From NCBI GenBank assembly GCA_963721805.1, contig CAVRJY010000001.1, positions 1,088,001-1,152,000 on the forward strand: DNA of 64,000 nucleotides, written 5' to 3'. Positions within the stretch are counted from its first letter, which is position 1, and each line of letters opens with the position of its first letter. The notes under the pieces are model-generated. The model made no database searches. It saw only the letters and a program-made list of their open reading frames with translations, and was not told where the DNA came from. This DNA is from Nitrospirota bacterium (GTDB taxonomy: Bacteria; Nitrospirota; Thermodesulfovibrionia; Thermodesulfovibrionales; JdFR-86). The position numbers and the translations under genes are program-made. Positions 1 to 64,000 of the stretch are shown here, piece by piece.

Positions 1-21
1 GCCGCGGTAGAGAAGAAGTAA
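1..21 (+). CDS. 3' end of upstream gene (AAVEKK*), possibly integration host factor alpha
   Basis: In-frame TAA at 19-21, 3 nt before the MerR ATG. ihfA-merR-tRNA-Pro is a widely conserved order; identity rests on context only. Confidence 0.35.
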   Translation, partial: AAVEKK

Positions 22-24
22 GCG

Positions 25-408
25 ATGCAGCGCGCTGCCTCGGACGAGAAAAGGGACAGGCAGCAGGGCCAGTTCCCTGACAAGCTCTTTTACAAGATCG
101 GCGAAGTAAGCAGGCTCACCGGGGTCGAATCCTACGTGCTCCGATACTGGGAGACGGAGTTTCAGTTCCTGAGGCCCCGCAAGAGCAAGTCCGGGCAGCG
201 CATTTACGTCAAGAAGGATCTCGAAGTGATCATGATGATAAAAGAGCTGCTCTACGGCGAGAGGCTCACGCTGGAGGGGGTCAGGCGCAGGCTCGGCGAA
301 TCAGGCACGGCCCACCCGAGCAGACCGGAGACCGCCCCGGCCCCGGCCGCTGACCCGATTGAACGCGTAAAACAAAGGCTCCGTGATATACTAGCCCGGA
401 TGTCCTGA
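25..408 (+). CDS. MerR family transcriptional regulator
   Basis: YKIGEVSRLTGVESYVLRYWETEF MerR helix-turn-helix; typical position before tRNA-Pro. Confidence 0.9.
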   Translation: MQRAASDEKRDRQQGQFPDKLFYKIGEVSRLTGVESYVLRYWETEFQFLRPRKSKSGQRIYVKKDLEVIMMIKELLYGERLTLEGVRRRLGESGTAHPSRPETAPAPAADPIERVKQRLRDILARMS

Positions 409-415
409 TCAAGTA

Positions 416-493
416 CGGGGCGTAGCGCAGCCTGGATAGCGCACTCGCTTGGGGTGCGAGAGGTCGACCGTTCGAATCGGTTCGCCCCGACCA
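416..493 (+). tRNA. tRNA-Pro(GGG)
   Basis: CGGGGCG acceptor stem, anticodon arm CTCGC-TTGGGGT-GCGAG, TTCGAAT T-loop, encoded CCA. Confidence 0.95.
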
Positions 494-504
494 TTGACAG
501 AGAG

Positions 505-537
505 AAGGGGTTGCGGTGACAAGCCGCAACCCCTTTT
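505..537. terminator. Intrinsic terminator hairpin between tRNA-Pro and the convergent cupin gene
   Basis: AAGGGGTTGCGG...CCGCAACCCCTT followed by TT. Confidence 0.75.
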
Positions 538-568
538 GCTTGTCCGGCTGGATTTGTCCGGCCTTCGG

Positions 569-964
569 TCAGGAATGATATTGTTCGTCGCTGACCTTCT
601 CCAGCCAGTCGACGGCTTTGCCGTCAAGTTGCTCCTGGATGGCGATGTGCGTCATGGACGTCGTGGCTGCGGCGCCATGCCAGTGCTTCTCTCCGGGTGC
701 GATCCAGACTACGTCACCCGGCCGGATTTCCTCGATCGGGCCGCCCCAGCGTTGTACCCGGCCGGCGCCGGCCGTCACGATCAGGGTCTGCCCCAACGGG
801 TGGGAGTGCCATGCCGTGCGTGCGCCGGGCTCGAACGTGACCGCAGCCCCAAAGGCGCGCGTCGGCTCAGGCGGGTTAAACAGCGGATCGAGACGCACCG
901 TGCCTGTAAACCAATCCTCCGGTCCCTTGATCGATGCCTGTGAGCCGCTTCGTTTTATCTCCAC
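569..964 (-). CDS. Cupin domain protein
   Basis: [16 protein letters not shown] and PGEKHWHGA cupin motifs; GTG start at 964 after an AGGAGG RBS. Confidence 0.85.
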
Positions 965-1045
965 CGTAGCGCCTCCTCTGCTGTCAAATGGTACACCTGA
1001 AAAACAAGGCGCGCAAGGTCGGTTCGCCACGACGATACCACAAAT

Positions 1046-1079
1046 AAAAAGGGACGCGGCAGATGCCGCGTCCCTTTTT
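1046..1079. terminator. Bidirectional-type intrinsic terminator
   Basis: AAAAAGGGACGCGGCA-GA-TGCCGCGTCCCTTTTT perfect inverted repeat. Confidence 0.85.
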
Positions 1080-1096
1080 ATTTAGCTTAAACTAAC

Positions 1097-2047
1097 TTAT
1101 ACGTCTGGCCCGCTGTAGAGGAGCTCCTCATAGAACTTCCCGAGGTCCGGAAGCTCAGGCATGTCCATGATCTTCATGCCGCTTCTGGGGTGCTCGTTCA
1201 GTATCCCGGTGATCATGTAAGGGATGTGGTAGCCCCACTCGATCTTCGCCTTAAGCGGTATGAACTGCTCCTGTATGATCTCGATTACCGGCTTGATGTC
1301 GAACTTCGGGTTCTGCAGGAAGGAGAGCAGCAGCTCGAGGGGGCAGTTGCCGGCGCCGCGGCCCATGCCGTATATCGTCGCGTCGAGGCGGTTGATGCCG
1401 CATATGACGGCCTCGATCGTGTTGGCGAAGGCGAGCTGCTGGTTGTTGTGGGTGTGGATGCCCACCTGCTTGCCCGGCAGCGCGGCGATGTATTTCCTGG
1501 CCAGGGCCGCGATCTGCTCGGAGTACAGCGAGCCGAAGCTGTCGACGAGGTAGATCGTCTCTACGTTGCTCTTCGAGAGGTCGTCGAGCGCCTCGTCGAG
1601 GTCCCGCTCGATGACCTTCGAGACCGCCATAAGGTTGATCGTCGTCTCGTAGCCCTTGTCCTGGCAGTGGTGGGCGAGGTCGATGGCCTTGTCTACCTGC
1701 TTAACGTAGCACGCGACCCTGATCATGTCCAGCGGGCTCTGGCTTTTGGGGCTGATGTCCTCGTGCTCGATGCGGCCTATGTCGGCCATGGCCGAGAGCT
1801 TCATCGTGGTATCGACGCCATCGACGATCGCCCTGATCTCGTCGTCCTTGCAGAACTTCCACTTGCCGTTCTCTACCCGCGAGAAGTACTTCTCGGAGCT
1901 CTTGTATCCGATCTCCATGTAGTCCACGCCGGCCTTCACAAGGCACAGGAAGACCTTTCTGACGAACTCGTCGCTGAACTGCCAGCCGTTTATCAGCCCG
2001 CCGTCGCGTACGGTGCAGTCTAAAACCTTGATCTCAGGCCTGTACAT
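1097..2047 (-). CDS. DRE-TIM (HMGL-like) aldolase, 4-hydroxy-2-oxovalerate aldolase-like
   Basis: LDCTVRDGG, HTHNN metal ligands, GMGRGAGN. Confidence 0.85.
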   Translation of the reverse strand: MYRPEIKVLDCTVRDGGLINGWQFSDEFVRKVFLCLVKAGVDYMEIGYKSSEKYFSRVENGKWKFCKDDEIRAIVDGVDTTMKLSAMADIGRIEHEDISPKSQSPLDMIRVACYVKQVDKAIDLAHHCQDKGYETTINLMAVSKVIERDLDEALDDLSKSNVETIYLVDSFGSLYSEQIAALARKYIAALPGKQVGIHTHNNQQLAFANTIEAVICGINRLDATIYGMGRGAGNCPLELLLSFLQNPKFDIKPVIEIIQEQFIPLKAKIEWGYHIPYMITGILNEHPRSGMKIMDMPELPDLGKFYEELLYSGPDV

Positions 2048-2075
2048 TTTCTCTGTGCCCTCCGGTATGTGTTAT

Positions 2076-2711
2076 TTATCTGTTGTCGGAATTCGGCGCA
2101 AGCCGCGCGAATTTGCTCGCAAGGTCACGGACCGCCTGCCAGTCGCCCGCCTTGACCAGCTCGCGGCGGATGATGGCCGACCCCACTATTATGCCAGAGA
2201 CTCCGGCCGCGAGGTAATCCCTGAAGTTCTCGGCCGTCACGCCGCCGCTCGGCATGTATTTGATGAAGGGCAGCGGACCCCTGATAGTCTTCAGGAACTT
2301 AAGCCCCCCCATCTCCACAAACGGGAACAGCTTTACGATGTCAGCACCGGCGCGGTGGGCGCGCAGTATCTCGGTAGGGCTTGCCGCGCCGGGTATCGAG
2401 ACCGCCCCGTTATCCTTCGTATATCTCACGATCTCCTCGTCGAGGTGGGGGCTTACGATGTACGCGGCCCCGGCCCGAAGCGCGAGTGCGGCGTCCGCTA
2501 TCGTAAGCACGGTACCGGCCCCGAGCGTCACGCCTTCCGTTGGGCTCAGGCGGCTTATCACCTCGTGCGCATCCGGCACCGAGAAAGTGATCTCGACAAG
2601 CTTCACCCCGCCCTCGATGCACGCGCGGGCGGCCATGTATGCCTCCTCGGGCGTATCGGTGCGGATGACCACGACGAGCTGGTGTTTCTCTATGTCCTCT
2701 ATGGTTCCCAT
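2076..2711 (-). CDS. eda: KHG/KDPG aldolase
   Basis: VVVIR, VEITF, GAGTVL, VSP, PGAASPTE, VKLFP, MPSGGV motifs; start taken at ATG 2711. Confidence 0.85.
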   Translation of the reverse strand: MGTIEDIEKHQLVVVIRTDTPEEAYMAARACIEGGVKLVEITFSVPDAHEVISRLSPTEGVTLGAGTVLTIADAALALRAGAAYIVSPHLDEEIVRYTKDNGAVSIPGAASPTEILRAHRAGADIVKLFPFVEMGGLKFLKTIRGPLPFIKYMPSGGVTAENFRDYLAAGVSGIIVGSAIIRRELVKAGDWQAVRDLASKFARLAPNSDNR

Positions 2712-2875
2712 ATCCGGTTGTCCCCGGCCGCGCATTAAAACTCGCCCGGCCGAACCGTTATTTTACCAGACCCGCAAACCAAAAAACCTCCTGCCCGTGG
2801 AGTTCTGATTCTTGCTGACGCTCCGGGATTATCGTGATACAATCGAATTATTAAGAGCCCGACAGGAGGAAATCT

Positions 2876-3301
2876 ATGAAGCGTAAAGGTTCGGCGGTAT
2901 GGAAGGGCGGGATAAAGGACGGAAGCGGTACGGTTTCGACCGAGAGCGGAGTGCTCAAGGACGTGCAGTATTCGTTCAGCTCGCGGTTTGAGGACGGCAA
3001 GGGCACGAACCCCGAGGAGCTGATCGCGGCCGCGCACGCCGGCTGCTTCGCGATGGCGCTCTCCGGCCAGCTGGGCGAGGTGGGCTTGACGGCAGCGAGC
3101 CTGAACGTCACCGCGACCGTCGAGATCGAGAAATCAGGCGGGGGATTCACGGTCACGGCCTCGCACCTGGACCTGAAGGCGAAGATCCCCGGCGCTGACC
3201 AGAATACATTCGAGAAGGCGGCGCTCGCGGCCAAGGAGGGCTGCCCGATCTCGAAGCTCCTTAACGCGAAGATCACGCTGGTGGCCAGGCTCGAGGATTA
3301 G
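2876..3301 (+). CDS. osmC: OsmC family peroxiredoxin
   Basis: GTNPEELIAAAHAGCF and CPIS motifs; AGGAGG RBS; TGATACAAT extended -10 upstream. Confidence 0.92.
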   Translation: MKRKGSAVWKGGIKDGSGTVSTESGVLKDVQYSFSSRFEDGKGTNPEELIAAAHAGCFAMALSGQLGEVGLTAASLNVTATVEIEKSGGGFTVTASHLDLKAKIPGADQNTFEKAALAAKEGCPISKLLNAKITLVARLED

Positions 3302-3394
3302 ATGACGTCTTAAAATCCGCCGCGCCTATCCTGCTCCCGGCAGGGCCGGATCCCTTTGCGCTGAAGGCGCTTCAGGGGGTATAATGCCCACTCG

Positions 3395-4741
3395 ATGAGA
3401 AAGAAGGTCATCGAGGAGTCGGTCCTCTTCGTAAGCATACTTAAGTGGGTCCTGCTCGCGTCTTGCGCGGGGGCGCTCGTAGGCGTATCGACCGCGATGT
3501 TCCTCAAACTCCTCGAATACGCCAACAGGCTGAACCCCGACAACAGGTTTTTCTATCTCATGCCAGCGGCTTTTTTCCTGAGCGTGGTCTTAATCAAATA
3601 CCTTGCCCCCGAGGCCGAGGGCCACGGCACCGAGAAGGTGATAGAGGCCGTGCACCGCAGGGCCGGGAAGATAAACCCCCTGGTCGTGCCTGTCAAGCTC
3701 GCGGCCACTATCGTCACGATAGCTACGGGCGGCTCGGCAGGCAAGGAAGGCCCTTGCGCCCAGATCGGCGCGGGCGTATCCTCGATCTTCGCCGACATAC
3801 TCAGGTTCGACGACCGCGACCGCAGGAAGCTGGTCATCTGCGGCATCAGCGCGGGGTTCGCGGCCGTATTCGGCACGCCGATCGCGGGCGCGCTCTTCGG
3901 GGTCGAGGTCCTGACGGTCGGCAGCCTTCTGTATGACGTGCTCCTGCCGTCGTTCATCTCGGGGATCGTCGGGTTCCAGGTAGCCTCGTCGCTCGGGATC
4001 ACCTATTTCCATTCGCAGATCAATTTCATCCCGGTCTTCACCAGCGGATTTTTCCTTAAGGTCTGCATAAGCGGCATCTTCTTCGGCCTGTGCTCTTTAC
4101 TGCTTATAGAATCCATGAAACTCGCCGAGAAGGGCGCGGCGCTGTTGCATATCTGGAAGCCCCTGAAGGGGATCGTCGGAGGCGCCGCCCTGGCGCTGCT
4201 GGTCCCGTTCGTATCGGCCAGCTATCTGGGGCTCGGGCTCGATACGATCAAGACCAGCCTCGAGGGCGGGGTGGTGCCGGGCGTAGCGTTTCTGATGAAG
4301 ATGGTCTTTACGTCGGTAACTCTCAGCTTCGGCGGAAGCGGCGGCATCGTGACGCCTATATTCTTCATCGGGGCCACCGCCGGGAGCGCCTTCGGCAGGA
4401 CGCTCGGGTTCGACCCCTCGGTGTTTGCCGCTATAGGGATGGTGAGCCTTCTGTCGGGGGCGGCCAATACGCCGATCTCCGCGAGCATCATGGCCGTGGA
4501 GCTGTTCGGCCCGGCCGTCGCCCCATATGCCGCCGTTGCGTGTATAATAAGCTTTCTAATGACCGGACATAGGAGCATATACCCCAGCCAGGTGCTGGCG
4601 ATGGCTAAATCATCCTCGCTCTCGGTCTCCAAAGGCAGGGAGATGAGACACCTCGACGAAGTGGATTACGAGGGGCGCGAGGGCAGCATGGTCTCTCGCG
4701 CAAAGAGGATTAACCCGTTCGGGAGGCATCCTCATGAGTGA
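3395..4741 (+). CDS. ClC family chloride channel/transporter
   Basis: GKEGP, FGTPIAG and GGIVTPIFFIG ClC signature motifs; many TM helices. Confidence 0.9.
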   Translation: MRKKVIEESVLFVSILKWVLLASCAGALVGVSTAMFLKLLEYANRLNPDNRFFYLMPAAFFLSVVLIKYLAPEAEGHGTEKVIEAVHRRAGKINPLVVPVKLAATIVTIATGGSAGKEGPCAQIGAGVSSIFADILRFDDRDRRKLVICGISAGFAAVFGTPIAGALFGVEVLTVGSLLYDVLLPSFISGIVGFQVASSLGITYFHSQINFIPVFTSGFFLKVCISGIFFGLCSLLLIESMKLAEKGAALLHIWKPLKGIVGGAALALLVPFVSASYLGLGLDTIKTSLEGGVVPGVAFLMKMVFTSVTLSFGGSGGIVTPIFFIGATAGSAFGRTLGFDPSVFAAIGMVSLLSGAANTPISASIMAVELFGPAVAPYAAVACIISFLMTGHRSIYPSQVLAMAKSSSLSVSKGREMRHLDEVDYEGREGSMVSRAKRINPFGRHPHE

Positions 4742-5168
4742 CAGCAGACAGCGCGGTATGATGCATCCGGGCCTCGCCCGGGCCGCGACCTCCCTGTTTC
4801 TGTGCTATTTCCTGGTATACGCGTTTTCTCCCCTCTCGGCCGCGTACTGCCAGGATTGTTCCTACGACACCCCGCACATATACATCCTTGAACTCGTACT
4901 AGGCGCGCTTAATCGACAGCCTGACACCGCTGGCCACGCGAGCGACGAGAGGGCCCTGCTCAGGAAGTTTCGCGCCCTCGCCGCGGGCGGCTCGGGCAGG
5001 GACAATATCGCCCAGCAGATGACCCATTCGGGAGTGGGCAGCCGCCCTATGCCCGAATCGATGCGCCGCTGCGCGCCAACCGAAGACGTCCGCATCGCGG
5101 CCTTTGCATTCGACGAGATTTATGCCGGACATTCGCCGCCCGAAGCAGCCCCCGCTGCACAGGCATGA
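4734..5168 (+). CDS. Hypothetical protein with N-terminal hydrophobic segment, CxxC and C-terminal GHSPP
   Basis: Fills the gap between ClC and the pal-like gene and overlaps the ClC stop; exact start uncertain. Confidence 0.55.
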   Translation: MSDSRQRGMMHPGLARAATSLFLCYFLVYAFSPLSAAYCQDCSYDTPHIYILELVLGALNRQPDTAGHASDERALLRKFRALAAGGSGRDNIAQQMTHSGVGSRPMPESMRRCAPTEDVRIAAFAFDEIYAGHSPPEAAPAAQA

Positions 5169-5221
5169 GCCTGCCCCTTAGGGGCGGCGAATATCGATTT
5201 TATCGCAAGGGAGATACATCC

Positions 5222-5776
5222 ATGAAGGCTTCAGCGTTAATCATAACGATCCTGTTCGCGTTCGCTCTCGGATGCGCCCATAAAGAGACTGTCAAGCCGG
5301 CCGATACCTCCAAGGCCGCCTCCGCCACGGCAGCGCAGGCCAGCGCCACGGGCGCCGCTAATGCAGCGGCGGCAGCTAACAATGCCTCATCCAAGTCCGG
5401 AGCTTCGGCCGACCAGCAGGCGGCCGCGGCGCTCCAGGGCAAGCTCCACGACATCCACTTCGACTACAACAAGTCCGTTATACAGAACTCCGACAAGCCC
5501 GTGCTGAAGGACCTCGCCGCAACGCTGAAGGCCAAGAAGGCTCTGGGCGTCAGGGTCGAGGGCAACTGCGACGAACGCGGCACTACGGAATATAACCTCG
5601 CGCTCGGGGACCGCAGGGCGCGCGCCGCAAAGGACTTTCTGGTCGCGCAGGGCGTCCGGGCCAAGCGGATCAAGGCAGCGAGCAACGGCAAGGAAAAGCC
5701 GCTCTGTGCCGAGCATAACGAGGAGTGCTGGGCAAAAAACCGCCGCGACGCGTTCGTGCTTGCAGAGCATAAGTAA
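5222..5776 (+). CDS. pal: Peptidoglycan-associated lipoprotein (OmpA/Pal family)
   Basis: Lipobox ALGC, Ala-rich linker, EGNCDERGTTEYNLALGDRRA, NRR; AAGGGAG RBS. No tol genes adjacent. Confidence 0.85.
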   Translation: MKASALIITILFAFALGCAHKETVKPADTSKAASATAAQASATGAANAAAAANNASSKSGASADQQAAAALQGKLHDIHFDYNKSVIQNSDKPVLKDLAATLKAKKALGVRVEGNCDERGTTEYNLALGDRRARAAKDFLVAQGVRAKRIKAASNGKEKPLCAEHNEECWAKNRRDAFVLAEHK

Positions 5777-5789
5777 TTTTTGCGGATTC

Positions 5790-5826
5790 CGTGGGGCTCC
5801 CGGCTTATGCCGGGAGCCCCACGTTT
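5790..5826 (+). terminator. Terminator-like hairpin after pal
   Basis: CGTGGGGCTCCCGGC-TTAT-GCCGGGAGCCCCACG then TTT. Confidence 0.7.
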
Positions 5827-5936
5827 ATCTGCATCAGGCAGTAAATATTGACCGTTCATATGCATTCGAGTTACATTAATAAGTTCACTTCAAATATATA
5901 GGGGAGGATTTTGCATGCCCGGCGGGCCGTTTTAGT

Positions 5937-7583
5937 ATGAACTGCAGCGACAGATACAAACGGCTCATCGACCGCGGGCTCGTAAGCCCCGAGGAGCTCG
6001 GGAGGCTGTCTGAGGAATCACGCTCAAGCGGTGCGTGCATCGAGCAGGCCCTCCTCGACAGGGGGATACCGAAGCACGAGCTCCTGTTCAGCCTCGCGGA
6101 GTGCTACGGCCGCCCATTCGTTGAGTACGAGGAGTCCGTCGTCGTCTCGCATACGCTTGCGCGCACGCTGGACCTGCAGCGCCTCAAGCACGAGCTCTGG
6201 GTCCCGCTCTCGGCCGGGAAGGGCCGTGCCGAGGTCATCGCCTGCGACCCTTCCGACCCGCCGATGCTCGAGGAGATCCGGCGGCTGTTCCCCGGCGCAG
6301 AGGTCGATTTCTCGGTCGCGCTGCCGCGCGACATCGTGCGCATCATAGAGCACAACCAGGACCTGAACCCGAACTTCACGCCCACCGGGGGGCGCACCCC
6401 TTTGGCGAAGGTCAGGACGTTCCTCGCCGACAGGCGCTCGCTGATGTCGTGGTTTAGGACGTCGCTCGCCAAGGGCCGCACCGGGCTTGCGATGTTCCGC
6501 ACGGGCATATCGTTCACCGCGATTGCGCTGGCGCTGTTTCGGGTGTTCGGCTACGGGTGGCACAATATCATCGAGGCCGCGCTCATAGCCCTCGGCGCGG
6601 TGCTATTCTATGAGGGCGCCAAGTGGTATCACCCGGCGCGCAGCATCGGGAAGCAGGCCATAAGCTGCCGCGACACCGGAGCGACCGGGGGCACGACCGT
6701 GCTCGAACTGATCAATCCGGGCAACACCCCGGGCTTCGTCCGGTCTGCGCCGATCCCGGGCGCTGCCGGGCTCAGGGCCCTATGGGAGCGCCTCTCTCCG
6801 GTGATGCGCAGGAGGTTTCTGGCCTCGGACCGCACGGACTTCGCCGAGGAGCGCACGCTCCTGGCCTGCTACCGCACGGTGATGGCCAAGGCCCGCACCG
6901 GGCTTGCGTTCACGCGCTCCGGCATAGCGATGATCGGCCTCGGGGTCGCGTTTCTCCGCGCGTTTCCGGCTGGCGGGCCGTGGACGGTCTTTGACTTCGC
7001 GCTCATCACGGTAGGCCTTCTTATGACCGCCGAGGGGTTTTACTGGTATCTGCCGGGGCGCACCGCGGGCCGGACCTGCATGGTATTCATCAATGCGGCC
7101 GACTGCGCCCCATCGTTTTGGGACACTATCGTGCCGCCATCGCATAAGGGCGTGGACCTCGAGACGTTCCGCCACGGCCGCCCCCCGGTGCATGCCGGCC
7201 AGACGCCCGGGATATGGGCCACAACAGGCCACGCGCTCGAGCGCACGCTGCTTGCCGAGCGCAGAAACGTGATGGCCCGCCTGCGCACGGTCATGGCCCG
7301 CTCGCGCACCGGGCTCGCGCTGATCCGCACAGGGCTGAGCATCGCCTCGGTCGGCCTCGGCCTTCAGGTATATTTCGGCCTGGGCAACCCCTACTGGACC
7401 GCGTTTAACTCGGCCCTCATGATCACCGGACTCGTGTTTGCGGCAGACGGGCTTTACTGGCATGTCCCGGCCAACCGCATCCGCCGGCAGCTCCCCTACT
7501 GCTTCGGGGACATCGAGATCACGGTGCCGAATTACGGCGTTCCGTCCAACGAGTGGAAGAGGGCGGTCTTCAGGCATGGCTGA
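5937..7583 (+). CDS. GspE/PilB N-terminal-like domain fused to three DUF202-like (Arg-heptad + 2 TM) modules
   Basis: N-terminus LIDRGLVSPEEL...LAECYGRPFVE...VIACDP resembles T2SSE_N; three internal repeats R-x6-R...RTGLA..RTG, each followed by two hydrophobic helices ending G..W; no ATPase Walker motifs. Confidence 0.75.
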   Translation: MNCSDRYKRLIDRGLVSPEELGRLSEESRSSGACIEQALLDRGIPKHELLFSLAECYGRPFVEYEESVVVSHTLARTLDLQRLKHELWVPLSAGKGRAEVIACDPSDPPMLEEIRRLFPGAEVDFSVALPRDIVRIIEHNQDLNPNFTPTGGRTPLAKVRTFLADRRSLMSWFRTSLAKGRTGLAMFRTGISFTAIALALFRVFGYGWHNIIEAALIALGAVLFYEGAKWYHPARSIGKQAISCRDTGATGGTTVLELINPGNTPGFVRSAPIPGAAGLRALWERLSPVMRRRFLASDRTDFAEERTLLACYRTVMAKARTGLAFTRSGIAMIGLGVAFLRAFPAGGPWTVFDFALITVGLLMTAEGFYWYLPGRTAGRTCMVFINAADCAPSFWDTIVPPSHKGVDLETFRHGRPPVHAGQTPGIWATTGHALERTLLAERRNVMARLRTVMARSRTGLALIRTGLSIASVGLGLQVYFGLGNPYWTAFNSALMITGLVFAADGLYWHVPANRIRRQLPYCFGDIEITVPNYGVPSNEWKRAVFRHG

Positions 7584-8769
7584 GATGGAGGCATACAGAA
7601 GCCTCGTCACATGGGGCGCGGTAAGCGAGGAGGCGCTCAGAGAGGCCGATATCGGTGCGAGGGCACGGGGCATAAGCCTCGAGCGCGCCATCATCACCGA
7701 ACTCGGCGTGCCCAAGCGCACGATCGTCAAGGCCCTGGCGATACACTACGGCGTCCCTTATGTCGAATACGACGAGCGCATCCCCGTGCCCCCGAAACTC
7801 ATCGCGCACCTCGAGGCCGACCGCCTCTCGTCGGACAACTGGTTTCCGTTTTCGGAGGAAGGCGGCTCCGCCGTCGCCGTCGCGGCAGCCGACCCGCTCG
7901 ACGAGGCCATGAGGCAGGAGGTCCGCGAGAGCTTCCCTGACGCCAGCGAGATAAGGTTTCACGTCGCGCTCGAAGAGGACATCCAGTGGTACATACTCGA
8001 CTTCATGCACGCCCGTCCCGGCAAACTCGTCGGGACCGAGCGCACGGGGCTCGCGTACTGGCGCAACACTATGGCCCACTGGCGGACGCGTATGGCCTGC
8101 TACCGCACGGACCTCGCTCTGGCGCGGACCTGGCTTGCCGCGATGCGCGGCGGGCTCGGGCTGGTCGTCATCACGGACGCCCTGATACGCGCTGGCAAGT
8201 TTTCTTCGCGCGGCCCGCTGCTTGCGCTTCTGGGCCTGGGCGCGCTGATGGCTCTCTACGGGATATGGCAGTACCTCAAGATCAGAAAGACAAGCCTTAC
8301 GCCCCCTGGGGACCAGACGCTGGTCGAGGTGACGACGGCGACGGTGCATTTTCTGGAGAACTACGACAGGCTCGAGCACGCGTACAGGCCGCCCCTGAAG
8401 GGCACGATGCTGCACCGGCTGGTCGATTTCATCGAGCCGTACTGCATGATCCTCTATCCGCACCCAGGCAGCGTCGAGCGCACCCACCTCGCGCGCGAAC
8501 GCAACGTGCTCGCCGCCCAGCGCACCATTGCAGGCTGCTACAGGACGCTATACGCCCGCGCCCGCACCGGCCTTTCGTTCATACGCTCGGGGGTCGCGTT
8601 CTCCGCGGCCGGGCTGAGCCTGCTGCACTACTTCAAGGTCTCGGCCTTCTCCGCGGTCGAGGCCTCGCTGTTCGTGATCGGGGTTTTCATGATAATTGAC
8701 GGTATACTATGGTATCTGCCCGCGCGGGGCGAGCAGTCCGAGCTTACGCGCTGCCCGATACCGGAGTGA
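7576..8769 (+). CDS. Paralogous GspE/PilB N-terminal-like protein with two DUF202-like modules
   Basis: ATG 7576 overlaps the end of the previous gene; ALAIHYGVPYVEY...VAAADP N-domain; two Arg-heptad + 2 TM repeats. Confidence 0.75.
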   Translation: MAEMEAYRSLVTWGAVSEEALREADIGARARGISLERAIITELGVPKRTIVKALAIHYGVPYVEYDERIPVPPKLIAHLEADRLSSDNWFPFSEEGGSAVAVAAADPLDEAMRQEVRESFPDASEIRFHVALEEDIQWYILDFMHARPGKLVGTERTGLAYWRNTMAHWRTRMACYRTDLALARTWLAAMRGGLGLVVITDALIRAGKFSSRGPLLALLGLGALMALYGIWQYLKIRKTSLTPPGDQTLVEVTTATVHFLENYDRLEHAYRPPLKGTMLHRLVDFIEPYCMILYPHPGSVERTHLARERNVLAAQRTIAGCYRTLYARARTGLSFIRSGVAFSAAGLSLLHYFKVSAFSAVEASLFVIGVFMIIDGILWYLPARGEQSELTRCPIPE

Positions 8770-8778
8770 GACTATTTC

Positions 8779-10179
8779 ATGAAAATAGAAAACAAGATCC
8801 TCCTTTCGAACACCCTGAGCCTGGTGCTCATCGCCGTGATCGGCCTGTTTGCGATCAGGGAGACGAACCTCGTGCTGACGAAGCTCCACTTCGTCGAGAT
8901 CGCGGACGACCTTAACGCCTCGTTTCTCGAGATGCGGCTCTCGGAGAAGAACTATTTCCTCTATAAAGAAGCCGTGGACCTCAGGGACATCCTCGACAAG
9001 CTCGACTCGACCTACGGCACTATAATGTCCGAGCGCGAGAGCATCGAGCTGGCGGTCGGCCGCGATACCATCGACGAGCTTGTCATGCGCCTCAGCGAAT
9101 ACCGCAACGTCGTGGACAAGGTGCTCAAGTCCCAGGGCGACATCAGCGGAGCGCAGGAGCTTGTGCGCGAGAAGGGCAAGGCCCTCAGGACGTTTTCCGA
9201 CGACATCACCAGGGCCGAGCGTGATAACGTAAACCGCCTCGTATATAACGCCGCAAAGCTGATGCTGTTCGGTACGATGGCGGTCATAGTGATCTCGTTC
9301 GTGATCCTCCGGGTCATATCCCGCAAGGTATCGCGCTCGCTCCGCACGGTCGAGACCCTGGCCGAGACGATCTCGCAGGGGGACTTTCACCTCAAGGGCC
9401 TTGACGCCCCGTCAAACGACGAGGTCGGCTCGGTCATCCGCGCGATCAACCAGATGTCCGAGCGGCTGGCCGAGCGCGAGGACGAACTCGTGCAGGCCAA
9501 GAAGCTCTCGTCGCTGGGCATCCTCACGGCGGGCGTGGCCCACGAGCTCACCAACCCGTTAAACAACATCTCGATGACCGCGCAGACATATCAGGAGCTT
9601 TACGCCAAGCTCAGCGAGGCCCAGCGCATATCGTTCATGGCTACGATAGAGTCCGAGACCGACCGCATAAGGGACATAGTGCGCAACCTCCTGGATTTCG
9701 CGAAGCCCAAGGAGCTCGCGCTCCAGCCGATTGACATCAACGAGGTGATACGCCACACGCTCCCGCTCGTGCGGAACATGCTGGAGATATCGAACCTGGA
9801 CCTGGACCTCGACCTCCGGCCCGGCCTTCCGCGCGTGGTGATCGATGAGGGCCAGATACGTCAGGTGCTCGTAAACCTTATAACGAACGCGGCGCAGGCC
9901 TCCTCGCCCCGGATGAGCATCTCGATCTCCTCGAGGCGCGCCGCCGCGGGCGGCGTGGAGGCGTCCGTCTCGGACACCGGCAAGGGCATCCCCCAGGAGC
10001 AGGTCCCGCACCTCTTCGACCCGTTCTTCACGACCAAGGGCGAGGGCGGCACCGGCCTCGGACTTTCGATCAGTTATGGCATAATCAAAAAGCACGGCGG
10101 CGAGATCAGGGTATCGAGCACCGTGGGCAAGGGGTCTACCTTTACGGTAGTCCTGCCCTCGACGCCTGCAGTTAAATGA
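8779..10179 (+). CDS. HAMP-domain sensor histidine kinase
   Basis: Two TM segments, HAMP (DEVGSV), H-box AHELTNPL, N box NLITNA, DTGKGI, FFTTK, GTGLGL. Confidence 0.93.
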   Translation: MKIENKILLSNTLSLVLIAVIGLFAIRETNLVLTKLHFVEIADDLNASFLEMRLSEKNYFLYKEAVDLRDILDKLDSTYGTIMSERESIELAVGRDTIDELVMRLSEYRNVVDKVLKSQGDISGAQELVREKGKALRTFSDDITRAERDNVNRLVYNAAKLMLFGTMAVIVISFVILRVISRKVSRSLRTVETLAETISQGDFHLKGLDAPSNDEVGSVIRAINQMSERLAEREDELVQAKKLSSLGILTAGVAHELTNPLNNISMTAQTYQELYAKLSEAQRISFMATIESETDRIRDIVRNLLDFAKPKELALQPIDINEVIRHTLPLVRNMLEISNLDLDLDLRPGLPRVVIDEGQIRQVLVNLITNAAQASSPRMSISISSRRAAAGGVEASVSDTGKGIPQEQVPHLFDPFFTTKGEGGTGLGLSISYGIIKKHGGEIRVSSTVGKGSTFTVVLPSTPAVK

Positions 10180-10190
10180 TGGAGGGAAAC

Positions 10191-10550
10191 ATGAACAGCG
10201 TAATGATCATCGACGACGAGAAGATTGTGGGCGACATGGCCAAGCTCTCGCTCGAACAGGAAGGCTACGAGGTCGAGACGTTCACGAACGCAGAGCCCGC
10301 GCTTAAGCGGCTCGGCGAGCGCGCCTTTGACATCGTGGTCACGGACTACAAGATGAAGGGCATCGACGGCATGGAGGTGCTGAGGACGATCAAGCGGCTC
10401 TACCCTGGGACCAAGGTCATAATGATCACGGCGTTTGCGAACCTCGACACCGCTATCGAGGCCCTGCGCGCCGACGTCTTCGATTTCTTCCCGAAGCCGG
10501 TCAAGATCAAGGAACTCAAGGAATCGATCAAAAAAGCGCTCGCGGCCTGA
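10191..10550 (+). CDS. Single-domain response regulator
   Basis: IIDDE, VVTDYKM, ITAF, KP; GGAGGG RBS before ATG 10191. Confidence 0.9.
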   Translation: MNSVMIIDDEKIVGDMAKLSLEQEGYEVETFTNAEPALKRLGERAFDIVVTDYKMKGIDGMEVLRTIKRLYPGTKVIMITAFANLDTAIEALRADVFDFFPKPVKIKELKESIKKALAA

Positions 10551-10556
10551 TCCGGC

Positions 10557-13088
10557 ATGGACCACGCCTCGCCGTTTCGCGATGCCGTCGGGAAGCTCAT
10601 GCGCAAGGTCATGCCCCGGCGCGGCCGCGACGTCTCGGCCGTGTTCGAGGAGTTCCGGCTGGTGCTCGCCGCAAACAGCGAATCGCTTGACGCCATCGCG
10701 GATATGACCGACAAGCTCGGCGGCGAGTACATCTTCGACGCGGTCTACGTGCTTAACGCGAGCGACGCGATAATCTCGAAGGTCGGCCGCTCGGTCGAGG
10801 CCTTCCGCGCACTCACCGAGGGCCGCTACGACCTGGACGGCCCGTTTGCCTCGATCTCCTCCGCCATCGGCCGCATAGCCCGCGAGACTCGCTACGAGGG
10901 CACGCCCTCATACGTGCTCTCTTATCCTGATATAAGCTGGGAGCACTCGCAGGACGTCGGCGGCAAGAACTACCACCTCGCGCGGATGTCCCAGGCTGCC
11001 GGGCTCCACGTACCCGAGGCCTTCGCTATCACGGTCTCCGCGTTCGACCGGTTCATCAGCCATAACCACCTTGAAAATGCCATGGCCTCATGCGCCGGCG
11101 CAGAGGCATGCGCCATAGACGAGCTCAGGCGCGCGATAGCGGACGCCGAGGTCCCGCCCGAGGTCGCGGCGGAGATAACCTCCGCTCTGGCGCGTATGAG
11201 AGCGACCTGCCCCGAACCGTGCTTCCTCGCCGTCCGCAGCAGCGCCGAGGAGGAGGACGGGGAGTTCAGCTTCGCCGGACAGTTCGATACCGCCCTTAAC
11301 GTCCCGGCCGAGCCCGGCCCTGTGATGGACGCTTACAAGCGTGTGCTCGCGAGCCTGTATTCCGAGCGCTCGGTGGCATATCTGCGCGGGCTCGGGTATC
11401 CGCTAGGCTCGCTTCGGATGGCAGTGGCGTGCGTGCGTATGGTAGATGCGCGCTCAAGCGGCGTGGTCTATACCGCGCAGGCCGCGGGCAGGCAGGACCA
11501 GATCGTGGTAAACGCGGTCTGGGGGCTCGGAAACCGCCTCGTGGAGGGTGGGGCAGAGGCCGACCTCTACGTGTTCGAACGCGGGCCGCTCCGCCTTGGC
11601 GAGAGCCGCATAGCGGACAAGCCTATCAGCGTCTCCGCATCCTCTCAGGGCGGCGTCGCGGACGTCGATACCCCGGCCGGGATCAGAAATGCGCCTTGTC
11701 TCACGGACGCAGAGGCGATGGCGCTCGCGCAGGCGAGCCTCGATATCGAGCGCATGTTCCACGGCCCGCAGGACATCGAGTGGGCTATGGGCCAAGACGG
11801 CATGCTTTACATGCTGCAGGCCCGGCCGCTCAAGGTCGAGGAGCGCGCCAACGGAGGCGGGGCGCGGGCGGCCACGGGCGAGGCGCTGCTGCGCGATACC
11901 GGCTCGGTCGTACAGCCGGGCGTCGCGGCCGGGCGCGTCGTCATTCTTACGAACCCCAAGGACCTCGAGCGCGTCGCTCGCGGGAGCATCCTCGTTGCGA
12001 AGGCGGATTCGCCGCAGTTCATCGTAGCGATGCACCGCCTCGCTGCGATCATCACCGACAGCGGCTCGCCGACCGGGCATATGGCCTCGCTCTGCCGCGA
12101 GCTCCGCGTCCCCGCGGTGGTCAACACGCGCGCTGCCACGCACCTGCTTAGGGACGGGGCCGAGGTGACCCTGCACGCTGACACCGAGGGGCATTACGCT
12201 ATTTTCGAGGGCATAGACGAGGCGCTGCTGCGCAGCGCCGGGGGCTCGCGCGCCGAGGTCGAGCGCCTGTACGAATACCGCAGGAAGCGCTCGATCATGC
12301 GCTTCGTGACGCCGCTGAACCTCGTTAACCCTCTAGTGGACGACTTCCGGCCCGAGAGGTGCGAGACCCTGCACGACCTCCTCAGGTTCATCCACGAAAA
12401 AGCCGTGCAGGAGCTGATCGCGGTCTCCTCCCAGGCCGACCGGTCCAACAAGCCCCGCGACCTGAGCCTCCCCGTGCCGATGCGCATGAAGGTCATCGAC
12501 ATAGGCGGGGGCATAGCCCCGTCGTCCCCGGCGCATACCATGGAGGTGGGCGAGATCGTATCGGAGCCGCTTCGGGCCATAGTCGCCGGGATGGTGCGCG
12601 AGGGCGTATGGAAGCTCGGCCCGGCGGCCATGGGCGTGGGGGACTTCATGACGAGCATGATGCGCACCGACGACATTACCCAGCGCGGCGAGGACTACCT
12701 CGTAAACAACGTCGCGGTCGTCTCGGGCGAGTACATGAACCTGAGCCTCAGGCTCGGGTACCACTTCAACCTCATCGACTGCTACGCGAGCGGGCACGCG
12801 GCCCACAACCACATCTACTTCAGGTTCTTCGGCGGCGCGACGGACATGACGAAACGCTCGCGGCGCGTCAGGATGATCGAGACGATACTCAACGAGATAG
12901 GCTTCATATCGGACGTCAAGGGAGACCTGATCGTGGCCCGCATCTCGGGGCTCGAGAAGCCGGAGGTCCTGCGCATCATCGAGAGGCTGGGGTGCCTGGT
13001 GGCGTTCACCAAGCAGCTAGATACAGAGCTCGTAAGCGACGAGTCAGCCGCGGCCCATGCAAGGGAATTTTTGGAGCAGTATCCTTAA
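10557..13088 (+). CDS. PEP synthase/pyruvate-water dikinase-like protein (nucleotide-binding plus phospho-His domain, atypical termini)
   Basis: VGGK, AVRSSA, SFAGQF, PQDIEWA, LQARPL, phospho-His motif GSPTGHMASLCRELRVPAVV. Confidence 0.85.
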   Translation: MDHASPFRDAVGKLMRKVMPRRGRDVSAVFEEFRLVLAANSESLDAIADMTDKLGGEYIFDAVYVLNASDAIISKVGRSVEAFRALTEGRYDLDGPFASISSAIGRIARETRYEGTPSYVLSYPDISWEHSQDVGGKNYHLARMSQAAGLHVPEAFAITVSAFDRFISHNHLENAMASCAGAEACAIDELRRAIADAEVPPEVAAEITSALARMRATCPEPCFLAVRSSAEEEDGEFSFAGQFDTALNVPAEPGPVMDAYKRVLASLYSERSVAYLRGLGYPLGSLRMAVACVRMVDARSSGVVYTAQAAGRQDQIVVNAVWGLGNRLVEGGAEADLYVFERGPLRLGESRIADKPISVSASSQGGVADVDTPAGIRNAPCLTDAEAMALAQASLDIERMFHGPQDIEWAMGQDGMLYMLQARPLKVEERANGGGARAATGEALLRDTGSVVQPGVAAGRVVILTNPKDLERVARGSILVAKADSPQFIVAMHRLAAIITDSGSPTGHMASLCRELRVPAVVNTRAATHLLRDGAEVTLHADTEGHYAIFEGIDEALLRSAGGSRAEVERLYEYRRKRSIMRFVTPLNLVNPLVDDFRPERCETLHDLLRFIHEKAVQELIAVSSQADRSNKPRDLSLPVPMRMKVIDIGGGIAPSSPAHTMEVGEIVSEPLRAIVAGMVREGVWKLGPAAMGVGDFMTSMMRTDDITQRGEDYLVNNVAVVSGEYMNLSLRLGYHFNLIDCYASGHAAHNHIYFRFFGGATDMTKRSRRVRMIETILNEIGFISDVKGDLIVARISGLEKPEVLRIIERLGCLVAFTKQLDTELVSDESAAAHAREFLEQYP

Positions 13089-13134
13089 AGCGAGGGCATC
13101 GCATCCCTTTGAATAACAGCCGCGGCCGGTGACT

Positions 13135-13656
13135 CTATTCGTCGCCCAGGTTAGCCTCGCCGCCATTGTCGGAGGCTTCACCGGTTTTATCCTTCCGAGC
13201 GCGTTTCTTCTGCTCAAGCTCCTCGCGCCACTGCTCTATGGTGCTGTCGTGGAGCGCCAGCGCCTCTTTCGCCCTGTCCGGCATGACCTTTGAGCAATAG
13301 GCCATAACCTTCGCGGCGAGCTCATCGGGCTCGAAGGGCTTGACGATATACCCGCATATGCCGAGCCTTACGAAGGACATGACGTCGTCGCCTTTCGAGA
13401 GCGAGGTGACCATCACTACCTGCGTGGCCTTGTCGTTGCATACCTTGCGGATCTCCTTCAGCACGCTGTAGCCGGTCATCACCGGCATCACGCTGTCGAG
13501 CAATATCAGCTCGGGGTGGGATTTCTTGTATGACTTGAGCGCGTCCTCGCCGTTTTCGACCATCTCGATATCAAACGCGTGGCCGCTCAGGGACTGCTCG
13601 TACAGGTCCCTTACCAGTGCGTCGTCCTCGGCGATAAGCAGTTTCAGTTTTTCCAT
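13135..13656 (-). CDS. Response regulator receiver protein
   Basis: IAEDD, LLDSVMP, VTS, YIVKPF. Confidence 0.88.
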   Translation of the reverse strand: MEKLKLLIAEDDALVRDLYEQSLSGHAFDIEMVENGEDALKSYKKSHPELILLDSVMPVMTGYSVLKEIRKVCNDKATQVVMVTSLSKGDDVMSFVRLGICGYIVKPFEPDELAAKVMAYCSKVMPDRAKEALALHDSTIEQWREELEQKKRARKDKTGEASDNGGEANLGDE

Positions 13657-13731
13657 TGTGGCGCGCTCCTCGTTAAGATCATATCATGTATGACAGGTCC
13701 GTTTCCGGGCATGGCCGGTATCTGCCGGGCC

Positions 13732-15363
13732 CTACAGGCCACCGCTTAAAACCACCGCGTTTCTGCCTCCGTGTTTTGCGGCGTAGAGCGCCTTGTCGCT
13801 CTCGGCCATCAGGGTGAGGACGTCATCGAACTGCGGAAACGATGCGATGCCGCAGCTGAAGGTGCACGAAAATTGAGTCTGTCCGGCGGTGTGGACGATC
13901 TGGCCGAAGCTCTTGCGGATGTCGTCGATCACCCTCAGGGCGTCCGCGCCTTTCGTCTCTCCGAGCACTACCGCGAACTCCTCGCCCCCGTAGCGGCCAA
14001 CGACATCGGTGCGCCTGAGCCTTTGCTTAAGGAGCTTCGAGATGCTGACGATCACCTTGTCGCCGACGGGGTGCCCGTAAGTGTCGTTGACCGACTTGAA
14101 CTTGTCGATGTCGATCATCGCGAACGAGACCTCGCCGCCGCTGCGCCGCGCCCTGTCGAGGGCGATGTCGAGCTGTTCCTTGGTCTTCGTGTGGTTTAAG
14201 AGCCCGGTCAGGCTGTCGCAGTCCATCGTGGAGCGGATGTTCCTCATGCGCTCGGCCCTTGCCGTAACGGCCGAGACGAGGTGCTCGGGCTCGATGGGCT
14301 TAGTCAGAAAGTCGTCCCCGCCGGTTTGCATCGCATTTAGCTGGCGCTTCAGGTCGGTTTCGGCCGAGAGAAATACGATGGGGATGCTCAGGTATTGGTT
14401 GTCCTGCCGGATCACCTGAGCGAGCTCGTGCCCCGTGCAGCCGGGCATATACATGTCCATGAGGATGATATCGGGGGCGAAGTCCCCTATGCGCTTAAAG
14501 ACATTCGCGGGGTCGTTTATGACCTCGACTGTCATCGCGGCCTGCCTGAGGACCGCGGCATGGTATTCTGAAAGCTCGACCTCGTCGTCCACGATAAGCA
14601 CGCGGTAAAGCTCTCTTACCTCGGACTGGGTCAGCATGTCGATCTTATCAACGACGGAGAAGACGTTTATGGGCTTCAGGAAATACGCGTCGGCCCCCGC
14701 GCGCACCGCCTTCAGGCGGGACTCGAACTCGTCCATCGCCGAGATGAATATTATCGGTATCTCGTGCTTCGCGCGTATCACGACGGCCGTCTGCGCCCCC
14801 CCGAATATCCCCTCAGGAAACATCATGTCAATGACTATCACCGACGGCGGGGCCTCGTCTACCGCATCCCTCAGGGCCTTGAGCGCCGAGAACCCGCGCA
14901 CCTCATACCCATACTGCGATATCTGGACCGAGAGGCTGTTGAGCAGCTCTGTATCATCCTCCGCGATATAGACGGTCCGGGCGTTCGTGCTATCCACGGA
15001 TTTTATTTGCGTAGGCGAGGCTGAGGGAGAGACGGCAGCCGTCTCAGGCTTGGCGCACACCGGTGGAGTTTCCTGAGCTGGCTCGTCAGGGAATATGACG
15101 GCCTTGAGGGCCGCCGGTATCTCGCCACGGTCGTTGTCCCCGCTCTCGATGCCTTTGAGCACGCGCTCGAGGGCCCTGGCGCGGAGGCCCAGCTCCTTAA
15201 GCCCGAACGTGGCCGATGAGCCCGCGATAGTGTGCGCGGCCCTTATGGCATCGGCAAGGGATTGCGCATCGCCCGCGCTCAGGCAGAGCGATTCAAGCTC
15301 CCGAAGCCGCTCGGGCAGGCTGTCCGTATAGCGTTTTTTCAGCGCCTCAAGCGGGCTGGCCAT
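13732..15363 (-). CDS. Hpt-REC-REC-GGDEF diguanylate cyclase
   Basis: AHTIAGSS Hpt, two receiver domains, RRTD I-site five residues before GGEEF. Confidence 0.92.
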   Translation of the reverse strand: MASPLEALKKRYTDSLPERLRELESLCLSAGDAQSLADAIRAAHTIAGSSATFGLKELGLRARALERVLKGIESGDNDRGEIPAALKAVIFPDEPAQETPPVCAKPETAAVSPSASPTQIKSVDSTNARTVYIAEDDTELLNSLSVQISQYGYEVRGFSALKALRDAVDEAPPSVIVIDMMFPEGIFGGAQTAVVIRAKHEIPIIFISAMDEFESRLKAVRAGADAYFLKPINVFSVVDKIDMLTQSEVRELYRVLIVDDEVELSEYHAAVLRQAAMTVEVINDPANVFKRIGDFAPDIILMDMYMPGCTGHELAQVIRQDNQYLSIPIVFLSAETDLKRQLNAMQTGGDDFLTKPIEPEHLVSAVTARAERMRNIRSTMDCDSLTGLLNHTKTKEQLDIALDRARRSGGEVSFAMIDIDKFKSVNDTYGHPVGDKVIVSISKLLKQRLRRTDVVGRYGGEEFAVVLGETKGADALRVIDDIRKSFGQIVHTAGQTQFSCTFSCGIASFPQFDDVLTLMAESDKALYAAKHGGRNAVVLSGGL

Positions 15364-15401
15364 GATCCCCTTTCACGGAGTACGGAATATCTGGCAGAGT
15401 G

Positions 15402-15857
15402 CTATGCACGGTCTCTCTCCATGGCCGCCTTCAGGTCTTGCAGTTCCTCTTCGAGCTGGATGTTCCGAAGCTTCATACTGTGGTGCTCGAGCACCCGCCC
15501 GGCCCAGAATATGACCGTGTCCTGGATGTTCTCGTCCTTTACGAGGTAATCGTCCGCGCCGCTTCGGATCGCCTCCATGGCCGAGGATACCTCGCTGTTG
15601 CCAGTTAGCATGATGACCGGGGTGTCGATGCCGTCGGCGCGTAGCTTCCTTACCAGCTCGATGCCGCCCATGCCCGGCATGTTCATGTCCGTGACGATCA
15701 GCCCAAACGCCGCGCCCCCGGAGACCTTCCTGTATGCGTCCTCGCCGGTTGCGGCCATCTCGGTGGCGAAGCCCGCGCCTTCCAGTATCATCGCGAGCAT
15801 CTCGCAGACAAACGGGTCGTCGTCGACGATCAGCGTCCTCGTGCCCTGCTCGATCAT
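15402..15857 (-). CDS. Response regulator receiver protein with C-terminal coiled coil
   Basis: IVDDD, VTDMNMP, LTG, DYLVK. Confidence 0.88.
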   Translation of the reverse strand: MIEQGTRTLIVDDDPFVCEMLAMILEGAGFATEMAATGEDAYRKVSGGAAFGLIVTDMNMPGMGGIELVRKLRADGIDTPVIMLTGNSEVSSAMEAIRSGADDYLVKDENIQDTVIFWAGRVLEHHSMKLRNIQLEEELQDLKAAMERDRA

Positions 15858-15876
15858 CTAGGTCTTTCCCCTCTCC

Positions 15877-18165
15877 TCATCCGGCCAGGTTGCGTATCGT
15901 GTCTATGAGGTTGCCCTTGTCAAAAGCCCCCTTTACGATGTACGCGTCCGCCCCGACGGCTATGCCCCTGCGCTTGTCCTCTTCCTTCTCGCGCGAGGTC
16001 ACTATAATGATCGGAGTCGCCTTATACGCATCGTCGTCGCGGAGCTTCTTCGTGAGCGAGAAGCCGTCCATGCGCGGCATGTCGACGTCCGTCACGACCA
16101 GGTCGAACTTCGTCCCCGCCGCTTTCTCTATAGCGTCGAGGCCGTCCTCGGCCACCGTGACGTGATAGCCGTATGCCTCAAGGATGCTTTTTTCGATCTC
16201 GCGCGTGTTGATCGAGTCGTCGACCACGAGGATGCGGATGGGCTTGATCCCGACCCCCTCGCCGGGGGCGGCCTGCTCAGTGCGCGCGTCCCTGAGATGC
16301 TTCGATGCCTCTATCAGTGCGGGCACGTGCAGGACGTTTATGATCTCGTTGTTCGCGGCTATGATGACGCCCGAGACCTTCATGATGGCGTTGAGGTGCC
16401 GGGGCAGCGGCTTTATCACGACGTCTTTCTCGTCTACGAGGCTGTCGGCTATAAGCCCGAGCCTCTCGCCGCCCGTGCTCACTATGACCGCTATCGCGTT
16501 GCCGTCCCCCCTGCCGCGCGCGGGCATATCCAGCAGGGACTCTATATGCGTTACCGGGATGAGCTCGCTCCGCACGCGGATGGCTTTTTTGTTGACCACG
16601 TCGATCAGCGAGCCGTCGGTTACGTCCCTGATCTCCTCGATGTAGTGCGTCGGAATCGCGATGGTCGACCCGCCGATGCCGAGCATCAGTATGCGCACGA
16701 CCGCGAGGCTCAGCGGCAGCCGCATCGTCACCGCGATGCCCTTGCCCTCGTCGGAGCTGAGCGTGATCGAGCCCTTGAGGTCTTCGACTATGTTTTTCTT
16801 CACGACGTCCATGCCGACGCCCCGGCCCGAGACGTCGGTGATGATCTCGTTCGTGCTGAACCCTGGCGTGAAGATCAGGTTCGTGATCTCGGCCTCAGAC
16901 ATCGAGGCCAGCTGGGCCTCGCTGAACATCCGGCGCTTGACGGCCTTCTCCCTGATCCTCTGGAGGTTGAGCCCGCGGCCGTCGTCTGTCAGGCGTATGA
17001 CCGCATGGCCGCCCTCGCAGACGGCCGTGAGCACGAGCCGCCCGGCTCGCGGCTTGCCGGCGGCGGCCCGCTCCTGCGGGGACTCGATGCCGTGGTCAAT
17101 GGAGTTTCGTATCATATGCACGAGAGGGTCCGCGATCTTCTCGACGATCTTTTTGTCCAGCTCGATCTCGCTGCCCTCGATGAAGAGGTCGACCTCCTTG
17201 CCCAGGGCGCGCGCGAGGTCGCGCGGTATCCTGTGCAGGGCGTCGAAGACCAGCGAGAGCGGGACCATGCGCAGCATCAGGGCGCGCTCCTGAAGCTCGT
17301 TATTTAATAACTCGCTCGTGTTGACGTCGTCTTTGAACCCCAGGGTCACGGCAGCGGCCTTTTGATGCATGGCGGCAGAGGCTTTGTGCAGCTCCGAGGC
17401 TGCCGACTGAAGATCCCGCCTCGCGGGGGATTCCGGGATCTCCGCAAGTTGCGCGATGAGCCCGTCCAGGGCGCCGGTCATGCGCTTGCTAATGCGCCTG
17501 ATCTCGTGGAGTTCCTGCATGCGGTACTTCAGGCGACCCTCATTGGAGATGATCTCGCCCATAAGCTTTATGAGTTCGTCCAGCTTATCGGTGCTTACGC
17601 GGATCGTATCCGCAGGACGCGCCTTGTGCTCGGCCATCTGAGCCTGCGGTTGCACGGGCGCTGCCGCGGCGGGCCCGGCCGGAGGCGCAGGCGCTTTCGC
17701 TGCCGGTTCGGCGGATGCCGGAGCTGGCTCGGAAGCCTGAGCAATTGCATCGGATGGCGCGGGTGCGGGGGCTGACGGGCCGCCCTCGGATGCGGCCTTC
17801 AGTTCGTCGCAAAGCGCGGCGTTATCCGTCTCGATGGCGGAGCCGGACGCGATATTTTCGACCATTGCCGAGACCGCGTCCACCCCCCTGAAGAGGACGT
17901 CTCCGAGCTCGCGCGTGAAGGGGAGGGTGTTTTCCCTGACCGCGCCGAGCACGTCTTCCATCCGGTGGGCGACCTCGGCTATCTGGGTGAACTTCATCAT
18001 CCGCGACGAGCCCTTGATCGTGTGGGCCGCGCGGAATACCGAGTTTATCGTCTCGCCGTCGGCCGGGTTTTTCTCGATCAGGACGATGCCCTCGTTGATC
18101 TTCTGTATCAGGTCGCGCGCCTCCTCGACGAACCGCGCGATGAACTTTGTCATGTCAAGCGCCAT
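15877..18165 (-). CDS. cheA: CheA-REC hybrid histidine kinase
   Basis: AHTIKGSS Hpt, NSIDHGIE, DDGRG, SGRGVGMDVV, CheW-like domain, C-terminal receiver. Confidence 0.95.
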   Translation of the reverse strand: MALDMTKFIARFVEEARDLIQKINEGIVLIEKNPADGETINSVFRAAHTIKGSSRMMKFTQIAEVAHRMEDVLGAVRENTLPFTRELGDVLFRGVDAVSAMVENIASGSAIETDNAALCDELKAASEGGPSAPAPAPSDAIAQASEPAPASAEPAAKAPAPPAGPAAAAPVQPQAQMAEHKARPADTIRVSTDKLDELIKLMGEIISNEGRLKYRMQELHEIRRISKRMTGALDGLIAQLAEIPESPARRDLQSAASELHKASAAMHQKAAAVTLGFKDDVNTSELLNNELQERALMLRMVPLSLVFDALHRIPRDLARALGKEVDLFIEGSEIELDKKIVEKIADPLVHMIRNSIDHGIESPQERAAAGKPRAGRLVLTAVCEGGHAVIRLTDDGRGLNLQRIREKAVKRRMFSEAQLASMSEAEITNLIFTPGFSTNEIITDVSGRGVGMDVVKKNIVEDLKGSITLSSDEGKGIAVTMRLPLSLAVVRILMLGIGGSTIAIPTHYIEEIRDVTDGSLIDVVNKKAIRVRSELIPVTHIESLLDMPARGRGDGNAIAVIVSTGGERLGLIADSLVDEKDVVIKPLPRHLNAIMKVSGVIIAANNEIINVLHVPALIEASKHLRDARTEQAAPGEGVGIKPIRILVVDDSINTREIEKSILEAYGYHVTVAEDGLDAIEKAAGTKFDLVVTDVDMPRMDGFSLTKKLRDDDAYKATPIIIVTSREKEEDKRRGIAVGADAYIVKGAFDKGNLIDTIRNLAG

Positions 18166-18166
18166 A

Positions 18167-19633
18167 TCAAGCCCCCCTGAGCCCGCCCAGCAGCGACAGG
18201 TTGTGCTCGCAGAGGTGCACTATCTGCTCCGTTGAGAACGCAAGCGGAAAGTAGGTGAGGCCGTGCCCGGCCCCGCCTTGCCTCTTAAGCCGGTTGATCA
18301 CGATCGAGTACTCCCTCGCCGCGCTCGGGCCGTCGCCGTCCGCGCGCAGTATGTCGGCCAGATAGAAGTGCGCGAGCCAGCACGAGGGCTCGATATACAG
18401 GGCCTCCTTGAAGCGCCTGAGCGCCAAATCATGGTCCTCCCTGGCATGCGCTGCCAGGGCCAGCAGGATGTGGCTTTCGAGGTGCCAGCGGTCTTTCGCG
18501 ATGGCGGCCGCGCAGATGGCCTCGGCCTCGTCAAAGCGCCTCAGGTTCAGCAGGACGCTCGCCTTGAGCATCATCGCGTTCAGCGCGGGCTCAGCCGCGA
18601 GGAGCTCGTCGATGATCTCAAGCGCCCGGTCATACCGCTTCTGCATCGCGCACTCGATGGCCGCGTCGAACGAGGCGCCGCTGGCCGGACGCGCTTGAGA
18701 GGCCTCGGCGGGTTTTGGTTTCCTCTTCTCCGCAGCCGGAGCGGCAGCCGGTTTATTGCGTTTCATGGCAGGGCTCGGCGGGCTTGGCTGCCTTCGGTCA
18801 CGGATCTCGACTATCGGCCCCTTTTGAAAGAGGAACACGCCCTCGATCTCCCTCTGCGTCAGGACGCCGATGTCATGCGCGAGCGTTTCGCTTGAGCTCA
18901 TCAGAAGGTATCCGTCATCGTTTAGTATCCCGGCAAGCTTGTGAAATATCCTGCCCTGCGTGTCGGAGTCGAAATATATCGAGACGTTGCGGTAGAGGAT
19001 GATGTCGGTGTTGTTCAGGGCGATGGGGTATGTCTCGGTCATGAAGTTGAGCTTGATGAAATTGACCTTCGCCTTGACGGTATCCTTGATTGCGTAGTGG
19101 TTATCGTCGAGCCGGTCGAAATACCTCTCGATGAGCTCCGGGGCGACGCCCCTGAATGAATGGTTCGAATAAATGCCGTTTTGAGCGGCCTGCAGTGCCT
19201 GGCTGTCGATGTCGAACCCGGTGATATCGAAGCTCCAGGCCGAACCCCTGGCCGCGCGGTCCATCAGGGCCATCGCGACCGAGTATGCCTCTTCGCCCGA
19301 GGAGCACCCGGCGCTTACTATGCGGATCCGCGCTCCGGGCGACCGTTTCGAGGCGATAAGCGGCACGAGGCGGTCCGCGATGAGCTCGATGTGCGACGGC
19401 TCGCGCATGAAGTAGGTCTCGTTTATCGTGAGCATGTTTACGAGCTCGGTGAATTCCTGCGGGTCCGAGCTCAGGAGCGCGCAGTATGCGTCATGCTCCG
19501 TGATCCCGGCCTTAAGCATCCGGGCCGCGAGCGCGTCTTTGAGCCTCTCGATCTTCGTCTCCTCGAAGACCAGGCCGCACCTCTCGCGCACTAGGCCCTG
19601 AAGCTGCTTATACCCCAGGAGGTCCGTATCCAA
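18167..19633 (-). CDS. cheR: CheR methyltransferase with TPR repeats
   Basis: TINETYFMRE, SAGCSSGEEAYS, RNVSIYF; C-terminal TPRs. Confidence 0.93.
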   Translation of the reverse strand: MDTDLLGYKQLQGLVRERCGLVFEETKIERLKDALAARMLKAGITEHDAYCALLSSDPQEFTELVNMLTINETYFMREPSHIELIADRLVPLIASKRSPGARIRIVSAGCSSGEEAYSVAMALMDRAARGSAWSFDITGFDIDSQALQAAQNGIYSNHSFRGVAPELIERYFDRLDDNHYAIKDTVKAKVNFIKLNFMTETYPIALNNTDIILYRNVSIYFDSDTQGRIFHKLAGILNDDGYLLMSSSETLAHDIGVLTQREIEGVFLFQKGPIVEIRDRRQPSPPSPAMKRNKPAAAPAAEKRKPKPAEASQARPASGASFDAAIECAMQKRYDRALEIIDELLAAEPALNAMMLKASVLLNLRRFDEAEAICAAAIAKDRWHLESHILLALAAHAREDHDLALRRFKEALYIEPSCWLAHFYLADILRADGDGPSAAREYSIVINRLKRQGGAGHGLTYFPLAFSTEQIVHLCEHNLSLLGGLRGA

Positions 19634-19644
19634 TGTGACGGTCC

Positions 19645-20706
19645 TTAAGCGGTCCTCTGACCGCTTTGCGCCGAGACGATCTCGATGAGCGTCCTGCCTA
19701 TCTCCTGTATCGGCAGGACCCTGTCGATGCAGCCGGTCTCTATCGCGACCCTCGGCATCCCGAAGACGACCGAGGTCCTCTCGTCCTGGGCGACTGTGAT
19801 GCCCCCGGCCTGCTTGATCTTCTGCATCCCGTAGACGCCGTCATTGCCCATGCCGGTGAGGATGACGCCGAGGCTGCGGCTTCCGAAGACGTCGGCCACG
19901 GACAGCAGCAGCCTGTCGCACGAAGGGCGGAAGATGTCCGAGGGCTGGCGCTCAACCAGTGCGATCCTTCCGTCGCCGCCCACGGTCATGTGCATCTCGG
20001 ATGGCGAGACATACGCATGACCCGGCCTCAGTTCGGCACCGTTTGCGCCCATCTGCACTTGCAGCCGCGTGAGCTTCCGAAACCAGTCGACCATGCCGGG
20101 GACGAACCCGTCGGAGATGTGCTGCGATATCAGGATAGGGCAGGGGAAGGTCTCGGGAAGGCTTGAGATTATGACCGAGAGTGCGTCCGGCCCTCCGGTC
20201 GATGACGCGATGGCGACCACCTTGTCGCTCTGCGGTGCGGCGTCAGCGCGCACAGCCGCGATATCCGGCGGCGGGGACGGCTGTTTATCGGCCTTCAGGT
20301 GCCTGCCCTTGAGGTGCGTCAGGACCTGCACGCGCGCGAGCAGCTTGACCTTCGAGATGAACTCGGCCGCGACTTGCAGGTTCACGTCCGGCTTCTCTAT
20401 CAGGTCCAGCGCCCCGCGCGAGATCGCGGAATACGCGGTATGCGCGTCTCCGAGCGAGGTCACGACCAGTATCGGCCTCGCGTTGTTGGCCATGATCTGC
20501 TCGATCGCGTCGAGGCCGTTCATCACAGGCATCTCGATGTCCATCGTGATGATGTCGGGCTTGAGGACCGCGGCCATGGCTATCGCCTCGGCGCCGTTTT
20601 TGGCCTCGCCCACGATGACGATCTGGCCGTCGCTAGAGAGTATGGCCTTGATAAGGTCCCGCGCCAGGACGCTGTCGTCGGCTATGAGCACCTTGATCTC
20701 GGGCAT
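19645..20706 (-). CDS. cheB: CheB methylesterase with receiver domain
   Basis: ASSTGGP, QHI, LTGMGNDG, FGMP. Confidence 0.95.
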   Translation of the reverse strand: MPEIKVLIADDSVLARDLIKAILSSDGQIVIVGEAKNGAEAIAMAAVLKPDIITMDIEMPVMNGLDAIEQIMANNARPILVVTSLGDAHTAYSAISRGALDLIEKPDVNLQVAAEFISKVKLLARVQVLTHLKGRHLKADKQPSPPPDIAAVRADAAPQSDKVVAIASSTGGPDALSVIISSLPETFPCPILISQHISDGFVPGMVDWFRKLTRLQVQMGANGAELRPGHAYVSPSEMHMTVGGDGRIALVERQPSDIFRPSCDRLLLSVADVFGSRSLGVILTGMGNDGVYGMQKIKQAGGITVAQDERTSVVFGMPRVAIETGCIDRVLPIQEIGRTLIEIVSAQSGQRTA

Positions 20707-20743
20707 TTCTAGCGCGTCCCCGATACTTCCGCTTGCCTGCGCA

Positions 20744-22441
20744 TCAGCTTCTGAGGTCTTCCACCGACTGCTCGAGCATCGCGGCCTTCTGCATTAGGTC
20801 CCTGCTTATGACGTCGATGCGGGCTATGGCGCTCGATGTCTGCGTGGCGCCCGAGACAATGTCCCGCAGGGCCATGACCACCTGGTTGCTGGCAGTCTTC
20901 TGCTGCTGGGTCGAAAGCGAGATCTGTTTTGCGGCGTCGGTCGTGGACTGGGCCGCGGAGACGACGTTTATGAGCACCTCGGCCGTCTCGTTGGAATGCC
21001 GCATCCCCTCGTTGACGACCTTGGCGCTCTTCTCCGACGAGATGACCAGGCGGTTGATCGCCTCCTGTATCTCGCTGACCTTGGCCTCGATCTCGTCGGT
21101 GGATTCCATGACGCTGTCGGCCAGGCGCCGGATCTCGACCGCGACGACCCCGAAGCGCTTGCCGTACTCCCCCGCGCTCGAGGCCTCCAGCGCCGCGTTA
21201 AACGCGATGAGCTTCGTCTGGTCCGCGATCGTGTTTATGATCTCCATGATCGAGGTAATCTCCTTGGACTTGCGCCCAAGCTCGATGATCTCGCTTATGT
21301 TCGTCTCGGTATCGCTCTTGATATCCGCGATCTGCGATATGACGGTCTCGATGGACTCGGCCCCCTTCGTGGTGTTCTGCCACGTGTCGGAGGCTATCTG
21401 CACGACCGACTTGGAGTGGTCCGCGATCTGGGACGAGGACGACGAGAGCTCCTCGACCGTGGAGGTGATCTCCGCTATCGCGGCCGACTGCTGGGCCGAG
21501 ATCGCGGCCTGCGCGGAGAGCGCGGAGGATATCTCGGCTATCGCGGCGTTCAGGCCCTTGATGGTGGCCGTGATGTCCGCAAGCGTGCGCTTGAGCCGCT
21601 CGTTGGACTGGTTTATGAACGTCGCTATCCGGCCGATCTCGTTGTCCGTGACCACGGGGATCGGGGACTGGTCGTTGCTGTTGAGGCGCCTGCTGATCTC
21701 GTCTACCTGCCTTCCGACATACCTGTTTGTAAGCCTCACCGAGATGAAGATGACGAGCGCCGAAAGCATGACAAAGAGCGCGGCGACCTTGGTCGAGAGC
21801 GACGTGATATCGCGCTTGATCGTGGCCCGCTCGGCGCTGACGAGGGCCTGGATATCGTCGATGTACACCCCTGTGCCTATCACCCAGCCGAAGGGCTCAT
21901 AGAGCCTGACGTACGAGAGCTTGGGTTTGTCTTCGGTCAGGCCGGCGGCTGTGGGCTTAGGCCACATGTAGTCCACGTAGCCCTCGCCGCTGGCCTTGCA
22001 CGTCTGTACGAAGGCCTGAAACAGGTTCTCGTTCCTGCCGAGCGCGCAATTGAACTTGGGCGAGTCCAGCACCGTGTTGTCGAGGGCCGGTATGGTGGGG
22101 TGCATTATCATCCTGGGGTAGGGCTGCCCCATGTCGTTGATCCAGAGGTACCCGCTGTCGCCGTAGCGCATGCTCTTTATTATCGCCTTGGCCTCGGACA
22201 TCGGGCGGCCCTCGATGGCCTTGATCGCGATATCGACGTAGTTTTTGAGTTCGTTCTTTTTCTGGGCCATGAGTTCGGCCTCGTAGAGCCTGACCTTCCG
22301 CTCGCCCTGCTCGGCATTCCAGAGCATGATGCCCCCGAAGATGAAGATAGAGGCCAGGATCGGGAGCGCGGCCACCAGGAGCATCTGCGCCTTTATGGAC
22401 TGTCTGAAGTTCAGGTAATCCTTCCACTCGAATCTGCTCAT
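20744..22441 (-). CDS. Methyl-accepting chemotaxis protein with Cache sensor domain
   Basis: IADQTKLIAFNAALEASSAGEYGKRFGVVAVEIRRLA; Cache motifs YLWIND and WVIGTGVY; ATG 22441 overlaps the cheW stop (TAATG). Confidence 0.92.
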   Translation of the reverse strand: MSRFEWKDYLNFRQSIKAQMLLVAALPILASIFIFGGIMLWNAEQGERKVRLYEAELMAQKKNELKNYVDIAIKAIEGRPMSEAKAIIKSMRYGDSGYLWINDMGQPYPRMIMHPTIPALDNTVLDSPKFNCALGRNENLFQAFVQTCKASGEGYVDYMWPKPTAAGLTEDKPKLSYVRLYEPFGWVIGTGVYIDDIQALVSAERATIKRDITSLSTKVAALFVMLSALVIFISVRLTNRYVGRQVDEISRRLNSNDQSPIPVVTDNEIGRIATFINQSNERLKRTLADITATIKGLNAAIAEISSALSAQAAISAQQSAAIAEITSTVEELSSSSSQIADHSKSVVQIASDTWQNTTKGAESIETVISQIADIKSDTETNISEIIELGRKSKEITSIMEIINTIADQTKLIAFNAALEASSAGEYGKRFGVVAVEIRRLADSVMESTDEIEAKVSEIQEAINRLVISSEKSAKVVNEGMRHSNETAEVLINVVSAAQSTTDAAKQISLSTQQQKTASNQVVMALRDIVSGATQTSSAIARIDVISRDLMQKAAMLEQSVEDLRS

Positions 22442-22866
22442 TAAGCGGTCTCCTTGACAGCGGCTATTTTTTGCATGTCCAGAATCAGTATGATCTCGTC
22501 GTACCTCACGATGCCGCCGATATAAGGGGCCAGCCCCTCGCACCGCAGGACGGAGCGCGGCAGGGGCAGGATCCCGGCGGGCTCGACCTCGGCCATCTCT
22601 TCAAGCGAGTCTATCAGTATCCCGAGCGCGGGATCGCTGTTTTTTATCACGAGGACATTCGATCCCCGCTCACCCGGCGCGGCCTCGCTTTCGCTCTCCG
22701 TGCCCAGCAGCCCGGAGAGCGGGATAAGTTTTATGCCGCGCCCGCGGGCCGTGGCCGGATCGATCACGGCCGAGACATTCCCGGCGTATGTCCCCATCTT
22801 CAGGCGGCCGAACGAAAAGACCAGCACCTTCACCGCCCCGGTCGGGGCATTGCATAAAGCTGTCAT
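22441..22866 (-). CDS. cheW: CheW-like protein (divergent)
   Basis: GILIDSLEE, ILPLP, ILILDMQKI; operon context. Confidence 0.7.
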   Translation of the reverse strand: MTALCNAPTGAVKVLVFSFGRLKMGTYAGNVSAVIDPATARGRGIKLIPLSGLLGTESESEAAPGERGSNVLVIKNSDPALGILIDSLEEMAEVEPAGILPLPRSVLRCEGLAPYIGGIVRYDEIILILDMQKIAAVKETA

Positions 22867-22888
22867 AAGAGCCTGGCCTCGTGCGTCG

Positions 22889-23350
22889 TCATGAGCAGGC
22901 CATCCTGAAGATGTTCGCGGCGTTCAGAAGCGTGATGTTCCTGTCGCCCACCAGGACCTCGCCGGTAACGAAATCCCTTATCATGTCGTCGAGGGTCGAT
23001 AGCGGCGGCGATATCGCGCTTTCGGGGACGTCGACCACGTCCTCGATGGCGTCGACCAGAACTCCGGTGCGTATCCCGCCGTCCTCGGCGATGATGACGC
23101 GGTTGTCCTTACCGGGCTTTGCCTCGGGGTATCCGAGCAGCCTGTTGATGTCGATCACGGACTCGATGTCGCCGCGCACGTTTATAATGCCGAGCACGGT
23201 TTCGGGCGCGCCGGGTACGGGGAATATGCTGGGACGGTAGAGGATCTCCTTGACGACCGAGCCGTGCATCGCGAAGTGTACATGCGCTATGCTCAATACC
23301 ACCATCATCACACGTTTTTCATCAACCTCGACCAGTTGCTCGTCCTTCAC
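22889..23350 (-). CDS. cheW: CheW protein
   Basis: VPGAPETVLGIINVRGDIESVID, GVLVDAIEDV. Confidence 0.9.
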   Translation of the reverse strand: MKDEQLVEVDEKRVMMVVLSIAHVHFAMHGSVVKEILYRPSIFPVPGAPETVLGIINVRGDIESVIDINRLLGYPEAKPGKDNRVIIAEDGGIRTGVLVDAIEDVVDVPESAISPPLSTLDDMIRDFVTGEVLVGDRNITLLNAANIFRMACS

Positions 23351-23445
23351 GCTATTTCACGCCCCTCCTGATAGTTTGTTTATAATATTGCTTACTGTAT
23401 TGTATGTCAAGGCTGATAACATAATAACAACCTATACACTTAATC

Positions 23446-26400
23446 TCAAACCCTCACATCGACCCAGTGTTCCCGGTGGTCGTCAACCAGCGGGATAACC
23501 GATTCGGGCTGCACAACGCCATCGACCGTTACGCCTTTTCTGCCGCCCACTTGCACGGTGATATGGTAAATTGTTTCCCTGTGGCGGTAGTGGATCTTGA
23601 ACGTCTCCCAATCCTCAGGCAGGCATGGCGCAATGCGCAGCTTGTCCTTTTCGAGCCTCAGACCGAGGAGGGATTCCAGGATGAGCCTGTACATCCAGCC
23701 TGCTGAGCCAGTATACCAAGTCCAGCCTCCCCGGCCGATATGTGGCGAGACTGCATATACGTCGGCCGCGACAACGTACGGTTCGACCTTATAGGTTTCC
23801 GTATCTTCAAGCGATATGGCATGGTTTACGGGGTTTATCATCCTCAGCAGTTCCCATGCCCGCCGTCCGTCGCCTAACCGGGCGAAGGCCATCGCAGCCC
23901 ATATTGCGCCATGGGTGTATTGCCCTCCGTTTTCCCTCACGCCCGGCACATAGCCCTTTATATAGCCGGGGTTCAGGTCGGATTTATCGAACGGAGGGTC
24001 GAGCAGCTGTATAAGGCCATGCTCGCGCCTTACGAGGCGCTTATCCACGGCCTCCATAGCCGTTGCCGAACGATCCGCATCGCCGGCGCCGGAGAGTACG
24101 GACCAGCTTTGCGAGATGGAATCAATCTGGCATTCTGCATTGCCCGCAGAACCAAGCGGCATGCCGTCGTCAAAGTATGCGCGGCGGTACCAGCCGCCGT
24201 CCCAGCCATGCTTTTCGATGTTCACCTTCAGCTGGGCCGCCTCGTCATTGCAGCGCTCGACAAAAGGCCGATCCCCGCGCATGTTCGCTATCTTGGCAAA
24301 CTCAATGAGGACATCGTAAAGGAAGAATCCCAGCCATACGCTCTCGCCCTTGCCCTGCGCGCCGACCATGTTCATTCCGTCATTCCAGTCTCCCGTGCCG
24401 ATAAGAGGCAGGCCATGCTCCCCGTGGGTGATGCCCTTAGTGATGGCGCGCACGCAGTGTTCGTACAGAGTGGCCGTCTGCTCGGACTGGCCGGGAAGGT
24501 CGTAATACGAATCCTCGCCCGCGTTTACCTGTCTGCTGTCGAGGAAGCGGACAGGTTCATCCAGCACCCCGGTATCCCCCGTGCTCGCGACATACCGTGA
24601 TGCGGCCAGCGGCAGCCAGAGCAGGTCATCTGAGCAGTGGGTGCGGACGCCCTGGCCCAGCGGAGGATGCCACCAGTGCTGGACATCCCCCTCGATAAAC
24701 TGTCGAGACGCGGCCAGGAGCAGGTGCTCGCGCACGAGACCCGGTTTCGTATGGACGAGCGCCATCATGTCCTGCAGCTGGTCGCGGAAACCGAAAGCGC
24801 CCCCCGACTGGTAGTATCCGCTGCGGGCCCACATACGGCATGCCAGGGTCTGATATACCAGCCAGCCATTGGCCATTATGTCTACGGATCGGTCGGGTGT
24901 CTCGACCTGAACCGCGCCGAGCGTTTGGTTCCAATGATTCCAGAGCGACTCCAACGCCTTGCGCGCGGCAGCCGCCCCTCGGAACCGGCGCACCAGTCCG
25001 CTGGTGTCGTTTGCGTCCCGGCCCGCGCCCAGCCTGAAAATCACCTCGCGCTCCTGTCCGTCGGCAAGCTCAAAGGGGACCTGTATGGCGGCGCACGGAT
25101 CCAGGGCGGCGCCGACCCTGCCTGATAGCCTCGAGCGGGTCATCGCCGCCGGGTTTTGAAGCGTGCCGTTACGGCCGATGAACTCCGTCCGGTCGCAGCT
25201 GACGGTGCGGGCCGACTCATCCACGTCGAAGAAGGCGGTCCGGTCAGCGAACATAGTATTGTATGGGTTCCGCGCAAACAGCGCACCGCTTTCGAGGTCA
25301 ATTTCGGTGATAACGTGCATCGCGGTTTTTGAGCGCAGATCACCCAATACCCATTCCACATAACCCGTAGCGGACAGCCGTCTTGATCTTCCTGACTCGT
25401 TCTTAACCTTTAAGGCCGTAAACTTTACCGATGCATCAAGGGCCACATAGACCCACATCTCGATCCTTATGCCGTCCTCAGTGTGCTCAAACACGCTGTA
25501 GCCGAACCCGTGGCGGCTGGCGTAATGGCCTGCCCCACGGCTTGGCAGAGGGGAGGGGGACCAATAGTGACCGCTCTCTTCGTCTCGCATGTAGAAGGCC
25601 TCTCCGCTTGAGTCGCTCACCGGGTCGTTGTGCCATGGGGTGAGGCGGAATTCGTGGGCGTTGTCTATCCAGGTGTACGCGAGCCCGCTCTCGGATATGA
25701 CAGATCCGAAGTTCGGGTTTGCCAGGACATTCACCCAGGGGGCCGGAGTCACCTGCCCGTGCGTCGTCGTGATTACGTACTCGCGGCCATCGGGAGTGAA
25801 GCCTCCGATCCCGTTGGAAAAGAGCAGATCCCCGCGAGGCGACGTCGCGACATTCGTGGATTCCTCCCGGTAAGCACGAGTCGGTATGAGGCGCGGCATG
25901 CCTGGCTCGGAATTACGGTTAGTCGGCCAGATGGTCTGGTTCACCAGCGTTCCGCGGCTGTCGGTGATGATGGCGCGTGCCACGGTATTAAACAGGATGC
26001 GGTCCTCGTTCGATATCTGATCCGCGGGTCTCACAAAAATGCCGCCCGGCCGGTCCAGCACGTTCACTTCGAGGTCAGCGGCAATGATCCCCAATATCTC
26101 CTCTTGCAGGATTTGCCGGTAACCGGCGTGGTCTTCGTTCCAGATCACCAAATCCACTTCAAGACCTTTTAAGCGCCAGTAGGCGTGGGCCTTGACGAGC
26201 TGCCGAACCAGTTCTATATTGGCCGAGCTTTCGATCTGTAGCAGCACGATAGGCAGGTCGCCCGAAACAGAGTAGCCCCACAGGCCGGATTGACCCCGGC
26301 GGTTGCTGACAATGACGCCCGACTCGGCGCGCATAGAGGAATTGGCATAGATGACCGAGCTCGCCAGACGCCCGTATATCTGCGCCTCGGTCTCCGTGGC

Positions 26401-29400
26401 GTTGATCTGCCGCAGGAGCACCTGGGAGTGCGTCCACGCCAGGTTAAAGACGCGGTCCGCGAGCAGCCTGTCCTGGTATTTTTCAATAAGCCCCATGCAG
26501 GCGTCACGGTTATCCGCGATGCCTGTAACTATATTGACAGTGGCCGATTTCTCCGGCTCGATCGTTACCCTGTAGCGCACAGCGACGATGGGATCGAGAA
26601 CGGAGCCCTGACTGTTCGAGAGGTTTCCCGTCGCCTGATCGCTCATGGCCTGTGGGTCGGCGACCGTGTTGCCCCGTCCTATGAACTTAAGGCGGTCGGT
26701 CTCGTATGAAGCCTCCTCCGCATCCGCCCCGTGCACGGCCACCAGATGAAACATCCACGGCGACCGGTCTTCAACGGAGCGGGGACGGCGTGTGCAGAGT
26801 ATGGCGCCCTGATGGCGGATGATCTCGGTCTGGACAAAGAGGTTGCTGAACGCAGGGTGCAGCGCATCGGACGCGGGAGACGCCAGTACCACTTCGGCGT
26901 AACTCGTTACGTCGATCTCCCTGGCAGTCCGCGAGCGGTTGGTGATCGTGATGCGGCGCAGTTCAATGTCATCCTCGGGCGAAACGGTAATCTCGGTATG
27001 CATATCGATGTTATTGTCCGTGCGGCGGAACTCCACGCGCGCCTCAGAGAAAATCGCCTCGTACTTCTTCGGCGTTTTAAGCGTAGGCTGGTACGCGGCA
27101 GACCAGAACTCTCCGGACGCCACGTCCTTTACGTAACAAAACGTGCCCCAGTTGTCGCAGGTGGTGTCTTCGCGCCAGCGCGTGACAGCTATGTCTTTCC
27201 ATCGGCTGTAACCGCCCCCGGCGTTCGTGACCATCACGTGGTATCTGCCGTTTGAGAGCAGCTGCACTTCCGGGACAGGCGTGTTGGGGCTCCCCAGTAC
27301 GCGTACCGGCATCTCCGTATCCGCGGACGCAGCGCGGACCTCCGAGATCTCTTCTGTGTGCGAGTAAAATGCAGTGGCCTTAGGCACCCGTTCCTGGAGC
27401 AGCAGCATGGTTGCCTGCAACTCAGGGTCAGACTCGAACCTCTTTTGCATACGTCCGTCCAGGAGCAACCAGGCCAGCGAGAGAAGGCTCATGCCTTGAT
27501 GGTGCGCCATGAAGGACCGGATTATCGCGTGCTGCTGCCCGCGCTGCAGGCGGGAAGGCGTGTAGTCTATAGCTTCATAAAAGCCGTATCGGGTCTCGAG
27601 CCCTTCGGCGGAGAGCCGCTGCAGGTTCATGCATGCCTCTTCTGGCGACACTGTCAGGGCAAGCGCCGAGGCGTATGGCGCCACCACCAGGTCCTCGGCG
27701 AGACCGCGCTTGAGCCCAAGGCCTGGCACGCCGAACGCGCGGTACTGGTAGCTAAGATGAACGTCTATAGTGTTGAAGCCTGACTCGGATATGCCCCACG
27801 GCACCCTGCGCTTGTTTCCGTATTCGATCTGCCTGGCCACGGCCGCCTTGCAGGTCTGGTCGAGCAGCGTGTTTTCATAGTTCGGCATAACCAGCAGAGG
27901 CATCAGGTACTCAAACATCGAGCCGCTCCATGAAAGCAGGACAGGGTCGCCTCCGGTGGTGGTAAGCAGGCGCCCCAGCGCGAACCAGCTCTCCTGCGGA
28001 AGTTGTCCCTGAGCAATCCCCACGAAACAGCTCAGCCTCGCCTCAGAGGCCAGCAAATCGTAATAACTCTCGTCCAGGCGCCGCTCGCCTACGTTATATC
28101 CGATGGATAGGAGATGACGGGTCTTGTCGAACAGGAAATCGTATTCCATCCGGCTGAGTTCGCCGGCCTCCCGGGCCAGCCGTTCGATCGTACTGATTCT
28201 CAGCATTGCACGCTCCGCTGCCTCTTTGACAAGGAGTTTTTGGGCGGACGGTGAATTCTGCTCAAGGCCGGCCAGTTGCCGCAGAGTCGGGATCTCCAGC
28301 AGGGCCGGGAACTCACGGATGGTCTCAGGGGAATCCGCGAGCATTATCCATGGGGTGAGCAGTGCCAGTTCGTCGAGGGCTGCCTTGCATTGCGCGGCGA
28401 AGGCCTGCGCCCACATCAGGGCTTGTTTATCGGTGGCAGTTAAGCCCGCGACCAGTTCCTCGGCGGCCGAAGCCATTCGCTCGAGGCAGAGCCGCGCCGT
28501 CATTAAGGTATCTGGAGTGGAATTACGCGCCGCCTCCATTGCCAGCCGAAGGCGGTCGAGCTTGGCAGGAGCGGTTCCCTCTGCAGCGTCAACGAGGATC
28601 AGGAAGGTATCGTAGAGACCGTCAAACGCCTGCGCTCCAAGAATATTTTGATCAGGAAGCTCCAGCAGGCCGGGCCGCAGCGTAAGGAGATCGCCCGCTA
28701 GGTTGCCGCTGTCCACCGACGATATATAGGTGGGCATCAGCGGCTTTAATGATTGCGTATCGTACCAGTTATAAAAATGGCCGCGGTATCGCTCCAGGGC
28801 ACTCATCGTATGGAGCGCGTTTGACGTGCGTTCTATCAGCTGTCCCGTCGAGATGTAGCCAAAATCATGAGCGGACAAGTTCGACAGCAGCGCGAGCCCC
28901 ATGTTAGTGGGCGATGTGCGGTGCGCAATGATCGAGACCGGATGCTCCTGATAGTTATCAGGTGGCAGCCAGTTGTCGTCAGGTCCGACGAATGTCTCAA
29001 AAAACGCCCACGTCTTTCTGGAAACCTTCCTGAGATATACGGTCTGCTCGGCAGTCAGTCTTGATTTGCGGCGTGCGAGCGGCAGGCTGATCCACCAGGC
29101 GATAGCCGGGGATGCGAACCAGAGGCCCAACAGCGGGGCCGCCAATGCCAGCGTCCCGGGCCTCGAAAGTGCCAACTGGATCGCGGCGGCGACCGCGATC
29201 GCTGGGGCGATCCACATCGACCGAATGAAGGTGCCAAGACCGGTGTGCCTGATATTGCTCGATGCGTTCCACTCAAGAAGCCGTCTATGTGCGAATATCA
29301 TCCTCCATGCGGTGCGCGCGATGGCGTCCAGGCTGTAAAGAGCCTCGTAAGGCAGGCAGGCCAGCGTAAACGCAGCCTGGGCAACACGCATGCCGGTAGA

Positions 29401-32124
29401 GCGGCCCGTGGCAGCCAGATGCTGGTTGATAAGCACATCGCCGGGCTTTGTAATCAGATCAAGGGTAGAGAGTATCAGGGAAGGGATCAGCATGATCCCG
29501 AGCACCGCCAACGTCCAAAACACTGGCGATGCCATGATAGTCCAGCCCGTCAGGAGCAGGAGCGTAAGCGCAACTGGCACGAGGCTGCGGCGAAGGTTGT
29601 CCATGATCTTCCATCTCGACAGCAGCGAGAGCGGGTTTCTCTGAAAGCGGGCATGGGCCCCGGGGACTCCGGGCAGCAGCCACCTAAGAAGCTGCCAATC
29701 TCCGCGAATCCAGCGGTGCCGGCGGCTCACATCGGTGCTGTAGCTGGACGGATATTCCTCGTACACCATTACATCGCTCATCAGCCCCGCGCGCGCGTAG
29801 CATCCTTCCAGCAGGTCATGGCTGAGTATCCGGTTCTCGGGGAAGCGCCCGCCCAGCGCCAGCTCGAACGCGTCAACGTCATATATGCCCTTGCCTATGA
29901 ACGACCCTTCCTGGAACAGGTCCTGATAGACATCGGAGACAACTCGCGTATAGGGATCGATCCCCGGCTCGCTGCCGAATAAGCGCGCATACCGCGACCG
30001 GTTCGTTCCGGGCAGGCTTACGGCCACGCGTGGCTGCAAGATGCCGTATCCCTCGGTTACCCGCTGCTTGTCTTTATCGTACCGGGCACGGTTCAGCGGA
30101 TGAGCCATCGCGCCTACGAGCTGCCATGCACAGTCGCGCGGCAGCTGCGTGTCGGTATCGAGTGTGATCACATATTTCACGCTCGATAACACGGAAGTGT
30201 CGCCGACTACGAGCGAGAAGCGGTCTCTCTCGGCTCCGTCCAAACCGGCGCGAAGTAAGGCGTTCAGATCCGAAAGCTTGCCGCGCTTGCGTTCGTACCC
30301 CATCCATATCTCATCCCCCGGGTTCCATCGGCGAGGGCGATGGAAAAGGTAAAACGTAGTGCCTTTTAATGCCGTATACTTTTCATTCAGCTCCTCGATC
30401 CTCTTGCGTGCCAGCGTCAGAAGCGGTTCGTCCTCGGGCAGCGTCTCGCGGTCCGCATCGCGAAAATCGGTCAGCAGGCCGAAGTGAAGGTTATCGTCAC
30501 GGTTCGCCAGGAACCTGACCTCAAGGGCCTCGACAAGGTCCTCGATGTTTTGAGCGCTTGTAATCATAGTCGGGACGACCGCCATCGTCCGCGATTCAGG
30601 AGGTATGCCCTTGGAGAAATCCAGTCTCGGCAGAGGGTTGGGTCTTGCCATCAGTGTGGCCAGCCAGTTCACCAGGGCCACGGCCAGATGGCTGGCGCAC
30701 AGAATCGAGATGAAACCCGTCAGGCTGAGCGCCCAGCCATGAATCCCGGCGGCATGCGCCTTTAATATTATGCCCGCCGTGATGGCCGCGGTAATCAACG
30801 TGATAGCGCCCATATACATAAGCAGAGGAGACCTTGAAGCCCATTTTCGAAAGGACTCAAAGACGGCCAGGCGCACTTCAGCCGCCTGCTCAAGCCGAGC
30901 CAGCCCCTTGTCTATCAGGTAGTAGCCCACATGAGAGCTGTGATCGCAGTGGACTTGTTCTCCTGCATTGCCGGCCGCACTTTCACGCGCAAGCCTGATG
31001 GCATGGGCCGCCACCTCGCCCTCAGAAAGCCGGGATTCCTTTGCAATTGTCTCAACGGCATGGCGGTAACGGTCACGGGTGGAAAAATCCATCTTGCCGT
31101 ATACGCCGCCGATGTCCTCGCGCAGGGTCAGCTCGACTATGCTCATCGTCTCGACGAACGCGCGCCAGTCCATCGCCCCAAGAAAGCGGAGGCTGCCGAT
31201 GCTGTTGCTCATCGAGACTTGATCAGCGGCCTGTTGCTGGTTCTGAGACTGCACCAGTTGCTTGATCGTCAGGCCGGATTCGGACAAACGTTGCTCGATC
31301 CAGGTGAGCGGCAACGCAAGGGCAGGGCCTTTGCCCTGAAGCCTGCGCGTGAGTTCCGCAACGAATGAGCTGACCATCGGAGGGCCCGACCGCGCCATGT
31401 CGGCAATCACGAGGATCAGGCTCTTGGGGTCCTCTTCGGCGGTTTCCGTCATCAGGTCAGCCCAATAATCCGCGCTGTTTCGGTCCAGCCTGTCTGTGAT
31501 GATGCTGGCCGCGACCCGCCGGAGATTCTCGATCAGCGCCAGCCGCAACATGATGGGAATAGCCCACAATTCACCCAACTTCAGGCTCGTGACGCTCTGG
31601 TAGGAGGATACGAAACCGCTGAGGTTCTCAGGGTCAACCCGCCCGTCGCCATGCGAGATCGTCTCAAGAGCAATGTCGTATACACGCGGCAGGCCGGCCG
31701 AAGGGCCACCTTGAAGGCGGGGCAGTTCCCGGCTGTATCCCTTTGGCAGATGCCGCTTGGCCGTGCGGATCTGCTCTTCGATCAGATAGAAATTGTCGAG
31801 CAGCCATTCTCCGGCCGGCGTGATCCTGCGGTTTGACTTGACCGCCTCTGTCAGCAGGTCGCGAGCGTCAAGCAGTATTCCTTCATTCTCGGCAAGCCGC
31901 GTAAGCAGCAATTCCGGGCCATGGTCTCGGCTCAGCTTGTGAATGTCAGCGAGGGCCCTGCCGTGCTGCTCCATCTGGTAGGCGCTGAACAGCTCCGAGC
32001 GAAGCGGCTGCTCGTCGGTGGCGGTTGTTTGCGCTGAGACTTTTCTGCCGAAGCTCGTCCGCAAATGGAGCAGATACCTGAGAATAGTGCTACTCTCCTT
32101 CAAGTCTCGCTCCGATCTTTGCAA
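23446..32124 (-). CDS. ndvB: Cyclic beta-1,2-glucan synthase (Cgs/NdvB/ChvB; GT84 + GH94)
   Basis: ~2890 aa; GYERKRGK, TLDTDT, SHDLLEG, RRHRWIRGDWQ, YQSGGAFGFRDQLQD, GDWNDGMN, ENGGQYTH, WYTGSAGW. Start codon uncertain. Confidence 0.93.
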   Translation of the reverse strand: MQRSERDLKESSTILRYLLHLRTSFGRKVSAQTTATDEQPLRSELFSAYQMEQHGRALADIHKLSRDHGPELLLTRLAENEGILLDARDLLTEAVKSNRRITPAGEWLLDNFYLIEEQIRTAKRHLPKGYSRELPRLQGGPSAGLPRVYDIALETISHGDGRVDPENLSGFVSSYQSVTSLKLGELWAIPIMLRLALIENLRRVAASIITDRLDRNSADYWADLMTETAEEDPKSLILVIADMARSGPPMVSSFVAELTRRLQGKGPALALPLTWIEQRLSESGLTIKQLVQSQNQQQAADQVSMSNSIGSLRFLGAMDWRAFVETMSIVELTLREDIGGVYGKMDFSTRDRYRHAVETIAKESRLSEGEVAAHAIRLARESAAGNAGEQVHCDHSSHVGYYLIDKGLARLEQAAEVRLAVFESFRKWASRSPLLMYMGAITLITAAITAGIILKAHAAGIHGWALSLTGFISILCASHLAVALVNWLATLMARPNPLPRLDFSKGIPPESRTMAVVPTMITSAQNIEDLVEALEVRFLANRDDNLHFGLLTDFRDADRETLPEDEPLLTLARKRIEELNEKYTALKGTTFYLFHRPRRWNPGDEIWMGYERKRGKLSDLNALLRAGLDGAERDRFSLVVGDTSVLSSVKYVITLDTDTQLPRDCAWQLVGAMAHPLNRARYDKDKQRVTEGYGILQPRVAVSLPGTNRSRYARLFGSEPGIDPYTRVVSDVYQDLFQEGSFIGKGIYDVDAFELALGGRFPENRILSHDLLEGCYARAGLMSDVMVYEEYPSSYSTDVSRRHRWIRGDWQLLRWLLPGVPGAHARFQRNPLSLLSRWKIMDNLRRSLVPVALTLLLLTGWTIMASPVFWTLAVLGIMLIPSLILSTLDLITKPGDVLINQHLAATGRSTGMRVAQAAFTLACLPYEALYSLDAIARTAWRMIFAHRRLLEWNASSNIRHTGLGTFIRSMWIAPAIAVAAAIQLALSRPGTLALAAPLLGLWFASPAIAWWISLPLARRKSRLTAEQTVYLRKVSRKTWAFFETFVGPDDNWLPPDNYQEHPVSIIAHRTSPTNMGLALLSNLSAHDFGYISTGQLIERTSNALHTMSALERYRGHFYNWYDTQSLKPLMPTYISSVDSGNLAGDLLTLRPGLLELPDQNILGAQAFDGLYDTFLILVDAAEGTAPAKLDRLRLAMEAARNSTPDTLMTARLCLERMASAAEELVAGLTATDKQALMWAQAFAAQCKAALDELALLTPWIMLADSPETIREFPALLEIPTLRQLAGLEQNSPSAQKLLVKEAAERAMLRISTIERLAREAGELSRMEYDFLFDKTRHLLSIGYNVGERRLDESYYDLLASEARLSCFVGIAQGQLPQESWFALGRLLTTTGGDPVLLSWSGSMFEYLMPLLVMPNYENTLLDQTCKAAVARQIEYGNKRRVPWGISESGFNTIDVHLSYQYRAFGVPGLGLKRGLAEDLVVAPYASALALTVSPEEACMNLQRLSAEGLETRYGFYEAIDYTPSRLQRGQQHAIIRSFMAHHQGMSLLSLAWLLLDGRMQKRFESDPELQATMLLLQERVPKATAFYSHTEEISEVRAASADTEMPVRVLGSPNTPVPEVQLLSNGRYHVMVTNAGGGYSRWKDIAVTRWREDTTCDNWGTFCYVKDVASGEFWSAAYQPTLKTPKKYEAIFSEARVEFRRTDNNIDMHTEITVSPEDDIELRRITITNRSRTAREIDVTSYAEVVLASPASDALHPAFSNLFVQTEIIRHQGAILCTRRPRSVEDRSPWMFHLVAVHGADAEEASYETDRLKFIGRGNTVADPQAMSDQATGNLSNSQGSVLDPIVAVRYRVTIEPEKSATVNIVTGIADNRDACMGLIEKYQDRLLADRVFNLAWTHSQVLLRQINATETEAQIYGRLASSVIYANSSMRAESGVIVSNRRGQSGLWGYSVSGDLPIVLLQIESSANIELVRQLVKAHAYWRLKGLEVDLVIWNEDHAGYRQILQEEILGIIAADLEVNVLDRPGGIFVRPADQISNEDRILFNTVARAIITDSRGTLVNQTIWPTNRNSEPGMPRLIPTRAYREESTNVATSPRGDLLFSNGIGGFTPDGREYVITTTHGQVTPAPWVNVLANPNFGSVISESGLAYTWIDNAHEFRLTPWHNDPVSDSSGEAFYMRDEESGHYWSPSPLPSRGAGHYASRHGFGYSVFEHTEDGIRIEMWVYVALDASVKFTALKVKNESGRSRRLSATGYVEWVLGDLRSKTAMHVITEIDLESGALFARNPYNTMFADRTAFFDVDESARTVSCDRTEFIGRNGTLQNPAAMTRSRLSGRVGAALDPCAAIQVPFELADGQEREVIFRLGAGRDANDTSGLVRRFRGAAAARKALESLWNHWNQTLGAVQVETPDRSVDIMANGWLVYQTLACRMWARSGYYQSGGAFGFRDQLQDMMALVHTKPGLVREHLLLAASRQFIEGDVQHWWHPPLGQGVRTHCSDDLLWLPLAASRYVASTGDTGVLDEPVRFLDSRQVNAGEDSYYDLPGQSEQTATLYEHCVRAITKGITHGEHGLPLIGTGDWNDGMNMVGAQGKGESVWLGFFLYDVLIEFAKIANMRGDRPFVERCNDEAAQLKVNIEKHGWDGGWYRRAYFDDGMPLGSAGNAECQIDSISQSWSVLSGAGDADRSATAMEAVDKRLVRREHGLIQLLDPPFDKSDLNPGYIKGYVPGVRENGGQYTHGAIWAAMAFARLGDGRRAWELLRMINPVNHAISLEDTETYKVEPYVVAADVYAVSPHIGRGGWTWYTGSAGWMYRLILESLLGLRLEKDKLRIAPCLPEDWETFKIHYRHRETIYHITVQVGGRKGVTVDGVVQPESVIPLVDDHREHWVDVRV

Positions 32125-32292
32125 TGGAAGTCTCGCGCTGAAAAAAGATGGCGGTTAAAATAGGTTTTTCCGGTTTAACTGACTATAAGTATACAGCATT
32201 ACCAGCCATCAGCATACTGAATGCATACCTTGCAAAGGTCTCGCGCTGTAGTGCCTGCTATACAAAAATATACGGTTTGGCCCAAAATCAAT

Positions 32293-32324
32293 AAAAAAGG
32301 GGCTACGATTTCTCGTAACCCCTT
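32293..32324 (-). terminator. Duplicate copy of the tRNA-Ala terminator
   Basis: Minus strand AAGGGGTTACGA-GAAA-TCGTAGCCCCTTTTTT, same hairpin as 43740-43773. Confidence 0.8.
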
Positions 32325-32376
32325 GATTTAAAAAGTGGAGCTGAACGGATCGAACCGTCGACCTCTTGAATGCCAT
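32293..32376 (-). repeat. att-like direct repeat: 3' half of tRNA-Ala(GGC) plus terminator
   Basis: Matches ~43742-43826 except for a 1-bp deletion in the T-stem (GAACGGAT vs GAACGGGAT); the match begins exactly at the anticodon loop. Confidence 0.9.
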
Positions 32377-32392
32377 GCATGGCAAGGGCTTG

Positions 32393-32483
32393 CACCGTGT
32401 TATACGGTGTTAGCCCTTGTTCTGTTTTAAAAGGGTTTTTTGACACGGTCTTGTACGATGTTACACGGTGTTGTACGGTGTCT
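32393..32483 (+). repeat. Six phased 10-bp direct repeats (consensus YACGGTGTTR)
   Basis: CACCGTGTTA 32393, TACGGTGTTA 32403, CACGGTCTTG 32444, TACGATGTTA 32454, CACGGTGTTG 32464, TACGGTGTCT 32474. Confidence 0.8.
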
Positions 32484-32531
32484 GGTATACAAAAAGTGTA
32501 CAGTCTATAGCTCGATGAAAACTGTATGCCG

Positions 32532-32587
32532 ATGAAAATGTCCGTGATACAATTTTATTGTTATGGTATTTTTCGACTCATTCCGCC
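32532..32587 (+). repeat. 56-bp direct repeat, copy 1 (extended -10 TGATACAAT plus short ORF start)
   Basis: 46/56 identical, ungapped, to 33259-33314. Confidence 0.8.
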
Positions 32588-32663
32588 GGGTCCGTGTCTC
32601 CGAGCCTCTGAAGACCGGGATTTGCAGATACGAGTTTGAGAAAGGTCCAATGGGGTATCTGCT

Positions 32664-33218
32664 ATGAAAGCACAGCCGGGCGCACAGGACACCGTTATAT
32701 TTACAATCGGCCACTCTACAAGACCCGTTTCTGAGTTTATAGAAATTATTAAGGCCTATGGAATCAAGAAGGTAGTAGACGTCCGGACTATCCCGAAATC
32801 ACGGCATAACCCCCAGTTCAACAAGGACGAGCTCAAAGAAAGTTTAAAGGTGGTCAAGATCGGATATCTCCATATGAAGGGCCTCGGAGGACTTCGCCAT
32901 GCGCTGAAGGACTCACCGAACATGGGATGGAAAAACGCATCTTTCAGGGGGTTCGCTGATTACATGCAGACAGAAGAATTTAAAGAGGCCCTCGATAATC
33001 TTATGTCGGAGGTGCAGAAACGGGCAACGGTTATCATGTGTGCCGAAGCGTTACCGTGGCGCTGTCACCGATCGTTGATAGGAGATGCATTACTAACTCG
33101 GGGAATCCATGTGATAGATATCATGAGCATTACGAGCAGCAGAGACCATACTCTTACGCCATGGGCGAAGGTACATGGGAGCAAAATAACCTATCCCCCG
33201 GAGCCCGATCAATTATAA
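32664..33218 (+). CDS. DUF488 family protein
   Basis: IFTIGHSTR, VDVRTIPKS, LGGLR, MCAEALPWRCHR. Confidence 0.9.
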   Translation: MKAQPGAQDTVIFTIGHSTRPVSEFIEIIKAYGIKKVVDVRTIPKSRHNPQFNKDELKESLKVVKIGYLHMKGLGGLRHALKDSPNMGWKNASFRGFADYMQTEEFKEALDNLMSEVQKRATVIMCAEALPWRCHRSLIGDALLTRGIHVIDIMSITSSRDHTLTPWAKVHGSKITYPPEPDQL

Positions 33219-33258
33219 AACTGTACGTGTCAACTGAATCCGAATCATAAATAGTCCA

Positions 33259-33314
33259 ATGAAAATATCCGTGATACAATTAATGTATTATGGGAATTTA
33301 TGACTCATTCCGCC
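33259..33314 (+). repeat. 56-bp direct repeat, copy 2
   Basis: 46/56 identical to 32532-32587. Confidence 0.8.
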
Positions 33315-33354
33315 TCTTTCGCGTAGCCGCCATCACAAGGGAAAGCCATCAATT

Positions 33355-34071
33355 ATGATGTCTCTGGTGCCCAAGAGAAGGCGCGGCCCCGAGCTGATTG
33401 ATCTCCCCGAGAGCTACAGCCAGCCAGAGTATGCCGGGAGCCTTACGGACATCAGGACTGTCAACCGCTACCTCGGCGACTATCGTGCTACACTCAAATT
33501 CTTTTCAGCCCTTGTATCGGGCATCGCGGCGGACAGGCCCGTCAAGGTGCTGGATATCGCGACCGGGTCTGCGGACATCCCCGTAGCTATGGCGAGATGG
33601 GCTCGCGGGCGGGGGATAAGAGTCGTCATTACCGCCGTGGACATCAACCCGCTGGCTATACGCGAGGCCGCCGCTGTTACCGAAGCATACCCGGAGATAA
33701 CCGTATCTGTCGCCGATGGCTTCTCGCTTCCGTTTGAGGACGGGAGTTTCGACATAGTTCTGTGCGCCAAGACCCTGCACCACTTCAGCGAGGATGATAC
33801 GGTCCGAATCCTGAAGGCAATGTACAGGCTGGCCTCAGTCGGCTATATCGTCATGGATCTAAGGCGCAACTGGGTGCCATGGCTGCTCATAACCATGCTA
33901 TCGCATATCTTCTCACATAACAGGCTTACCCGGCACGATGGCCCGATGTCGGTGCTGCGTTCATACACGGTCGCCGAGTTAGGCACCCTTGCCGACAGTG
34001 CGGGCCTTGCGGGCCATGTGATCGTGAGGCAGCCTTTCTGGCTGATGGTACTCTCCGGAAGGAAGTCCTGA
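33355..34071 (+). CDS. Class I SAM-dependent methyltransferase of the kind often next to type III PKS
   Basis: VLDIATGSAD, AVDINP, LHHF, DLRR, HDGPMSVLRSYT. Confidence 0.85.
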   Translation: MMSLVPKRRRGPELIDLPESYSQPEYAGSLTDIRTVNRYLGDYRATLKFFSALVSGIAADRPVKVLDIATGSADIPVAMARWARGRGIRVVITAVDINPLAIREAAAVTEAYPEITVSVADGFSLPFEDGSFDIVLCAKTLHHFSEDDTVRILKAMYRLASVGYIVMDLRRNWVPWLLITMLSHIFSHNRLTRHDGPMSVLRSYTVAELGTLADSAGLAGHVIVRQPFWLMVLSGRKS

Positions 34072-35295
34072 ATGAGCACATACGGCTTGTCGGTAGCGAC
34101 CAATTTCGACGATGGACTGCTGGACGCCATATCGGGATATCCGGTAACGGAGGTCTTCGGCAAGCTCCCCTCCGACGCTGTCGGCGGTGGCCGGGCCTCC
34201 TTCACGCTCCAGCCGCTGTCGCGCAGGCGGTTTGAGCGCCACGTCGAAAAGGCCAGATCGCTGGGCATCGGATTTAACTACCTCCTTAACCCGGCGTGCA
34301 TGGACAATCGCGAATATACCAGACAAGGACAGCGTGAGATCGAGGCGCTGCTTGGGTATATCGAAAGCGTGGGGGTGAGCGCGGTGACGATATCGCTCCC
34401 GTTGTTGCTGCCGATCATAAAGAAGCGCCATGCCGGGCTTAAGGTGCGTGTAGGCGTATACGCAAGGGTTGACGGTGTGGCCAAGGCCAGGTTCTGGGAG
34501 GATGGCGGTGCGGACTGCATAGCGCTTGAATCGCTGAGCGTCAACCGCGACTTCGAGATGCTGACGGCTATCAGGAAGGCGCTTAAGACAGAGCTGCAGC
34601 TTATCGTCAACGCCAACTGCCAGCTCTTCTGTCCGCTCTCGGGCCAGCACATGGTAAACCTCTCGCACGCATCGCAGAAGGGCCACCCATCGCGAGGGTT
34701 CATGCTGGACTGGTGCGTTATGAAATGCTCATACGACAAACTAAAAGACCCGGCGCAATATCTGAGATCCGAGTTCATCAGACCGGAAGACATGGGCATG
34801 TACCTCGATTTGGGTTACGACTCATTCAAGATATTGGAGCGGGGCGCCCCCACGCCTGTCCTGCTCAAACGGGTAAAGGCTTACTCCGAAGGCCACTACA
34901 ACGGCAACCTGCTGGACCTCATACAGCCCTTCGGGTATAAGGAGAAGAGCGGAGCGTCGCTGGCAGGTGGCCTGTTTAATAAGTGGAGGTATATGTTCAG
35001 ACCGCGCATGGTCAGACTGACGAAGCTCTTGAAATTGAAGGAGCTTGCCGCCAGGCGCGGGATGCTGGAGCCGCTCGCGGGTGAGCCCGTATATATCGAT
35101 AACGGCGAACTGTCCGGATTCATACCCGGCTTCAGGGACCGGGATTGCCGGTCGACCGACTGCGCCGCATGCGGCTGGTGCGCCGCTTATGCCAGAAAAG
35201 CCGTGCGGGTCGATGATGCTTATCGTGTGGAACTCCTCGGGCTTTATGACGAGGTCTTTGCTGATATGTATTCGGGTGATATGTGGGGAATTTAG
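34072..35295 (+). CDS. Peptidase U32 family protein (probable Fe-S hydroxylase-like)
   Basis: NYLLNPAC, NRDF, NCQLFC, WCVMKC, FIRPED, FKILER; C-terminal CRSTDCAACGWC. Confidence 0.75.
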   Translation: MSTYGLSVATNFDDGLLDAISGYPVTEVFGKLPSDAVGGGRASFTLQPLSRRRFERHVEKARSLGIGFNYLLNPACMDNREYTRQGQREIEALLGYIESVGVSAVTISLPLLLPIIKKRHAGLKVRVGVYARVDGVAKARFWEDGGADCIALESLSVNRDFEMLTAIRKALKTELQLIVNANCQLFCPLSGQHMVNLSHASQKGHPSRGFMLDWCVMKCSYDKLKDPAQYLRSEFIRPEDMGMYLDLGYDSFKILERGAPTPVLLKRVKAYSEGHYNGNLLDLIQPFGYKEKSGASLAGGLFNKWRYMFRPRMVRLTKLLKLKELAARRGMLEPLAGEPVYIDNGELSGFIPGFRDRDCRSTDCAACGWCAAYARKAVRVDDAYRVELLGLYDEVFADMYSGDMWGI

Positions 35296-35317
35296 GCATC
35301 GTGCCGGAAGGAGTATT

Positions 35318-35575
35318 TTGAGCACCTTGGATCGCATCAGAAAACTGTTTCTCAAGAATTTTGATTTCCCCGAGGAGCGGCTCCGGCCGGAGGCCACGGT
35401 CGAGAGTCTGGGCCTCGATTCTCTGGATAAGATCGAGTTCATGTTCGATCTCGAAAAGGAATTTAACGTGAAGGTCCCTGATCGCGAAGTTACCCTCAAC
35501 TCCATTGAGGATATTATCAATGTCGTCGACAGGCTGCTTGACGCGCAGCGCCAAAGCGGCGGGACGCCTGTATGA
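35318..35575 (+). CDS. Acyl carrier protein
   Basis: LGLDSLDKIEF phosphopantetheinyl-Ser motif; TTG start after AAGGAG; stop overlaps the KAS ATG. Confidence 0.88.
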   Translation: MSTLDRIRKLFLKNFDFPEERLRPEATVESLGLDSLDKIEFMFDLEKEFNVKVPDREVTLNSIEDIINVVDRLLDAQRQSGGTPV

Positions 35576-36816
35576 GACGTGTAGCCATTACCGGCATGGG
35601 CATCATATCCCCGGTGGGGAATACCTGCGAGGATTTCTTCAATAACCTGATCGCCGCTAAATCGGGGATCAGAAGATTAGTTCCTGATTTCGACGCCCGG
35701 TTGTCTATACGGATCGCCGCTCAGGCGGATTTCTCGGCCGAAAAGCATTTCACGACTAAACAAGCACGGACGCTGGACAGGGTGAGCCAGTTTGCACTGG
35801 TCGCCGCATCGCAGGCATGCAAGGACGCCGGGCTGGAGCTTACAGATGCGGAACAAAGGCGCAGCGGTGTATATCTGGGCACGGGCATGGGAGGTGCGCG
35901 GACGCTCGAGGCCTCCTATGAACAGCTCTATAGTCAGCATGTGAAACGTCTGCATCCGCTTACCGTGGTCATGGTGATGAATAATGCTGCCGCCTCCTCG
36001 ATCTCGATCGAGCACAGCTTGCAGGGCCCCTGCCTTACATTTTCCACCGCCTGCTCATCTTCAGCCGTAGCAATAGGCGAGGCCTTCCGCCTGATCAAGC
36101 ACGGATATGCCGATGTTATGCTCGCCGGGGGGACGGAATCGCTCCTCACCAGCGGGGTGATGATGAGCTGGGAATCAATCGGGACACTAGCCCTGGAATC
36201 GGAAGACCCTTCGGCCTCCTGCCGGCCCTTTTCAAAGGACAGGACCGGATTCGTCCTTGGCGAGGGGGCGGCTGTCGTGGTATTGGAAACCATGGAGCGG
36301 GCACAAAGGCGTGGCGCTCTCATATACGGCGAGATAGCAGGCTACGGCTCAACTGCGGACGCGGAGCATATCACGAAACCCTCTGTGCAAGGACAGGCGC
36401 TTGCTATGGAGGCGGCTCTGAAAGAGGCCGGGATGGACGCGGAGCATATCGACTATATCAATGCCCACGGTACGGCCACCTTGGCCAATGATCTGGCGGA
36501 AACGCAGGCCATCAAGAGCGTGTTCAGTAAGCGGGCCTATGACATCCCCATAAGTTCCACCAAGTCCATGCACGGGCACCTGCTCGGAGCGGCCGGGGCC
36601 GTGGAGCTTGTCGCCTCCGTCCTGGCGCTCAAACATCAGATGATCCCGCCAACCTCGACCCTGATGGTGCCCGACCCTGAGTGTGATCTCGACTATGTGC
36701 CCCTGAAGGCCAGGACAGGCGTGGACCTAAAGGCAGTCATGTCCAATTCCTTCGCCTTCGGCGGGACGAATGCCGTGCTGATCGCGCGTAAACACGTCCA
36801 GAGTTCAGATCAATAG
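35572..36816 (+). CDS. fabF: Beta-ketoacyl-ACP synthase II-like
   Basis: TACSSS, AHGTAT, HGHLLGAAG (Cys-His-His triad), SNSFAFGG. Confidence 0.9.
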   Translation: MRRVAITGMGIISPVGNTCEDFFNNLIAAKSGIRRLVPDFDARLSIRIAAQADFSAEKHFTTKQARTLDRVSQFALVAASQACKDAGLELTDAEQRRSGVYLGTGMGGARTLEASYEQLYSQHVKRLHPLTVVMVMNNAAASSISIEHSLQGPCLTFSTACSSSAVAIGEAFRLIKHGYADVMLAGGTESLLTSGVMMSWESIGTLALESEDPSASCRPFSKDRTGFVLGEGAAVVVLETMERAQRRGALIYGEIAGYGSTADAEHITKPSVQGQALAMEAALKEAGMDAEHIDYINAHGTATLANDLAETQAIKSVFSKRAYDIPISSTKSMHGHLLGAAGAVELVASVLALKHQMIPPTSTLMVPDPECDLDYVPLKARTGVDLKAVMSNSFAFGGTNAVLIARKHVQSSDQ

Positions 36817-38267
36817 TGAAGACCGATGCGGCTGTCAGCGGCATGAATATTCTCATCATTAATACAAACCGCGATGCCTATCCAGTGCCGGTGCTGCCGT
36901 CAGGCGCATGTATGATCGCGGAGGCCGCAGAGAGGGCGGGACACGCGGTTTCGCTTGTTGACCTCATGTTCACGGATGACCCTGATCGTACCCTCAAGAC
37001 GGCGCTCGAAAGTACAATATTCGATGTCATCGGCCTGTCCGTACGGAACATCGACAATATCGACATGCGTGCTCCCCGGTATTTTATCAGCGAGCTCATC
37101 CCACTCATCGACACTATACGCCGGTCCTCGGACGCACACATCGTCCTTGGCGGCGCCGCGCTGATGGTTATGCCCGAGGAGATCATGCGGGCAACTGGAG
37201 TTCCGTGTGCGGTGGTTGGAGACGGTGAATCCGTATTCCCCCGGCTGATAGAGAGGATGGCACGGAATGAACCGTGGGCGGAACTGCCGGGCGTTGCATC
37301 ACTAGTTGGCGGCAGATACCGCGCGAATGCCACGGTACCCGGTCTTTCTCATAGCTGCTCGGGACCTGATTATGGCCGGTGGCTCGATATGAAGGCCTAC
37401 TGTTCGCATATGGCTACGATCCCTCTACAGACGAAGCTCGGATGCCGCTTTCAGTGTGTCTATTGCACCTACCGCAAGATCGAAGGCCACGGCTACAGGC
37501 TGTCGGAGCCTTCGAGCGTGGCCGAGGCCGTGCGCCGTTATGCGTCATCCGGATTTAAAGACATAGAGTTCGTCGACAACGTGTTTAACTCTCCATACGA
37601 CCATGCCATCGAGGTATGCGAGGCGATAATAAGTTCAAAAAAACACCGCGCTCGCCTTCAAAGCATCGAGCTTAGCCCGGTCTCATTCGACCAGCGCCTG
37701 CTCTGCACCATGGAGCGCGCGGGCTTTGTGGGGATCGGCCTTACTGTGGAGAGTGCATCAGGCGCGGTCTTGCATGGGCTTAATAAAGGTTTCACTGCGC
37801 GCGAGGTCCATGCGGCGGCGGAGGTGGTGAGGCGCAACCGGCTGCCGTGCCTCTGGATTTTTATGATGGGCGGCCCGGGGGAGACCCGCGATACCGTGCG
37901 CGAAACCCTGAGTTTCGCCGAGAAGTTCATCCGGCCTCAGGATGCCGCTTTCTTCAATATAGGCGTCCGAATCTATCCGAGGACTGAACTGGAGTCCATC
38001 GCACGCAGCCAAGGCGTACTTGCTCCTCTTGCCGATTTGCTGGAGCCAGCGTTTTATGTCTCGCCCGAGGTAGAGGCGGACTGGATCGCGGGGCAGGTGA
38101 AGCTTTCAATGAACAGCCATATGAACTTCATGGACGGGGATTCGATGTCGTTTTCCTATCTTCCGCAGATCAGCCGTCTTGGACATCGGATGGGGCTCAA
38201 GCCGCCACTCTGGCGGTATACCCGCCTTATCCGAAGGGGTTTGCGCTCGGTCGGGATGCGCGTATGA
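36816..38267 (+). CDS. Cobalamin-binding-domain radical SAM enzyme
   Basis: N-terminal B12-binding-like domain (IGLSVRNID, VLGG, VVGDGE) and CRFQCVYC; start may be ATG 36843. Confidence 0.85.
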   Translation: MKTDAAVSGMNILIINTNRDAYPVPVLPSGACMIAEAAERAGHAVSLVDLMFTDDPDRTLKTALESTIFDVIGLSVRNIDNIDMRAPRYFISELIPLIDTIRRSSDAHIVLGGAALMVMPEEIMRATGVPCAVVGDGESVFPRLIERMARNEPWAELPGVASLVGGRYRANATVPGLSHSCSGPDYGRWLDMKAYCSHMATIPLQTKLGCRFQCVYCTYRKIEGHGYRLSEPSSVAEAVRRYASSGFKDIEFVDNVFNSPYDHAIEVCEAIISSKKHRARLQSIELSPVSFDQRLLCTMERAGFVGIGLTVESASGAVLHGLNKGFTAREVHAAAEVVRRNRLPCLWIFMMGGPGETRDTVRETLSFAEKFIRPQDAAFFNIGVRIYPRTELESIARSQGVLAPLADLLEPAFYVSPEVEADWIAGQVKLSMNSHMNFMDGDSMSFSYLPQISRLGHRMGLKPPLWRYTRLIRRGLRSVGMRV

Positions 38268-38295
38268 GGACGAGACATATGGAAAGGAATCTTGC

Positions 38296-39363
38296 ATGAT
38301 GGATGAACAGGCTGCCGCGCCGCATATAGCATCGGTAGCGGTGGCAACGCCTCCCTGCACCGTCGAGCAGGCGGAACTAGAACGCCTTGCGTACAAGCAT
38401 TACAAAGACAGGCTAAGCCCGCGAAGCATCTCGCTCATACACGCGCTCTTTGCCCATCCAAGCATTAAAACGCGGAGCTTCGCCATAGGAAACGTCGAGG
38501 ACCTCGTGGACGAGGACCCTGACCGGCGCGTTGCGCGTTTTACTCACTGGTCGCAGGAACTCTCGGCGAAGGCGATCTCTAAAGCCCTGGCGCAAGCGGG
38601 CTTGGGAACAAGCGATGTGGCCGGACTTGTCGTGAATACGTGTACGGGATATATCTGCCCCGGAATCTCGACATATCTGATCGAGAGGCTCGGCCTCGCG
38701 CGCGACGTACGCGTGTACGATCTGGTCGGGAGCGGATGCGGTGGGGCGATCCCAAACCTCGAGGTCTCGGAGTCGCTCATGAGGCAGACGGCAGACGGGG
38801 TGGTGGTGAGCGTCTCGGTCGAGATCTGCACCGCAACCTTTCAGATGCAGGATGACATCAGCCTCCTTCTCTCAAACACGCTCTTCGGAGACGGCGCGGC
38901 GGCCGCCGTTTTGTGGGGCAGGCCACAGGGATACGAGCTTGTCGCCTCGGCCAGACGGTATGTGCCGGAGCAGCGCGAAGCGGTCCGCTACATCCACAAA
39001 AACGGCCAGCTCCACAACCAGCTCTCGCTCAGATTGCCGGAGCTGGTCGGGAAGACGGCCTCACAGGTCGTCTTGGATCTTTTGGCCCCCTATGGGCTTA
39101 AACCACAGGATATAAAACACTGGGCCCTGCACAGCGGCGGCGAAAAGATCATTAACGCCGTCCAGTCGGGACTTGGGCTGTCGGAGGATCAGGTCCGTGC
39201 GACGCGCTGCGTGCTTTCGGAATACGGGAACATGTCCTCGCCCACGGTCTGGTTCGTGCTCAACGAGATCGAGAAGCGGGGCGTTGCCCCGGGAGAGTGG
39301 TGCATCATGGTCGTCTTTGGCGCGGGTCTATCTGCGCATGCATACCTGCTGCGAAAGAAATAG
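38296..39363 (+). CDS. Type III polyketide synthase (chalcone synthase-like)
   Basis: Cys (GSGCGGA), His (ALHSGG) and Asn (YGNMSS) triad, LFGDGAAA, FGAGLS; AAAGGA RBS. Confidence 0.92.
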   Translation: MMDEQAAAPHIASVAVATPPCTVEQAELERLAYKHYKDRLSPRSISLIHALFAHPSIKTRSFAIGNVEDLVDEDPDRRVARFTHWSQELSAKAISKALAQAGLGTSDVAGLVVNTCTGYICPGISTYLIERLGLARDVRVYDLVGSGCGGAIPNLEVSESLMRQTADGVVVSVSVEICTATFQMQDDISLLLSNTLFGDGAAAAVLWGRPQGYELVASARRYVPEQREAVRYIHKNGQLHNQLSLRLPELVGKTASQVVLDLLAPYGLKPQDIKHWALHSGGEKIINAVQSGLGLSEDQVRATRCVLSEYGNMSSPTVWFVLNEIEKRGVAPGEWCIMVVFGAGLSAHAYLLRKK

Positions 39364-39373
39364 TACGGACAAT

Positions 39374-39826
39374 ATGAGAGCAAGCATTGTAATACTCTGG
39401 CTGTGCGTATTTATATCCTCTGCCGCCTATGCGGCCCAGGGTGACGAAATTTTAGGTGTGTGGAATAACGAGGGAAAAGACGCCAAGATAGAGATATTCA
39501 AATGCGGCGGAAAATACTGCGGGAAGATAATTGCTCTGAGAGAACCGAACTATACACCGGATTTCAACTACGGTGTGATCGGCACGCCAAAACTTGATCA
39601 CAACAACCCCGACACCGCTAAAAGGTCCGTGCCAATTATGGGCCTCCAGATCGTGAATAAATTCACCTTCGCAGGCGGAAACGTTTGGAAGGACGGGACT
39701 GTGTACGATCCCAAAAACGGCAAGACATATAGCGGCAGGCTTACGCTCGTTTCACCGATTCGGCTTGACTTAAGGGGTTTTGTCGTTATCCCGCTCTTCG
39801 GCAGAACCACTACGTGGACACGGTAG
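39374..39826 (+). CDS. DUF2147 family secreted protein
   Basis: Signal peptide; GTVYDPKNGKTY, LRGFV, GRTTTWTR. Confidence 0.85.
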   Translation: MRASIVILWLCVFISSAAYAAQGDEILGVWNNEGKDAKIEIFKCGGKYCGKIIALREPNYTPDFNYGVIGTPKLDHNNPDTAKRSVPIMGLQIVNKFTFAGGNVWKDGTVYDPKNGKTYSGRLTLVSPIRLDLRGFVVIPLFGRTTTWTR

Positions 39827-39879
39827 GTTCGGGGCTGGCAGAAATTGACATCACCCATTTGCAGGAGTAGGATTCGTTT

Positions 39880-40581
39880 ATGAACGGATCAGAAAAATCG
39901 CCCAGCCGCCGCGATTTCCTCCGCAAGATGATCATCCTGGCCCCGACCATCACTATAGCCGCATGCGCACCCATGTCGGCTCTGAAGACATTCCCTGAGC
40001 AAGCCTATTCGCCCAGGTATTTTTCACCTGAAGAGTTGACCTTCCTTAACGCTGCCTGTGAGCGCCTGATTCCCACTGACGAAAACGGTCCCGGTGCATC
40101 GGAGCTCGGCGTGCCGGATTTCATCGACCGTGAAATGGATGGATCCTTTGGGCATGCGGCTAACTGGTACATGCAGGGCCCATTCGCCTCTGGAGCGCCC
40201 GAACTAGGCTACCAGTCGCCCCTGACGCCGCGCGAGGTCTACCGCGCCGGCATCGCCGCGGTGAACGCGCACTGCCGGAACGTATACGGCAACAAGCCTT
40301 TTTCAGAACTTCCTGCCGCAACGCAGGACTCGGTGCTGACCGGGCTGGAAAGTGGCACACTGAAATTCGAGAATGTATCAGCTACTGCCTTCTTCGGCTT
40401 TTTGCTTCAGAACACCAAGGAGGGCTATCTGGCCGATCCTATCCATGGCGGCAATAAAAACATGGAGAGCTGGAAGATGATCGGCTTTCCCGGCGCGCGC
40501 GCGGATTTCATCGACTGGGTGGATAAGCATGGCGTGCGCTATCCGTACGGCCCGGTCAGCATTTCGGGCATGAAGGGCTGA
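39880..40581 (+). CDS. Gluconate 2-dehydrogenase subunit 3 (Tat-exported)
   Basis: SRRDFL Tat motif, ERLIP, EGYLADPIHGGN, WKMIGFPGA. Confidence 0.9.
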   Translation: MNGSEKSPSRRDFLRKMIILAPTITIAACAPMSALKTFPEQAYSPRYFSPEELTFLNAACERLIPTDENGPGASELGVPDFIDREMDGSFGHAANWYMQGPFASGAPELGYQSPLTPREVYRAGIAAVNAHCRNVYGNKPFSELPAATQDSVLTGLESGTLKFENVSATAFFGFLLQNTKEGYLADPIHGGNKNMESWKMIGFPGARADFIDWVDKHGVRYPYGPVSISGMKG

Positions 40582-40586
40582 TCGCG

Positions 40587-42359
40587 ATGGCCGATATAAA
40601 TAAATCAGCTGTCGACGCGGTGCTTGTCGGGTTCGGCTGGACCGGCGCCATAATGGGCATGGAACTCACCGAGGCCGGTCTGAATGTAGTCGCGCTCGAA
40701 CGCGGAGAGAACCGTGATACCTATCCTAATTTCGCCTATCCGCTCAGTGCCGACGAGCTGACATACGGCATACGCGGCAGGCTGTTTCAGAACCTGTCGC
40801 GCGAGACGCTGACGATTCGCCATTCCCCCGGGGACCGCGCCCTGCCTTATCGTCAGCTGGGGTCGTTTCTGCCGGGCACCGGTGTAGGTGGCGGCGGGGT
40901 GCACTGGAACGGCCAGCACTGGCGCGTGCTGCCTGAGGAATTGCGGCTCAAGAGCCACGTTACGGAGCGCTATGGCAAGGGTTTTATACCCGACGGCATG
41001 ACGATCCAGGATTTCGGCGTCAGCTATGATGAACTCGAGCCCTGCTTCGACCAGTTCGAACGCGTATGCGGCACCTCGGGTAAGGCCGGAAACCTGGGCG
41101 GTACGATAGTCGAGGGTGGCAATCCGTTCGAGGGACGACGTTCCAGGGAATATCCGCTGCCACCGCTTGCCGACGTCTACGGCGCCACATTATTTGCCAA
41201 GGCGGCTAAGGAGCTCGGCTACCATCCTTTTTCGGAACCGGCAGCGAATGCCTCACGGCCATACACTAACACCTATGGCGCCCAGCTTGGGCCGTGCAAC
41301 TTATGCGGCTATTGCGAACGCTTCGGCTGTTATAAGTATGCCAAGGCCTCTCCGCAAACGACCATCCTGCCGGTGCTGATGAAGAAACCTAATTTCGAAT
41401 TGCGCGCCCAGTCGCACGTGGTGCGCATCAACCTCGACTCCTCGGGCAAGCGCGCCACCGGGGTCACCTACATCGACGCCCAGGGCCGCGAGGTGTTCCA
41501 GCCTGCGGAGCTCGTCGTCCTTAGCGCCTATCAGCTAAATAACACCAGGCTGCTGCTGCTCTCCGGGATCGGCAAGCCATACGATCATGCGACAGGCACC
41601 GGGGTCGTCGGGCGCAACTATGCCTATCAGATGATCGGCGGCGTCATGGTGTTCTTCGACAAGGACAAGCCTATGAATCCCTTCATCGGTTCGGGCGCGG
41701 GCGGACAGATTATAGACGACCTCAACGGCGACCATTTCGACCACGCCCCGCATGGGTTCATCGGCGGAGGTTATATCGGGGTAATTCAGACCGGCGGCCG
41801 GCCTATCCAGCAGATGCTGCTTCCCAAAGCCACGCCGCAGTGGGGCGCTAAATGGAAGCAGGCGATCAAGGACCATTATCTGTACTCCGTCAACATACTT
41901 ACCCACGGCACTGTCATGTCACACCGCGACAATTACCTCGACCTCGATCCCACGTATCGCGACGTATTCGGCCAGCCGCTTCTGCGCATGACCTTCGACT
42001 GGAAGGAAAACGAGATCAAGATGACCCAGTTCATAACCGGCAAGGCAAAGGAAATCGCCGAGGCGATGGACGGCAAATCGGTAGAGGCAAAGATGAAACA
42101 GACCGGCGATCACTACGACACGCGGGTATACCAGACCACGCACAATGTCGGCGGCGCGGCCATGGGCGAGGACCCGCAGCGAAGCGTGGTCAACCGCTTT
42201 TTGCAGTCCTGGGACGCGCACAATGTGTTCGTAATGGGCTCGAGCGTCTATCCGCAAAATATCGGTTACAACCCGTTGGGCCTGGCGGGCGCACTGGCGT
42301 TCTGGTCCGCAAAGGCCATTCGCACGGCCTACCTGAAATCGCCCGGGCCACTGGTATAG
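40587..42359 (+). CDS. Gluconate 2-dehydrogenase flavoprotein (GMC oxidoreductase)
   Basis: VGFGWTG, GVGGGGVHW, CNLCGYC...GC, YQTTHNVGG. Confidence 0.9.
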   Translation: MADINKSAVDAVLVGFGWTGAIMGMELTEAGLNVVALERGENRDTYPNFAYPLSADELTYGIRGRLFQNLSRETLTIRHSPGDRALPYRQLGSFLPGTGVGGGGVHWNGQHWRVLPEELRLKSHVTERYGKGFIPDGMTIQDFGVSYDELEPCFDQFERVCGTSGKAGNLGGTIVEGGNPFEGRRSREYPLPPLADVYGATLFAKAAKELGYHPFSEPAANASRPYTNTYGAQLGPCNLCGYCERFGCYKYAKASPQTTILPVLMKKPNFELRAQSHVVRINLDSSGKRATGVTYIDAQGREVFQPAELVVLSAYQLNNTRLLLLSGIGKPYDHATGTGVVGRNYAYQMIGGVMVFFDKDKPMNPFIGSGAGGQIIDDLNGDHFDHAPHGFIGGGYIGVIQTGGRPIQQMLLPKATPQWGAKWKQAIKDHYLYSVNILTHGTVMSHRDNYLDLDPTYRDVFGQPLLRMTFDWKENEIKMTQFITGKAKEIAEAMDGKSVEAKMKQTGDHYDTRVYQTTHNVGGAAMGEDPQRSVVNRFLQSWDAHNVFVMGSSVYPQNIGYNPLGLAGALAFWSAKAIRTAYLKSPGPLV

Positions 42360-42363
42360 GATT

Positions 42364-43662
42364 GTGCGCGTTGCGTTAAATATAAAGGTCATAGCGGCCA
42401 TTGTCGTGATGATTGCAACTAGCGCGATGGCGCAAGCCGCACCAGATGAGCTCGTGCAGCGCGGCGCCTATCTCGCGCATGCCGGAGACTGCATTGCCTG
42501 CCATACCGCCCCGGACGGAAAGCCATACTCCGGCGGGGTGCCGATAAACACGCCGATCGGGATGATTTATTCGACCAACATCACTCCGGACCTCGAAACC
42601 GGGATCGGTAAATACAGCATGGACGAATTCGTGAGGGCCATGCGCGAAGGCGTGGCGAACGACGGGCAACATCTTTATCCGGCCATGCCCTATACGTCCT
42701 TCACGAGGCTGTCGAAGGAAGACCTGACGGCGCTCTATGCCTACTTCATGCATGGCGTCGAGCCGGTGCACAAGCAAAATCACGAGACGAAATTGAGCTG
42801 GCCGCTCAGCATGCGATCTCTCATGGCGCTCTGGAATGATCTATATCTCAAGAAGGGCGAATACGCCGCCGATCCGAATAAGAGCGCGTCATGGAACCGC
42901 GGCGCATATCTCGTGCAGGGTCTCGGACATTGCGGCGGATGCCACACGCCGCGGGGAGTTGGCGGCCAGGAGTTGGCGGACAGCGAAAAGGGCGGCAGTA
43001 AATTCCTCGCCGGGGCCACGCTGGACGACTGGCATGCATCATCCCTGAATGGGGACCTAGATACCGGGCTGCATGCCTGGTCGAAAGAGGAGCTGGCCGA
43101 ATTCTTAAAAACCGCCCGCACCGCACGCGTCGCGGCATTTGGCATGATGGCGGGAGTGGTCGGAATGAGCACCCAATATCTGACTGATAATGACCTTATG
43201 GGGATTGCCGAATACCTGAAATCAATGCCGCCTTCAGAGGACAATGCCGCGGATTCGGCCGTGCAAGCCAATGCCGTCAGTGCTGCGACGATAGCGCTGC
43301 GCGCTGGTGATATCTCGATGCGTGGATCGCGCGTCTATCTGGACAATTGCGGCGCCTGCCATGGCTCGGACGGCGCGGGCGCAACGCGGACCTTCCCGCA
43401 CCTGACGAAAAACGAAGAGGTCAACTCCAAAGATCCAACCTCAATGATTCACATAGTGCTGGGTGGGTCAGCAATGCCGTCAACGCAAACCGCGCCCTCA
43501 GCGCTCGCCATGCCCGACTTCGGCTGGCGACTGAGCGATGCGGAAGTGGCTGATGCGCTAAGCTTTATACGCGGCAACTGGGGCAATCATTCGGCAGCGG
43601 TCAGCAGCGATGAGATCGGCCGCTTGCGCAAATCCCTCGCTCTTCAAAATACAGTTCAGTAA
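42364..43662 (+). CDS. Gluconate 2-dehydrogenase tri-heme cytochrome c subunit
   Basis: CIACH, CGGCH and CGACH; YPAMPY; signal peptide. Confidence 0.92.
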   Translation: MRVALNIKVIAAIVVMIATSAMAQAAPDELVQRGAYLAHAGDCIACHTAPDGKPYSGGVPINTPIGMIYSTNITPDLETGIGKYSMDEFVRAMREGVANDGQHLYPAMPYTSFTRLSKEDLTALYAYFMHGVEPVHKQNHETKLSWPLSMRSLMALWNDLYLKKGEYAADPNKSASWNRGAYLVQGLGHCGGCHTPRGVGGQELADSEKGGSKFLAGATLDDWHASSLNGDLDTGLHAWSKEELAEFLKTARTARVAAFGMMAGVVGMSTQYLTDNDLMGIAEYLKSMPPSEDNAADSAVQANAVSAATIALRAGDISMRGSRVYLDNCGACHGSDGAGATRTFPHLTKNEEVNSKDPTSMIHIVLGGSAMPSTQTAPSALAMPDFGWRLSDAEVADALSFIRGNWGNHSAAVSSDEIGRLRKSLALQNTVQ

Positions 43663-43739
43663 CCTTGAAACGCTGGCAGTATCCGCTTGATATAGCTATC
43701 CCAAGTAAACAATAAGTATACAATTTGCCCCAAAAGCAT

Positions 43740-43773
43740 AAAAAAAAGGGGCTACGATTTCTCGTAACCCCTT
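43740..43773 (-). terminator. Intrinsic terminator downstream of tRNA-Ala
   Basis: GGGGTTACGA-GAAA-TCGTAGCCCC followed by T8 on the minus strand. Confidence 0.85.
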
Positions 43774-43784
43774 GATTTAAAAAG

Positions 43785-43857
<73 letters not shown>

Positions 43858-43947
43858 GAGACCGTAATTATATCCGTTAGCGGCCACCCGTTGTCAAGGC
43901 GGACAGGTATCCTGTACAATCCGCACCGGTTTGAATTACACTTATGC

Positions 43948-44364
43948 ATGGGATTTATTATAAGGCTCCTGATGCTTACGATACTGGCGGGGATCATATT
44001 CATAGGCGTCGCGCTGTTCCGGGGTGGCTCGGATATCAGGCACGCCGGCGACGTGATCGCGCGCACCTTTGATTCGGCCGCTGACAAGGCCGACCGGATC
44101 AGGCATATCGTTACCAAGACCGACAGCACGATCGAGCGCGTCGGCGACACCATCAATGACGCGGCCCATGGGGCCGCCGAACGGCTCAAGGACACTAAAG
44201 ACAAGATCGACGGCAAGGCCTCCGAACTAAAGTGCCGCGCGGACGATAAGGCCGATGAACTCCGCCGCATCAAAGACTGCGTCAACAACTCGATCTCAAA
44301 TTCGGTGGATTCATTCAATAAAGGGAAAGACCGTCATGCAACAGCCACCGGCGATAAGCGTTAG
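43948..44364 (+). CDS. Hypothetical membrane-anchored helical protein
   Basis: N-terminal TM, then D/K/A-rich amphipathic helices. Confidence 0.65.
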   Translation: MGFIIRLLMLTILAGIIFIGVALFRGGSDIRHAGDVIARTFDSAADKADRIRHIVTKTDSTIERVGDTINDAAHGAAERLKDTKDKIDGKASELKCRADDKADELRRIKDCVNNSISNSVDSFNKGKDRHATATGDKR

Positions 44365-45019
44365 CGGCCTCAGGAAGTCCTACAAGACCCAGGCCGGGCA
44401 ACTCGACGTCCTAAAGGGCATAGACCTCGATATCGCCGCCTCGTCGATGTCAGCGATAATGGGGGCCTCAGGGGTGGGCAAGAGCACGCTGCTCCAGATG
44501 CTCGGCACGCTCGACACCCCAAGCGAAGGCAGCATCTCATACTACGGGAGCGATATATCCGGCCTCGGCGAGGCCGAGCTATCGGCATTCAGGAACCGGA
44601 CTATCGGGTTCATATTCCAGTTCCACCACCTGCTGCCGGAGTTCAACGCGCTCGAAAACGTGATGATGCCTGTGCTGATCAATGGCTCGGTCGGCAGGGA
44701 CGAGGCCGAGCGCATGGCAAGGGGGCTACTGGACGAGGTCGGGCTCGGCGAGCGTCTCACGCACCGCCCGGGGGAGCTCTCGGGCGGAGAGCAGCAGCGC
44801 GTGGCCGTGGCGCGGGCGCTCGTGATGTCGCCGCGCGTGGTGCTCGCCGACGAGCCCACGGGCAACCTCGATACGCGCACCGGGATGGAGGTCTTCGACC
44901 TGCTTGAGCGCCTGAACCGGGCGCGCGGGATAACCTTCGTGATCGTCACGCATAACGAGGCGCTCTCTGAGCGCTGTCACCGCGTGATAGAGATGGTCGA
45001 CGGAAGGATTAAGTCCTAG
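44336..45019 (+). CDS. lolD: LolD-like ABC transporter ATP-binding protein
   Basis: [48 protein letters not shown]. Confidence 0.8.
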
Positions 45020-45070
45020 CAAAAGCCGCTCTATTGCATCCCATCGCGCAGCGAGCGCGGAGCGTTGCCC

Positions 45071-45769
45071 CTAGCAAATGGACGCGGGGATGTCCCTGGA
45101 CAGCACGCCCTTGCTCATCCAGAGCATGCGGTCGGCCTGTTTCGCGAGTTCCATGTTGTGGGTTACGAGTATGAAGGTTATGTTGCGCTCCTTGCACTTT
45201 CCGCGCAGGAACTTCATCACTTCGCCTTCGGTCTCCTCGTCGAGGTCCCCCGTCGGCTCGTCCGCAAGAATGATCTCGGGGTTGTTGATCAGCGCGCGGC
45301 CGATGGCCACGCGGCGCTGCTGGCCGCCGCTGAGCTGTGAGGGCAGCGAGTCCATCTTGTCCTTAAGCCCCAGAGAGGTGAGGCATTCCTCGGCGAGTTT
45401 CATGTCCTCGGAGGTGGGTTTCTGCTTGCACCTAAACAGCGAGGGCAGGATGACGTTTTCGCGCGCGGTAAGCACTTGCAGGAGGCTCGCGAACTGGAAT
45501 ATGTACCCCACGCTGTCGGCGCGATAGCCGGAGAGCCCGTCGTCGTTCTGCGCGTATACGTCCATGCCGTTAAACACGATGCTGCCCGAGGTGGGCCGGA
45601 GTATCCCGCCCATGATCGAAAGCAGGGTCGTCTTGCCGGAGCCGGAGTGCCCGACTATCGAGAGGAACTCGCCCTTCTCGACCGTGAGCGATGCGTTATC
45701 GACGGCCCTGAACTCCGAGCCCTCTATCGTGTAAAGCTTGCTTACGTTATTGACTTCGATCTGGGCCAT
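45071..45769 (-). CDS. ABC transporter ATP-binding protein (MacB/LolD type)
   Basis: GHSGSGKTT, LSGGQQRR, ADEPTGDLD. Confidence 0.9.
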   Translation of the reverse strand: MAQIEVNNVSKLYTIEGSEFRAVDNASLTVEKGEFLSIVGHSGSGKTTLLSIMGGILRPTSGSIVFNGMDVYAQNDDGLSGYRADSVGYIFQFASLLQVLTARENVILPSLFRCKQKPTSEDMKLAEECLTSLGLKDKMDSLPSQLSGGQQRRVAIGRALINNPEIILADEPTGDLDEETEGEVMKFLRGKCKERNITFILVTHNMELAKQADRMLWMSKGVLSRDIPASIC

Positions 45770-45777
45770 GCTGTCTC

Positions 45778-46965
45778 CTATTGCTCCTTGAGCACGTCGA
45801 GCGGCTCGAGCCGCTTGATATGGTTTACGCTGGAGAGCGATCCCACCACGCTGATGCCGACTCCGACCGCGAGGCCCAGAAGCGCGATCAGCAGCCTGTC
45901 GCCGAGCGTGAGGGACACGTTCATGTCCCTGATGAGCGTAAACATTTGCGTGAGGCCAAGCGACATGAGCGTGCCGGCTATTATGCCGACTACGCTGCCC
46001 ATCGAGCCGAGCGTCACAACCTCGATCAGGAAGGCGCGGGCCACGTCCTTGCCCCTCGCGCCTATCGCGCGCAGTATGCCGATTTCGCGCGCGCGCTCGT
46101 TGACAATGGCCGAGAATATCGTCCAGGTCAGGAATACGGCGATGAGCGCGGCTATGGATATCGTGAGCAGAAAGATGCGGTTGATGTCCTTGAGCGTACC
46201 TATAATGCCCTTGCCGATGTCGTCGCGGTAGATGTAATTGACGTCGTTGAGGTCGCCCGCGATCTGGCGTCCGACCTTGTAAGGGTCGTAGCCGCTCTTG
46301 AGCTTGACGAATATCATCGATATCTGCCCTGCCTTAAGCGGCGTCTTGGCGAGCTTCACGATATCGGGGAGGTTCTCGTCGCTTATGAAAATGGCGTTGT
46401 CCAGTCCGGTGCCGGTCTTTATGAGCCGGCCTATAAAATTGAACTTCTTATTGAAGAGCACGCTGCTCGATACGCGAATGAGATCGAGGTTCTGGTTGGC
46501 CTGATACCCGATGATGGCCTCACCCTTGACCATCTTGCGGTCGACGATGCCGGAGAGCCACGGCTTTACGATGAAGTCGGTGTCCTGGTCGATCGCGACG
46601 ACCTTCACGGGCGGGATGTCGCAGCATACGCCGAGGATCGATTCGAGGAACGTCTGGGAGGTGACGGCTGCAACGCCTTCGACCTGCTTGATCTTGTCGA
46701 CGTAGTCGCGGGGCATGTAGAAGTTCGGGCCCTTGCCCTCGAGCAATACCGTCTCGGCCGAGTCCGAGGCGCCCATCGGGACTATCGCGAGGTCGGCCCC
46801 GAACCTTGCGGTTGCGCGGGCCACGCCCAGCGAGACGCTCTCGATGAAAGAAGTGCCGAAGACGAGGATAGCCACGAGGAGCCCGATCGAGAGGACGAGC
46901 ACAGCCGTGCGGAACGGCTTCAGCATCAGGTTGCGCATCGCGAGGCTCATGAGCCCGAAAGTCAT
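45778..46965 (-). CDS. ABC transporter permease (MacB/FtsX type)
   Basis: N-terminal TM, periplasmic domain with GVCCD, ERAREIGILRAIGA, three C-terminal TM. Confidence 0.88.
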   Translation of the reverse strand: MTFGLMSLAMRNLMLKPFRTAVLVLSIGLLVAILVFGTSFIESVSLGVARATARFGADLAIVPMGASDSAETVLLEGKGPNFYMPRDYVDKIKQVEGVAAVTSQTFLESILGVCCDIPPVKVVAIDQDTDFIVKPWLSGIVDRKMVKGEAIIGYQANQNLDLIRVSSSVLFNKKFNFIGRLIKTGTGLDNAIFISDENLPDIVKLAKTPLKAGQISMIFVKLKSGYDPYKVGRQIAGDLNDVNYIYRDDIGKGIIGTLKDINRIFLLTISIAALIAVFLTWTIFSAIVNERAREIGILRAIGARGKDVARAFLIEVVTLGSMGSVVGIIAGTLMSLGLTQMFTLIRDMNVSLTLGDRLLIALLGLAVGVGISVVGSLSSVNHIKRLEPLDVLKEQ

Positions 46966-46990
46966 ATCTGGTGTTGCCGCCTTTCTTGAT

Positions 46991-47041
46991 AAAAAAAGAA
47001 TCGGGACGCCTCTATATTATACACAGCAGAGGCGTCCCGAT
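46991..47041 (-). terminator. Intrinsic terminator after the CXXCH protein gene
   Basis: ATCGGGACGCCTCT...AGAGGCGTCCCGAT with a T-tract on the minus strand. Confidence 0.7.
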
Positions 47042-47073
47042 CCATCAAGCCGCGTCAGGCGGCCGTTGCGTTC

Positions 47074-48201
47074 TTACTTGAGGTTCCCGTCCATGCCGCA
47101 AAGCGGGGCGTTGATCTCTTTGCCCAGCATCTTGGTGTGGCAGCCGTTACAAACTGAGGTCGGGTTGCCGACGATCTTCTTGGCGGCTATGTCATAAAGC
47201 GCGAGCTTGCCGTCCTGGATGGTCTTCTCGGGGTTAGCCGGGTCCTTCTCGTTGGCCCTGAGGGTGAGGATGGCGTACTTGCCGTCCGGTGTAGGCATCG
47301 CATCGTGGTTCTCCGCGTCGGTCATCATCGTGGTGGCCTCGACCTTGAGGGTCTTGGCGTCGACTACGTAGAACCTGTCACCCGCGGCCTGGAGGATCTT
47401 CTTGCCGTCCGGGGTGAAATACTGCCTGAAGCCGATGGTGTGGTACTTCTCGCCGGCGACGCTGCTCCTCTTGAGGACCTTCACGTTGCCTTTTACGAGC
47501 TCGGGGAGGTCAAGCAGCATGAAGTCGACCTTGCCGTTGAGGCCGTGGAACGGCTGGGTCGCATCCCAGCTGTCGGCGCCGTCGATGGCGACTACGAAGG
47601 TCTTCATGTCAGGGGAGTTCGTCCCGTGGAAGAACAGGTAGTTGTTCTTCCAGCCCTCTTTGTCGAGGAATATGGTCTTCTTCGTCTTCATGGTGGCCTT
47701 GTCGACGATCTGGATGAAGGCTTCCTGGGTCATCGATACCGGGATGTAGTCCTTGGTGGTCTGGCCGGAGGCGCAGAATACCGCGCCAGCCCATGCGGCG
47801 CGCTCGGGAAGGGTCTCTACGTTGTCAGTGGTGACCTTGCCGGTCTTGAAATCCACGACTCCGCGGTGATATTTCTGGGCACCGGCTTTCTCGTCAAGCT
47901 GATAGGTCGAGAAATAGCCCTTGGTGCGGTCCTTGTTGTCGATCCTGACGTCATGGATGGCCTGGGCGGCCACGACGATGCGGTCGAGGTCCTTGTTGAG
48001 CTTGATCGGCTCTGCTGCGGACGGGTCGATCGTGATGTCGGCGACGGCATAGTGCCCGCCGTCACCAGCAACATACACGGTGCCGGAATAAGTCTTGCCC
48101 TTGGCGTCAGCCGTGGGCGTGGTCTTGTCCACGGTCGTGAAGGCGAGGTAGCCCGCCAGGACGAGGCACATGCTGATTGCGACTACTAAAGTTTTTTTCA
48201 T
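47074..48201 (-). CDS. Secreted probable beta-propeller protein with C-terminal CXXCH
   Basis: Signal/anchor helix; repeats NSPDMK, FTPDGK, PTPDGK; CNGCH; strongly biased codon usage. Confidence 0.75.
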   Translation of the reverse strand: MKKTLVVAISMCLVLAGYLAFTTVDKTTPTADAKGKTYSGTVYVAGDGGHYAVADITIDPSAAEPIKLNKDLDRIVVAAQAIHDVRIDNKDRTKGYFSTYQLDEKAGAQKYHRGVVDFKTGKVTTDNVETLPERAAWAGAVFCASGQTTKDYIPVSMTQEAFIQIVDKATMKTKKTIFLDKEGWKNNYLFFHGTNSPDMKTFVVAIDGADSWDATQPFHGLNGKVDFMLLDLPELVKGNVKVLKRSSVAGEKYHTIGFRQYFTPDGKKILQAAGDRFYVVDAKTLKVEATTMMTDAENHDAMPTPDGKYAILTLRANEKDPANPEKTIQDGKLALYDIAAKKIVGNPTSVCNGCHTKMLGKEINAPLCGMDGNLK

Positions 48202-48504
48202 TCTTGCTTCTCCCCGAAAGTTTAAGTGTTAGTACGGTTCGATGAAGCTTCGCCTAAACCTTGTGCAAGGGCGGCGGTCCAGCTGTCCTGATCTCCCTTC
48301 TCACCCCCTCTGGTAATGAGATTTAAATGGATTAATAAGAAACCTTGATACATTCAGTTTATTCGCGATAACTATTGGAAATCAACTTGAAATTATGAGT
48401 TTAGGGAAGCTATTATTACGGCTGTAACCCCCGTGAGCCCGTTTTCGGGATGCCGCGCGTGATTTCCTTGATCGGCGCTGACGGTTTGACGTATCATAGG
48501 CGTC

Positions 48505-48894
48505 ATGAAACAAACAAAGTTCACCCCAATAAAGCTCACACGGCCGAAGCAGAAGACAACCGAGAAGAACTGCAGCGCCTGCCCGGCGATATGCTGCCAC
48601 GACCTCTCCATCGTGATCATGAGGCCCGAGACCCGCAAGGAGATCGACGACCTCAAGTGGCACCTGCACTACGACACCGTCGGCGTCTACATCCGCAGCC
48701 GCCGCTGGCACGTCGTCGTCAAGGGCAAGTGCATGTACCTCGACGCGAACAACATGTGCACGATCTACGACCGCCGCCCCGACAAGTGCCGGAACCACAT
48801 GCCGCCCTCGTGCGAGCGCTACGACACCTGGTACGACGTCCTCTTCACGAAGCCCGAGGAGCTGGAGGCTTACCTCAAAAGGAAGAAGAAATAG
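48505..48894 (+). CDS. YkgJ family cysteine-cluster protein
   Basis: CSACPAICC...CMYLD...CTIYDRRPDKCR. Confidence 0.88.
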   Translation: MKQTKFTPIKLTRPKQKTTEKNCSACPAICCHDLSIVIMRPETRKEIDDLKWHLHYDTVGVYIRSRRWHVVVKGKCMYLDANNMCTIYDRRPDKCRNHMPPSCERYDTWYDVLFTKPEELEAYLKRKKK

Positions 48895-48897
48895 CCG

Positions 48898-49392
48898 ATG
48901 AAGAAGCTCGGCTCGCCTCCCACCTCGTGTGACTGGAAGGGTGCGGCGCAAGGGCCGAAGGCCGGGCCGGCGGCCCGGCCGCGCGGGCGCGTCATGCGCT
49001 ACGAAGAAGACGGCGCATGGCAGGGCGTGGCTGCCGAGCGGTACAAGAGCCCCGACGGCTCGTGGGCCTCTGTCATAAGGCGAACCCTCGTCGGAGGGCT
49101 CAAGGGCGAGCGCACGAAGTTCCACCTCAGGTATTTCGAGATCGCACCCGGCGGCAGGACGTCGCTCGAACTCCACAGCCACGAGCACGTCGTGGTCGTG
49201 GTCCGCGGCAAAGGGATATGTAGGATCAGGACAACCCGCCACGAGATCGGGCCGATGGACGTGGCCTACATCCCGCCGGGCGCGCCGCACCAGCTGAGCA
49301 ACCCCAACAATGAGCCTTTCGGGTTTTTCTGCATAGTCGACGCGGAGCGCGACAGGCCGGCGCCCGCCGGAGCAAGGGGCCGGAAACCATGA
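48898..49392 (+). CDS. Cupin domain protein
   Basis: LRYFEIAPGGRTSLELHSHEH, PGAPHQ, FGFFCIVDAERDRP; start uncertain. Confidence 0.8.
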   Translation: MKKLGSPPTSCDWKGAAQGPKAGPAARPRGRVMRYEEDGAWQGVAAERYKSPDGSWASVIRRTLVGGLKGERTKFHLRYFEIAPGGRTSLELHSHEHVVVVVRGKGICRIRTTRHEIGPMDVAYIPPGAPHQLSNPNNEPFGFFCIVDAERDRPAPAGARGRKP

Positions 49393-50417
49393 ACAAGGAC
49401 AGTGCGACCTCCGCGATACGCGGCCGCATCAGGCTTTCGTTCTGGATATTCCTGGGGGTGCTCGCTACCGGCACAGGAGGCTACTGGCTGATAAGCGATG
49501 GCAAAGCCTCGCTCCTGGATTGTTTTTACATGACCGTGATAACGGTCTCGACGGTCGGTTACGGCGAGGTCATAAGCATAACGCCTTTTTGGTACGCGAA
49601 GCTCTTTACGATCGCGCTGATATTCGCAGGGATGTCGGTGATACTGTATTTCATCTCGAACGTCACGGCGTTTCTGATCGAGGGCAACCTGAAAGAACTC
49701 TTCTGGAGGAAGAAGATGCAGAAGCTCATAGGCAAGCTCAACGGGCATTACATAGTGTGCGGCGCCGGAAAATTCGGCGAGCACATCATACGCGAGTTCG
49801 TCGACACGCGGCGGCCGTTTGTCGTGATAGAGGCCGAGCGCGAACACGTGACCGAGGTCGCCGTGCGGTTCCCGGATGCGCCCGTAGTGCACGGCGACGC
49901 CGCGGAAAACGACGTGCTAGAGGCCGCAGGGGTGGGGCGCGCCGCAGGCATGCTGGTCGCGACCGAAAACGACAAGGACAATATAGTCATCACGCTCACC
50001 GGCCGCCAGATGAACCATACAATGCGCATCGTTACGCGCTGCAACGACGCGCGCCACTCAGAGAAGCTCAAGCGCGCCGGCGCGGACTCCGTGGTATCGA
50101 CTAACTTCATCGCCGGGCTCCGCATGGCGTCTGAGATGTTCAGGCCGTCGGTCGTCTCGTTCCTGGACAAGATGCTCAGGGACAAGGAGCGCAACCTGCG
50201 CATAGAGGAGATGGTGGTGCCGGAGGGCGCGGGACTCGGCACGATGCAAGAGGCTCGGCGGTACGCCCTCGTGCTTGCCATCAGATACCCGGACGGGTCG
50301 TATCAGTTCAACCCCTCAGGCGAGACAGTGCTCGCACCGGGCGCGACTCTGATCTTCATGGGCAGCCCCGATGACCGCGGGAGCCTTAGCAAGGCGCTCT
50401 TAGGGGGTGCGGCTTAA
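49389..50417 (+). CDS. Two-TM potassium channel with RCK (TrkA-N/C) domains
   Basis: TVSTVGYGE selectivity filter, CGAGKFG, GDA, AGADSVV. Confidence 0.92.
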   Translation: MNKDSATSAIRGRIRLSFWIFLGVLATGTGGYWLISDGKASLLDCFYMTVITVSTVGYGEVISITPFWYAKLFTIALIFAGMSVILYFISNVTAFLIEGNLKELFWRKKMQKLIGKLNGHYIVCGAGKFGEHIIREFVDTRRPFVVIEAEREHVTEVAVRFPDAPVVHGDAAENDVLEAAGVGRAAGMLVATENDKDNIVITLTGRQMNHTMRIVTRCNDARHSEKLKRAGADSVVSTNFIAGLRMASEMFRPSVVSFLDKMLRDKERNLRIEEMVVPEGAGLGTMQEARRYALVLAIRYPDGSYQFNPSGETVLAPGATLIFMGSPDDRGSLSKALLGGAA

Positions 50418-50432
50418 GCCGGGCAGGGGGGA

Positions 50433-50789
50433 TTAGAACTCGTGCGCTATGCTGGCGGCGGTCGACTTAAGCAGGAACCTGGCCTGGCCGGAATTGCCTG
50501 ACGGCCTGAGCACCGCCGCGAAATAATATTCGGGCGTGATGGCGCTGAGCACTACGGTGCATTTTTCGGTCTTGAACGTGGCCTCGGAGGCAGTGCCGAG
50601 GCTGAGGCTCTCGCAGGCGTCGGCTATGTTGCGCATGAGCTGCGAGGTCTCGGCGTTGAGGTCCTCCGGCTCCGTGATCGTGGCCGACCCAACGTGCTCG
50701 ACCGGCATCCCGTCGATGCCGCAGATCATCAGCAGTTCGGCCCCCCTGATCCTGACGAGCAGGTCCTTAAGCGTTTCCGCGAAACTCAT
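50433..50789 (-). CDS. Roadblock/LC7 domain protein
   Basis: GIDGMPV, ITPEYY, GNSGQARFLL. Confidence 0.8.
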   Translation of the reverse strand: MSFAETLKDLLVRIRGAELLMICGIDGMPVEHVGSATITEPEDLNAETSQLMRNIADACESLSLGTASEATFKTEKCTVVLSAITPEYYFAAVLRPSGNSGQARFLLKSTAASIAHEF

Positions 50790-51969
50790 CCCGCCTCCTT
50801 CCGAGCGCCTCGGCGAAAGCTACCAGCTTTCCCTCCAGCATCTCCGAGTCGCGGCCGAGCATCTTCATAAGCATCTGGAGCTCGGCGGCGCGCTGCAGCG
50901 CAGCCTTGTTTTGAGGGGCGATGATCAGTACTTCGTTGAGGATCGACATTGCACGGCGGAAGTCCTCGGTGGCCACGGCGAAGTCCGCCTCCCCGATCAT
51001 CGCGTCCAGGTCGGGGGTGGGTTTGAAGGCCGGAAACGGCTCGGCTAAGGGTTGCGCTGCGGGCGGCTGCGCTGCAAAAGAGGGCGCTGTCCCGGCGGCA
51101 TCGGACGATACCTCCTCGGCCACCCCGACGATCTCCGCATCAGAGGTATCGGATGATATTTCCTCAGCGACCTCTGCGACCTCGGCCTCGCCCGCATCGG
51201 ACGATACCTCCTCGGCGATCTCGACTATCCCGGCCCCGGAGGGCTCTGACGATACCTCCTCCGTGACCTCTACGGCCTCGGCCACGGCGCCGGATAAATC
51301 GGACGCTTCGGCCTCATCCCCGATCTCGATGGCCTCTTCGGCCTCATCCGCGGCCGGAGTATCGTCCATGAGCTCTTTATCCGAGAGCGAGGCGCTGAAC
51401 TTTCGCATCTCCTCCTCGAGGTCGGCGGGCGGTTCCTCGGCTGCCTTGGGCGCATGTGGCAGCTCCTCTTCAATGGCAGCCGCTTCTTCCACCTTCGCCA
51501 CGGTGGCGGCCAGGGGCACCTCGCCGTGCTCCAGGTGTGAGGAGCCGGCGGCAGGCAGTTCGGCGGGCCGGGACATGGTGGCCTCGAGGGCACGGATCTC
51601 GGCCTGAGCCGAATCGTCCATCGGGTTCATGCCGAGCAGGACCTTGTATCGCTCTATCGCGCGCGGCGCATCGCCGAGCGCCTTATATATCTCGGCAAGT
51701 TTTTTCTGCGCGAAGAAGTTGTCGGGGTTGCTCGAGACGACCTCCTCGAACGCCTTGCGCGCGTCCGCGGTCTGGCCCTTGTCGAGGTATATCTTCCCTA
51801 GCGAGACCTTGGCGCTGGTATAGGTGGGCTGCCTCTCGATCCCGGCCACCAGCACGTCTATGGCCTCGTCGTGCCTGCCTGCCTTGCGGTATTCCTCGGC
51901 CAGCGGGACGAAGAGAGTGGAGTTGGGGTCCTTGTCGACCTTTTCTTTTAGCTTGTCTATCGGGTCCAT
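50767..51969 (-). CDS. TPR protein with acidic low-complexity linker
   Basis: DPNSTLFVPLAEEYRKAG N-terminal TPRs; Glu/Ala-rich middle region. Confidence 0.85.
   Translation of the reverse strand: MDPIDKLKEKVDKDPNSTLFVPLAEEYRKAGRHDEAIDVLVAGIERQPTYTSAKVSLGKIYLDKGQTADARKAFEEVVSSNPDNFFAQKKLAEIYKALGDAPRAIERYKVLLGMNPMDDSAQAEIRALEATMSRPAELPAAGSSHLEHGEVPLAATVAKVEEAAAIEEELPHAPKAAEEPPADLEEEMRKFSASLSDKELMDDTPAADEAEEAIEIGDEAEASDLSGAVAEAVEVTEEVSSEPSGAGIVEIAEEVSSDAGEAEVAEVAEEISSDTSDAEIVGVAEEVSSDAAGTAPSFAAQPPAAQPLAEPFPAFKPTPDLDAMIGEADFAVATEDFRRAMSILNEVLIIAPQNKAALQRAAELQMLMKMLGRDSEMLEGKLVAFAEALGRRRDEFRGNA
51085..51277 (-). repeat. Four tandem 48-bp (16-aa) coding repeats
   Basis: GATAYYTCCTC core at 51107, 51155, 51203 and 51251; protein core EE(V/I)SS(D/E) four times. 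Confidence 0.75.
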
Positions 51970-52003
51970 GACACTACTATTTCGACAAAATCGGCAATAA
52001 ATG

Positions 52004-53173
52004 TCAAGTTATATTCTCGGCGAGCCTGTCGAGTATGAGATCGGCGGCATCGTCCTTGCTCATCAGCGGGCACTCGGATTCGGCGTGGCGCTCTATGATC
52101 ACTATCCGGTTGGTGTCAACGTCGAAGCCCGCCTCGGGATCCGAGATGTCGTTATAGACGAGGATGTCAGCGCCTTTCTTGAGGTACTTTTCCCTCGCGC
52201 GCTCTATCGACGTGTCGGCCGCGAAGCCTACGATCACCGGCCGCTTTTTCATCCGTCCCACCTCGGCCAGTATGTCTGGGTTGAGCGTGAGCCTGATCTC
52301 TTTGATCTCCGACTTGCCGACTTTGGCGGCGGTATGCCCCCCGCCTTCGGCCCTGAAGTCGGCGACCGCGGCCGCCATCACAAGCGCGTCGGCGCCGGCA
52401 AGTTCGGCCTTCACCGCATCGCGCATCTGAAGGGCGCTGACAATGTCTATCGTGCGCACGCCGTCGGGGGCGCTCAGGGCGGAGGGGCCGCTTATGAGCA
52501 CGACGTCAGCGCCGCGCCTGCGCGCCGCGCGCGCCACGGCATAGCCCATCTTGCCCGACGAGCGGTTCGATATGAAGCGCACCGAATCCATGAACTCGCG
52601 CGTCGGCCCTGCGGTTACGACTATCTTTTTGCACGTGAGGTCCCGCTTCGAGACCGCGGCGCGGGCCTCGGCTATGATGCTCTCGATCCGGGCCATGCGG
52701 CCCCTGCCTTCCTCGCCGCAGGCGAGCGAGCCGCACTCGGGCGCCACCTCGCGCACGCCGCGCCCCTTTAGAAGGGTGAGGTTCTGCTGCAATACAGGAT
52801 TGTCGTACATCCTCCAGTTCATCGCGGGAGCCACGACTACGGGGCCGCTGTATGCAAGCAGGAACGTGCTCAGGAGGTCGTCCGCGATGCCGTGGCTGAA
52901 CTTGCCGATTATGTCGGCGGTCGCAGGGGCTATGATCGCGAGTTCGGCCTCGGCAGCGAGCGCGATGTGCGCCAGCGGGTCGTCGAACAGCCCCTCGTGG
53001 ACCTTCTCGCCCGAGGCGAGCGAGACCGACAGAGGGGTTATGAAATGCCTGGAGGCATCGGTCATCACTACGGTGACGGATGCCTCCAGATCTTTTAGCC
53101 TTCTGATCAGGTCGACGGCCTTGTAGGCCGCGACGCTGCCGGTGATACCGATTACTATGCGCTTATTCTTCAG
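52004..53173 (-). CDS. coaBC: Bifunctional phosphopantothenoylcysteine decarboxylase/ligase
   Basis: Frame continues past the track's start into LKNKRIVIGITGSVAAYKA; PAMN, LACGEEGRGR, TAGPTRE, NRSSGKMG, GFAA. Start proposed at CTG 53173. Confidence 0.92.
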   Translation of the reverse strand: MKNKRIVIGITGSVAAYKAVDLIRRLKDLEASVTVVMTDASRHFITPLSVSLASGEKVHEGLFDDPLAHIALAAEAELAIIAPATADIIGKFSHGIADDLLSTFLLAYSGPVVVAPAMNWRMYDNPVLQQNLTLLKGRGVREVAPECGSLACGEEGRGRMARIESIIAEARAAVSKRDLTCKKIVVTAGPTREFMDSVRFISNRSSGKMGYAVARAARRRGADVVLISGPSALSAPDGVRTIDIVSALQMRDAVKAELAGADALVMAAAVADFRAEGGGHTAAKVGKSEIKEIRLTLNPDILAEVGRMKKRPVIVGFAADTSIERAREKYLKKGADILVYNDISDPEAGFDVDTNRIVIIERHAESECPLMSKDDAADLILDRLAENIT

Positions 53174-53576
53174 GCTTCTCTTCCTCTTCGGTGGTCTCCT
53201 CGGTGTCCGCGAACAGGTCGTCGAACGCCTGGCGCTCCGCGTCCTCGCGCTCGGTGAGGTATACGCGCAGGTCCTTCTCGAGGTCCGAGAGGTCCTCCGG
53301 CATAGCCTCGCGGCGCTTGTCCTCGAGGAACCTCTTGTAGTCGAACTTCTTGGCCTCTTCGTTGGCGACGCGTGCGTCCTCGCCGGTCAGGAACTCGACC
53401 TTGTTCTCGAGCGCCTCTTCGATGGCGATGGTCGGGAACTTGCGGTACTTGGTCGTGATCTTCGGCTTTGCGCCCACGGCCAGCTCCCTCGCACGCTGCG
53501 CGGCGATCAGCACGAGCCTGAAGCGGCTGTCTATCTTGTCCTTCTCACGCTCTATTGGGAGCGAAACGATGTCCAT
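53163..53576 (-). CDS. rpoZ: RNA polymerase omega subunit with acidic C-terminal extension
   Basis: SRFRLVLIAAQRAREL, TIAIEE; lies between gmk and coaBC. Confidence 0.92.
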   Translation of the reverse strand: MDIVSLPIEREKDKIDSRFRLVLIAAQRARELAVGAKPKITTKYRKFPTIAIEEALENKVEFLTGEDARVANEEAKKFDYKRFLEDKRREAMPEDLSDLEKDLRVYLTEREDAERQAFDDLFADTEETTEEEEKPEE

Positions 53577-53578
53577 CT

Positions 53579-54199
53579 CTAGCCGTCCTCCTTAAGAAAA
53601 TGTCTCTCTATCCAGCCGGGATCGATGTTAACGGTCCTGAGGGCCGAGGCGGTCACTACCGCGTCGAGTTCCGCAAGCGCCTGCTCGATCTTATCGTTAA
53701 TAATAACATAATCATATATCAAATACTCGCTTATCTCGGCCGAGGCCCGGCCGAGCCTTACGCGGAGGTCTTCCTCGGTGTTGTTCCCGCGGCCGCGTAG
53801 CCGCTCGGCTAGCGCCTCGAGCGAGGGCGGGAGGATGAAGACGAGCACCGCGTCCGGGAACTGCTCCCTGATCTGACGCGTCCCGTTTACGTCTATGTCG
53901 AGCACGACGTTCACCCCGCTTTGGAGCATATCTTTGAGCCTGGCCTTGGAAGTGCCATAGAGAGAGGTGTGCACCGGGGCCCATTCCGCGAACTCGCCGC
54001 GGTGGATCATAGCGCGGAACTGGGGCTCGTCTATGAACGTGTAGTCGAGGTCGTTGACCTCGCCCGGGCGGGGCAGACGCGTGGTATACGAGACCGAAAA
54101 TTTCAGGTCTCCGCGATTGGACATGAGCTGCTTGAGCAGGGTGGTCTTGCCGGTCCCGGACGGGGCCGAGATCACGAAGAGCGTTCCAAGGCGTTTCAT
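53579..54199 (-). CDS. gmk: Guanylate kinase
   Basis: [30 protein letters not shown]. Confidence 0.95.
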
Positions 54200-54480
54200 C
54201 GGGGCTCCTCTGTCTGGGGTGTCAGGGGCTCAGGGGCCGCGGAAAGCCTCTGGCTGATCGTCTCGGTCTGAAGCGCGCTTAGGATCACATGCCCGCTCTC
54301 GGCCACTATGATCGAGCGCGTCTTCCTGCCCTCGGTCGCGTCGACCAGCAGGCCGGCCTCGCGCGCGACGTCGCGCAGCTTCTTCATCGGGGCCGAGCCG
54401 GGGCCGACCACTGCCACGACCTTCGCGGCCGCCACCATGTTGCCGAACCCTACGTTCAGAAGCCCTATCTGGGTGCCCAT
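54196..54480 (-). CDS. remA: DUF370/RemA family protein
   Basis: [34 protein letters not shown]. Confidence 0.88.
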
Positions 54481-54487
54481 GCCGCCC

Positions 54488-55339
54488 TCACTGGACGTTC
54501 TGGACCTGCTCGCGCGCCCGCTCGATCTCGGTCTTCATCTCGATGACGCAATCTATCAGGCCGGGGTCGTCCGTCTTGGAGCCTATGGTGTTTGCCTCGC
54601 GGTTTAGCTCCTGAAGCAGGAAGTCGAGCTTGCGCCCTACGGTGCCGCCTGCGCGGAGCATCTCGGACATGTGCTCAGCGTGGTGGCGGATGCGCGTGAT
54701 CTCCTCGGTAATGTCCGCGCGCTCGGCATACTGGGTGGCCTCCATCATGAGCCTCTGCTCGTCTACCGGGCTTTGAGACAAAAGCTCGGCGATGCGCTGC
54801 ATATAGGCGTTTCTGCGGGCCGCTATCGCTGCCGGAGCGCCGGCCGTGACCTTCTCGTTGAGCCCTGCGATCTTCTCGGTCATCGCCAGCATCTCATCCA
54901 GCAGCCCCGCGCCCTCCCTTGCCCTCATCCCGCAGAGGATCTCAAGCGCCTCCTCGAAGGCCTCATGCAGATGTGAAAAAGAGCCTAGTTCCTGGCTGGT
55001 TACGATATTATCCTTAAAGTAAAGCATATGGGATAATCCGACCTTCTCGGAGGATAGCTCAAGGGCCTCCGAGAGCCCATTGAGCATGGTATGGATGGCC
55101 TTGGCCGCAGGCATGTCCAGGCGGAGCCCAAGCGCGGACGAGCCGGTGTATGAGACCGTGATATCGACCTTGCCCCTGGCTATGCGCTCCTTGGCTCGGG
55201 CGCGCAGGGGCAGTTCATGGGCATTGAGTGCGGACGGCATGCGGACGTTCACGTCCAGATAGCGGTGGTTGAGAGAGCGGATCTCGACCTTAAACCCCTC
55301 GCGTTCGGCCGAGCCGAAGCCTGTCATGCTCTGTATCAT
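54488..55339 (-). CDS. yicC: YicC/YloC family endoribonuclease
   Basis: [41 protein letters not shown]. Confidence 0.93.
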
Positions 55340-55396
55340 GTGGTGTAAGGATATAAAGACCGCACCGGCCGAGTCAAGCGATAAAAAACCTTTCGC

Positions 55397-55945
55397 CTAT
55401 GGCCTGAGGTGCCATGAGGGTTCGAAGTCCCTGTGGCGTGAGTCCCGATCCGAGATTACGGCCGGCACCCCCGGCCACTTGATCGCGAACTCAGGGTCAT
55501 CCCACCTCACGCCGCGCTCAAGCTCGGGAGAATAGAATTCGGTCACGAGGTACAGGACCTCGGAATCGTCCGCCAGGGTCATGAACCCGTGGGCGAAACC
55601 CTTTGGGACGTACATCATCCTGCGGTTTTCGGCCGTGAGTTCCTCTGCGTACCATTGCCCGAACGTAGGTGAGCCCTCACGGAGATCCAGGATGCAGTCC
55701 CAGAGAGCGCCCCTTATGCAGCGGACGACCTTGGTCTCGGCCTTTGGGGCGAGCTGGTAGTGCATCCCGCGAAGGGTGCCTTTCTGCGCGCTCAGGGAGT
55801 TGTTGATCTGCACCACGTTTCTGTCGAGCCCCATCTTGTCGTACTCGTTGACGCAGAAAAACCTGGCGAAAAAGCCGCGCTCGTCCCCGCGCTTTTCGAG
55901 CTCGATCGTGTATGCGCCCTTAAGCGGAGTCTCGTTGAAGATCAT
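55397..55945 (-). CDS. rfbC: dTDP-4-dehydrorhamnose 3,5-epimerase
   Basis: DERGFF, GTLRGMHYQ, PKGFAHGF, VRWDDP. Confidence 0.92.
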   Translation of the reverse strand: MIFNETPLKGAYTIELEKRGDERGFFARFFCVNEYDKMGLDRNVVQINNSLSAQKGTLRGMHYQLAPKAETKVVRCIRGALWDCILDLREGSPTFGQWYAEELTAENRRMMYVPKGFAHGFMTLADDSEVLYLVTEFYSPELERGVRWDDPEFAIKWPGVPAVISDRDSRHRDFEPSWHLRP

Positions 55946-56058
55946 CGTTTCAGCCTCCCTCGCGGATCTGATGGATTATACATTCTTATCGCAGCGTTCG
56001 CAACGGTACTTAAACCCGTCCGCGGCCACCGCTCTTCAGGCCGAGAAGGGCAAAAAAC

Positions 56059-56088
56059 TTGACATTATGCGGGGTTCGGTTTTACGAT
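56059..56088 (+). promoter_or_regulatory. Sigma70-like promoter
   Basis: TTGACA-N18-TACGAT upstream of the 56172 ORF. Confidence 0.5.
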
Positions 56089-56171
56089 AAGGCACGGTAC
56101 GCTTTATCATGCATGGGTTGGGCATGCCGTGCTCCTTTGCCGGAGCAATAACGCTTACACCGGGGTGGTCA

Positions 56172-56782
56172 TGGCCGAGATGAAAGGGATTAAGAAAGTG
56201 GGCCGCAAGACACCGCGGGCAGCGGCTGCCGCACCAAAGAAGGGTGCCGGAGGCGCCCGGGCCAAGGCACAGGCCGGCGGGGATGGGGGCGCGCGTCTGG
56301 CGGCCGAAATTGAGCGGGCAAAGCAGCTCGTGGCCGAAGGCCGCCCGGATGAGGCCCTCGTGGCGTTTATATCGATTAAGCGGGAAAACCCATCCCTCAT
56401 CGAGCTGAGCCCGGTCTTGTGCGACCTTTGCCTCGGCACAGGGAGACATGACCTTCTCGCGCCATCATGGATTACCGAGGCTGTGCGCTGCAACAAGGAT
56501 TTTGCCGGGAGCTTTATTGAGCTTGCGGCCGATGCATACCAGAAGAATATGGTCTCCGGAGCAACGGAAATACTGGCCGCCTTACTTGAAGCCGATCCGG
56601 ACAACTATAAGGCATGGAATAACTACGCCATATGTTTGACAGCTTCCGGCACCCAGATGCTTAGAAATGCGGAGGCGGCCTTCAGGCAATCCTTCCAGAT
56701 CAACTCAAAGATCGTCGAAACCGTTACGAACCTCGACCGGTTGACCCAGATCGTCGGATTTCTGAACAAAACTCTGGCTTGA
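56172..56782 (+). CDS. TPR-containing protein
   Basis: DPDNYKAWNNYAICL...AEAAFRQSFQIN; K/A-rich N-terminus; start taken at ATG 56172. Confidence 0.7.
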
Positions 56783-56849
56783 TCCAACCCGTTTCCAAAT
56801 TCTGGCGGCTTGCTCCCATTCCAATCCGGAGTGAAAGAATGGCAACCGC

Positions 56850-56866
56850 TTGGCACGTTTAATGCA
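56850..56866 (+). promoter_or_regulatory. Sigma54 (-24/-12) promoter
   Basis: TTGGCACGTTTAATGCA: GG-N10-GC, intergenic, ~95 bp before the glycan genes. Confidence 0.65.
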
Positions 56867-56961
56867 TCTATAAATATGCGCCGTAGTTTTTTGCCATTAA
56901 TTTGACATGGCGCAGTAATGATATTGTATGGCGGCAATTATCATCAAGGCTGGAGGGACGG

Positions 56962-58779
56962 ATGATAGAGTGGACAGGTGAGAGATACGTTCCGTGGGTG
57001 GAGGACAAGAAGCTTACCTATGAGCATCTTCAGCGGTATTATTACGCAAAGAACTTCGTCAAGGGCAGGCGGGTATTGGATCTCGCCTCGGGCGAAGGCT
57101 ATGGGGCTAACATCCTCTCGGAGGACGCCGAGTCGGTCGCAGGCGTCGATATCAGCCCGGAGGCGGTCCGCCACGCGTCGTCCAAATACATAAGGGACAA
57201 CCTCAGATACTTCGTCGGCGACATCACGGCTATCCCGATCGAGGGCATGGGGGTGTTTGACGTGATCACCTGTTTCGAGGCCCTTGAACATATCGAAGAC
57301 CACGATGCCCTTCTGCGCGAGGTCAAGAGGCTGCTGAAACCCGAAGGCATATTCCTGATCTCGACGCCCAACAAGCTGATTTATTCCGATATCCCGAAGT
57401 ATACGAACAAGTTCCATCTAAAGGAGCTTTATTTTGACGAGTTCAGGGATCTGCTGGGCGGGCACTTCGCTGGCTGTTACTTTTATGGCCAGAAGGTATC
57501 GCCCCTTACTAGTCTTTTTGCGCTGTTTGACGGCGGCAGCCCCGGGCGCAAGAGTTTCGTCTCTATCGGGGACAAAGGGTTTCACGAGGTGACGTCCGCC
57601 GAGCGTCAGGCGCTTTATTTCGTTGCCGTCGCCTCTGATGGCGGGCTGGGGGCCGAGTCCCTGCCGTCCGAATATGAGATCGTCGATGTCTCGGACTCAT
57701 ATTTTAAGTGGATGGAATCCAGGGTCGCGGCGGCGGCGTCAGCAGCAGCCCAGAAAAGCAAGAGGGTCGAGGACCTGGACAGGGCGTTCAAGGCCGCGAC
57801 CGGAGAGCTGGAAGCCATGAAGGGCAAACTGGCCGATACCGCCCAGCTTAAGGCCTCGATAGGAGAAAAAGACGCATATATAAAATTCATCAGCGATACG
57901 CATGCCGAAAAAAACCGCATTATCACTTCACTGAAGGACGAGGTCGCGGCGCTCAACATCAGGGCCGGAAAGGACGAAGTCCTGAAACTCGAGCTGGCCT
58001 CGAAGGAAGAGACCATCAGGGCGCTGAACCTAAAGGTTTCCGAGATGGAATCTGAGATCGGCCGCATGCGTGCGGATCTCGGTGAAGTCGAGGCGAGGTA
58101 TAAGGGCCAGATGCAGGATGTCAGGGCCGAACTGATGAGGCTGTTCCCGGACAAACACGCCGGCGCGGCCAACAAGGAAGGCGACCTAAAGATCGCCAAC
58201 ATGCTCATGCTCGTCACCGAGAGCCTGCTGAGGGAGGACATGTCCTCCGAGGCTGCGAACGCCCTCGGAGAGGTCTGCTACAACTTCGGGAGCATGAGGG
58301 CCGCGCAGACGTTTTTCACCAAGGCCCTGGCGGCGAAACCCTCCAGCACCGATGCGCTGAACAACCTCGGCATGATCGGCCTGCACCTTGGCGACAAGCG
58401 TCTCGCCGCGGACCTCTTCAAGACGGTTCTCGACCGTGATGCGGACGACGAGGTGGCCGCGAAAAACCTGCGGTCCGTGACTGGCGGGATGATAAGAGAG
58501 GGCGAGATGCTGTTCGCCGAAGGGAAGCAGGACGAGGCGATGAAGAAGTTCGTCGACGTCGCTGACCTCGATCCCCGCAACTGGGAGAACTGGAACAACC
58601 TGGGCGTGGCCCTGATGGCAGCGGGCCTGAACGTCGATGCTGAAAAATGCTTCCTCACCGCGCTTGAGCTTAACGAAGGCTGCAAGGATGCCGAGGCAAA
58701 CCTCCGGGCCCTCAGGCAGAGGCAGCGTGAGCTGCCCGGCAGGCTCGCAAGCCCTGCCGCTGCAGCGGGGGTGAAATAG
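56962..58779 (+). CDS. Methyltransferase + coiled-coil + TPR protein
   Basis: WTGERYVP, EHLQRY, VLDLASGEGYG, FEALEH, STPN; heptad-rich middle; NNLG TPRs; GGAGG RBS. Confidence 0.85.
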   Translation: MIEWTGERYVPWVEDKKLTYEHLQRYYYAKNFVKGRRVLDLASGEGYGANILSEDAESVAGVDISPEAVRHASSKYIRDNLRYFVGDITAIPIEGMGVFDVITCFEALEHIEDHDALLREVKRLLKPEGIFLISTPNKLIYSDIPKYTNKFHLKELYFDEFRDLLGGHFAGCYFYGQKVSPLTSLFALFDGGSPGRKSFVSIGDKGFHEVTSAERQALYFVAVASDGGLGAESLPSEYEIVDVSDSYFKWMESRVAAAASAAAQKSKRVEDLDRAFKAATGELEAMKGKLADTAQLKASIGEKDAYIKFISDTHAEKNRIITSLKDEVAALNIRAGKDEVLKLELASKEETIRALNLKVSEMESEIGRMRADLGEVEARYKGQMQDVRAELMRLFPDKHAGAANKEGDLKIANMLMLVTESLLREDMSSEAANALGEVCYNFGSMRAAQTFFTKALAAKPSSTDALNNLGMIGLHLGDKRLAADLFKTVLDRDADDEVAAKNLRSVTGGMIREGEMLFAEGKQDEAMKKFVDVADLDPRNWENWNNLGVALMAAGLNVDAEKCFLTALELNEGCKDAEANLRALRQRQRELPGRLASPAAAAGVK

Positions 58780-61700
58780 ATGGTCCGGACGAGGCAGGAG
58801 TATGCGCAGGAGTTCGACCTGGAGGGGATAAGAGTATCCGTGATCGGCTCCGGCAGGGTCCCGGATCCCCAGAGCGAGGTCAGGATCCTTGACGTTTATT
58901 CCAGGCTTCCGCTGGCATTTAAGTACATGAGCGCTGCCGAGGCCGAGCGAGCGTGGTTCGATGAGTCCGACATTGTTGTATTCAGCCAGTGCCGGAGCGC
59001 CGAGAGCGCAGCGCTTTTGGGCGAGGCCGTCCGTGCAGGAAAGGCTACGATATATGACGTCGACTCATACCTTTTCGAGCTGCCGGGCGCCGAGGCCACG
59101 CTCTCGGAGAAGGTCAACGTGCTGGCGTTCCTGCGGGGATGCAGCTGGATCACCTGCTCGAACATAGGCCAGAAGGCCAGGCTCATGAGATACTGCTCGC
59201 GCGTGGAGCTGATCGGCAACCGCGTGAGGCCGGTCGAAAATCTCTCGCTTATCGAGACCGGCAAGGTCCATATTCTGCTGGCCTGCCGCGGCCGGTTCAG
59301 ACTCCGCGAGTCCGCCATGCAGTTCATCGAGGCCCTGGACTCGATCATGGCCAAATACCCGGAGGTCATACTCACGCTCTGGGGCGAGAAATTCCCCCTC
59401 GAGATAGAGGAGATGGTAGAGGCCTACGGCGCGCAGGGGAGGGTCCAGCGAAGGAAGGATCCGGCCGCGTCGCACGAAGACTACATTGACGAGCTTACGG
59501 GGATGGGCGTTTCGTTCGCACTGGTGCCGCTGGAGGATACCTCCGAGTTCGCGCAGGAGCCCGACATGGGCTACCTGGAGCTGGCTTCGCTCGGAATCCC
59601 GGCCATCTTCAGCTCAACCGAGACGTTCCGCAGGTGCATCGCGCACAAGTCAAACGGACTCCTTGTGGACAACGAGCGGGCGCAGTGGTACGGCGCCATG
59701 GAGCTTATGATAAAGGACGCGGCGCTCCGGGCCGTTCTCGGCACGGGCGCATTTTCAGACGTAGAGAAAAACCGGAACCTCCGCGAGAGCATATACGACT
59801 GGGCCATGCTGCTGCGCGTGTGCATCGACGCCAGGACAGCCGCGAAATACTCGGCCGGTTCCTCGCACATGCAGGCCTCAGCCCTGAGCGCGAGGCTGTC
59901 CGCGGCACTTTCGTCGGCCGGGGCCGAAGCGTCCCTCGCCGATATGGACATAGCCCGTTCGCTGGAGGCCGCCGCACCGGCCCTCAACCATGCCCTCAAG
60001 GAACTTGCGGGCATGGATCTGCCTTCGGAGACCGCGAGCCTTCTGGGGCAGCTCTGCATGATGCTCGGCTCGACCGAGAACGCCGAGATCCTTTCCAGCA
60101 AGGCCCTCGGGCTATTCGCCGGCAACGGTTCGGCCCTCAACACCCTGGGCATGATCAAGCTCAGGGGTGGTGACATTGAGGGGGCCATCGGGCTGCTTGA
60201 AAGGGCGGTCAAGACCGATCCATGGAACGACCTGTTCCGGACGAACATCGAAAATGCCCTGGCGGAGCTTGTGAAAAAAGGCGAGGCGGCATTTGTCTCG
60301 GGGGACGCCGATGAGGCCGTCGCGATGTTTCAAAGCGTGCTGCGGCATGCCCCTGATAATGTCACGGCCCTGAACAACCTCGGGGTGATCGGCATCAAGC
60401 GCGGTGAGCTGGACGAGGCCGAGGAGTATCTCGCCGCCGCCCTGAAAATCGACCCCGGATATCAGGACGCGGCCAACAACCTTGCGAATCTCAGGATGAT
60501 GCTCCCGGACGCCAGGCGATGGAGGAAGCTCCACCTGCCGGGCAGGGAGGCCCTGGCCGCGATGGCCGGGGATTCGGCCGGGTTCGAGTTCAGGCCGCTT
60601 GTTTCGATAATCATGCCGGCGTATAACACCAAAGAACAATTCCTGCGCGAGGCGGTGGCCTCGGTGCTGGGGCAGGTTTATGACAACTGGGAGCTGTGCT
60701 TCGTCGACAACGGCTCGACCTCGACCGGCGTCTGGCGGACGATCTCGGAGTATGCGGCCGGCGAGCCCAGGATAAGGGCGGTGAGAATCGAGCAGAACCT
60801 CCATATCGCCGGGGGCTCCAACAAGGCCCTTGCGATGGCCGCGGGAAGCTACGTAACCTTCCTCGACTCGGACGACCGCCTGCACCCCCATGCCATCTTT
60901 GAGTTCGTAAAACTGCTGCAGGGCCGCCGGGAACTTGACTTTGCCTATTCCGACAACTGCACGATAGACGAGGCCGGCGATCCGGCCGGGATGATGCTCA
61001 AGCCGGGCTGGAGCCCGGAGTTCTACCTGACCACGAACTATGCCGTGCATATGTGCTTTTACTCTGCGCGGATCATAAAGAAGATCGGCCGGTTCAACGA
61101 GGCCGAGGGCTACCGCGGGGTCCAGGACATTGACCTCAAGGCAAGGCTCATAGGGCGCACGACCCAGATGGCGCACATACCCAAGGTGCTGTACGACTGG
61201 CGGATATCGAGCAAGTCCGTGGCGTCGAGTTCTGGTGCGAAGCCTTACGTCATGACAAACGCTATGCGGGTATTCCAAGACGTGCTCGACCGCCTGAGGA
61301 GCAGGGCGGTTGTGAAGATCCCCGACCTGGCGAAAGAGCTTTCGCTCGGATTTTATAAGCTCGACTTCAGCAGGGTTAAGACGAAGGGCGTAGACATCGT
61401 CATCCGCACCAGCGGGCTCGACGTCGACCTCAAGGCCCTGCGCGCCCTCGTGCGCGAGACCGAGTGGGGGGACTTCAGGGTGCACCTGATGGTGATGGGC
61501 TCGGACGGGGGGCTCAAGCTCGAGCCTGAAGCGGACATGAGCGCGGTGGTCCAGGTTCACGACGCGCCCGACGAGGCCGCGATGAACGCCGCGATCGGGA
61601 AGATGCGTTCGGAGTATATAGTCTTCGTGGGCAGCGGAGCGAGGCCGGGCGGCCCGGACTGGCTCAGGGAGCTGGTCGGGTATATGGATCTCGACCCCGC

Positions 61701-63690
61701 CATAGGGGCCGTGGGCGGCAGGGTGCTCGACGCCGCCGGCCGCATCGCGGACGGGGCCTACGTGTTTCTGGACGACGTACATGTCGTCAACAAGGGCAGG
61801 GAGCGCGACCACCACGGCTACTGGTTCAACAACGTGATAGCCCAGAATTTTTCGGCCGTCTCGGACAGGTGCATGATAACGAGGCGGGCGGCTTACCTTT
61901 CCGCCGGCGGGCTGAACTCCTCGGAGTACGGCCAGTACGCCGGGGCCGACTACTGCCTGAGGCTGGCCGCACAGGGGCTGCGCACGGTGTTCAACCCCTG
62001 GTGCACCATGACCGCGGCCGAGACCATGGCCGGCGACGGCGCGCCGAGATACCGCGACAGGCTCAGGGTGGACCACTACGAGCTGTACTGCAACGACCCT
62101 TATTATCCAGCCGGGATGTCGATCCACGAGCCGTACAAGTTCGACTTCGACGGCTCAGGCGCGAAGAAAAGGGGCAGGCTCAGGATTAATTTCGTCCTGC
62201 CCTCCGCGATGAAGCTCACGGGTGGCCCCCTGGCGATCCTTGAGTACGCGAACCGTCTTATCGACCGGGGCCATGACGTCTCGATCACGACATACCCGGA
62301 CGTCTGCTGGAGCGGGGATAACCCGTTCCCGTGGTTTAATTTCAAGGGGAAGATCATCTATAAGAAGCTCAGGGACAAGCTCGCCTCCGGCGACCTTTCG
62401 GGGGCGACGCAGTCGGAGTCCATCGCCCATGCCATGATGAACGGCGCCGGGCTTGAGGGCCTCAGGGACTTCATGCTCGGCATAGGCGGAGCGGCTGAAC
62501 TGAAAAAATCCCACGCCGCCGAGCACCTGCTTTTCGATTTCGTACTCTCTTCGTATCTGATCGAGGTGATGCCGGAGTGCGACATAAATATCGCCACGCT
62601 TTGGAGCACCGCGTTTCCCGTTTATCTGAGCCGCAAGGGCAAACCGGTATACTTCATCCAGCACTACGAGGAGGTGTTCTACAGCCACTGGCTGCTGCAC
62701 CGGCTTGCGGTGCGGTATACCTACACGCTCCCGATGTACAAGGTCGCCAACTCCTCCTGGCTTAAAAAACAGCTGCTCGACAAATACGGCGTGGACGTCC
62801 CGTTCTCAAACAACGGGATCGACCTGAACGATTTCGGGCCGATGCCCAAGACGAGCGCCAAAGATGGCATCATACGCGTGTTCACGTACTCGCGGCCGGA
62901 GGACTGGAAGGGCTTCGGGGACGCGGTGGCGGCGATGGAGAAGGTGGTCAGGAAGTACGGCGACAAGGTGCAGTGGAACGTGTTTGGCTTCCTCAACACG
63001 GCGCTTCCGCCGGACAACCCCTTCGTGAGGTACAACTACTACAAGGGCCTGCCGTTTAAGGAGCTGGCGAAGCTCTATGCCACGTCCGACATCATGCTGT
63101 GCCCCTCGTGGTATGAAAGTTTCCCGCTCCCGCCGCTTGAGGCCATGGCCTGCGGCACCGCCGTTGTGACCACCGACTACGGGACAGAGGACTACGCCTT
63201 CCACGAAAAAAACGCCCTCATCGTCAGGCCGCGCGACGTAAACGGCATGGCCGAGGCGGTCATGAGGCTCATAGAGGACAAAAAGCTCCGGGGCAGGCTC
63301 GCGAAGGCCGGCCTGAAGACCGCGGCTGGCTACGGGTGGGACACTGCGGTCTCAAACCGCGAGAAGATCCTGCTGGACATATACAAGAGCGAGCCGGGAT
63401 ACGATGTCTTCAAGTGCACGGAGACCGGGTTTACGGATTTCGAGGGCGTGCCCTTCGAGCACGCCCCCACTGATAACGAGGCGGCATCGAAGACCTTTAT
63501 AAGGGGGCGGAAGATGCGGCAGGCCTTCCTGGTGGACAACGGCAGGCGGAGGCCGCTGAGTTCGCCTGACATCCTCGGCTGGTTCGGCCTGACGCCCGAG
63601 GACATAGAGGAGGTCAGCGATCTGGACCTGTACAGGATTCCGGTCCTCACACAGATCACGGACCCCAGGGACATAACCAGCAAATTATGA
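58780..63690 (+). CDS. Multidomain glycosyltransferase (GT4-like, TPR, GT2, degenerate GT2, GT4)
   Basis: VSIIMPAYN/FLDSDD GT2; SWYESFPLPPLEAMACG GT4; NNLG TPRs. Confidence 0.88.
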   Translation: MVRTRQEYAQEFDLEGIRVSVIGSGRVPDPQSEVRILDVYSRLPLAFKYMSAAEAERAWFDESDIVVFSQCRSAESAALLGEAVRAGKATIYDVDSYLFELPGAEATLSEKVNVLAFLRGCSWITCSNIGQKARLMRYCSRVELIGNRVRPVENLSLIETGKVHILLACRGRFRLRESAMQFIEALDSIMAKYPEVILTLWGEKFPLEIEEMVEAYGAQGRVQRRKDPAASHEDYIDELTGMGVSFALVPLEDTSEFAQEPDMGYLELASLGIPAIFSSTETFRRCIAHKSNGLLVDNERAQWYGAMELMIKDAALRAVLGTGAFSDVEKNRNLRESIYDWAMLLRVCIDARTAAKYSAGSSHMQASALSARLSAALSSAGAEASLADMDIARSLEAAAPALNHALKELAGMDLPSETASLLGQLCMMLGSTENAEILSSKALGLFAGNGSALNTLGMIKLRGGDIEGAIGLLERAVKTDPWNDLFRTNIENALAELVKKGEAAFVSGDADEAVAMFQSVLRHAPDNVTALNNLGVIGIKRGELDEAEEYLAAALKIDPGYQDAANNLANLRMMLPDARRWRKLHLPGREALAAMAGDSAGFEFRPLVSIIMPAYNTKEQFLREAVASVLGQVYDNWELCFVDNGSTSTGVWRTISEYAAGEPRIRAVRIEQNLHIAGGSNKALAMAAGSYVTFLDSDDRLHPHAIFEFVKLLQGRRELDFAYSDNCTIDEAGDPAGMMLKPGWSPEFYLTTNYAVHMCFYSARIIKKIGRFNEAEGYRGVQDIDLKARLIGRTTQMAHIPKVLYDWRISSKSVASSSGAKPYVMTNAMRVFQDVLDRLRSRAVVKIPDLAKELSLGFYKLDFSRVKTKGVDIVIRTSGLDVDLKALRALVRETEWGDFRVHLMVMGSDGGLKLEPEADMSAVVQVHDAPDEAAMNAAIGKMRSEYIVFVGSGARPGGPDWLRELVGYMDLDPAIGAVGGRVLDAAGRIADGAYVFLDDVHVVNKGRERDHHGYWFNNVIAQNFSAVSDRCMITRRAAYLSAGGLNSSEYGQYAGADYCLRLAAQGLRTVFNPWCTMTAAETMAGDGAPRYRDRLRVDHYELYCNDPYYPAGMSIHEPYKFDFDGSGAKKRGRLRINFVLPSAMKLTGGPLAILEYANRLIDRGHDVSITTYPDVCWSGDNPFPWFNFKGKIIYKKLRDKLASGDLSGATQSESIAHAMMNGAGLEGLRDFMLGIGGAAELKKSHAAEHLLFDFVLSSYLIEVMPECDINIATLWSTAFPVYLSRKGKPVYFIQHYEEVFYSHWLLHRLAVRYTYTLPMYKVANSSWLKKQLLDKYGVDVPFSNNGIDLNDFGPMPKTSAKDGIIRVFTYSRPEDWKGFGDAVAAMEKVVRKYGDKVQWNVFGFLNTALPPDNPFVRYNYYKGLPFKELAKLYATSDIMLCPSWYESFPLPPLEAMACGTAVVTTDYGTEDYAFHEKNALIVRPRDVNGMAEAVMRLIEDKKLRGRLAKAGLKTAAGYGWDTAVSNREKILLDIYKSEPGYDVFKCTETGFTDFEGVPFEHAPTDNEAASKTFIRGRKMRQAFLVDNGRRRPLSSPDILGWFGLTPEDIEEVSDLDLYRIPVLTQITDPRDITSKL

Positions 63691-63700
63691 GGCGGGTAAT

Positions 63701-64000
63701 ATGAAAATAACCATACTTGGCGGCGGGCTCGCCGCGTTGTCGCTCTGTTATTTCCTTCAGGACAGGGCGGATGTCGAGTCCATAGACGTGATCGAAAAGG
63801 AGAACCGCCCCGGCGGGCTCTGCCGCTCTTTCGACCTCGGCGGCGGCGTGCTCTATGACGTCGGGCCCCACATAATATTCTCGAAGGACAAGGAAGTGCT
63901 CGGCCTGATGAAGGATCTCCTGGGTGAGAATATCCACGAGCTTCGGCGCTCAAACAGGATCATGCACAAGGGCAGGCTCGTGCAGTACCCGTTTGAAAAC
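63701..64000 (+). CDS. FAD-dependent oxidoreductase, UDP-galactopyranose mutase/amine oxidase-like (partial)
   Basis: MKITILGGGLAAL...EKENRPGGLCRS...DVGPHIIFS; runs off the window end. Confidence 0.8.
   Translation, partial: MKITILGGGLAALSLCYFLQDRADVESIDVIEKENRPGGLCRSFDLGGGVLYDVGPHIIFSKDKEVLGLMKDLLGENIHELRRSNRIMHKGRLVQYPFEN

Follow-up and report, generated by a model that had tools for sequence, protein, structure and literature searches.

Two coupled genes of an uncultured Nitrospirota-type bacterium supply five arginine-ladder DUF202 modules predicted to assemble as a VTC-pore-like ring

To our knowledge, the DUF202/YidH proteins constitute a large prokaryotic family to which no function has been assigned, and the only members that are understood are subunits of a eukaryotic polyphosphate channel, the VTC complex. 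VTC is a 3:1:1 pentamer whose five TM1 helices form the pore, with basic rings 7 residues apart (Vtc1 K24/R31 and Vtc4 K622/R629) and phosphate ions bound at the channel entrance (PMC9911596; bioRxiv 10.1101/2023.01.27.525886). The Vtc1 unit comprises three membrane helices (PMC9911596), and the Vtc4 membrane domain is tabulated as PF02656 (PMC12526157), the DUF202 family. A second described system concerns the MshEN/GSPII domains that precede the ATPase domains of MshE, PilF, PilB and XpsE; the c-di-GMP-binding type carries two tandem 24-residue motifs, RLGxx(L/V/I)(L/V/I)xxG(L/V/I)(L/V/I)xxxxLxxxLxxQ (PMC5013675). We found no paper in the literature on the gene family described below, which joins these two domain types.

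The window, a 64,000-nucleotide stretch of DNA, derives from an uncultured Nitrospirota-type bacterium. Gene 1 (5937..7583, + strand) encodes a 548-aa protein with an MshEN-fold domain, three arginine-ladder DUF202 modules and a conserved C-terminal tail, and gene 2 (7576..8769, + strand) a 397-aa protein with an MshEN-fold domain and two such modules. The open reading frame of gene 2 spans 7438..8769, and its ATG at 7576 (MAEMEAYR...) overlaps the end of gene 1, whose stop codon TGA occupies 7581-7583, by 8 nt; a second ATG at 7585 would, if used, make the two genes abut. A sequence-only reading of this DNA had claimed overlapping genes, a GspE/PilB-N-like domain at the start of both proteins, likeness to DUF202 and no ATPase, and the overlap and the Pfam searches agree with it throughout. 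MshEN was matched above its cut-off of 23.1 bits at residues 57-142 of gene 1 (E 3.4e-11, 43.4 bits) and 58-141 of gene 2 (E 2.8e-10, 40.5 bits), while DUF202 (PF02656; gathering cut-off 23.4 bits) was matched in three stretches of gene 1 (E 2.1e-11, 44.5 bits) and two of gene 2 (E 1.2e-6, 29.3 bits). Neither the T2SSE ATPase domain (PF00437) nor any other ATPase domain was found by Pfam in either protein, and TIGR02538 gave 14.8 and 20.6 bits for the two against a cut-off of 675.

Each module begins with a ladder of arginines at exact 7-residue spacing, 30 Arg over the five ladders. In gene 1, M1 (residues 148-238; 6378..6650, + strand) holds six Arg (R153-R188) followed by two membrane helices, M2 (residues 281-380; 6777..7076, + strand) seven (R285-R327) and M3 (residues 429-517; 7221..7487, + strand) five (R436-R464); in gene 2, M4 (residues 150-240; 8023..8295, + strand) and M5 (residues 296-387; 8461..8736, + strand) hold six each (R156-R191 and R302-R337). 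The ladders lie where the sequence-only reading had placed them, and both strings that it quoted are exact. A run of at least five Arg at spacing 7 arose in 65 of 20,000 shuffled versions of gene 1, where the real protein has three, and in 25 of 20,000 of gene 2, where it has two. The other modules are 34-41% identical to M1. In an AlphaFold2 model of gene 1 (pLDDT 76.9, pTM 0.64) the ladders run unbroken into the first long helices (153-204, 288-342 and 427-480), each followed by a return helix (210-238, 350-390 and 485-518), giving two membrane helices per module, as had been proposed from the letters; a hydropathy scan and the module alignment are compatible with this arrangement. Across 58 module sequences (5 from the window and 53 of 66 extracted from related loci), heptad position a is Arg in 58/58 at four ladder positions, and of the six e positions in the ladder, five have Ala in 51-57 sequences and one in 47. 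Position b is Thr in most cases and d either Leu or Met; c, f and g vary. Since a, b, d and e are conserved and c, f and g are not, conservation covers one 160-degree face of the helix, a pattern that would be expected of a multi-helix barrel.

The pairing and the module count are widely kept among relatives. Wherever a locus is not truncated ahead of gene 2 (75 loci), gene 1 is followed by gene 2: the two are estimated to overlap in 44, are 0-30 nt apart in 20 and 31-100 nt apart in 7, and have an extra paralogue between them in 4. The gene pairing anticipated by the sequence-only reading thus holds. A 3+2 split was found in 68 of 78 related loci, a second 3-module paralogue brings the total to eight (3+3+2) in 5, and the remaining 5 are cut or split; 'exactly five' modules is thus a property of the pair and not of every locus. 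Among the matches listed, 120/120 gene 1 homologues have three modules and 120/120 gene 2 homologues have two. Identity between the two 3-module paralogues is 68-72%, and they fall into separate orthologue groups (73-85%), which fits alternative subunits for one 2-module partner. In the wider family, the best 150 representatives for the module profile include 10 with three full modules and 12 with two, the others having one or none, and no protein with four or six modules was seen among them. One 476-aa protein (P0329) carries five DUF202 units within one chain; it is a singleton cluster from a 2020-nt contig, the metagenome scan returned no relatives of it, and the Atlas gave only DUF202 clusters at 0.77-0.79. 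A search of longer proteins (960-2740 aa) returned a single protein (P0241, 1646 aa), in which a reduced MshEN is combined with two modules and a CHAT protease domain, and no five-module fusion of gene 1 with gene 2, which is weak evidence. Three high-scoring matches of the module profile (P0326, P0333 and P0368) were rejected as false positives: they are soluble, and their ER..LA heptad repeats are not followed by membrane helices.

The pair stands first in a conserved cluster, where it is followed by genes for a histidine kinase, a receiver and a dikinase. On the left, a terminator-like hairpin of 15 pairs (5790..5823, + strand) closes an upstream OmpA-family gene and marks the cluster boundary, followed by a promoter-like site ahead of gene 1 (TTGACC, 18 nt, TACATT; 5848..5877, + strand), a consensus match only, of which the region holds 3 against 1.4 expected. 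Nine nucleotides after gene 2 lies a sensor histidine kinase (8779..10179, + strand) with two membrane segments, HAMP, HisKA and HATPase_c, matched in 68 of 78 related loci; the start of a receiver-only response regulator of 124 aa (10176..10550, + strand) overlaps the kinase stop by 4 nt, and the receiver is matched in 67 of the 78, mostly at 75-85% identity. An 843-aa PEP-synthase-like dikinase (10557..13088, + strand), matched in 56 of the 78, comprises a PPDK_N ATP-grasp domain, a swivel His domain and a C-terminal domain of ~290 aa. It shares the first two domains with dikinases of the PEP synthase/rifampicin-phosphotransferase type and resembles known structures (8a8e_A, E 1.4e-59; 2ols_A, E 7.6e-56), but it falls under every NCBIfam cut-off, the best being PEP synthase at 297 bits against 598. 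Its C-terminal domain has no recognised fold: Pfam returned no match there, PEP-utilizers_C included, and no PDB fold matched at E <= 0.001 (best 2plg_A, E 9.7e-3; pLDDT of the AlphaFold2 model 70.2). Two relatives tie the ladder module to the cluster within one chain: P0270 has a single module fused to a receiver, and P0350 unites a module, half a receiver and the dikinase. Of the upstream genes, those for the ClC channel (3 of the 78 loci), OsmC (0) and the OmpA family (3) were set aside as not belonging to the system. Membership of a defence system was rejected too, PADLOC having matched none of gene 1, gene 2 and the dikinase.

Structure prediction of the gene 1 and gene 2 proteins together supports the heterodimer that had been proposed, with a median ipSAE of 0.73 (runs 0.74, 0.71 and 0.73) against 0.00 for the best of three controls. 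Among solved complexes 116 of 157 reach this ipSAE mark, as do 2 of 215 mismatched pairs; both counts are only approximate here because the gene pair was run with alignments of our own making. In the three runs at least 59% of contacts agree and the partner pLDDT is at least 65; the pass may be owed in part to the model's memory of VTC. The predicted interface brings the long helices of M1 and M3, not M2, of gene 1 against M4 and M5 of gene 2: M3 meets M5 through heptad positions g, a, d and e, and M4 meets M1 through a, b, e and f, with one consistent cyclic handedness. Low-error pairs such as R450 with R170, T171 and A174 place the a-layers next to each other. Read from the contact list, the prediction is consistent with modules closing into a ring in the order M1-M2-M3-M4-M5, Arg (a) and Ala (e) being central. 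In the best run, the M3 arginines R436-R464 are at the height of R156-R184 in M4, one heptad off the homology register, in which R464 is equivalent to R191. According to this model, the three plus two hairpins probably combine into a single positively charged tube of five parts that resembles the VTC pore.

We favour, at somewhat better than even odds (a probability of roughly 0.55), a reading in which the pair is a gated or regulated arginine-lined conduit or binding track, built like the VTC pore, for an anion that is probably phosphorylated. Building on the predicted heterodimer and ring order, we infer lumen orientation, conduction and docking in a model where genes 1 and 2 would encode two subunits of one inner-membrane complex. 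Each module would be a cytoplasmic stalk of RTxLAxx heptads running on as the first membrane helix, plus a return helix. One copy of each protein would align the five long helices in parallel as a tube, in the cyclic order given above, and the return helices would surround it, for a total of ten membrane helices. Arg (a) and Ala (e) would line the axis while Leu (d) and Thr (b) pack against two neighbours, stacking five complete five-Arg rings ~10.5 Å apart with partial rings beyond; within the membrane there would be one small-residue layer (A195, G334, S471, A198 and A344) and, at the outer mouth, a further basic layer (R202, R341 and R205). The result would be a VTC-like pore lengthened into a cytoplasmic tube ~40-60 Å long. 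Several observations weigh against this reading: about 30 charges of one sign in so narrow a lumen call for counter-ions, the best run shows the one-heptad register offset, five loci hold eight modules, the module profile finds no VTC chain among PDB sequences, and no known synthase of polyphosphate, the only cargo with a precedent, was found in the genome. Because a link of ~10 residues joins them to the membrane-distal ladder end, both MshEN-fold domains would stand at the cytoplasmic mouth of the tube, where they would most likely be docking sites for the cluster's receiver or dikinase, with control supplied by the adjacent histidine kinase and receiver.

The comparison with VTC (three Vtc1, Vtc3 or Vtc2, and Vtc4) rests on the shared DUF202 domain, on five units contributed by unlike subunits, on a first helix that lines the axis (predicted for the pair), on basic residues 7 apart on that helix within an E-R-T type motif, and on a cytoplasmic domain at the mouth. 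There are also differences: the pair has two membrane helices per unit and would have five to seven basic rings in a long cytoplasmic tube, whereas VTC has three helices and two rings; its units are concatenated 3+2 in two chains rather than being five separate subunits, and it would sit in the bacterial inner membrane rather than the vacuole. SPX and TTM polymerase (PF09359) domains were absent from both proteins by Pfam. A direct sequence match to VTC was sought and abandoned, as a module profile of five sequences gave only chance-level hits among PDB sequences (nanobodies, a designed Kelch protein and Vipp1 at E 3.8). With the whole gene 1 model as query, Foldseek and VIA-align listed MshEN relatives and then generic or designed helical bundles, without VTC; similarity could go unseen in such a comparison, given the size of the query (548 residues) and the many proteins that contain a helical hairpin. 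Single-domain YidH-type DUF202 proteins of bacteria and archaea share the Pfam family and the RT heptad motif, and one of 138 aa is encoded in the genome itself (...RRTHMANERTFLAWIRTS..., three RT heptads); unlike these, the pair's modules have 5-7 heptads, lack a third membrane helix, are concatenated and come with an added MshEN-fold domain.

The strongest competitor, to which we give about half the credence of the conduit, is that the pair signals or docks rather than conducts: the Arg stalk would serve as a rigid, membrane-anchored platform, or would sense cytoplasmic anions or the state of the membrane, keeping the receiver or dikinase membrane-bound and relaying information to or from the histidine kinase. 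The make-up of the cluster is in keeping with this, and so is a single-module relative with a 12-heptad ladder (P0270) fused to a receiver 46% identical to that of the window (E 5e-35). Receiver and dikinase occur also without the pair: among 25 genomes sampled for carrying the closest dikinase type, 8 gave no gene 1 match, and all 5 examined of those 8 have both genes without any ladder module. The N-domains (gene 1 residues 1-145, 5937..6371; gene 2 residues 1-145, 7576..8010; both + strand) are MshEN-like. By Foldseek that of gene 1 matches PilF GSPII-B (8pfa_A, E 7.3e-5), and its model superposes on MshE-N (5htl_B, Z 14.4, rmsd 3.1 Å, 138/139 aligned), on 2d28_C (Z 13.3) and 8pdk_A (Z 12.4), and, in keeping with docking, on domains that bind partners in solved complexes, PilB-N with PilZ (7lkm_A, Z 11.5) and EpsE-N with EpsL (2bh1_Y, Z 6.5). 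The closest N-domains in sampled relatives are those of GAF-MshEN-T2SSE ATPases. Ladder length, 5 to 20 heptads in single-module relatives, would suit a spacer as well as a pore, but a spacer leaves unexplained the near-invariant Arg, Thr, Leu and Ala on one helix face, the small residues and further Arg layer that continue this face through the membrane helix, and the module's identity with the one that makes up a proven channel in VTC.

Taken in full, the sequence-only reading would make the pair a bacterial polyphosphate channel of the VTC type, gated by c-di-GMP through its MshEN caps; in that specific form it now appears unlikely. The DUF202 domain of VTC, the five modules per pair in a predicted ring and the heptad-spaced basic residues of VTC TM1 with phosphate ions at the entrance all speak for it. 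The c-di-GMP part is not supported by the N-domains, which match the MshEN/GSPII domains of MshE, PilF, PilB and XpsE in whole fold and by Pfam but lack both motifs as well as the ATPase domain that follows there. At the L-G positions motif I has K-F and motif II has P-E, so that Phe and Glu stand in for the glycines; the closing Gln is Ser and Tyr, respectively. Even a relaxed form of the 24-residue motif, as given in its source, was kept by 0/120 gene 1 and 0/120 gene 2 homologues among the matches listed, and the NCBIfam model of the motif (NF053729) scored 12.9 bits against a cut-off of 38. Polyphosphate as the cargo is likewise without support, with no PPK1, PPK2 or VTC polymerase domain (PF09359) found in the 94%-complete genome. 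PPK1 was found in only 2 of 151 genomes sampled from the class and gene 1 orthologues in 17-18 of the same 151, although PPK1 is so rare that no contrast can be drawn between the two distributions. The genome does hold one Ppx-GppA family gene, which would fit polyphosphate, but Ppx-GppA enzymes act on pppGpp too.

We regard as similarly improbable that no single closed ring forms, the modules instead entering other assemblies (2:2, or with an extra paralogue) or splaying as ladders that bind anionic lipid heads. The eight-module loci (5/78), the one-heptad register offset in the complex model, charge repulsion among 30 Arg and the generic helical-bundle matches returned for the helical part are all compatible with this, but the contact pattern is cyclic and consistent over three runs, the extra 3-module genes fit alternative subunits, and a natural five-in-one chain exists in P0329. 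A ladder lying on the membrane surface would moreover have only Leu (d) and Ala (e) as hydrophobic positions, which is too few. Least probable of all is that the five-gene cluster is a functional analogue of VTC made from different components, in which the dikinase, seated on the MshEN domains in place of a TTM polymerase, would synthesise a phosphorylated polyanion and feed it through the 3+2 tube across the inner membrane at a rate set by the histidine kinase and receiver. The product might even be polyphosphate, in a lineage that yielded no PPK1, PPK2 or VTC polymerase.

On the favoured reading of an arginine-lined anion conduit or track, the pair represents a natural, genetically fixed five-unit version of DUF202, in two chains with a presumed 1:1 ratio and a strictly conserved motif repeated 5-7 times, and this makes the idea of a bacterial DUF202 pentameric anion conduit directly testable. 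It is also a case of an MshEN fold put to use again with the c-di-GMP site lost. Through its cluster, a dikinase family that is still uncharacterised and a two-component system become linked to a membrane complex in anaerobic Nitrospirota and Desulfobacterota-type bacteria. Should the cargo be a phosphate polymer or another phosphorylated polyanion, the complex would constitute a new bacterial export route.

The genes at the centre of this locus, gene 1 (5937..7583, 548 amino acids) and gene 2 (from an ATG at 7576 within an ORF spanning 7438..8769, 397 amino acids), lie on the same strand and overlap by 8 nt. Pfam assigns gene 1 one MshEN domain (43.4 bits) and three DUF202 stretches (44.5 bits), and gene 2 one MshEN domain (40.5 bits) and two DUF202 stretches (29.3 bits), all exceeding the cut-offs of 23.1 bits for MshEN and 23.4 bits for DUF202; the scan detected an ATPase domain in neither protein, and NCBIfam models for PilB and c-di-GMP motifs matched the pair only far below threshold. 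Arginines recur at exact 7-residue spacing six, seven and five times in the three modules of gene 1 (M1–M3) and six times in each module of gene 2 (M4 and M5), 30 in total, and they lie at the positions given in the sequence-only reading. Shuffling produced a run of at least five such arginines in 65 of 20,000 cases for gene 1 and 25 of 20,000 for gene 2, compared with the three and two runs observed. The ORF scan, Pfam matches and arginine spacing thus bear out in every particular the sequence-only reading of three plus two ladders in overlapping genes devoid of an ATPase, and the HMM scan confirms its assignment of both domains to both proteins. An AlphaFold2 model of gene 1 (pLDDT 76.9, pTM 0.64) contains three long helices (153–204, 288–342 and 427–480), in each of which the ladder forms the cytoplasmic part and continues into the first membrane helix, followed by a return helix, in agreement with the two membrane helices per module read earlier.

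Prediction of the complex of gene 1 with gene 2 gave a median ipSAE of 0.73 (runs of 0.74, 0.71 and 0.73), against 0.00 for the best of three controls. Of 157 solved complexes 116 attain the ipSAE mark, as do 2 of 215 mismatched pairs; these counts are approximate here, with custom alignments (A1 and A2) in use. The runs shared at least 59% of their contacts, with a partner pLDDT of at least 65. Gene 1 contributes to the predicted interface the long helices of M1 (153–203) and M3 (424–478), and from M2 only five residues at the start of the module (284–291), excluding its ladder helix, while gene 2 contributes both M4 (153–203) and M5 (298–351). The heptad positions involved (a being the arginine) are g, a, d and e in M3 and M5, and a, b, e and f in M4 and M1. 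Because these match what such an arrangement requires, the modules are predicted to form a closed parallel ring, M1-M2-M3-M4-M5, of one handedness, consistent with the five-module assembly originally proposed. Positions a (Arg) and e (Ala), being shared by the contacts of both flanks, would face the ring axis. Pairs of low predicted error, for instance R450 with each of R170, T171 and A174, put the arginine layers of adjacent helices side by side and suggest that the invariant threonine may take a bond from the arginine of the adjacent helix. M3 sits one heptad off the register expected from module homology, and the prediction may in part reflect the model's memory of VTC, the yeast polyphosphate polymerase and channel.

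Among 8,000 candidates scored, 973 database relatives of gene 1 and 879 of gene 2 were recovered at E ≤ 0.001. The best 120 of each measured 512–589 amino acids (gene 1 type) and 394–426 amino acids (gene 2 type), were annotated solely as ‘YidH (DUF202)’ or ‘type II secretion protein’ and, where their source was named, came from Nitrospirota, Thermodesulfovibrionales or Dissulfurispiraceae MAGs; all 120 gene 1-type proteins carried three modules and all 120 gene 2-type proteins two. Sampling one genome per species yielded 236 stretches with a gene 1 relative, from which 78 loci were kept, a few of them labelled Desulfobacterales, Deltaproteobacteria or Betaproteobacteria; other related loci (L029 and L030) carry the label Thermodesulfovibrio sp. 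Counted with an HMM trained on the five modules of the window, 68 of the 78 loci encode 3+2 modules, four encode 3+3+2 (L023, L024, L027 and L053), one has 3+(1|2)+2 with a split middle gene (L015), one has 3+1+1 with gene 2 split (L058) and four are cut by a contig end (L021, L044, L073 and L075). The total of five modules is thus kept in most loci, whereas L015, L023, L024, L027 and L053 carry an extra three-module gene, split in L015. At the 75 junctions with both genes, for which start codons were picked by a simple rule, we estimate an overlap in 44, a gap of 0–30 nt in 20 and of 31–100 nt in 7, with an extra paralogue in the remaining 4. The extra three-module genes are 68–72% identical to the neighbouring three-module gene, and the three-module paralogues fall into separate orthologue groups, each 73–85% identical internally; by analogy with Vtc2 and Vtc3 in yeast, the extra gene looks like an alternative subunit.

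Across 58 module sequences, heptad position a is arginine without exception at four places in the ladder (58 of 58), b is mostly threonine and d is leucine or methionine. Position e is alanine in 51–57 sequences at five of its six places in the ladder and in 47 at the remaining one, and c, f and g are free. The conserved face is carried onward by the membrane helix as small residues (one layer being A195, G334, S471, A198 and A344), with a further arginine 14 residues on in three modules (R202, R341 and R205).

In VTC, DUF202 units of three helices each assemble as a 3:1:1 pentamer; its pore comprises five TM1 helices, on which the basic rings are spaced by 7 residues, and its ionic locks involve the glutamate of an E-R motif (PMC9911596; bioRxiv 10.1101/2023.01.27.525886). 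A table in PMC12526157 assigns the Vtc4 membrane domain to PF02656. The window's pair resembles VTC in its DUF202 domain, the number five, the heptad basic motif and its unlike subunits. Differences are the two rather than three helices per unit, the concatenation of the units, the presence of MshEN domains, the absence of SPX and TTM domains, and the five to seven basic rings that would line a long tube. We found no bacterial MshEN–DUF202 protein in the titles and abstract openings surveyed, which cover part of the DUF202/YidH, PF02656 and MshEN literature.

Counted from the sequence, the net charge on the ladder helices comes to roughly +34; bundling them requires anions. Polyphosphate is the sole precedent for a cargo, but it finds no support here: searches of the window's 94%-complete genome recovered neither PPK1 nor PPK2, nor the VTC polymerase domain. 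That genome encodes one Ppx-GppA family gene (C1:1437184-1437999), and PPK1 was found in only 2 of 151 class genomes sampled.

The N-domains share the fold of MshE-N (5htl_B, Z 14.4), XpsE-N (2d28_C, Z 13.3) and PilF GSPII (8pfa_A, Foldseek E 7.3e-5). The c-di-GMP site of MshEN consists of two 24-residue motifs with key Arg, Gly and Gln residues (PMC5013675). Here motif I has K-F at the L-G positions and Ser for the closing Gln, and motif II has P-E and Tyr at the corresponding places. The relaxed binding pattern given in PMC5013675 matched none of 240 homologues (the 120 best of each gene), which argues against the c-di-GMP regulation suggested previously. In both proteins about 10 residues separate the end of the N-domain from the membrane-distal tip of the ladder; if the modelled stalk is correct, both N-domains would therefore lie at the tube mouth, occupying ring positions 1 and 4. 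Solved complexes show PilZ (7lkm_A) and EpsL (2bh1_Y) docked on domains of this fold, and we read the N-domains as probable docking sites rather than nucleotide sensors. Besides those of gene 2, the nearest N-domains to that of gene 1 among sampled relatives (80–95 bits) are found in proteins some 770 amino acids long; the one checked (L081:3512-5794) is a GAF–MshEN–T2SSE secretion-type ATPase, and such ATPases are a likely source of the gene 1 N-domain.

The pair opens a five-gene cluster, ahead of which lie a terminator hairpin of 15 pairs (5790-5823) and then a promoter-like site (5848-5877). After the pair come a HAMP histidine kinase, a receiver-only regulator and a dikinase, and no gap or overlap between consecutive genes of the cluster exceeds 9 nt. 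Matches at any position (tblastn, E ≤ 1e-5) were found in 68 of the 78 loci for the kinase, 67 for the receiver and 56 for the dikinase, many loci being cut short by the contig edge; L065 and L073 have their kinase and receiver upstream, on the opposite strand. In L054 (8538-11156) a gene 2 homologue and a histidine kinase form one 872-amino-acid ORF, either a real fusion or an assembly frameshift. The region upstream of the pair encodes an OsmC-like protein (2876-3301), a ClC-type chloride channel (3395-4741), a 144-amino-acid ORF without a Pfam match (4734-5168) and a lipoprotein-like member of the OmpA family (5165-5776). Although an anion channel would suit the theme, the OsmC, ClC and OmpA genes are not conserved beside the pair, with matches in 0, 3 and 3 of the 78 loci.

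A module-profile search of 1.84 billion representatives returned 2,943 proteins at E ≤ 0.001 and 161 at E ≤ 1e-10. Among the best 150 matches, re-scanned, 10 have three full modules, 12 have two and the rest, many of them fragments, one or none; none has four or six. One 476-amino-acid protein, P0329 (Pfam DUF202, E 1.6e-30, four stretches), a singleton from a 2,020-nt contig, reads as five RT-ladder and two-helix units in a single chain. Single-module proteins have ladders of 8 to 20 heptads (20 in P0264, 16 in P0265), and P0264, P0265, P0274 and P0263 repeat the RTxLAxx heptad 12 to 20 times before two membrane helices; stalk length is thus highly variable across the family. P0241 (1,646 amino acids) has a CHAT (caspase-like) protease domain at its C terminus in addition to two ladder modules and a reduced MshEN domain, with 40% identity to gene 1 over half of its length. 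The window's genome also has, far from the cluster, an ordinary 138-amino-acid DUF202/YidH-type gene (C2:628437-628682, L079) with three RT heptads and, by eye, three hydrophobic segments.

The dikinase (843 amino acids; PPDK_N and swivel-His domains) is PEP synthase-like over residues 1–550 (8a8e_A, E 1.4e-59), misses every NCBIfam cut-off and has a C-terminal domain for which no recognised fold was found. A second, tandem dikinase paralogue, about 31% identical to the window's enzyme, is often present, and the tandem dikinases are preceded by a receiver even without the DUF202 pair (L083–L087; G054, G012 and G046).

Two fusions link module, receiver and dikinase in a second lineage. In P0270 a ladder of 12 heptads with its two membrane helices is fused to a receiver domain that shares 46% identity with the window's. 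P0350, from a cluster of four members (three of 623 amino acids, one of 179), has a module, half a receiver and a dikinase in one reading frame and resembles the product of a deletion. Of the 151 class genomes sampled, 17 have a full gene 1 orthologue (18 including one cut at a contig end), 94 have the dikinase C-domain family and 25 its closest type, 8 of these 25 being without a gene 1 match; the five examined of these 8 have a receiver and tandem dikinases without ladder modules. Because receiver and dikinase occur without the pair, they appear to constitute a wider unit, to which the membrane pair and the kinase were added.
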